DNA from: Promethearchaeota archaeon
GTDB lineage: Archaea; Asgardarchaeota; Lokiarchaeia; Sigyniarchaeales; SOKP01
Reading direction: 5' to 3'
Length of the DNA stretch: 16,538 bases
NCBI GenBank assembly: GCA_048939995.1
Contig: JBHLOY010000030.1
Span: forward strand, 1-16,538
Under the pieces are notes generated by a model. It was not told where the DNA came from and ran no database searches. It saw only the letters and a program-made list of their open reading frames with translations. This document shows positions 1-16,538 of this stretch, piece after piece (within the stretch, counting starts at the first letter, position 1; each line of letters opens with the position of its first letter). Made by a program: the position numbers and the translations under genes.

Positions 1-90
1 ATTAAATTTTATATTGAAGGTAAATTTTTTAATATTTAGCACATGAATTATTTAAAATCTTAAAATTATCTTATTGCTGAGAGTTATTCA

Positions 91-1305
91 ATGAACATTC
101 TCGTTCTTCAAGAAACAGATTGGCTTACTCGAGGTCCACATACACAACACCATATTTTTGAGAGGATGTCAAAAAATCCAAAAATTAAAATCACTGTACT
201 TGATTATGATATTGATAAAACGATGCGTTCTAAATCAATTTTGATTAAAAAGCAAATTTTTAATAAAACTGATCGGGCAATAACAGGTTCAAATGTTACC
301 GTTATTCGAACAGCTCATATTCAAGTACCTTATTTTAGGAGAATATCCTCATTAATAACCAACTCATTTGAAATGCTTAACTTGTTTAAGAAAGACCGAC
401 CAGACATAATAGTAGCTTTCTCTCTAACAAATGGATTAATCGGTTTAATATTATCAAAATTATATGGAATTCCTTTTGTTTTTTACTATATTGATATGCT
501 TCACACCTTGATTTCTCTTGAATACATTAAAAAGGTTGCCCAGCTCTTTTCGCGGCTTTTATTTAAGAAATCAGATAAAAATATTGTAGTTACAAAATCT
601 CTTCAAAAATATGCATTAAATCAAGGAGTTAAAGAAATGTATGTCCAAGTTCTTCTAAATGGAATTTCTCTGGAAAACACAGTTGTAGACCAGAAAAAGC
701 TTCAACTTTTAAAAAATAAATATTTAATTAATGATGACAATTTTGTTCTATTCTTTATGGGCTATTTGTATGATTTTGCTGGATTAAAGGAGATAATCGA
801 TTATTATAATAAAGATGTGAGAAGTGGAAAATTAAAATTTAAATTTTTCATAATTGGAGATGGAGGAATTTATGATTCTTTGGTTAAATATGTTAAAGAT
901 ATTGGAGCAAATTGGGTAATTCTTACGGGAAGATTGGCTTTCTTTGAAATTACAGAATTCATTGAATTAGCAGACTTATGTCTAATGAGTTTTGACTTAA
1001 ATGAAATTACAAGAGAGATTACTCCTGTGAAAATTATGGAATATATGGCAATGAAAAAGCCAGTCTTATCTAACAGCTTACCCGGAGTTATTAAAGAGAT
1101 TGGCAGGAATAATGGTGTGATATTTTCTAAAAACCAAGTTGATTTAATCCAAAAAATTGAATCATTAAGTAAAGATAAAGAAAAATTAAAAAAAATAGGA
1201 GAAGTTGGATTCAGTTTAATTAAGAAGTATTATGTTTGGCCAAAAATTTTAAATAAATTTAGAAGTATTCTTTTAGATTTAATTAAAAAAAATCGAATTA
1301 AATAA
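91..1305 (+). CDS. Glycosyltransferase family 4 (GT-B) protein
   Basis: 404 aa ORF. The C-terminal GT-B domain has 'LFFMGYL', 'IIGDG', 'ADLCL' and 'PVKIMEYMAMKKPVL' (the P.K..EY.A...PV variant of the GT4 nucleotide-sugar motif), plus 'Y.W' near the C-terminus. Confidence 0.9.
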   Translation: MNILVLQETDWLTRGPHTQHHIFERMSKNPKIKITVLDYDIDKTMRSKSILIKKQIFNKTDRAITGSNVTVIRTAHIQVPYFRRISSLITNSFEMLNLFKKDRPDIIVAFSLTNGLIGLILSKLYGIPFVFYYIDMLHTLISLEYIKKVAQLFSRLLFKKSDKNIVVTKSLQKYALNQGVKEMYVQVLLNGISLENTVVDQKKLQLLKNKYLINDDNFVLFFMGYLYDFAGLKEIIDYYNKDVRSGKLKFKFFIIGDGGIYDSLVKYVKDIGANWVILTGRLAFFEITEFIELADLCLMSFDLNEITREITPVKIMEYMAMKKPVLSNSLPGVIKEIGRNNGVIFSKNQVDLIQKIESLSKDKEKLKKIGEVGFSLIKKYYVWPKILNKFRSILLDLIKKNRIK

Positions 1306-1338
1306 AAATATTAATAAAATAGAAGAAGATTCCTTAAA

Positions 1339-2511
1339 ATGATGAATATTGCAATGCTAACTCCCTTTTTTACAGGAGAGTTAGGTGGACCATACAACGT
1401 GATCTCAGAAATAGTGCCCTATTTAGAAAAAAAGGGAGTTACTACAAACATTTTTACAACATCAGCAATAGAGAAGTTTGGAAACAACCGTACGGAAAAT
1501 TATGAACGAAAGTCTCCCTATTTTAAGATATTTCGTCAGGATTCTTTTTTGAAATTTAGAGAATATAGAATTTCATTTAATTTGCTTCCATTTCTTTTAA
1601 AGCATGAAAGAGAGATTGATATTGTACATTCACATGCTTTAAGAAGCTATCAGGAAGATATTGGTTCGCTTTTTTCATTAATGAAAAAAAAACCTATGGT
1701 AATATCTCCTCATGGAGGAATAGGAATAAATTGGGATTATGGTGATAAAATCCCAAAAATGATCTCTGATAAGACCATCGGCTATATTAAAAAAAAATTA
1801 TTAGAGGTTCATTATGTGGCAGTTACTAAAATGGAAATCCCCTTAATAAAAAAATATGGCAATGTTGATGATAGTCACGTCCACTTCATCCCTCACGGTG
1901 TAAATACACGGATCTTTAGAAGTGTAGATTCAAGCGAACTAAAACAAAAGTTAGGTTTAGAAGCCTTTAAAGTCATTTTATATGTTGGGCGGATTGCTAA
2001 AGGAAAAGGAGTAGATAAGTTAATAAAAATTCTAAATTATTTGAATCAGAAAAATAAAGATATAAAATTAGTGATTATTGGAGGAGATGCTGGTTATTTA
2101 TCTATGGTTAAAACACTCATTAGAAAATATCAATTATCAGAAAAAGTATTAATTTTAGGATTTATCCCAAAGAAAAACCTTCCTCTATATTATTCCATGT
2201 CAGACTTGGTTATATATCCTTCAAGGCAAGAAATTTTTGGACTTGTAATATGCGAGGCTATGGCTTGTGGTAAACCTGTAATTGGGTCAGATATTTTTGG
2301 TCCAAGTGAAATTATTCAGAATGGAATAACTGGTTTTACCTCAGATTTTAAAGATTTAAGAAAATTAAGTGAACTTGTCAATGATTTGTTGAGTGATGAC
2401 AAAAAGTTAAATGAAATGGGGAAGAAAGGTTTGGAACGTGTAAAAAGCCAATATACCTGGGAAAAAACTGCTAAGTCTCACTATAAACTTTATTCAGATA
2501 TTTTAAAATAA
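1339..2511 (+). CDS. Glycosyltransferase family 4 (GT-B) protein
   Basis: 390 aa. N-terminal 'GG' (ELGGPY), 'DIVHSH', 'IPHGVN', 'YVGRI..GKG', canonical 'YPSRQEIFGLVICEAMACGKPVIG' (E-X7-E) and 'YTWEKTA'. Confidence 0.95.
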   Translation: MMNIAMLTPFFTGELGGPYNVISEIVPYLEKKGVTTNIFTTSAIEKFGNNRTENYERKSPYFKIFRQDSFLKFREYRISFNLLPFLLKHEREIDIVHSHALRSYQEDIGSLFSLMKKKPMVISPHGGIGINWDYGDKIPKMISDKTIGYIKKKLLEVHYVAVTKMEIPLIKKYGNVDDSHVHFIPHGVNTRIFRSVDSSELKQKLGLEAFKVILYVGRIAKGKGVDKLIKILNYLNQKNKDIKLVIIGGDAGYLSMVKTLIRKYQLSEKVLILGFIPKKNLPLYYSMSDLVIYPSRQEIFGLVICEAMACGKPVIGSDIFGPSEIIQNGITGFTSDFKDLRKLSELVNDLLSDDKKLNEMGKKGLERVKSQYTWEKTAKSHYKLYSDILK

Positions 2512-2533
2512 TTATGTAACTAAGTAGATTAAT

Positions 2534-3766
2534 ATGCTACGAGAAAATAATCTAAAATTTATATGGATATCTTCCTTTGGACAACTAGTTGATATTCGGA
2601 TAAGAGAACTCTCAAAATATCTAATAAGATCAAATATAAATCCTGTACTTGTGACATATAGACTCTCTAAAAAAGAAAAGTTAAATCAAAATGATTCACA
2701 GTCTGAACTCTCTACTCTTCATCTTAAAAATCCCCTGTTCAAGAACTTTAAAAACAAAATTTTCTTATACTTGAGAGAATTAGTCCTAAAATTGGCTTTC
2801 ATCTTAAAAGGGTTCCCTTTCTTATATTCTGATGTGAGTGATTACATTAAAAAAAATACAGATCTTAAATTTATTTATGCCACAGGTCCCTCCTTTTTTA
2901 CCCATATTTTGGGATATCTATTGAAAAGAAAATTTCAAATTCCTCTTATTGTTGAATACACCGATCCTTGGTATAAGAATCCATATAGGATAGGTAAAAT
3001 GAGGTGGTTGGAAAATAAAATTGATTACTTTATAGAAAGGCATATTCTCAAATCAACGGATATTATTATAACCAATACAATGTACCTAATTTCGATAATG
3101 AAAACTAATTTTCCATTTATTATAGATAAACCAATTTATAGCATCGAGGATGGATTAAAATTGCAAGAAATCTCGCAAGATCATGTAAGTGAACGAAATA
3201 AGCTTATTATAACATATGCAGGTAGAATTTATGGGAAAAGAAACATAACTCCTCTATTTAAAATCATATATCAATTGAAAAAGGAGGCTTTTTTTGAAGA
3301 TAGGCCTATTTTAATTAAGATTTATGGAGATTATCCCAAACAACTTTTTATCAGAATCTTTAAGAGGTTGAAAATTGAAGATTTTTTTTATTTAGGAGAC
3401 TTTCTGCCTAGATCTGACGTTGTTGAGGAAATAAAAAATAGTGATCTTGCTCTCCATATAGGAGAATATATAGATTATCCTACAACTGCATTTAAAGTAT
3501 GGGAATATTTAAGCTGTAGAAAAAAGATTCTTTTTTTGAATATGGAACACTCTTCTCGTTCAGACTTTATTAGAAATAATAATTTAGGATTTATAATCCC
3601 GATTGATAATCTCCCGAAAGCTAAAAATGTTTTTAAAGAGTTAATTAGTGGGATTTTTGATAATAAAATAGACCTTACTTTTGAAGAATCAAAATTGGAT
3701 CAATTTACATGGGAGAGTAGAAGTAAAAAATTTATGAGTTCAATAATATCTAAGTTTCGTGAATAA
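2534..3766 (+). CDS. Divergent GT4-like glycosyltransferase
   Basis: 410 aa. 'YATGPSF', 'IPLIVEYTDPW', 'ITYAGRIYGKRN', 'AFKVWEYL' and 'FTWE' match the TGP..DPW / K..EYL subgroup of GT-B glycosyltransferases. Confidence 0.82.
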   Translation: MLRENNLKFIWISSFGQLVDIRIRELSKYLIRSNINPVLVTYRLSKKEKLNQNDSQSELSTLHLKNPLFKNFKNKIFLYLRELVLKLAFILKGFPFLYSDVSDYIKKNTDLKFIYATGPSFFTHILGYLLKRKFQIPLIVEYTDPWYKNPYRIGKMRWLENKIDYFIERHILKSTDIIITNTMYLISIMKTNFPFIIDKPIYSIEDGLKLQEISQDHVSERNKLIITYAGRIYGKRNITPLFKIIYQLKKEAFFEDRPILIKIYGDYPKQLFIRIFKRLKIEDFFYLGDFLPRSDVVEEIKNSDLALHIGEYIDYPTTAFKVWEYLSCRKKILFLNMEHSSRSDFIRNNNLGFIIPIDNLPKAKNVFKELISGIFDNKIDLTFEESKLDQFTWESRSKKFMSSIISKFRE

Positions 3767-3819
3767 AACTGCAATTATGTCTCTTTAATACATAGAATTT
3801 GAAAAGTATTTTAATGCCA

Positions 3820-3843
3820 ATTTCTCACAGTCAACTGAGAAAT
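3820..3843. terminator. Short inverted repeat between convergent genes (possible terminator or RNA-stabilising hairpin)
   Basis: ATTTCTCA (3820-3827), 8-nt loop, TGAGAAAT (3836-3843), in the 160-bp gap between the convergent GT4 cluster and the flippase. Confidence 0.3.
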
Positions 3844-3926
3844 ATAAGCAATAACAAACCAAAAGATTGTGGGTCAATATCTCCCGTTAAAAAACTTAAT
3901 CCATTAATTGCTATTACATATTAAAC

Positions 3927-5408
3927 TTAATCTTTGTTCTTTAATTCTGATACAATAGAACTATAAATTGTTTTAATGTTTATAATACTCAATAAAAATT
4001 TGAGGTCAGTCTTGGTAAAACCTTTCAAAAGAAAATTAATAGACAAATATAGAAATATGTCAATTATAATAAATATTGGAATAAAATAAAATGGGAAAGA
4101 AAATGAAATATTTACCCATAACTGAAATAAGAAAATCCCAAACATTATCACTAAGTTCCTAAATGATCCCCAATAAAATCCAAGATTAAATCTTTTATAA
4201 ATTATTGGTCTGTAGATTATTTGTGTAACTATTTTTGCAATTAGGTACGAAATTGCTCCTCCAAACACGTCTAAATTAAGAAATGAAGGAGAAATAAAGA
4301 AAATCATAAATAATATTGATAGCACATTTTCTAAAACTGAAAACTTCGCAATAAAACGAATTTCTCCTAAAGCCTGTAATTGTACAACATTTCCAATGTC
4401 AAGAGAAATAGGAATCAAAAGTAATACAAAAATAAATAAAATTTGACCTGTTAATCGATATTCATTACCAAACAATAATACAAAAAAGCCAGGAGCATAT
4501 AAATAAACGATAAAAACTATTGGTAGCAAGATTAAATTTAGAAATCGATGAGTATAGTTAATTATTTCAATGTTATCTTTCACTCTTCCGTTACTAATAT
4601 TCTTTGAAAAGGTAGTTATCAAAACATTTGAAATACTATTTGAAATAATCAAGAAATAATAAAAGAACTGTTTTGCAGTATAATAATTAGCTACATTATC
4701 AATAGAAGACCATGTATTAATCAATAATACATCAATGTTACTAACTATAAATAACAAACTGTTAGTAAAGAAGAATGGAAAACTATATTTGAAAAATCTA
4801 ATAATTAGTTCTTGATTTGGTTTTTTAAACTTCCTTTTTCTTAAAAAAAATAAGCTCAAGATAAAATGTGAAATATTAGATAATAAAATTATATTCATTA
4901 ATAACCAGATATCAAATTCAAAAAAAAATATTGATAAGATTAATAATATGTTTCTCAATAGCATCATAATCAATGAACATAAAGAATTTTTGAACACTTC
5001 TTTTTTACTTAAAAAAACTTGTTGAAAAAATTCAACTCTAAAAAAGCTCATAGCTATGAAAAAATAGTATCCTACGAAGATATTTCCTTCATAAGTTGGG
5101 GCTATTGGAATAAAAGCTAATACAAATATAGTGTAGATTGCAAATTGAAAAGTTCGAAATGTTAAAAAAGTCCCATTATATAATGCTTCTTCATCAGAAT
5201 TTTTAGCTTCGCCATAAAATTTCAAGTAAGCTAATTGGATTCCTAAATCAGTTATAAGACTAAATGTGGTAAGAAATGACAAGATTACCCCATAATATCC
5301 AACAATTTCAACAACAAAAAGAATTCTAATTAAATAGAAAAAAATCAAACTCAATGCAATATTGATTATATTTCCAATAATTAGAAGAAAAATTTTTGTG
5401 GAATCCAT
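3927..5408 (-). CDS. Oligosaccharide/polysaccharide flippase (Wzx/MOP superfamily)
   Basis: 493 aa, highly hydrophobic with many predicted TM segments. It has 'G.YG', 'TDLGI', 'FKYSFPF', 'NID.LLI', 'VANYYTA', 'LFG.EY' and 'GGAIS' motifs typical of polysaccharide-export flippases, and sits in a glycosyltransferase locus. Confidence 0.88.
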   Translation of the reverse strand: MDSTKIFLLIIGNIINIALSLIFFYLIRILFVVEIVGYYGVILSFLTTFSLITDLGIQLAYLKFYGEAKNSDEEALYNGTFLTFRTFQFAIYTIFVLAFIPIAPTYEGNIFVGYYFFIAMSFFRVEFFQQVFLSKKEVFKNSLCSLIMMLLRNILLILSIFFFEFDIWLLMNIILLSNISHFILSLFFLRKRKFKKPNQELIIRFFKYSFPFFFTNSLLFIVSNIDVLLINTWSSIDNVANYYTAKQFFYYFLIISNSISNVLITTFSKNISNGRVKDNIEIINYTHRFLNLILLPIVFIVYLYAPGFFVLLFGNEYRLTGQILFIFVLLLIPISLDIGNVVQLQALGEIRFIAKFSVLENVLSILFMIFFISPSFLNLDVFGGAISYLIAKIVTQIIYRPIIYKRFNLGFYWGSFRNLVIMFGIFLFQLWVNISFSFPFYFIPIFIIIDIFLYLSINFLLKGFTKTDLKFLLSIINIKTIYSSIVSELKNKD

Positions 5409-5475
5409 TGAAACATAAAACGAAAATTTTACTATAAATTTTGTTAATAGAAAAAATTATTTTAAATCTCTTTTT

Positions 5476-6354
5476 TCACACAATTTGAGAATTTAACCAA
5501 ATAGATAAATCTATATTTAATAAATTTTCTAACTCCTTAATATCAGTACTATATTGTGCATATAGTTTATTCTTTAATCGTAAATTTAACTTATCTTGAT
5601 CTTTCTTTTTTTCTGATAAGTCAAATATTTTCTTAAAAATCTTTAGTTTTGACGAAAGTGAATATAAATCATACGACATTAAAAAATTGTTTATATATTC
5701 AGAGAACTTGTATCCAAATGTATATAATAAATGGAATTTAGGAATATCTGAAGAATGAATTTTTTTTGTTACATTCAGGTTATCAAATGCATCATAATTA
5801 ATTCCTAAAAATCTTGAAATATTTTTAAGTGTCTTATATTTATTATTCATCATTTCTTCAAAAAACAATATAAGAAATCGTTCTTGTGGAAAAAATTTTA
5901 ACCAATTTTTTAAGTGTCGAGAATAGAGGCCAAGTTTAAAGGAGTGTGGCCGTTTATCCAAAAACTCCTTAAAACTTTCTTTATTATTTAAAATTAATCT
6001 ATTATATCTATATTCTGAAAATGCTCTATCTATTGGATTCCTTAAAAGCAAGATGAATTTAGAATTCGGGATATCTCTAGCCACACGAGCGGGAACTTCT
6101 TTATAATGAAAATATGTTGGGGAAATATCTCCTAACATTTTAAATTGAGGTGATTTTTTTGAAGATCGAAAAAATTTCTCATACCATCTTAACCCATTTT
6201 GATAATTAACACTAAAAAAGTTAATTTCTTTTATATAAGGGTATAAGTACACCTCAGGGTGATTTTTCAAAATTTCATATAACCATGTAGTACCACTTCT
6301 TTCAACACCTATACATAAGAAATCAGGAAGTATTTGCTCCCTATTATTTAACAA
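5476..6354 (-). CDS. PAPS-dependent sulfotransferase (heparan-sulfate-sulfotransferase-like domain)
   Basis: TTG start. 5'-PSB loop 'LPDFLCIGVERSGTTWLY', 'HP.V...KEINFF..NY..G..WY', 'GDISPTY', and 3'-PB motif 'LLRNPIDRAFSEY'. No signal peptide is apparent. Confidence 0.92.
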   Translation of the reverse strand: MLNNREQILPDFLCIGVERSGTTWLYEILKNHPEVYLYPYIKEINFFSVNYQNGLRWYEKFFRSSKKSPQFKMLGDISPTYFHYKEVPARVARDIPNSKFILLLRNPIDRAFSEYRYNRLILNNKESFKEFLDKRPHSFKLGLYSRHLKNWLKFFPQERFLILFFEEMMNNKYKTLKNISRFLGINYDAFDNLNVTKKIHSSDIPKFHLLYTFGYKFSEYINNFLMSYDLYSLSSKLKIFKKIFDLSEKKKDQDKLNLRLKNKLYAQYSTDIKELENLLNIDLSIWLNSQIV

Positions 6355-6497
6355 AATTGTCTCAATTAACTTATACCGTTACCTTAAGGATCCAAATATA
6401 TCAATTAAATTAAATATTTTCAACTTTGAATTATCAATCTGTAAATATTTTTGAAAAAAAGTTAATTTTTATGAATAGAAAATAATAATTGATATTA

Positions 6498-7031
6498 TTA
6501 AATAGGTAAATATCCCATTTTGTTTAATTCATCTAATATTATTTTTTTACTTTCTTCTACTGTTTGCTTATCAGTTTCAACAATTATATCTGCATGATTA
6601 GGGACCTCAAAAGGATGATCAATTCCAGTGAAATCTTTGATTTGGCCTGCTCTTGCTTTTGCAAACATACCTTTTACATCTCTTTGTTCACAAACCTCAA
6701 GTGAACATTTAACATAAACAAGGATATAATCTCCGATTTCCTTTCGAGAGTAATCACGAATCTTATTGTAGGGTGATACAAAAGAAGCGAGTACAGCAAC
6801 CCCATTTCGAGTCAATAATTTAGCAACAAATGTGACTCTTTCTATATTCATGTTTCTATCTTCTTCTGAAAATCCCAAATCGCGAGTGAGGCTTTTTCTG
6901 ACAATATCTCCATCAAGCCTCTCAACTTTCATTCCTCTATCCTTTAAGTCTTTAGCTACAGCATCAGCTAAGACAGTTTTTCCCGAACAAGGAAGTCCTG
7001 TAAACCACAGTGTAAATCCTTTATGTTCTAT
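6498..7031 (-). CDS. cysC: Adenylyl-sulfate (APS) kinase
   Basis: The ORF track starts at 6932, but the same frame extends 33 codons upstream through the P-loop: (ATA)EHKGFTLWFTGLPCSGKTVLADAVAKDLKDRG-MKVERLDGDIVR. It also has 'DLGFS.EDR..NIERV', 'SFVSPY', 'RDVKGM' and 'FTGID.PFE.P'. The probable start is ATA at 7031-7029, 7 nt after GGTGA. Confidence 0.93.
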   Translation of the reverse strand: MEHKGFTLWFTGLPCSGKTVLADAVAKDLKDRGMKVERLDGDIVRKSLTRDLGFSEEDRNMNIERVTFVAKLLTRNGVAVLASFVSPYNKIRDYSRKEIGDYILVYVKCSLEVCEQRDVKGMFAKARAGQIKDFTGIDHPFEVPNHADIIVETDKQTVEESKKIILDELNKMGYLPI

Positions 7032-7038
7032 TTTTTCT

Positions 7039-7044
7039 TCACCT
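7039..7044 (-). promoter_or_regulatory. Shine-Dalgarno-like AGGTGA upstream of cysC
   Basis: The minus strand reads TAA TA-AGGTGA-AGAAAAA-ATA GAA CAT. GGTGA is the archaeal-type SD core, at normal spacing from the ATA codon. Confidence 0.5.
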
Positions 7045-7046
7045 TA

Positions 7047-8435
7047 TTAAAATTTTATAATATTACCTTCCATATCTTTTGGAATTTCAATTCCTAAAAT
7101 TGATAAACAAGTTGGAGCAATGTCTAATATACTTTTAGTTCCTAATTCTTTTCCAATCTTCAATTTTGGATTGGATATAATATAGATTCCATAATAATCA
7201 TGAACAGCATCATCTGGTCCAGTATCATTCTCTTTTAAATACATTGAATCATAACCTACTGTACCAGCTGATCTCCAATTTAGATCATCGAAATATACCA
7301 TCAAATCAGGTGGGTCTCCGCGAATTTTTGAATAGAAATCCTCTGGTCTGTAGACTCTTGTATTCATAATGTTTCCCGCGTCATCTTTTATTGATTTAAT
7401 TTTCTCAGCCACAAAAGTTCTCATTTTTTCATAATCTTCTTCTTTAATTATACCTTGAGGCTCTCTTCCTTCAACATTCAAAAAGATTCGAGCATAATAA
7501 CCCCCCCACCCCCAGGCGTAAGTTTTACTCCAATCTATTTCAGCGTTTTCTAATCTAGTTCCTGGTTCAGGCCTCTTTTTGAATACTAATAATCCTAACT
7601 CTTCAAAAGCCATATTAATACATATTAACCCTTTCATAGCTTTAGCTCCATGATCAGATGCTATAATAACAGTGGTAATGTCATCCAGAAGATCTAATAC
7701 TTCTCCTACTTCTTTATCTAAAAATCTATAGTAATTTCGCATTTCATTTTCGAACTCATTACCTGGAATATATTTACTATGCTCTTTATCAAAATATTTC
7801 CAGAAAGCATGATGAAATCTATCTAAACCTATAATAACAAACTGAAAGTAGTCCCATTCTTTAGTTTTCATTAAATGTCTTATTGTCTTAAATTGAATTG
7901 TTGTCATTTCATAAATTTCATTTAACAGAGCTTTTTTATCATCTATTCTAAAATTAGCGTCTAGAATATATTTTCCAACTTCTCTTTTTATTTCTTCTTT
8001 CAGTTCTGGTGGAAATGTGTAGTTTGAATCTATATCAGGTGCTATAAAACCAGCAATTAAATTTCCGTTAATAGATTTGACTGGATAGGTAGGTGGAGTT
8101 CCAATAATTATGCTTTTTAATCCACTCTTGCCAATTATATCCCAGATGGTAGGTTCTTTTATTGAATACGAACTAGCAATCCAAAAATCATTATATGCAT
8201 ATTGTTTTCGATGTCTAAATCCATAAAGTCCAAGTGTTCCTGCTTTTTTGCCCGTTGCCATAACCATCCATGCTGGAATCGTTATAGGGGGATCTGAACT
8301 TTTTAACTTTCCATAGACTCCTTTTCCCATTAATTTTCTTATGTTTGGGCAATCATCAATAAATTCATTAAATAAAGTTCTTGGACTAGCACAATCGAGA
8401 CCAATTAAGACTAATTTCTTCTTTTGATTATTCAT
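7047..8435 (-). CDS. Alkaline phosphatase superfamily protein (type I phosphodiesterase / nucleotide pyrophosphatase-like)
   Basis: 462 aa. Metal ligands 'GLDCA', 'DRFHH', 'SDHG' and 'DAVH', with a Thr nucleophile in 'SSDPPITIPAW...TGK..G..G.YGF'. There is no CxPxR sulfatase motif and no signal peptide. Confidence 0.88.
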   Translation of the reverse strand: MNNQKKKLVLIGLDCASPRTLFNEFIDDCPNIRKLMGKGVYGKLKSSDPPITIPAWMVMATGKKAGTLGLYGFRHRKQYAYNDFWIASSYSIKEPTIWDIIGKSGLKSIIIGTPPTYPVKSINGNLIAGFIAPDIDSNYTFPPELKEEIKREVGKYILDANFRIDDKKALLNEIYEMTTIQFKTIRHLMKTKEWDYFQFVIIGLDRFHHAFWKYFDKEHSKYIPGNEFENEMRNYYRFLDKEVGEVLDLLDDITTVIIASDHGAKAMKGLICINMAFEELGLLVFKKRPEPGTRLENAEIDWSKTYAWGWGGYYARIFLNVEGREPQGIIKEEDYEKMRTFVAEKIKSIKDDAGNIMNTRVYRPEDFYSKIRGDPPDLMVYFDDLNWRSAGTVGYDSMYLKENDTGPDDAVHDYYGIYIISNPKLKIGKELGTKSILDIAPTCLSILGIEIPKDMEGNIIKF

Positions 8436-8467
8436 AACGAAATTGACTCAACATTCTGAATTGTAAA

Positions 8468-9616
8468 TTATGTTACAAATGGATTTTCATATTTTAAAAT
8501 AACCTCAGCGACTTCTGGTCTCATTACTTCGGGATCAGGTGGTTTACCTGCTAAGAGAGCAGCTCTAATCTCTCGACCTGCAAAATAATTCTGCATATTA
8601 GGCGGATGTGGGCAAATTTTATCGTTTACAACTGCTTCACATTTACGGCATTTAGAAAAAGAACGAAATTTAATAGGTTCGATTCCCAAATCTGGAAATT
8701 TGTCAAAAATAAAATGGGCATCATAAGGACCATAATAATCACCCACTCCAGCATGATCTCTTCCAATAATTATATGAGTGCATCCAAAATTCTTACGAGC
8801 TATCGCATGATATATAGCTTCTTTAGGACCTGCATATCTCATCTCTGTTTCAAATGTACTTATTACAACTCGATCCCTAGGATAATATTCTTTAATTAGC
8901 GCTTTATAAGCTTCAATAATTACGATATCCAAGAAATCACCTTCCTTTTTCTTTCCAATTACTGGATTTATGAATAATCCATCGACATATGTTAACCCTG
9001 CTTTTTGTACATACTCGTGACCCAGGTGTGGAGGGTTTCTTGTTTGAAATGCCACCACTCTTTCCCACTTTTTTTCCTTAAATAAGACTCTCGTTTCTAT
9101 AGGCTTTAAATCTAATTCAGGAAAAGAAGCAACTGGTTCATTAATAAGGAAAATCTGTCCTCCCATTAATTTATCTTTATAATTAAAAGTATTGTTAACA
9201 CCTGGATGATTTCTATCTAGTGTTCCATAGGTCTTCATAGCATATTCCTTTTTGTCATAACTATAAATATCTTCGATACTCATGAGAGCAATTGGGTAAT
9301 CTTTTTTGTCTGTTAAAATAATTTGATCATCTGGCTCAATATTCTTGGCTTCCTCATCTGAAACATCTAGAGTAATAGGAATCGGCCAAGGAACATCCTT
9401 TTCTAAATACATCGTGTCTAAAACATATTGATAATCATTTTGATTCATAAAACCTTCTAAAGGACTGAAAACTCCAAATGAAATACTTTTAATTATCTTT
9501 AGGGTTTCATTATCTACTTGGATTTTTTCAAACTCGTTGGTTTGTTTTAAAATCCTTTCTTTCTCAAACTTAGGTAACACTTTATTAATTAAAGTGCCTC
9601 CATGTGGCGCTATCAT
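8468..9616 (-). CDS. sat: Sulfate adenylyltransferase (ATP sulfurylase, Sat type)
   Basis: 382 aa. 'MIAPHGG.L', 'SPLEGFM', 'WPIPITL', 'HPGV', 'VAFQTRNPPHLGHEY', 'MRYAGPKEA', 'GRDHAGVGDYY', Zn site 'CRKC...CPH' and 'MRPEV'. Confidence 0.97.
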   Translation of the reverse strand: MIAPHGGTLINKVLPKFEKERILKQTNEFEKIQVDNETLKIIKSISFGVFSPLEGFMNQNDYQYVLDTMYLEKDVPWPIPITLDVSDEEAKNIEPDDQIILTDKKDYPIALMSIEDIYSYDKKEYAMKTYGTLDRNHPGVNNTFNYKDKLMGGQIFLINEPVASFPELDLKPIETRVLFKEKKWERVVAFQTRNPPHLGHEYVQKAGLTYVDGLFINPVIGKKKEGDFLDIVIIEAYKALIKEYYPRDRVVISTFETEMRYAGPKEAIYHAIARKNFGCTHIIIGRDHAGVGDYYGPYDAHFIFDKFPDLGIEPIKFRSFSKCRKCEAVVNDKICPHPPNMQNYFAGREIRAALLAGKPPDPEVMRPEVAEVILKYENPFVT

Positions 9617-9662
9617 TATTTTTTCCTTTAAAGTTAATTTAATTTCTATTATAAGTTAAAAT

Positions 9663-9902
9663 TTAATCAATATAACCTAAGTCTCTCAGTCTTTGTTTAA
9701 CTTTCTCTTCCTCTTCTTCAGTAAAAGCTTGTTTTGATCGTTCTTCTTCTTCAATGGAAGATAGAACTTGCCTAAGAATATAAGTCACATAACTAGAAAC
9801 TGAGGAGAATCCTGTTCCCTTCATTCGCTCTTTTATTTTTTCTGCTAATACTTTAGGGATTGATACTGTTGTATATTCAACCTTATGTTCATCTTCGGAC
9901 AT
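9663..9902 (-). CDS. Ribbon-helix-helix (CopG/MetJ/Arc-like) DNA-binding protein with acidic 'RLxxLGY' C-terminal tail
   Basis: 79 aa. A beta-strand 'YTTVSIP', helix A 'KVLAEKIKERM', 'GFSSVS' turn and helix B 'SYVTYILRQVL' form the RHH pattern. The tail is 'FTEEEEEKVKQRLRDLGYID'. It is the first gene of the sat operon. Confidence 0.82.
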   Translation of the reverse strand: MSEDEHKVEYTTVSIPKVLAEKIKERMKGTGFSSVSSYVTYILRQVLSSIEEEERSKQAFTEEEEEKVKQRLRDLGYID

Positions 9903-9950
9903 TGCATATCAATTATAGAATTTAATTATATTTAATTAAATAAAATTAAT

Positions 9951-9970
9951 ATTTATAAAAAACCTTTCTA
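9951..9970 (-). promoter_or_regulatory. Putative archaeal promoter (BRE + TATA box) for the RHH-sat-NPP-cysC operon
   Basis: The minus strand reads TAGAAAGGTTT-TTTATAAA-T: a purine-rich BRE-like element just upstream of TTTATAAA (9952-9959), about 50 nt before the RHH ATG. The AT-rich background weakens specificity. Confidence 0.45.
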
Positions 9971-10133
9971 AAGTACCTCTTGAAATAAATATCATTTATA
10001 AATAAAATAAATAGAACCCCAGAATTGAAATTATATCAATTTATCTCAAATGTTTATTAAGTAAAGTAGATAATAAATAAATATAATAGACATTTTTAGG
10101 GCAATTTTTCAAAAAATTAAAATAATTAAAATT

Positions 10134-11159
10134 ATGCAAGTTTCTCATCCAAGTATATCCATTATATTTCCTTCCTATAATGGTGTAAAATTTCTTGAAA
10201 GAAATTTAAATTCAATAAAATCATTAGATAACTTGGATGAAATTGAATTAATCATTATAGATAATAAATCGAAAGATTCCAGTATAAAGGTAATAAACTC
10301 ATTTGAGAATTATATTAATATTAAGCTTGTAAAAAATAAATGCAATGAAGGATTTGCTGAAGCATGTAATTGTGGAGTAATTAACGCAGATGGAGATTTT
10401 GTATTTATCACCAATCAAGACGTTGTTTTTCCTCCCGATTTTTTCTCTAAATTGAAAAATTTATACTTCAAATATAAAAGAAATCATGAGATTGTTATCT
10501 CTCCAGCCCTAGTGTTTGAGAATGGAAGAATACACTATTTTGGAGCAAAAAACCATTTTTTAGGATTTTCTTATACGCCTGAATTAGGTGAGAAATTACC
10601 AAAGAACAAAATATTAAAGATAACGCAAAGATTTTCTGGTGGAACTCTCTTTATAAAAAAGAGCTATTTCTTGGAAATGGGAGGTTTTGAGAAAGAATAT
10701 TTTATGTATTATGAAGACACAGATCTTTCCCTTAAAATGATGAATAATGGAAATATGATTTTAACTACTAATGATCCATACTTAATTCATCAAAAAAAAT
10801 CTCAGAATATGAATAAGCTGCAGTATTTCTTCCTGGAGCGAAACAGATATCTCATTCTACTTAAAAATGTAGACAATCTATCAAAATTATTGCCAATTAT
10901 TATTCTTACTGAATTTATCCTATTATTCCACTCACTTTTTTTAAGAAAATTTCGCTTACGACTCAGAATCTATATGGAATTACTTAAAAAAATTAAGTGC
11001 TATAGAAAATTAAGGGAAAAAGCCAAAAAAGAAAATAAATTAATACCTTATCAGAGTTTATCAAGAACTCTTGATCCTATTTTATTAGGAAAATTAGCGA
11101 AATTGAATGTTTTTAAAAAATTGCTTCATCTTTTTAATCGGCTACTTAAATTTATATGA
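10134..11159 (+). CDS. Glycosyltransferase family 2 (GT-A; resembles rhamnosyltransferase-like GT2s)
   Basis: 341 aa. 'SIIFPSYN', 'IIDNKSKD', 'NEGFAEACN.G', 'NQD', 'GGFE..YFMYYEDTDLS' and 'ERNR'. Confidence 0.92.
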   Translation: MQVSHPSISIIFPSYNGVKFLERNLNSIKSLDNLDEIELIIIDNKSKDSSIKVINSFENYINIKLVKNKCNEGFAEACNCGVINADGDFVFITNQDVVFPPDFFSKLKNLYFKYKRNHEIVISPALVFENGRIHYFGAKNHFLGFSYTPELGEKLPKNKILKITQRFSGGTLFIKKSYFLEMGGFEKEYFMYYEDTDLSLKMMNNGNMILTTNDPYLIHQKKSQNMNKLQYFFLERNRYLILLKNVDNLSKLLPIIILTEFILLFHSLFLRKFRLRLRIYMELLKKIKCYRKLREKAKKENKLIPYQSLSRTLDPILLGKLAKLNVFKKLLHLFNRLLKFI

Positions 11160-11161
11160 TT

Positions 11162-12142
11162 TTAAAACTTCTGCAAGTTCTTAATATATCTGTAATCTGA
11201 GATCATATATTTTCTGCACGATCTATTGGTTCGGCGCCTTACACCAATCCTAAATCCTTGTATAATAGAAATAATTCTAATTTTTATTTTATTCATTTTC
11301 CTAAATAATATATTTAATCCAATAATACCGAGATTCATAATTATAAAAATATAATAAAATATCAGTATATCAAGTATCTTTGCATGTTTCCAAACTAAAA
11401 TTTGTGCGTTTCTTGTAAAAAAGTGATGATTAAACACCATTCTCTCCTCACTGATTATACGGGGAACATTATGATAAATAGTAGTAGTCGGAACATAATA
11501 TGATTTGTATCCTTCTTTTTTGGCTCGAAAATTCCAATCAGGATCTTCATGATACATGAAAAAGATCTCATCAATTAATCCCACTTTGTTTATAACATCT
11601 TTTCTTATAAAGACGGCAGTACCGGGGGCGAAATCAATCTCCTCAATTTTGGTATATTCTCTATTATGGGGATCATATTCTAAATATCCCCTATTTCCTA
11701 TTACTATAGCAGATTTATAGTCTATAAATGAACCCGCATTCCATAAAAGCGCTTCATTATCTAAAATTTTAATTCTTGGACTGATCATTCCAGCATTGGG
11801 ATATTTTTCTAAAAACTCAACCATTCTTTCTACGTAATCAGGTGATAATACTACATCAAAATTCAGCAAACAGATATAATCTCCTTTAGCAGTCTTTATA
11901 GCTTTATTGTTACCTGCTCCGTAATAAAGATTTCTTTTACTTCTGATCAGCTTCAAATTGAGCTCATTCTTAAATTCTTCAAGGCTTTTATTTAAATTTA
12001 AAAATAAATCATATTTTGAACCGTTATCTAATACAATAACTTCAAAATTCTTATAACTTTGATCTAATAATGATTTTACACAAGAAATAGTATCTTGATA
12101 CTTATTATAATTAACAATAATTATAGAAACTAATTTCTCCAT
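11162..12142 (-). CDS. Glycosyltransferase family 2 (GT-A; resembles rhamnosyltransferase-like GT2s)
   Basis: 326 aa. 'VSIIIVNYN', 'VLDNGS', 'N.YYGAGNN', 'LLNFD', 'VGLIDE.FFMYHEDPDW..RA' and 'TRN', with a hydrophobic segment near the C-terminus. Confidence 0.92.
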   Translation of the reverse strand: MEKLVSIIIVNYNKYQDTISCVKSLLDQSYKNFEVIVLDNGSKYDLFLNLNKSLEEFKNELNLKLIRSKRNLYYGAGNNKAIKTAKGDYICLLNFDVVLSPDYVERMVEFLEKYPNAGMISPRIKILDNEALLWNAGSFIDYKSAIVIGNRGYLEYDPHNREYTKIEEIDFAPGTAVFIRKDVINKVGLIDEIFFMYHEDPDWNFRAKKEGYKSYYVPTTTIYHNVPRIISEERMVFNHHFFTRNAQILVWKHAKILDILIFYYIFIIMNLGIIGLNILFRKMNKIKIRIISIIQGFRIGVRRRTNRSCRKYMISDYRYIKNLQKF

Positions 12143-12257
12143 CTAAATCCTTGGAAGGTCTCAGATATATATCTTATTTTAAATTATATTTAATTATGTT
12201 AAATTTTTAGAATATATAAGATTTGTATAGAAACTAATCCAAGCTGAGAATGTTCCA

Positions 12258-13106
12258 ATGAGAAAGTTATATTATATTGACAATAATCCTAAAAGCTCAT
12301 TCTGGGATGTAATGTGGTCTACGAGAACAATTGAACAAGAATTAGAAGCTTGTAAAATAGAAACAGCTCCAAGAATATTATTTTTAAGATTATTACCTAA
12401 AAATGGAAAAATTATTGACGCTGGGTGTGGATTAGGCAAATGGGTTCTTTTTCTAACAAAAAAGGGGTATAAAGTAATAGGTGTGGATAACAATAAAATT
12501 GCGATTGAAAAATTAAAAAAATTCGATTCATCACTTAAGCTGGAAGCAGGAGATATTTTGAATTTAGATTTCCCTGAAAATTTCTTTGATGCTTATATTT
12601 CGATGGGTGTGGTTGAACATTTTGAGGAAGGACCCTTAGCTGTTTTAAAAGAGGCATATCGAGTTTTGAAACCAAATGGCTTAATTTTTCTCTCAACACC
12701 AACAGTAAACATTATTAGAAAAATTTTCATTCAATCCGCTCTAACTATCATCCTTAGAGTCTTCCAACTCATTAGAAATATAAAAATTAAAAATCGAAAG
12801 AAAAAGAAACTAAAGAAGAAACAATATTATCATTTCATTGAATATAGATATACTTTAAAAGAACTGCAAGATTTTTTAGAAAAATCAAACTTTAAAGTAT
12901 TAAAAGCAGTTCCACATGATTTTCACGATTCAAAGAATCATTCAATAGGATTAGGAGTAGATTTTCCCTTTTTGAAAAAAAAAAATAGTGTTAATTTCGA
13001 ATTAAATTTTATAGGTAAAATTCTCTTGCGAATTTTAGATGGGATTTCGCCGTGGTTTGCATGCGCAAGCGTTTTATGCGTTGGAAAATCCTTGAAGAAA
13101 TTTTAA
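12258..13106 (+). CDS. Class I SAM-dependent methyltransferase (probably glycan-modifying)
   Basis: 282 aa. Motif I 'IIDAGCGLG', 'GVD', 'GDI..L.FP...FD', 'VVEHF' and 'EAYRVLKPNG.IFLSTP'. The glycan role is inferred from context only. Confidence 0.88.
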   Translation: MRKLYYIDNNPKSSFWDVMWSTRTIEQELEACKIETAPRILFLRLLPKNGKIIDAGCGLGKWVLFLTKKGYKVIGVDNNKIAIEKLKKFDSSLKLEAGDILNLDFPENFFDAYISMGVVEHFEEGPLAVLKEAYRVLKPNGLIFLSTPTVNIIRKIFIQSALTIILRVFQLIRNIKIKNRKKKKLKKKQYYHFIEYRYTLKELQDFLEKSNFKVLKAVPHDFHDSKNHSIGLGVDFPFLKKKNSVNFELNFIGKILLRILDGISPWFACASVLCVGKSLKKF

Positions 13107-13201
13107 AGAATGAATAAAAAATTATTTATCCTAAGGAATTAGTTTTAAATTTATAAGGCAATAAATAATATTATAAATCCAAAATTAAAGTGTGAAAATA
13201 T

Positions 13202-13945
13202 ATTAAAGGCGTGATCTTAGCGGGTGGAATCGGAACAAGATTAACACCATTAACTAGAGTCACCAATAAACATCTGCTGCCTGTCTATAATGAACCAATG
13301 ATTTATAAGGTTATAAAAACACTCACTAATTCTAGTATAACAGACATCTCAATAGTACTTGGTGGAGAAAGTGTAGGCGATTTTATAAAACTGCTTGGCG
13401 ATGGCTCAGAATTCGGTGCTAACTTCAATTATGTTTATCAACAAGGCCCTGGTGGAATAGCTGAAGCTCTTTATTTGACGAAAAACATCGTTAAAGGTCA
13501 TAAGGTTGCAGTTATATTAGGAGACAACATTTTTGAACAATCTTTTGCTAACGAAGTTAGAGAATTTGAAAATTCTGAAGATTATAATTGCTTTTTATTC
13601 CTAAAAGAAATATCCGAACCTCAACGTTTTGGTGTTGCTGAACTGAATATAAAAGGAGAGATTGTAAATATTGAAGAAAAGCCACTGAAACCTAAATCAA
13701 GTTTATGCGTTACAGGACTCTATTTCTATGATAAGAGAATTTTTGATATTATTAAGAAAGTTATTGATGAAATTGGGTATTCTGAAAGAGGAGAATTAGA
13801 AATTTCTGATGTGAATAATATCTATATAAAAATGGGAAAAACTAAAGCACACATAATCAAAGGATTTTGGTCTGATGCAGGAACCTTTCGTACATTATTA
13901 AGATGTTCAAACTTTATAAAAGACTTTGAGAGTAGGAATGAATAA
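13202..13945 (+). CDS. rmlA: Glucose-1-phosphate thymidylyltransferase-like nucleotidyltransferase (short RmlA/RfbA type)
   Basis: '(I)KGVILAGGIGTRLTPLT...NKHLLPVYNEPMIY', 'YQ..P.GIAEA', 'LGDNIF', 'RFGVA', 'EEKP', 'VTGLYFYD', 'SERGELEISD' and 'W.DAGT'. The ORF track starts at GTG 13211, but ATT at 13202 occupies the conserved Met position. Confidence 0.88.
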   Translation: MKGVILAGGIGTRLTPLTRVTNKHLLPVYNEPMIYKVIKTLTNSSITDISIVLGGESVGDFIKLLGDGSEFGANFNYVYQQGPGGIAEALYLTKNIVKGHKVAVILGDNIFEQSFANEVREFENSEDYNCFLFLKEISEPQRFGVAELNIKGEIVNIEEKPLKPKSSLCVTGLYFYDKRIFDIIKKVIDEIGYSERGELEISDVNNIYIKMGKTKAHIIKGFWSDAGTFRTLLRCSNFIKDFESRNE

Positions 13946-13958
13946 AGCGTTGATGGTT

Positions 13959-14957
13959 TTATCTGTGTTCAAGCTTAATGGTATGCTCTGAATACAATTT
14001 TTTATACCAATTTATAATTGAGGTTTTCTTATTCTTTTCAATAATTCCATCATTTAAAGCATTATAGATATTCTTACTTCCCTCTTTAATTGAAAATTTT
14101 AGTTTAAAAGTTAATTGGCATTCAAGTTTTGAAAAATCAACTCTGTAAGATCTTTTATCAGTTTCACCATACCAAGCTAATTCATAATCATTTCCAGTCG
14201 AATCCCCAATGAGTTTAGCTAATGGGAGAATTTGATAATTTTGATCATTTGAACCTACATTATAAATTTGATTTTGAACTTTTTCTTTATTAGTCTCCAC
14301 CAATGTGCATATCAATCTTGCTACATCTTTTACATGAACATTAGGTCTCCATTGGGTTCCATCTCTCATCACGTTAATCTTTCTGAACTTATACAAACTC
14401 CATGTCATCCCATTTACTACTAAATCAAATCTCATTTTTGGTGAAAATCCATACATTGTAGCAGGTCTAAGAATTGTTACATTAAAGTTTTCATCTGCGA
14501 GGGATAATAGATCTTGTTCTGCTAATAATTTAGATTTTCCATACGCTTCTAATGGATTAGGGATGCTGGTTTCATTCAAGATCTCATTCTGAAATCCATA
14601 CACACTACAAGTAGATGTAAAGATGAATTTATCGATTTTATTAGCTTTACATAATTTTGCCAATCTGGTGGAACCATAATGATTAATTTCATAAAATAAT
14701 TTAGGATCTATGGCTTCTGCTTGATCTGGCTGAGAAATAGCCGCAAGATGAATACACACATCAATTCCCTTCAAAAAAGATTTATTAAATGTCCGAAGAT
14801 CTTCCTTTTTAAGAATAATTTTGTCTATAAAAGGTTTTATAGGTTCAACTCCAAAAAATAGTTTATCTAAACAATAAATATCATACCCCTTTTCAAGAAG
14901 TAATGGAATCAAGATACACCCGAGATATCCACCACCACCAGTAACTAAAATCTTCAA
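13959..14957 (-). CDS. Extended SDR NAD-dependent nucleotide-sugar epimerase/dehydrogenase (WcaG/Cj1427-like, not RmlB)
   Basis: 'KILVTGGGGYLG', 'HLAAIS', 'STCSVYG', 'YGKSK' (YxxxK), 'RPATMYGFSPKMRFDLVVN', 'HVKDVA' and 'DKRSY'. The probable start is TTG at 14957 (alternative: GTG at 14966). Confidence 0.85.
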   Translation of the reverse strand: MKILVTGGGGYLGCILIPLLLEKGYDIYCLDKLFFGVEPIKPFIDKIILKKEDLRTFNKSFLKGIDVCIHLAAISQPDQAEAIDPKLFYEINHYGSTRLAKLCKANKIDKFIFTSTCSVYGFQNEILNETSIPNPLEAYGKSKLLAEQDLLSLADENFNVTILRPATMYGFSPKMRFDLVVNGMTWSLYKFRKINVMRDGTQWRPNVHVKDVARLICTLVETNKEKVQNQIYNVGSNDQNYQILPLAKLIGDSTGNDYELAWYGETDKRSYRVDFSKLECQLTFKLKFSIKEGSKNIYNALNDGIIEKNKKTSIINWYKKLYSEHTIKLEHR

Positions 14958-14983
14958 TTTAACCACTTTAAAAGGTATTTAAA

Positions 14984-15502
14984 TTATCTATTTGGACTAT
15001 AATTCCAATCCCAAGACCTACCTATTCGAAGATCATTGAATTTACCGTTTATCGATTGAGGTATTATATTTTTATCATTCCATGGGCGTCGTTCTTCATC
15101 AGGATCACCATATATGTATAATTTTGTCACACAATACAGTGTTTTCGTTGGTTTCGTACTTACGGCTTTATACCCATGCCATAAGATACCAGGAATTCTA
15201 GCTACTTTTAAACTCTCTTCACTTAATATAATTTCATCCAACTCTCTATTTGTAGGTGAATCCTTTCGATCATCATACGCACAAACTTTTATTGATCCTT
15301 GTAAACAGATAAAATAGTCAACTTGGCCTCTCGAATGTCTATGCCACGCTCTTACGATATTTGCATAACTATGAGATATATTGATCTGTAGAATTCTATC
15401 ATTTTGAGTCAAATCACTCCAATCATTTCTCAATAACTCGGAAAAGAAACCTCTTTCATCCACAAATTTTTTTAACTCTTTTACAACAACACCCTCTATC
15501 AA
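14984..15502 (-). CDS. rmlC: dTDP-4-dehydrorhamnose 3,5-epimerase family (cupin)
   Basis: TTG start. 'MIEGV', 'DERGFFSE', 'Q.N.S.S...VRAWH.H', 'D.RKDSPT', 'IP...WHGY' and 'PWND'. Confidence 0.88.
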   Translation of the reverse strand: MIEGVVVKELKKFVDERGFFSELLRNDWSDLTQNDRILQINISHSYANIVRAWHRHSRGQVDYFICLQGSIKVCAYDDRKDSPTNRELDEIILSEESLKVARIPGILWHGYKAVSTKPTKTLYCVTKLYIYGDPDEERRPWNDKNIIPQSINGKFNDLRIGRSWDWNYSPNR

Positions 15503-15601
15503 TCTAGATACCTACATTTTTCAATTCAATAATATAATTATTCAAGTAGACATTTTATTATAAGTTTTAATAGTTATAAATTTTAAATATAAGTTAATAT
15601 A

Positions 15602-16516
15602 ATGAAAAAAATCCTCATCATTGGAGTAAGCGGACTAACTGGTTATAGATTAGCTAAATTATTAGCAAAAGATTTTAAGGTTTTTGGAACCTATAATAAA
15701 AGACCACTGATTATTAAGAATTGCAAAATTGTTCAATTAGATAAAACAGATAAGGAAAGAACTAATTCTTTAATACGAAATTATAACCCAAATGTAATCA
15801 TTGATTGTTCTGCTCTTCATAATGTCGACTACTGCGAGACTCATCAACAAGAGACATGGGAAGTAAATGTCGAGGCTCCCAAATTTATTGCTCAAGTTTG
15901 TAAAGAGATGAAATTACGTTTTATATACATTTCAACTGACTATGTGTTTGATGGCAAAACTGGGAATTATAATGAGCATAGCAAACCAAACCCACTCAAC
16001 TTTTATGGTATATCTAAACTCAAAGCAGAAGAAGAGATAGTTAATATCAGTTTGAATTATGCTATTGTTCGTACTAGTCTTGTTTACGGATGGGGTCCAT
16101 CCGAAGCGGAAGGATTGGAATCAAGTTCGATGAAATCAACTAATTTTGCTAAGTGGACACTAAGAAAACTCCGACTCGGAGAATCTCTAAACATTGTGAA
16201 TGATCAATTTAATACACCTACCTATGTCGATCATCTAGTATATAGTTTGTTAGCGCTTGCAAAATTAAACAGGAATGGTATATTTCATATTGCTGGTAAT
16301 CAATGCACAAATAGATATGAGTTTACGTGTAAAATTGCTGATGTTTTTGGGCTTGATAGAAAATTAATTATCCCTGTTTCAAGTAAAAATTTTAACCAGA
16401 TAGCAGAAAGACCTATGAACTGTTGTTTAAATTCTCAAAAATCTCAACAATTATTAGGAATAAAACCTCATAATATTTATAAATCACTTCAAATAATGAA
16501 AGAGAGAGAGATTTAA
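15602..16516 (+). CDS. rmlD: dTDP-4-dehydrorhamnose reductase family SDR
   Basis: 304 aa. 'ILIIGVSGLTG', 'NVDYCE', 'ISTDYVFDG', 'PNPLNFYGISKL.AE', 'IVRTS.VYG', 'VNDQ..TPT', 'GIFH' and 'A.RP'. Confidence 0.9.
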   Translation: MKKILIIGVSGLTGYRLAKLLAKDFKVFGTYNKRPLIIKNCKIVQLDKTDKERTNSLIRNYNPNVIIDCSALHNVDYCETHQQETWEVNVEAPKFIAQVCKEMKLRFIYISTDYVFDGKTGNYNEHSKPNPLNFYGISKLKAEEEIVNISLNYAIVRTSLVYGWGPSEAEGLESSSMKSTNFAKWTLRKLRLGESLNIVNDQFNTPTYVDHLVYSLLALAKLNRNGIFHIAGNQCTNRYEFTCKIADVFGLDRKLIIPVSSKNFNQIAERPMNCCLNSQKSQQLLGIKPHNIYKSLQIMKEREI

Positions 16517-16538
16517 ACCTTATGGCAAGAAATGACAA

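Follow-up and report, generated by a model that had tools for sequence, protein, structure and literature searches.

What purpose do genes for activated sulfate serve in the middle of an archaeal glycan locus, and do they form one unit with the sulfotransferase and flippase beside them? The window, i.e., the whole stretch of 16,538 nucleotides analyzed here, contains six co-oriented genes (Table 1), which a sequence-only reading had described as a self-contained glycan-sulfation cassette between GT4 and GT2 genes. This layout was borne out by the minus-strand open reading frames and Pfam, with intergenic gaps, in order from the RHH-like gene, of 46, 32, 15, 143 and 67 bp; the 15-bp NPP-cysC gap is valid only with a cysC start at ATA 7031. 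Further flanking genes are a methyltransferase gene, rmlA, an SDR gene, rmlC and rmlD. The flippase matches PF13440 (Polysacc_synt_3, 53.9 bits) and PF01943 (Polysacc_synt, 48.8 bits), both above the Pfam cut-offs, and a hydropathy scan found 12 hydrophobic segments; by domains and segment count, it is predicted to be of the Wzx/MOP type. Since neither an initiating transferase nor a polymerase was found on the contig, the glycan pathway is incomplete in view.

Table 1. Features of the six-gene block and its flanks (positions in the window).
Feature	Position	Strand	Remarks
Three GT4 genes	91-3766	+	flank of the six-gene block
Putative Wzx/MOP-type flippase	3927-5408	-	493 aa; PF13440, PF01943
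67-bp spacer	5409-5475	-	T-run and AAAATTTATAG box
Sulfotransferase	5476-6354	-	292 aa; PF00685, PF13469
143-bp spacer	6355-6497	-	T7 run, then AAAAATATTTACAG box
APS kinase (CysC)	6498-7031	-	APS_kinase; ORF from first ATG is 6498-6932, extended to 7031 (probable start)
NPP-family (alkaline-phosphatase superfamily) enzyme, cytoplasmic	7047-8435	-	462 aa; PF01663
ATP sulfurylase (Sat)	8468-9616	-	382 aa; PUA_2 and ATP-sulfurylase
RHH-like protein	9663-9902	-	79 aa; opens the conserved sulfate-activation module of four genes
GT2 gene	10134-11159	+	flank of the six-gene block
GT2 gene	11162-12142	-	flank of the six-gene block

The best homologs all come from named Asgard MAGs (Promethearchaeota, Loki, Thor, Hod or Odin), confirming the Asgard host that had been suspected. 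In this genome (98% complete), sat gave a single match and cysC is present in one true copy, and no PAPS reductase (PF01507), sulfite reductase (PF01077) or AprA above cut-off was detected genome-wide. Based on one sat, one cysC and no detectable reductive sulfate pathway, we conclude that PAPS is made for sulfation rather than for assimilation or respiration, which extends to the whole genome what had been proposed from the window. Other contigs carry three further sulfotransferase-family genes, including a tandem pair in a second glycan locus, and the RHH-sat-NPP-cysC module is the genome's only PAPS source for these as well.

Sulfotransferase and its acceptor

The sulfotransferase matches Sulfotransfer_1 (PF00685, 7e-29) and Sulfotransfer_3 (PF13469) in Pfam. 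Among solved structures, sequence comparison retrieved 3RNL (1e-21), 3-OST-3A1 (2e-21) and NDST1 (2e-17), whereas cytosolic SULTs reached only 1e-6. Foldseek with the AF2 model (pLDDT 85) returned 3RNL (3e-14), NDST1 (2e-12) and 3-OSTs (1e-11 to 1e-10), each with a probability of 1.00, and TPST with 2e-6. By sequence and fold, the nearest functionally characterized solved relatives are heparan-sulfate 3-O- and N-sulfotransferases. The 5′-phosphosulfate-binding loop (G-x-x-K/R-S/A-G-T-T/S) is present as GVERSGTTW (residues 16–24); in the family alignment T22 never varies, and nearly every member has R or K at position 20. The 3′-phosphate-binding motif (R-x7-S) occurs as LRNPIDRAFSEY, with R105 invariant and S113 nearly so, and corresponds in the alignment to RDPVTRAISDY of 3-OST-3. 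The invariant E43 of KEINFF is matched with the Glu of EPHFF in the same enzyme; we take this Glu to be the catalytic base. As no transmembrane segment was found in a hydropathy scan, the cytoplasmic sulfotransferase of the sequence-only reading agrees with a soluble enzyme resembling carbohydrate sulfotransferases.

Family resemblance and glycan-gene neighborhood together make this look like an enzyme acting on a sugar. In genome G132, an ortholog with 58% identity adjoins an ortholog of the first GT4 gene in the window, and the PAPS module of that genome is about 16 kb away; other relatives adjoin GT or rml genes. CysC is present in 17 of the 18 other genomes with a match to the sulfotransferase, compared to 131 of 301 overall, from which we conclude that the sulfotransferase depends on PAPS. 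The exception, G138, has a 46% identical ortholog, yet its assembly (99% complete) contains no CysC.

A PAPS-using enzyme of this kind could have an acceptor other than an export-bound lipid-linked glycan: the head group of a membrane glycolipid, a protein or a small metabolite. Haloarchaea have sulfated glycolipids, the closest structure, 3RNL, has no assigned substrate, and TPST, CurM and cytosolic SULTs belong to the same fold family, although with weaker scores; the missing initiating transferase and polymerase on the contig would fit as well. Nevertheless, we consider such an acceptor rather unlikely, as the gene has the PAPS module on one side and a Wzx flippase on the other within a GT/rml island, its relatives elsewhere also keep company with GT and rml genes, and TPST and SULTs score worse than the heparan-sulfate sulfotransferases by at least five orders of magnitude.

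Gene order in related loci

If the six genes were one co-transcribed, self-contained operon for sulfation that has a regulator of its own and is passed on as a whole, their co-orientation and short gaps would be expected. Archaeal T-run terminators are often leaky, and transcription starting at the RHH promoter could continue into the sulfotransferase and flippase genes. A comparison of gene orders points in another direction. RHH-sat-NPP-cysC was found in this order in 60 phylum-sample loci and in about 80 named loci (approx. 140 in total) of archaea and bacteria; because of this recurrence, the arrangement of the first four genes is not due to chance. In contrast, none of these approximately 140 other loci has this sulfotransferase beside cysC, and the six-gene order occurs in none of them. 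Thus, the synteny expected of a cassette holds for the activation genes and fails for the sulfotransferase.

Two close relatives with the same island, G141 and G109, have the flippase directly after cysC and no sulfotransferase there, and in G121 and G219 the slot after cysC is taken by a TagF-like glycerophosphotransferase and phosphonate genes. The slot between cysC and the flippase is variable, and the sulfotransferase is strain-specific at that position. Further, the G+C content falls at the cysC/sulfotransferase boundary, from 0.32–0.35 for the other genes to 0.25 (sulfotransferase) and 0.24 (flippase). Flippase orthologs in same-genus relatives are 58–70% identical, compared to 81–95% for the PAPS module.

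The spacers fit this picture. The T7 run and AAAAATATTTACAG box between cysC and the sulfotransferase gene form an element that is conserved in G141 and G109, there between cysC and the flippase; it may be the terminator of the PAPS module combined with a promoter of the downstream gene. A second T-run with a AAAATTTATAG box, about 27 nt before the ATG of the flippase, aligns with the cysC-flippase junction of the same two relatives. As a T-run and TATA-like box thus follow both cysC and the sulfotransferase gene, separate internal promoters are suggested. Finally, the block is not self-contained, since its PAPS module is also the sole source for the three sulfotransferase-family genes elsewhere in the genome. 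Taken together, a single inherited operon appears improbable, and we regard the six genes as two or three modules sharing one metabolite, PAPS, rather than one co-inherited cassette.

Activation module and start of cysC

Sat has the domains PUA_2 and ATP-sulfurylase (9e-82, Pfam), scores 488 bits against NF003166 (cut-off 387), is also above the cut-off of TIGR00339 (NCBIfam), and carries the signature motifs QTRNPPHLGH and GRD. The NPP enzyme (Phosphodiest, PF01663, 6e-44), in which a hydropathy scan found no transmembrane segment, is predicted to be catalytically competent, as the Thr nucleophile T52 and the metal ligands D14, D205, H209, D261, H262 and H412 are invariant in 16 orthologs. 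It had been called an uncharacterized accessory enzyme, a label which no longer applies: by position and family it appears to be the equivalent of the NPP-type gene in a published Thermococcales cluster (PMC8268124; PMC4463584). In the available text of both papers, this gene, TON_1705, is reported as an inorganic pyrophosphatase (Lee et al., 2009). By analogy, removal of pyrophosphate is the most likely role of the NPP-family enzyme.

The RHH-like protein matched nothing in Pfam or NCBIfam. Its AF2 model (pLDDT 75) has three helices and, in the monomer, no strand. The top Foldseek matches are nearly all RHH proteins (ParD, PutA-RHH, Arc, omega, CopA), all with E > 1 and none significant (TM of 0.76 to PutA RHH and 0.67 to Arc), and a profile search against PDB gave the NikR RHH at E of about 0.4. 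The protein has a conserved acidic helix and a C-terminal tail, ...RLRDLGYID, of which LGY is invariant in about 130 orthologs from archaea and bacteria, and almost all loci, including those without sat, have its gene upstream of NPP.

CysC matches APS_kinase (2e-46, Pfam; model positions 1–151 from 7022) and TIGR00455 (229 bits, cut-off 139, NCBIfam), and has the P-loop GLPCSGKT, DGD and FVSPY. Its first ATG (6932) lies downstream of the P-loop codons, and no in-frame ATG, GTG or TTG was found before them; PAPS synthesis therefore requires initiation at ATA or slippage. The probable start is ATA 7031, since ATA stands at the Met position of the orthologs, 5–7 nt after a Shine-Dalgarno-like GGTGA site, in six same-genus loci. 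A GTG further upstream is in frame in G121, G219 and G099, whereas the window, G141 and G109 have it out of frame. Should cysC be untranslatable with its P-loop, only APS would be made; or else the NPP-RHH pair would be the main consumer of activated sulfate and the sulfotransferase a bystander, for which the invariant LGY tail, the RHH gene staying beside NPP even without sat, and two families of the phylum sample (f21, f22) with the module but without a PF13469 sulfotransferase could be cited. We doubt that the module is idle or different in this way, given the conserved ATA and GGTGA site, a cysC that is otherwise intact (86–95% identity in four of five same-genus loci, 68% in G109), and intact PAPS-requiring sulfotransferases kept by the genome.

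Proposed pathway and known systems

A sugar-type sulfotransferase lies between the PAPS unit and a glycan flippase, so a surface sugar chain of this cell probably carries sulfate. On balance, we favor a pathway in which the PAPS module, the sulfotransferase in the variable slot and Wzx together yield a sulfated lipid-linked glycan that is then flipped. Sat would produce APS and pyrophosphate, and the NPP-family enzyme would most likely remove the pyrophosphate and thereby pull the unfavorable Sat reaction; CysC would phosphorylate APS to PAPS. The RHH-like protein is a fixed partner of the module and would act as a regulator and/or an NPP-binding protein. At the cytoplasmic face, the sulfotransferase would add sulfate to a sugar hydroxyl of a glycan presumably linked to dolichol phosphate, Wzx would flip the glycan, presumably after sulfation, and AglB (STT3), which is present in the genome, or a polymerase would put it onto surface proteins or a polymer. 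The two tandem sulfotransferases of the second glycan locus would draw on this PAPS pool as well. For clearance of PAP, the genome offers a single Inositol_P-family gene as a candidate.

Known parts thus appear in a new example rather than in a new system, and the four-gene PAPS unit is already published and widespread. Rhizobial NodPQ and NodH are a similar case, with dedicated ATP sulfurylase/APS kinase genes beside a carbohydrate sulfotransferase, which give a specific glycan its own PAPS supply. However, that system is bacterial, has a CysDN-type sulfurylase and no RHH or NPP partners, and its acceptor is a secreted lipo-chitooligosaccharide. With heparan sulfate glucosamine 3-O-sulfotransferases and the N-sulfotransferase domain of NDST1 (PDB 1T8T, 6XKG, 3UAN, 1NST, 8CCY), the window's enzyme shares the 5′-PSB loop, the 3′-PB RxxxxxxxS motif and the presumed catalytic Glu in a KExxFF segment. 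Yet identity is only 20–28%, and in animals these enzymes work on polymer chains in the Golgi lumen, whereas the window encodes a soluble, cytoplasmic prokaryotic protein. As similar proteins are common in bacteria, this match implies no special link between Asgard archaea and eukaryotes.

The sulfate-activation (“sulfate assimilation”) clusters of Pyrococcus yayanosii (PYCH_17520–17560) and Thermococcus onnurineus (TON_1704–1707), as described in the available text of PMC8268124 and PMC4463584 (Lee et al., 2009, J Bacteriol, as cited there), have the same order of copG/RHH, ATP sulfurylase, NPP-type (type I phosphodiesterase/nucleotide pyrophosphatase) and APS kinase genes. The published “intact” cluster comprises five genes, and in some archaea a sulfotransferase gene adjoins it (PMC8268124). 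A DHVE2 locus, whose NPP is 55% identical to that of the window, has the order RHH-sat-DHH-NPP-cysC and matches the published P. yayanosii order (PMC8268124). In contrast, a DHH-type PAP phosphatase is missing from the Asgard version: only the 32-bp gap separates sat from NPP, and no homolog of the DHVE2 DHH protein was found in the genome. The clusters in the literature belong to hyperthermophilic Euryarchaeota and Crenarchaeota, while the host here is an Asgard archaeon.

Glycoproteomics of the cultured Asgard P. syntrophicum counts against sulfation, as the Sulfolobus control glycan is the only one for which the available text mentions a sulfated sugar (PMC11284389). On the other hand, the Agl5–Agl15 “low-salt” N-glycan pathway of Haloferax volcanii, compared by description, resembles the present locus in its glycosyltransferases, rhamnose genes (Agl11–14, in the cluster), Wzx-like flippase and sulfation step. 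The host is a haloarchaeon, and the available text of PMC3892788 describes no PAPS-making module in the cluster. According to the same text, a hexose bound to DolP is sulfated in the Agl7 step before Agl15-dependent flipping (PMC3892788). Agl7 and Agl15 are the precedent for the mechanism proposed here.

Gene content and predicted transcription of the locus

The window spans an entire contig of 16.5 kb (C2), which belongs to a MAG of 3.75 Mb in 38 contigs, with ~30% G+C and 98% completeness. The ORF map reproduces the six minus-strand genes described from sequence, with gaps of 46, 32, 15, 143 and 67 bp, and Pfam assignments are listed in the table. Sat and CysC also score above the curated NCBIfam cut-offs, and both carry their signature motifs. 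The proposed glycosyltransferase flanks are present as three GT4 and two GT2 genes, together with a methyltransferase gene and an rml-like set. An Asgard host, raised as a possibility earlier, is supported by the best homologues that bear a name: for the NPP-family enzyme (67–82% identity) and the sulfotransferase (ST; 57–61%) these are Promethearchaeota, Lokiarchaeota, Thorarchaeota, Hodarchaeota or Odinarchaeota MAGs. No 16S gene was found in the assembly. We conclude that the locus is real and coherent and that its arrangement is modular, not one cassette.

Coordinates and assignments of features in the window and in related loci
Feature	Position	Assignment or content
Six-gene run	3927-9902 (-)	
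sat product		ATP sulfurylase: PUA_2 + ATP-sulfurylase (Pfam)
NPP-family enzyme		PF01663 (Pfam)
cysC product		APS kinase (Pfam)
Sulfotransferase, 292 aa	5476-6354 (-)	Sulfotransfer_1/3 (Pfam)
Flippase	3927-5408 (-)	Polysacc_synt (Wzx/MOP) membrane protein (Pfam)
C-terminal tail of RHH-like protein	9663-9740	Acidic helix, then R-L-x-x-L-G-Y-I/L
ATA at cysC start position	7011-7049 (-)	Also in L006-L010, L028, L029
T-run and box before ST	6400-6470 (-)	AAAA(T)ATTTA(T/C)AG
T-run and box before flippase	5409-5475 (-)	AAAA(T)ATTTA(T/C)AG
Second glycan locus of the genome (G000), contig C32	L155:8151-18432	Two tandem sulfotransferases
ST orthologue in G138	C44:26836-27684	46% orthologue
Slot between cysC and flippase, G121	L006:3966-7342	TagF-like glycerophosphotransferase, MFS protein, nucleotidyltransferase
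Slot between cysC and flippase, G219	L007:1196-7277	TagF-like gene, PEP mutase-nucleotidyltransferase fusion, TPP decarboxylase-like gene, Fe-ADH, nucleotidyltransferases

Just downstream of cysC, the window and two same-genus relatives (G141, G109) share a T7–T9 run followed by an AAAA(A/C/G)ATTTA(T/C)AG box. In the relatives, run and box occur once, with the flippase ATG ~27 nt further on; two copies are present in the window, one before ST and one before the flippase. The insertion of ST seems to have duplicated the promoter-terminator junction or to have brought its own. A TATA-like box also lies upstream of the RHH gene, and the sequence points to three possible units (PAPS module, ST and flippase), with possible read-through between them.

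The P-loop of CysC lies upstream of the first ATG of its gene, and an ATA stands where other genera have ATG, GTG or TTG. In six same-genus loci a GGTGA precedes this ATA by 5–7 nt. The run of A residues separating the two differs in length between loci, which puts the GTG inside GGTGA in frame in three relatives (G121, G219, G099) and out of frame in the other three loci (the window, G141, G109). This could reflect either an ATA start or homopolymer slippage, an ATA start being the simplest reading. Homopolymer sequencing error as the sole explanation is dismissed, as eight independent assemblies, whose upstream sequences differ, all have ATA at the Met position.

The PAPS module and the use of its product

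The sequence-only reading had joined the six genes into one cassette, and comparative synteny sustains this for part of them. The NPP enzyme was searched in the 301 genomes of the phylum sample, 60 loci were retrieved and all window proteins were mapped onto them. Full-length orthologues (45–83% identity) occur in ~70 of the 301 genomes, the order RHH>sat>NPP>cysC holds in practically all of those among the 60 loci that no contig end interrupts, and a relative of the window's sulfotransferase lies beside this core in 0/60. A scan of species-representative genomes gave >560 NPP relatives. The best 80 of these (50–81% identity) come from archaea (Asgard lineages, Bathyarchaeia, Hydrothermarchaeota, Hadarchaeota, Thermoplasmata, DHVE2, Archaeoglobaceae) and from bacteria including Aminicenantes, Eubacteriales, Desulfotomaculum copahuensis and Paenibacillus campi; the core in these 80 loci is arranged as in the phylum loci, with no sulfotransferase of the window's type beside it. 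Thus, RHH-sat-NPP-cysC recurs in both domains and the adjacent sulfotransferase in none of the loci, and movement of the six genes as one unit is rejected on this synteny.

In the bacterial loci (L109–L153; Aminicenantes, Saccharicenans, Eubacteriales, Eisenbacteria, Omnitrophota, D. copahuensis, P. campi) the NPP gene is 50–56% identical, and cysC is often followed by an SDR/epimerase gene. The presence of the module in these named bacterial loci implies that it has been widely transferred between domains.

The 79-aa product of the first gene gave no family match. Its AF2 model (pLDDT 75) has three helices, and the best Foldseek matches (ParD, PutA-RHH, Arc, omega) are nearly all ribbon-helix-helix proteins, none significant; the RHH label is plausible on this model. 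The LGY of its C-terminal tail is invariant from Asgard archaea to Aminicenantes and Firmicutes (~130 loci, L006–L154), and the gene sits directly upstream of the NPP gene even where sat is missing (L109, L117, L131, L146, L150, L152). By analogy with the partner-binding tail of ParD-type RHH proteins, it looks like a partner of the NPP enzyme, beyond a regulator alone. In the alignment, the NPP enzyme itself has retained its Thr nucleophile and the full set of six metal ligands; it has neither a signal nor a TM segment, and gave no match in a phmmer search against the PDB.

The genome encodes a single Sat and a single true CysC. It has no member of the PAPS_reduct family, which was matched in 14/14 control genomes, no NIR_SIR sulfite reductase and no AprA match above the cut-off, while it contains four sulfotransferase-family genes; we therefore agree with the earlier proposal that the activated sulfate is made for sulfation. 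The notion of a self-contained locus does not hold, as the PAPS module is not private to it and further sulfotransferases are encoded on contigs C32 and C31 of the same genome. The tandem pair in the C32 glycan locus is accompanied by polysaccharide pyruvyl transferase, methyltransferase, GT4, GT2, NPP-like and sulfatase-family genes, and this locus is adjoined by split transketolase and PfkB genes. Since transketolase/PfkB genes directly follow cysC in sister-genus genomes, C2 and C32 may be pieces of one island. The fourth sulfotransferase-like gene (392 aa, C31) has non-glycan surroundings.

PAPS supply takes different forms across the phylum sample. Family f7 combines a sat-cysC fusion of ~580 aa with numerous sulfotransferases and lacks the NPP module, in f29 cysC directly adjoins Sulfotransfer_3 genes without NPP, and f21 and f22 have the NPP module and no PF13469 sulfotransferase. 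Many genomes of the window's own genus (e.g., G083, G174, G264, G267), in assemblies 99–100% complete, encode a Sulfotransfer_3 protein (~380 aa where listed) but no CysC; these proteins either do not use self-made PAPS or are not sulfotransferases.

The sulfotransferase and the slot it occupies

Relatives of the window's sulfotransferase are rare (19/301 genomes) but have glycan genes as neighbours. In G132 a 58% orthologue adjoins an orthologue (69%) of the first GT4 in the window, ~16 kb from the PAPS module of that genome; for other relatives the neighbours are rml, GT2 or GT4 genes. CysC is present in 17 of the 18 other genomes matching ST versus 131/301 overall, which, the genomes being kin, is a tendency and not a statistic. 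The exception, G138, is 99% complete and shows only weak P-loop kinase matches and no true APS kinase.

The protein is soluble. Its 5'-PSB loop reads GVERSGTTW, with Arg in the Lys position as is also found in TPSTs, and its 3'-PB motif is RNPIDRAFS. In KEINFF an invariant Glu, which we take to be the catalytic base, lines up with the Glu in EPHFF of the 3-OSTs. In sequence searches against solved structures, 3RNL, an uncharacterised Alicyclobacillus enzyme (1e-21), and the heparan-sulfate enzymes 3-OST-3A1, 3-OST-5 and 3-OST-1 (2e-21 to 1e-18) came first, followed by NDST1 (2e-17), with cytosolic SULTs far behind (1e-6). The AF2 model is confident (pLDDT 85) and its fold matches rank as the sequences do (NDST1 2e-12, 3-OSTs 1e-11 to 1e-10, CurM 3e-7, TPST 2e-6). 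Both rankings support, and do not prove, a carbohydrate acceptor. An Asgard-eukaryote link through this resemblance is rejected on account of equally close homologues in Chthoniobacterales, Planctomycetes, Dehalococcoidia and Alicyclobacillus; with sulfotransferases of this kind widespread among bacteria, nothing indicates an evolutionary connection to glycosaminoglycan sulfation in eukaryotes.

The island is recognisably alike in same-genus genomes (GT2a< RHH>sat>NPP>cysC> ... flippase> <GT4c <GT4b <GT4a), and what differs is the slot between cysC and the flippase. In G141 and G109 the flippase follows cysC after ~75 bp with no sulfotransferase between; G121 and G219 carry other genes there, those of G219 being a phosphonate set, and their slots are candidates for glycerol-phosphate and phosphonate decorations of Asgard glycans. 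The PAPS genes are 81–95% identical among these genomes (cysC of G109: 68%), the flippase and GT4c just 56–70%, and G+C is 0.32–0.35 in the PAPS genes versus 0.25 in ST and 0.24 in the flippase. Given the differing slots, the divergence of flippase and GT4c and the drop in G+C, we conclude that the slot is variable and that the sulfotransferase occupies it as a strain-specific gene. This corrects the view of the locus: the PAPS unit is shared, widely transferred and housekeeping-like, and the strain-specific information sits in the slot adjoining it.

A further step, which we regard as conceivable yet rather doubtful, would make the slot a swap site where one anionic glycan decoration stands in for another: glycerol phosphate in G121, phosphonate in G219, and sulfate in the present strain, which would produce a sulfated glycosaminoglycan-like surface glycan with its heparan-sulfate-type sulfotransferase. 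If this were true, the charge chemistry of the surface coat would differ between strains, and Asgard archaea would for the first time have a predicted route to surface-glycan sulfation.

Proposed route and known systems

In the best-supported model, Sat would form APS, the NPP-family enzyme would remove the pyrophosphate and CysC would produce PAPS; on the cytoplasmic side, ST would then sulfate a sugar residue in a lipid-linked glycan, Wzx would flip the sulfated glycan, and AglB, which is present in the genome, or a polymerase would transfer it. Asgard surface chemistry is almost unexplored: full-text searches of the literature for Asgard or Lokiarchaeota together with sulfotransferase yielded no paper about sulfation in Asgard archaea, and the passages searched in a glycoproteome study of another species, P. 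syntrophicum, mention a sulfated sugar for the Sulfolobus control glycan only (PMC11284389). That surface glycans are sulfated in some Lokiarchaeia-type strains is a prediction backed by the genome, with which mass spectrometry and enzyme assays gain a concrete target.

The PAPS module has a published counterpart. The DHVE2 locus (RHH-sat-DHH-NPP-cysC-sulfate symporter) has the architecture published for Pyrococcus yayanosii PYCH_17520-17560, which a figure there shows to be shared by Aciduliprofundum and Ferroglobus (PMC8268124). The literature takes the NPP-type gene of this cluster to remove pyrophosphate, citing T. onnurineus TON_1705 as a pyrophosphatase that has been characterised (PMC4463584, PMC8268124). 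Because the NPP family is so large, no Thermococcus NPP is among the best 80 relatives or the best 120 of a further search seeded with the DHVE2 protein. Unlike the DHVE2 locus, the Asgard cluster lacks the DHH PAP phosphatase; no homologue of it was found in the window's genome, which has one Inositol_P (CysQ/SuhB-family) gene only.

The proposed order of steps is that shown by genetics for the low-salt tetrasaccharide of Haloferax volcanii where sulfation of DolP-hexose requires Agl7, the flippase homologue is Agl15 and rhamnose is made by Agl11-14 (PMC3892788); sulfated dolichyl oligosaccharides have been isolated from halobacteria, as cited in PMC11407970. The locus is a new Asgard example of known parts: the PAPS cluster already published, a sulfotransferase of the PAPS type and a Wzx flippase. 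It adds a carbohydrate-type sulfotransferase of canonical form immediately next to the PAPS module, and its relatives add the variable slot for anionic decorations.

What the first reader, a model, noticed from the sequence alone, without database searches (positions are those of the whole stretch)
9663..9740. RHH regulator carries the 'EE..V..RL..LGY' tail that is missing from the neighbouring AlkP-family enzyme
Seen: after the RHH fold the protein ends in 'AFTEEEEEKVKQRLRDLGYID', while the 462-aa AlkP/NPP enzyme two genes downstream stops right after its last core motif ('DMEGNIIKF'). From my knowledge of these families, an acidic helix plus 'RLxxLGY(I/L)' is a recurrent extreme C-terminal tail of sulfatase-like and NPP-like proteins and follows exactly that 'M.G..' motif. 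CysC here also ends similarly ('LNKMGYLPI'). Inference: the tail has moved onto a transcription factor and may work in trans. It could dock the regulator on the AlkP enzyme (coupling enzyme state to operon transcription), or its Tyr could be a sulfuryl/phosphoryl acceptor or shuttle, by analogy to the Tyr acyl-shuttle motif of DltX. I know of no description of such a regulator-enzyme pair.
Basis: partly seen in the sequence, partly recalled or inferred. Interest (0 to 1): 0.8.

Follow-up and report, generated by a model that had tools for sequence, protein, structure and literature searches.

The report
Shared tail on sulfate-operon repressor
A small DNA-binding repressor that heads an archaeal sulfate-activation operon ends in a 20-residue helical tail that also ends many enzymes of the same pathway in other microbes; the tail is real and apparently undescribed, but what it binds is still unknown.

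Summary
The 79-aa protein (9663-9902, minus strand) has a ribbon-helix-helix (RHH) fold. It ends in a tail of the form [F/Y]-[S/T]-x-acidic run-[V/I]-K-x-R-L-x-x-L-G-Y-[I/L]. The same tail sits at the extreme C-terminus of 27 of 150 representative homologues of the neighbouring NPP/AlkP enzyme. It also occurs on sulfatase-family proteins and as an add-on to APS kinases. It was never found on ATP sulfurylase.

All NPP orthologues that sit in a cassette with an RHH gene lack the tail.

The RHH gene heads sulfate-activation operons (sat, or cysDN, or tauE) in Asgard, Thermoplasmatota, Bathyarchaeia and some bacteria. A conserved 16-bp operator, TAATTA-N4-TAATTA, lies in its own promoter (window 9923-9938).

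The tail is invariant in the RHH family but sporadic on enzymes, so it more likely spread from the regulator to the enzymes than the reverse. Tail-bearing RHHs also occur in genomes where I found no cassette-type NPP, no Sat and no CysC. That argues against obligate docking on the NPP and against PAPS-dependent tyrosine sulfation.

My best reading is a self-capped docking helix that gives dimer-dimer cooperativity on the two-hexamer operator. The copG-sat-NPP-cysC cluster itself is already published (PMC8268124). The tail and the operator appear to be undescribed.

The parts
9663..9902 (-). RHH (CopG/Arc-type) regulator gene, 79 aa, first gene of the operon
   Evidence: ORF. AF2 model has pLDDT 84 with an extended segment at 11-16 and helices at 17-27 and 35-57. 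Foldseek top hits are all RHH proteins: Arc, the NikR N-domain (rmsd 1.0-1.3 A), ParD and MazE6, with weak E-values. A profile search against PDB finds the NikR RHH domain at E 0.045. There are 710 homologues.
9666..9728 (-). C-terminal tail module, residues 59-79: F60-T61 N-cap, acidic then basic helix 62-74, L75-G76-Y77 C-cap, I78-D79
   Evidence: Helix 62-74 with pLDDT about 83. Invariant L72, L75, G76, Y77. The tail profile scores 53.5 bits and is unique in the genome. The same module is on NPP, sulfatase and CysC proteins.
9923..9938 (.). Predicted operator TAATTA-N4-TAATTA (minus strand reads TAATTAAATATAATTA), 21-36 nt upstream of the RHH start codon
   Evidence: Sequence. Found in 35 of 51 Asgard RHH upstream regions against 3% of AT-matched background windows. 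Found in 23 of 35 non-Asgard upstream regions with at most 1 mismatch, against 1 of 1747 background windows from the same loci.
9951..9962 (-). TATA-like element TTTTTTATAAAT. It would place the transcription start inside the operator.
   Evidence: Read directly. The spacing argument is inference from the usual archaeal distance of about 26 nt between TATA box and transcription start.
8468..9616 (-). ATP sulfurylase (Sat), tail-less
   Evidence: PF01747 plus PUA_2, and NCBIfam sulfate adenylyltransferase. Sits immediately downstream of the RHH gene in nearly all loci. None of 126 Sat ORFs carries the tail.
7047..8435 (-). NPP/AlkP-family enzyme (PF01663), tail-less, ends at the last core motif
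   Evidence: Alignment A4 with tail-bearing homologues. Natural Sat-NPP and CysC-NPP-tail fusions exist elsewhere.
6498..7031 (-). APS kinase (CysC), native C-terminus only. The P-loop lies upstream of the first ATG, and ATA at 7031-7029 sits where orthologues have Met.
5476..6354 (-). PAPS-dependent sulfotransferase
   Evidence: PF00685 and PF13469.
3927..5408 (-). Wzx-like (MOP family) polysaccharide flippase, last gene of the co-oriented block
   Evidence: PF13440 and PF01943.

Best explanation
The 79-aa protein is an RHH autorepressor of the PAPS-synthesis and glycan-sulfation operon RHH-sat-NPP-cysC(-sulfotransferase-flippase). Its two-stranded beta-sheet reads palindromic TAATTA hexamers. 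The operator has two hexamers one helical turn apart (9923-9938), between a TATA-like box and the start codon. Two dimers bound there would block transcription initiation.

The tail is a self-capped, pre-formed amphipathic helix:
- an aromatic staple plus a Ser/Thr N-cap;
- an acidic N-terminal half and a basic C-terminal half;
- a narrow V/L/L hydrophobic stripe;
- a Gly-Tyr C-cap.

I infer that the tail is a protein-protein contact element native to this RHH family. In this genome the RHH is the only protein carrying it. There it most likely pairs with the tail of the adjacent dimer, giving cooperative dimer-of-dimers binding, as the C-terminal helix of Mnt does. In other lineages the same module was captured by neighbouring genes (cysC, NPP, sulfatases).

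Shown computationally: the fold, the operon linkage, the operator, and the distribution of the tail. Inferred: repression, tetramerisation, and the role of the tail.
For: - Fold.
- Linkage: the RHH gene lies directly upstream of sat in about 34 of 40 loci and about 70 of 80 loci, across Asgard, Thermoplasmata, DHVE2, Bathyarchaeia, Nitrososphaerota and Actinomycetota. Elsewhere it heads cysD-cysN or tauE operons.
- Operator: 35/51 against 3% and 23/35 against 1/1747. A Chloroflexota locus has two copies 21 bp apart.
- Tail: L72, L75, G76, Y77 are among only five invariant columns of a 37-sequence alignment spanning 27-68% identity. It is modelled as helix 62-74.
- Sole carrier: the RHH is the only tail-bearing ORF in G000, in most of the 90 Asgard genomes that have a match, and in G301-G305. 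A partner that is itself tail-bearing is therefore not required.
- Direction: all RHH family members carry the tail. By contrast it is on about 12 of 109 CysC, 5 of 146 cassette-type NPPs and 12 of 34 NPP paralogues. A CysC-RHH-tail fusion exists in L174.
Against: - No multimer model and no experiment was possible, so tail-tail pairing is inferred from the charge and hydrophobic pattern alone.
- The carriers are restricted to sulfate-pathway families. PAPS cassettes nearly always have at least one carrier, and usually exactly one. Sat never carries the tail. These patterns fit a docking peptide with a pathway-specific receptor at least as well as they fit self-association.
- Self-association gives no obvious benefit to CysC, NPP or sulfatases.
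- Pfam and NCBIfam give no RHH hit for this protein, and the Foldseek E-values are weak.
Confidence: 0.5

Rival explanations
1. Trans-docking peptide. The tail binds a receptor surface on a pathway protein (Sat, NPP, CysC or another AlkP-fold protein). In bacteria it tethers CysC, NPP or sulfatases into a sulfate-activation complex. In archaea it tethers the repressor, so that enzyme occupancy controls transcription.
For: - Carriers are only RHH, CysC, PF01663 and PF00884 proteins, in 176 hits and in 251 Chloroflexota genomes.
- None of 126 Sat ORFs carries it.
- There is typically one carrier per cassette. The one complete cassette with no tail-bearing protein at all had Sat and CysC fused.
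- Nominal anticorrelation between RHH and tails on NPP or CysC.
- Sat-NPP fusions pair with tail-bearing CysC, and CysC-NPP fusions keep a tail.
- The RHH is more conserved (87-95%) than its enzymes (63-84%).
Against: - Tail-bearing RHHs occur in genomes where no Sat (G301-305), no CysC (G303-305) or no cassette-type NPP (G306-310) was found. No single enzyme is therefore a universal receptor.
- Some PF01663 protein is present in all of these genomes, but that family is common everywhere.
- The anticorrelation follows taxonomy and sampling.
Confidence: 0.27
2. Small-ligand sensor. The basic face of the helix together with the Gly-Tyr cap binds sulfate, sulfite, APS, PAPS or PAP, possibly at an interface. 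That would give the repressor and the enzymes a common feedback input.
For: All carriers handle sulfate esters or sulfonucleotides. The RHH also controls tauE and cysDN operons, which fits a sulfur-anion effector. K and R positions are conserved.
Against: A 20-residue single helix is an unlikely autonomous ligand site. Nearly every conserved residue is already explained by helix capping and stability.
Confidence: 0.1
3. Tyr77 is a covalent sulfuryl or phosphoryl acceptor or shuttle, analogous to DltX.
For: Tyr is invariant. A PAPS-dependent sulfotransferase is in the operon.
Against: - The tail, with its Tyr, is perfectly conserved (56-58 bits) in genomes where I found no Sat and no CysC, so no PAPS route.
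- The sulfotransferase is not part of the conserved cassette.
- Arg at -5 and -3 and the lack of adjacent acidic residues do not fit known tyrosine-sulfation sites (general knowledge).
- Gly-Tyr fits a Schellman-type helix C-cap (general knowledge).
- The protein has no transmembrane segment and no DltB-like partner.
Confidence: 0.03
4. The resemblance is convergent. Any C-terminal helix with a Schellman cap looks like L-x-x-L-G-Y, so the tails are unrelated.
For: Native CysC ends (..ELGYI.) score 14-20 bits on the tail profile without being add-ons. An RNA polymerase alpha-CTD helix also aligned weakly.
Against: The similarity extends over about 20 residues, including the aromatic-Ser/Thr N-cap and the acidic run, with scores of 22-58 bits. 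It is always at the extreme C-terminus and only in four pathway-linked families.
Confidence: 0.05

Closest known systems
Putative copG transcription factor (PYCH_17520) of the archaeal sulfate-assimilation cluster copG-sat-DHH pApase-NPP-cysC, described for Pyrococcus yayanosii, Aciduliprofundum boonei and others (PMC8268124)
   Same: Same gene order and same families. My Aciduliprofundum and DHVE2 loci (L136, L137, L139) carry RHH-sat-(DHH)-...-cysC. The paper also notes a tauE neighbour, and it speculates that the NPP removes PPi.
   Different: The paper names the regulator only once, as putative. It describes no operator, no tail, and no shared module with the enzymes. The window's Asgard version lacks the DHH pApase and is embedded in a glycan locus with a sulfotransferase and a flippase.
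Mnt and Arc repressors of phage P22 (RHH proteins that bind as tetramers; Mnt tetramerises through a C-terminal helix). From general knowledge.
   Same: An RHH fold, an operator made of two adjacent subsites about one helical turn apart, and a C-terminal helical extension.
   Different: No sequence relationship beyond the fold. Tetramerisation is untested here. The Mnt helix is not shared with enzymes.
NikR (an RHH domain plus a C-terminal sensor and tetramerisation domain)
   Same: It is the best sequence and structure match to the N-terminal 40 residues. A C-terminal part governs oligomerisation and effector response.
   Different: NikR has an 80-residue ACT-like nickel-binding domain. Here there is only a 20-residue helix.
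Short C-terminal docking peptides shared by unrelated proteins (the SSB acidic tail, encapsulin cargo-loading peptides). From general knowledge.
   Same: A portable module at the extreme C-terminus, behind a variable linker, on several families encoded in one locus.
   Different: No receptor or shell gene was identified. The sequence pattern is different. One carrier here is a transcription factor.
DltX C-terminal tyrosine acyl shuttle
   Same: A small protein with a conserved Tyr near the C-terminus.
   Different: DltX is a membrane protein that works with an MBOAT partner. The RHH has no hydrophobic segment and no such partner, and its tail persists without PAPS synthesis genes.

Membership tests
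Ribbon-helix-helix (CopG/Arc/MetJ) DNA-binding proteins | An N-terminal beta-strand followed by two helices | tested here: met
   AF2 model: extended segment at 11-16, helices at 17-27 and 35-57, pLDDT 91-93 over residues 11-50. Foldseek top hits are exclusively RHH proteins (TM to target 0.7-0.77; NikR rmsd 1.0-1.3 A over 40-42 residues), although E-values are 0.6-5.
Ribbon-helix-helix (CopG/Arc/MetJ) DNA-binding proteins | A match to a curated RHH sequence family | tested here: inconclusive
   No Pfam or NCBIfam hit at E<=0.01. A profile of the family against PDB sequences finds the NikR RHH domains at E 0.045-0.12. Source annotations call homologues 'CopG family'.
Ribbon-helix-helix (CopG/Arc/MetJ) DNA-binding proteins | Binds repeated or palindromic operator subsites, usually in its own promoter | tested here: inconclusive
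   A conserved TAATTA-N4-TAATTA element lies upstream of the gene in many phyla. Binding itself cannot be tested with these tools.
copG gene of the archaeal sulfate-assimilation cluster (PMC8268124) | A small regulator gene directly upstream of sat, in a cluster with NPP and/or DHH pApase and cysC | tested here: met
   Window gene order. Conserved in about 100 loci. Cluster description.
C-terminal tail module of NPP-like and sulfatase-like proteins | Aromatic-Ser/Thr, an acidic run, [V/I]-K-x-R-L-x-x-L-G-Y-[I/L], ending 0-3 residues before the stop | tested here: met
   The RHH tail scores 53.5 bits on the profile. The same module is on PF01663, PF00884 and CysC proteins.
Regulator-enzyme pair in which the tail docks on the neighbouring NPP | The regulator tail co-occurs with the cassette-type NPP | tested here: not met
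   RHH-sat-cysC cassettes without an NPP (L104, L107, L109, L113-116, L120; Thermoplasmata have a DHH gene instead). Their genomes yield only distant paralogues, or none, with this query. MAG completeness is unknown.
Regulator-enzyme pair in which the tail docks on the neighbouring NPP | Physical interaction between the tail and the NPP | not testable with these tools
   Only single-chain folding is offered, and it returns no coordinates or contact maps.
Tyrosine sulfation or shuttle substrates (TPST/RaxST-type, DltX-type) | Depends on a PAPS (or acyl) donor system present in the same organism | tested here: not met
   A perfect tail occurs in G303-G305, where no PF01747 and no PF01583 was found.
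Tyrosine sulfation or shuttle substrates (TPST/RaxST-type, DltX-type) | Covalent modification of the Tyr | not testable with these tools
   Needs mass spectrometry.

The most novel reading that the evidence does not exclude
The tail is a pathway-specific docking peptide with a 'one tail per cassette' logic. Whichever protein carries it is tethered to a common receptor in the sulfate-activation machinery. The carrier is CysC, NPP or a sulfatase in many bacteria, and the repressor in archaea. In archaea the free or occupied state of that receptor would then directly set transcription of the PAPS operon. That would be an enzyme-titrated repressor using a peptide shared with the pathway's own enzymes.
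Probability: 0.25. Interest if true: 0.85.

Novelty: new variant of a known kind. Interest (0 to 1): 0.6.

Why it matters
I know of no experimentally characterised regulator of sulfate activation in archaea, and none turned up in my searches. This work gives a testable regulator-operator pair (RHH plus TAATTA-N4-TAATTA) conserved from Asgard archaea to Chloroflexota.

It also defines a 20-residue portable C-terminal module that a transcription factor shares with the enzymes of the pathway it controls. If the module is a docking peptide, it would reveal either a new way of coupling enzyme state to transcription or a hidden sulfate-activation complex. If it is an oligomerisation helix, it is a compact, transferable tetramerisation tag.

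In either case it gives annotators a signature for sulfate-pathway AlkP-superfamily proteins.

Tried and rejected
I obtained contexts through the genome search, the fetch from genomes and the search for related loci instead.
- Searching the tail region against longer proteins in the 5.8-billion-protein set gave nothing useful: 29 candidates and 1 hit.
- The ESM Atlas search with the tail alone gave no usable hit.
- Two alignments were too diverse for the search for related loci and had to be narrowed.
- Sat as universal receptor: rejected as universal, because five RHH genomes show no PF01747.
- CysC as universal receptor: not found in three of the five genomes G301-G305.
- Wzx-type flippase as receptor. 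It is adjacent to several tail carriers. A home-made flippase profile, however, finds it in only about 10-20% of tail-bearing loci, so I rejected it.
- Membrane-targeting helix: rejected from the sequence. The hydrophobic stripe is only three residues wide and is preceded by an acidic run.
- HbYX-type proteasome-docking motif: the Tyr is not preceded by a hydrophobic residue and is often at -3, so I did not pursue it.
- Genome-wide TAATTA-N4-5-TAATTA in G000: 17 strict hits, about what chance gives in a 30% GC genome. No regulon can be read from it. The identical 16-mer at contig C37 position 154995 was not followed up beyond listing ORFs.
- Literature searches for tail strings and for RHH plus sulfate terms found no description of the tail.
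Single-chain models without coordinates cannot distinguish the rival mechanisms. I considered an artificial RHH-Sat read-through model and dropped it for that reason.
- Locus L248 comes from an unpublished genome (G455).

Full report
**What is in the window.** The window is an entire 16.5-kb contig of an AT-rich (30.5% GC) Asgard genome. On the minus strand lie six co-oriented genes:
- a 79-aa ORF (9663-9902);
- ATP sulfurylase Sat (8468-9616; PF01747);
- a PF01663 NPP/AlkP-family enzyme (7047-8435);
- APS kinase CysC (6498-about 7031);
- a sulfotransferase (5476-6354);
- a Wzx-like flippase (3927-5408).

The 79-aa protein ends ...AFTEEEEEKVKQRLRDLGYID. The NPP ends ...DMEGNIIKF. CysC ends ...LNKMGYLPI.

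**The small protein is an RHH protein.** Pfam and NCBIfam give no hit. A profile of the family against PDB sequences finds the RHH domain of NikR (E 0.045). An AlphaFold2 model (mean pLDDT 84) shows an extended segment at 11-16, helices at 17-27 and 35-57, a break, and a third helix at 62-74 followed by LGYID. The Foldseek top hits are all RHH proteins: Arc, the NikR N-domain at 1.0-1.3 A rmsd, ParD and MazE6. E-values are weak, as expected for a 45-residue fold.

**It belongs to sulfate activation across phyla.**
- The family has 710 members in the large protein set. Asgard members are 87-100% identical to the query.
- It is patchy: 92 of 301 Asgard genomes and 8 of 27 in the window's own genus. 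The cassette is therefore an accessory island.
- In 40 Asgard loci and 80 loci from all of GTDB, the gene sits directly upstream of sat in nearly all cases. The usual order is RHH-sat-NPP-cysC, sometimes with the RHH gene after cysC.
- Relatives at 54-72% identity occur in Thermoplasmata, DHVE2/Aciduliprofundum, Bathyarchaeia, Nitrososphaerota, Chloroflexota, Dehalococcoidales and Actinomycetota.
- Where sat is missing, the gene heads cysD-(small AlkP-like)-cysN operons or a tauE gene. The association therefore survives replacement of the sulfurylase by a non-homologous one.
- In Thermoplasmata a DHH-family gene occupies the NPP's place.
- This cluster, including a 'putative copG transcription factor', has been described for Pyrococcus yayanosii, Aciduliprofundum boonei and others. 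In that work the DHH protein was shown to be a pAp phosphatase and the NPP was speculated to remove PPi (PMC8268124).

**A conserved operator.** Upstream of the RHH genes lies TAATTA-N4-TAATTA (consensus TAATTAAATATAATTA).
- In the window it is at 9923-9938, which is 21-36 nt before the ATG. A TATA-like TTTTTTATAAAT lies at 9951-9962.
- The element is present in 35 of 51 distinct Asgard upstream regions, against 3% of AT-matched background windows.
- With at most one mismatch it is present in 23 of 35 non-Asgard upstream regions, including GC-richer ones. The same loci give 1 of 1747 background windows.
- A Chloroflexota locus has two perfect copies.
- More divergent RHHs (about 30-40% identity, with a different beta-strand sequence) lack it.

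Two palindromic hexamers one helical turn apart imply two RHH dimers side by side. The position implies repression at the transcription start. Both points are inference.

**The tail is a real, shared module.**
- In a 37-sequence alignment spanning 27-68% identity to the query, the only invariant columns are L19, L72, L75, G76 and Y77.
- A search of 1.84 billion representatives with the window's NPP found 13,138 homologues. Of the best 150, 27 end in the same module. Examples are ...GFSEEEEELVKQRLMELGYM...YSKEEEEEIKQRLAHLGYF and ...WSKEEEERIKERLKSLGYID.
- In alignment A4 the window's enzyme stops where these continue with a variable linker and the tail.
- A tail profile finds 176 hits among 16,463 ORFs of all fetched loci, every one ending within 3 residues of the C-terminus.
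- The carriers are 135 small proteins (nearly all RHH homologues), 14 CysC hits (about 12 add-on tails and 2 native ends), 5 cassette-type NPPs, 3 CysC-NPP fusions, 12 NPP paralogues and 7 proteins that Pfam identifies as sulfatase family. None of the 126 Sat ORFs carries it.
- In 251 Chloroflexota genomes the carriers are again only RHH, CysC and AlkP-family proteins.
- In tail-bearing CysC the native end (..LELMGYIP) is kept and the module follows after about 10 residues. The window's CysC ending is therefore the native fold end, not the module.
- I found no Pfam or NCBIfam model and no paper describing the module.

**Reading the module.** The following rests on established knowledge of helix capping, not on a tool result.
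- Aromatic-Ser/Thr-x-x-Glu is a hydrophobic staple plus a capping box.
- L-x-x-L-G-Y is a Schellman-type C-cap.
- Acidic residues at the N-terminal half and basic residues at the C-terminal half favour the helix dipole and i/i+4 salt bridges.
- The hydrophobic face is only V68, L72 and L75, plus Y77 and I78.

The conserved positions thus describe an intrinsically stable single helix with a narrow contact stripe. That suits protein-protein contact rather than membrane binding or catalysis. The AF2 helix at 62-74 fits this reading.

(a) Anticorrelation. Counting unique cassette-type NPPs gives: tail with RHH 0, tail without RHH 8, no tail with RHH 69, no tail without RHH 62 (Fisher 0.006). For add-on CysC tails the counts are 1 with RHH and 11 without. 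Of nine AlkP-anchored loci that hold both sat and a complete cysC, seven pass the profile threshold. An eighth (L174) has weaker-scoring tails. The ninth has Sat and CysC fused. These numbers are nominal, because RHH-bearing loci are mostly archaeal and closely related, and many metagenome contigs are short.
(b) Requirement for the NPP. Several cassettes are RHH-sat-cysC only. In five such genomes the NPP query finds only 27-39% paralogues, or nothing.
(c) Requirement for Sat or CysC. Five genomes with cysDN- or tauE-linked RHHs show no PF01747, and three of them show no PF01583. In all five the RHH is the only tail-bearing ORF, at 56-58 bits. One of these records is titled a chromosome. For the others completeness is unknown.
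(d) Direction. The tail is universal in the RHH family and sporadic on enzymes. A natural CysC-RHH-tail fusion exists (L174). In some loci the RHH gene lies directly behind cysC, so a small deletion could leave the tail on the enzyme.

**Conclusion.** The 'tail moved from the NPP to the regulator' story is probably reversed. Obligate docking on the neighbouring NPP and PAPS-dependent Tyr sulfation are both disfavoured.

In this genome the RHH is the only protein carrying the tail. The simplest role here is contact between the two operator-bound dimers. The main rival is a docking peptide for a pathway receptor. The strict restriction of the module to sulfate-pathway families, the lack of any tail on Sat, and the roughly one carrier per cassette keep that rival alive.

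Natural Sat-NPP and CysC-NPP fusions show independently that the NPP is an integral part of the PAPS machinery.

**Limits.** No multimer modelling, coordinates or contact maps were available. All genome absences are 'not found in those searched'. Statistics across kin overstate significance.

Noticed in passing
window 7029-7031 (minus strand): The CysC P-loop (GLPCSGKT) lies upstream of the first ATG/GTG/TTG. Orthologues begin MEHKGFTLWFTG, and the window has ATA exactly at that Met position, 7 nt after GGTGA. This points to an ATA start or an ATG-to-ATA change or sequencing error.
   Followed up: partly
L172, L177, L183, L189, L202 (Sat-NPP, about 860 aa); L164-L166 (CysC-NPP-tail, 709-759 aa); L232 (Sat-CysC, 583 aa): Natural fusions tie the cassette-type NPP to both Sat and CysC. 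This Rosetta-stone evidence shows it works inside PAPS synthesis. Published speculation is that it removes PPi; pAp or APS turnover are my own alternatives.
   Followed up: partly
L174:1752-2504 (+): A 250-aa protein made of a full APS kinase domain followed by an RHH domain and the tail. It is a natural enzyme-regulator fusion, sitting directly upstream of sat.
   Followed up: partly
L121-L130, L125:7484-8527, L123:7387-8367: In Thermoplasmata a DHH-family phosphoesterase replaces the NPP between sat and cysC. A DHH pApase from this cluster type has been characterised in Pyrococcus yayanosii (PMC8268124).
   Followed up: partly
L141:7034-7732, L144, L147:8409-9188: In cysD-cysN cassettes headed by the same RHH, a short (232-259 aa) PF01663-like protein is inserted between or after cysD and cysN. 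An AlkP-fold partner thus accompanies both non-homologous kinds of ATP sulfurylase.
   Followed up: no
L153-L158 (Asgard genomes G011, G259, G041, G022, G225, G132): Tail-bearing PF01663 and PF00884 paralogues of 419-573 aa sit in glycan-biosynthesis loci (GT4, sugar epimerase, Wzx-like flippase) with no sat or cysC nearby.
   Followed up: partly
genome-wide: The RHH cassette is present in only 8 of 27 genomes of the window's genus and 37 of 68 of its family, although it is 87-100% conserved where present. It behaves as an accessory glycan-sulfation island.
   Followed up: no
G000 contig C37, position 154995: An identical copy of the 16-mer TAATTATATTTAATTA lies between a 274-aa minus-strand ORF and a 76-aa plus-strand ORF. 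It may be chance, since there are 17 strict hits genome-wide.
   Followed up: no
G000 contig C11, about 452 kb: A 68-aa ORF ends ...SRSEAIRTALREFLHNEYKNLKLLGYFDE. It looks like another RHH with a Gly-Tyr helix cap, but the tail profile does not match it.
   Followed up: no
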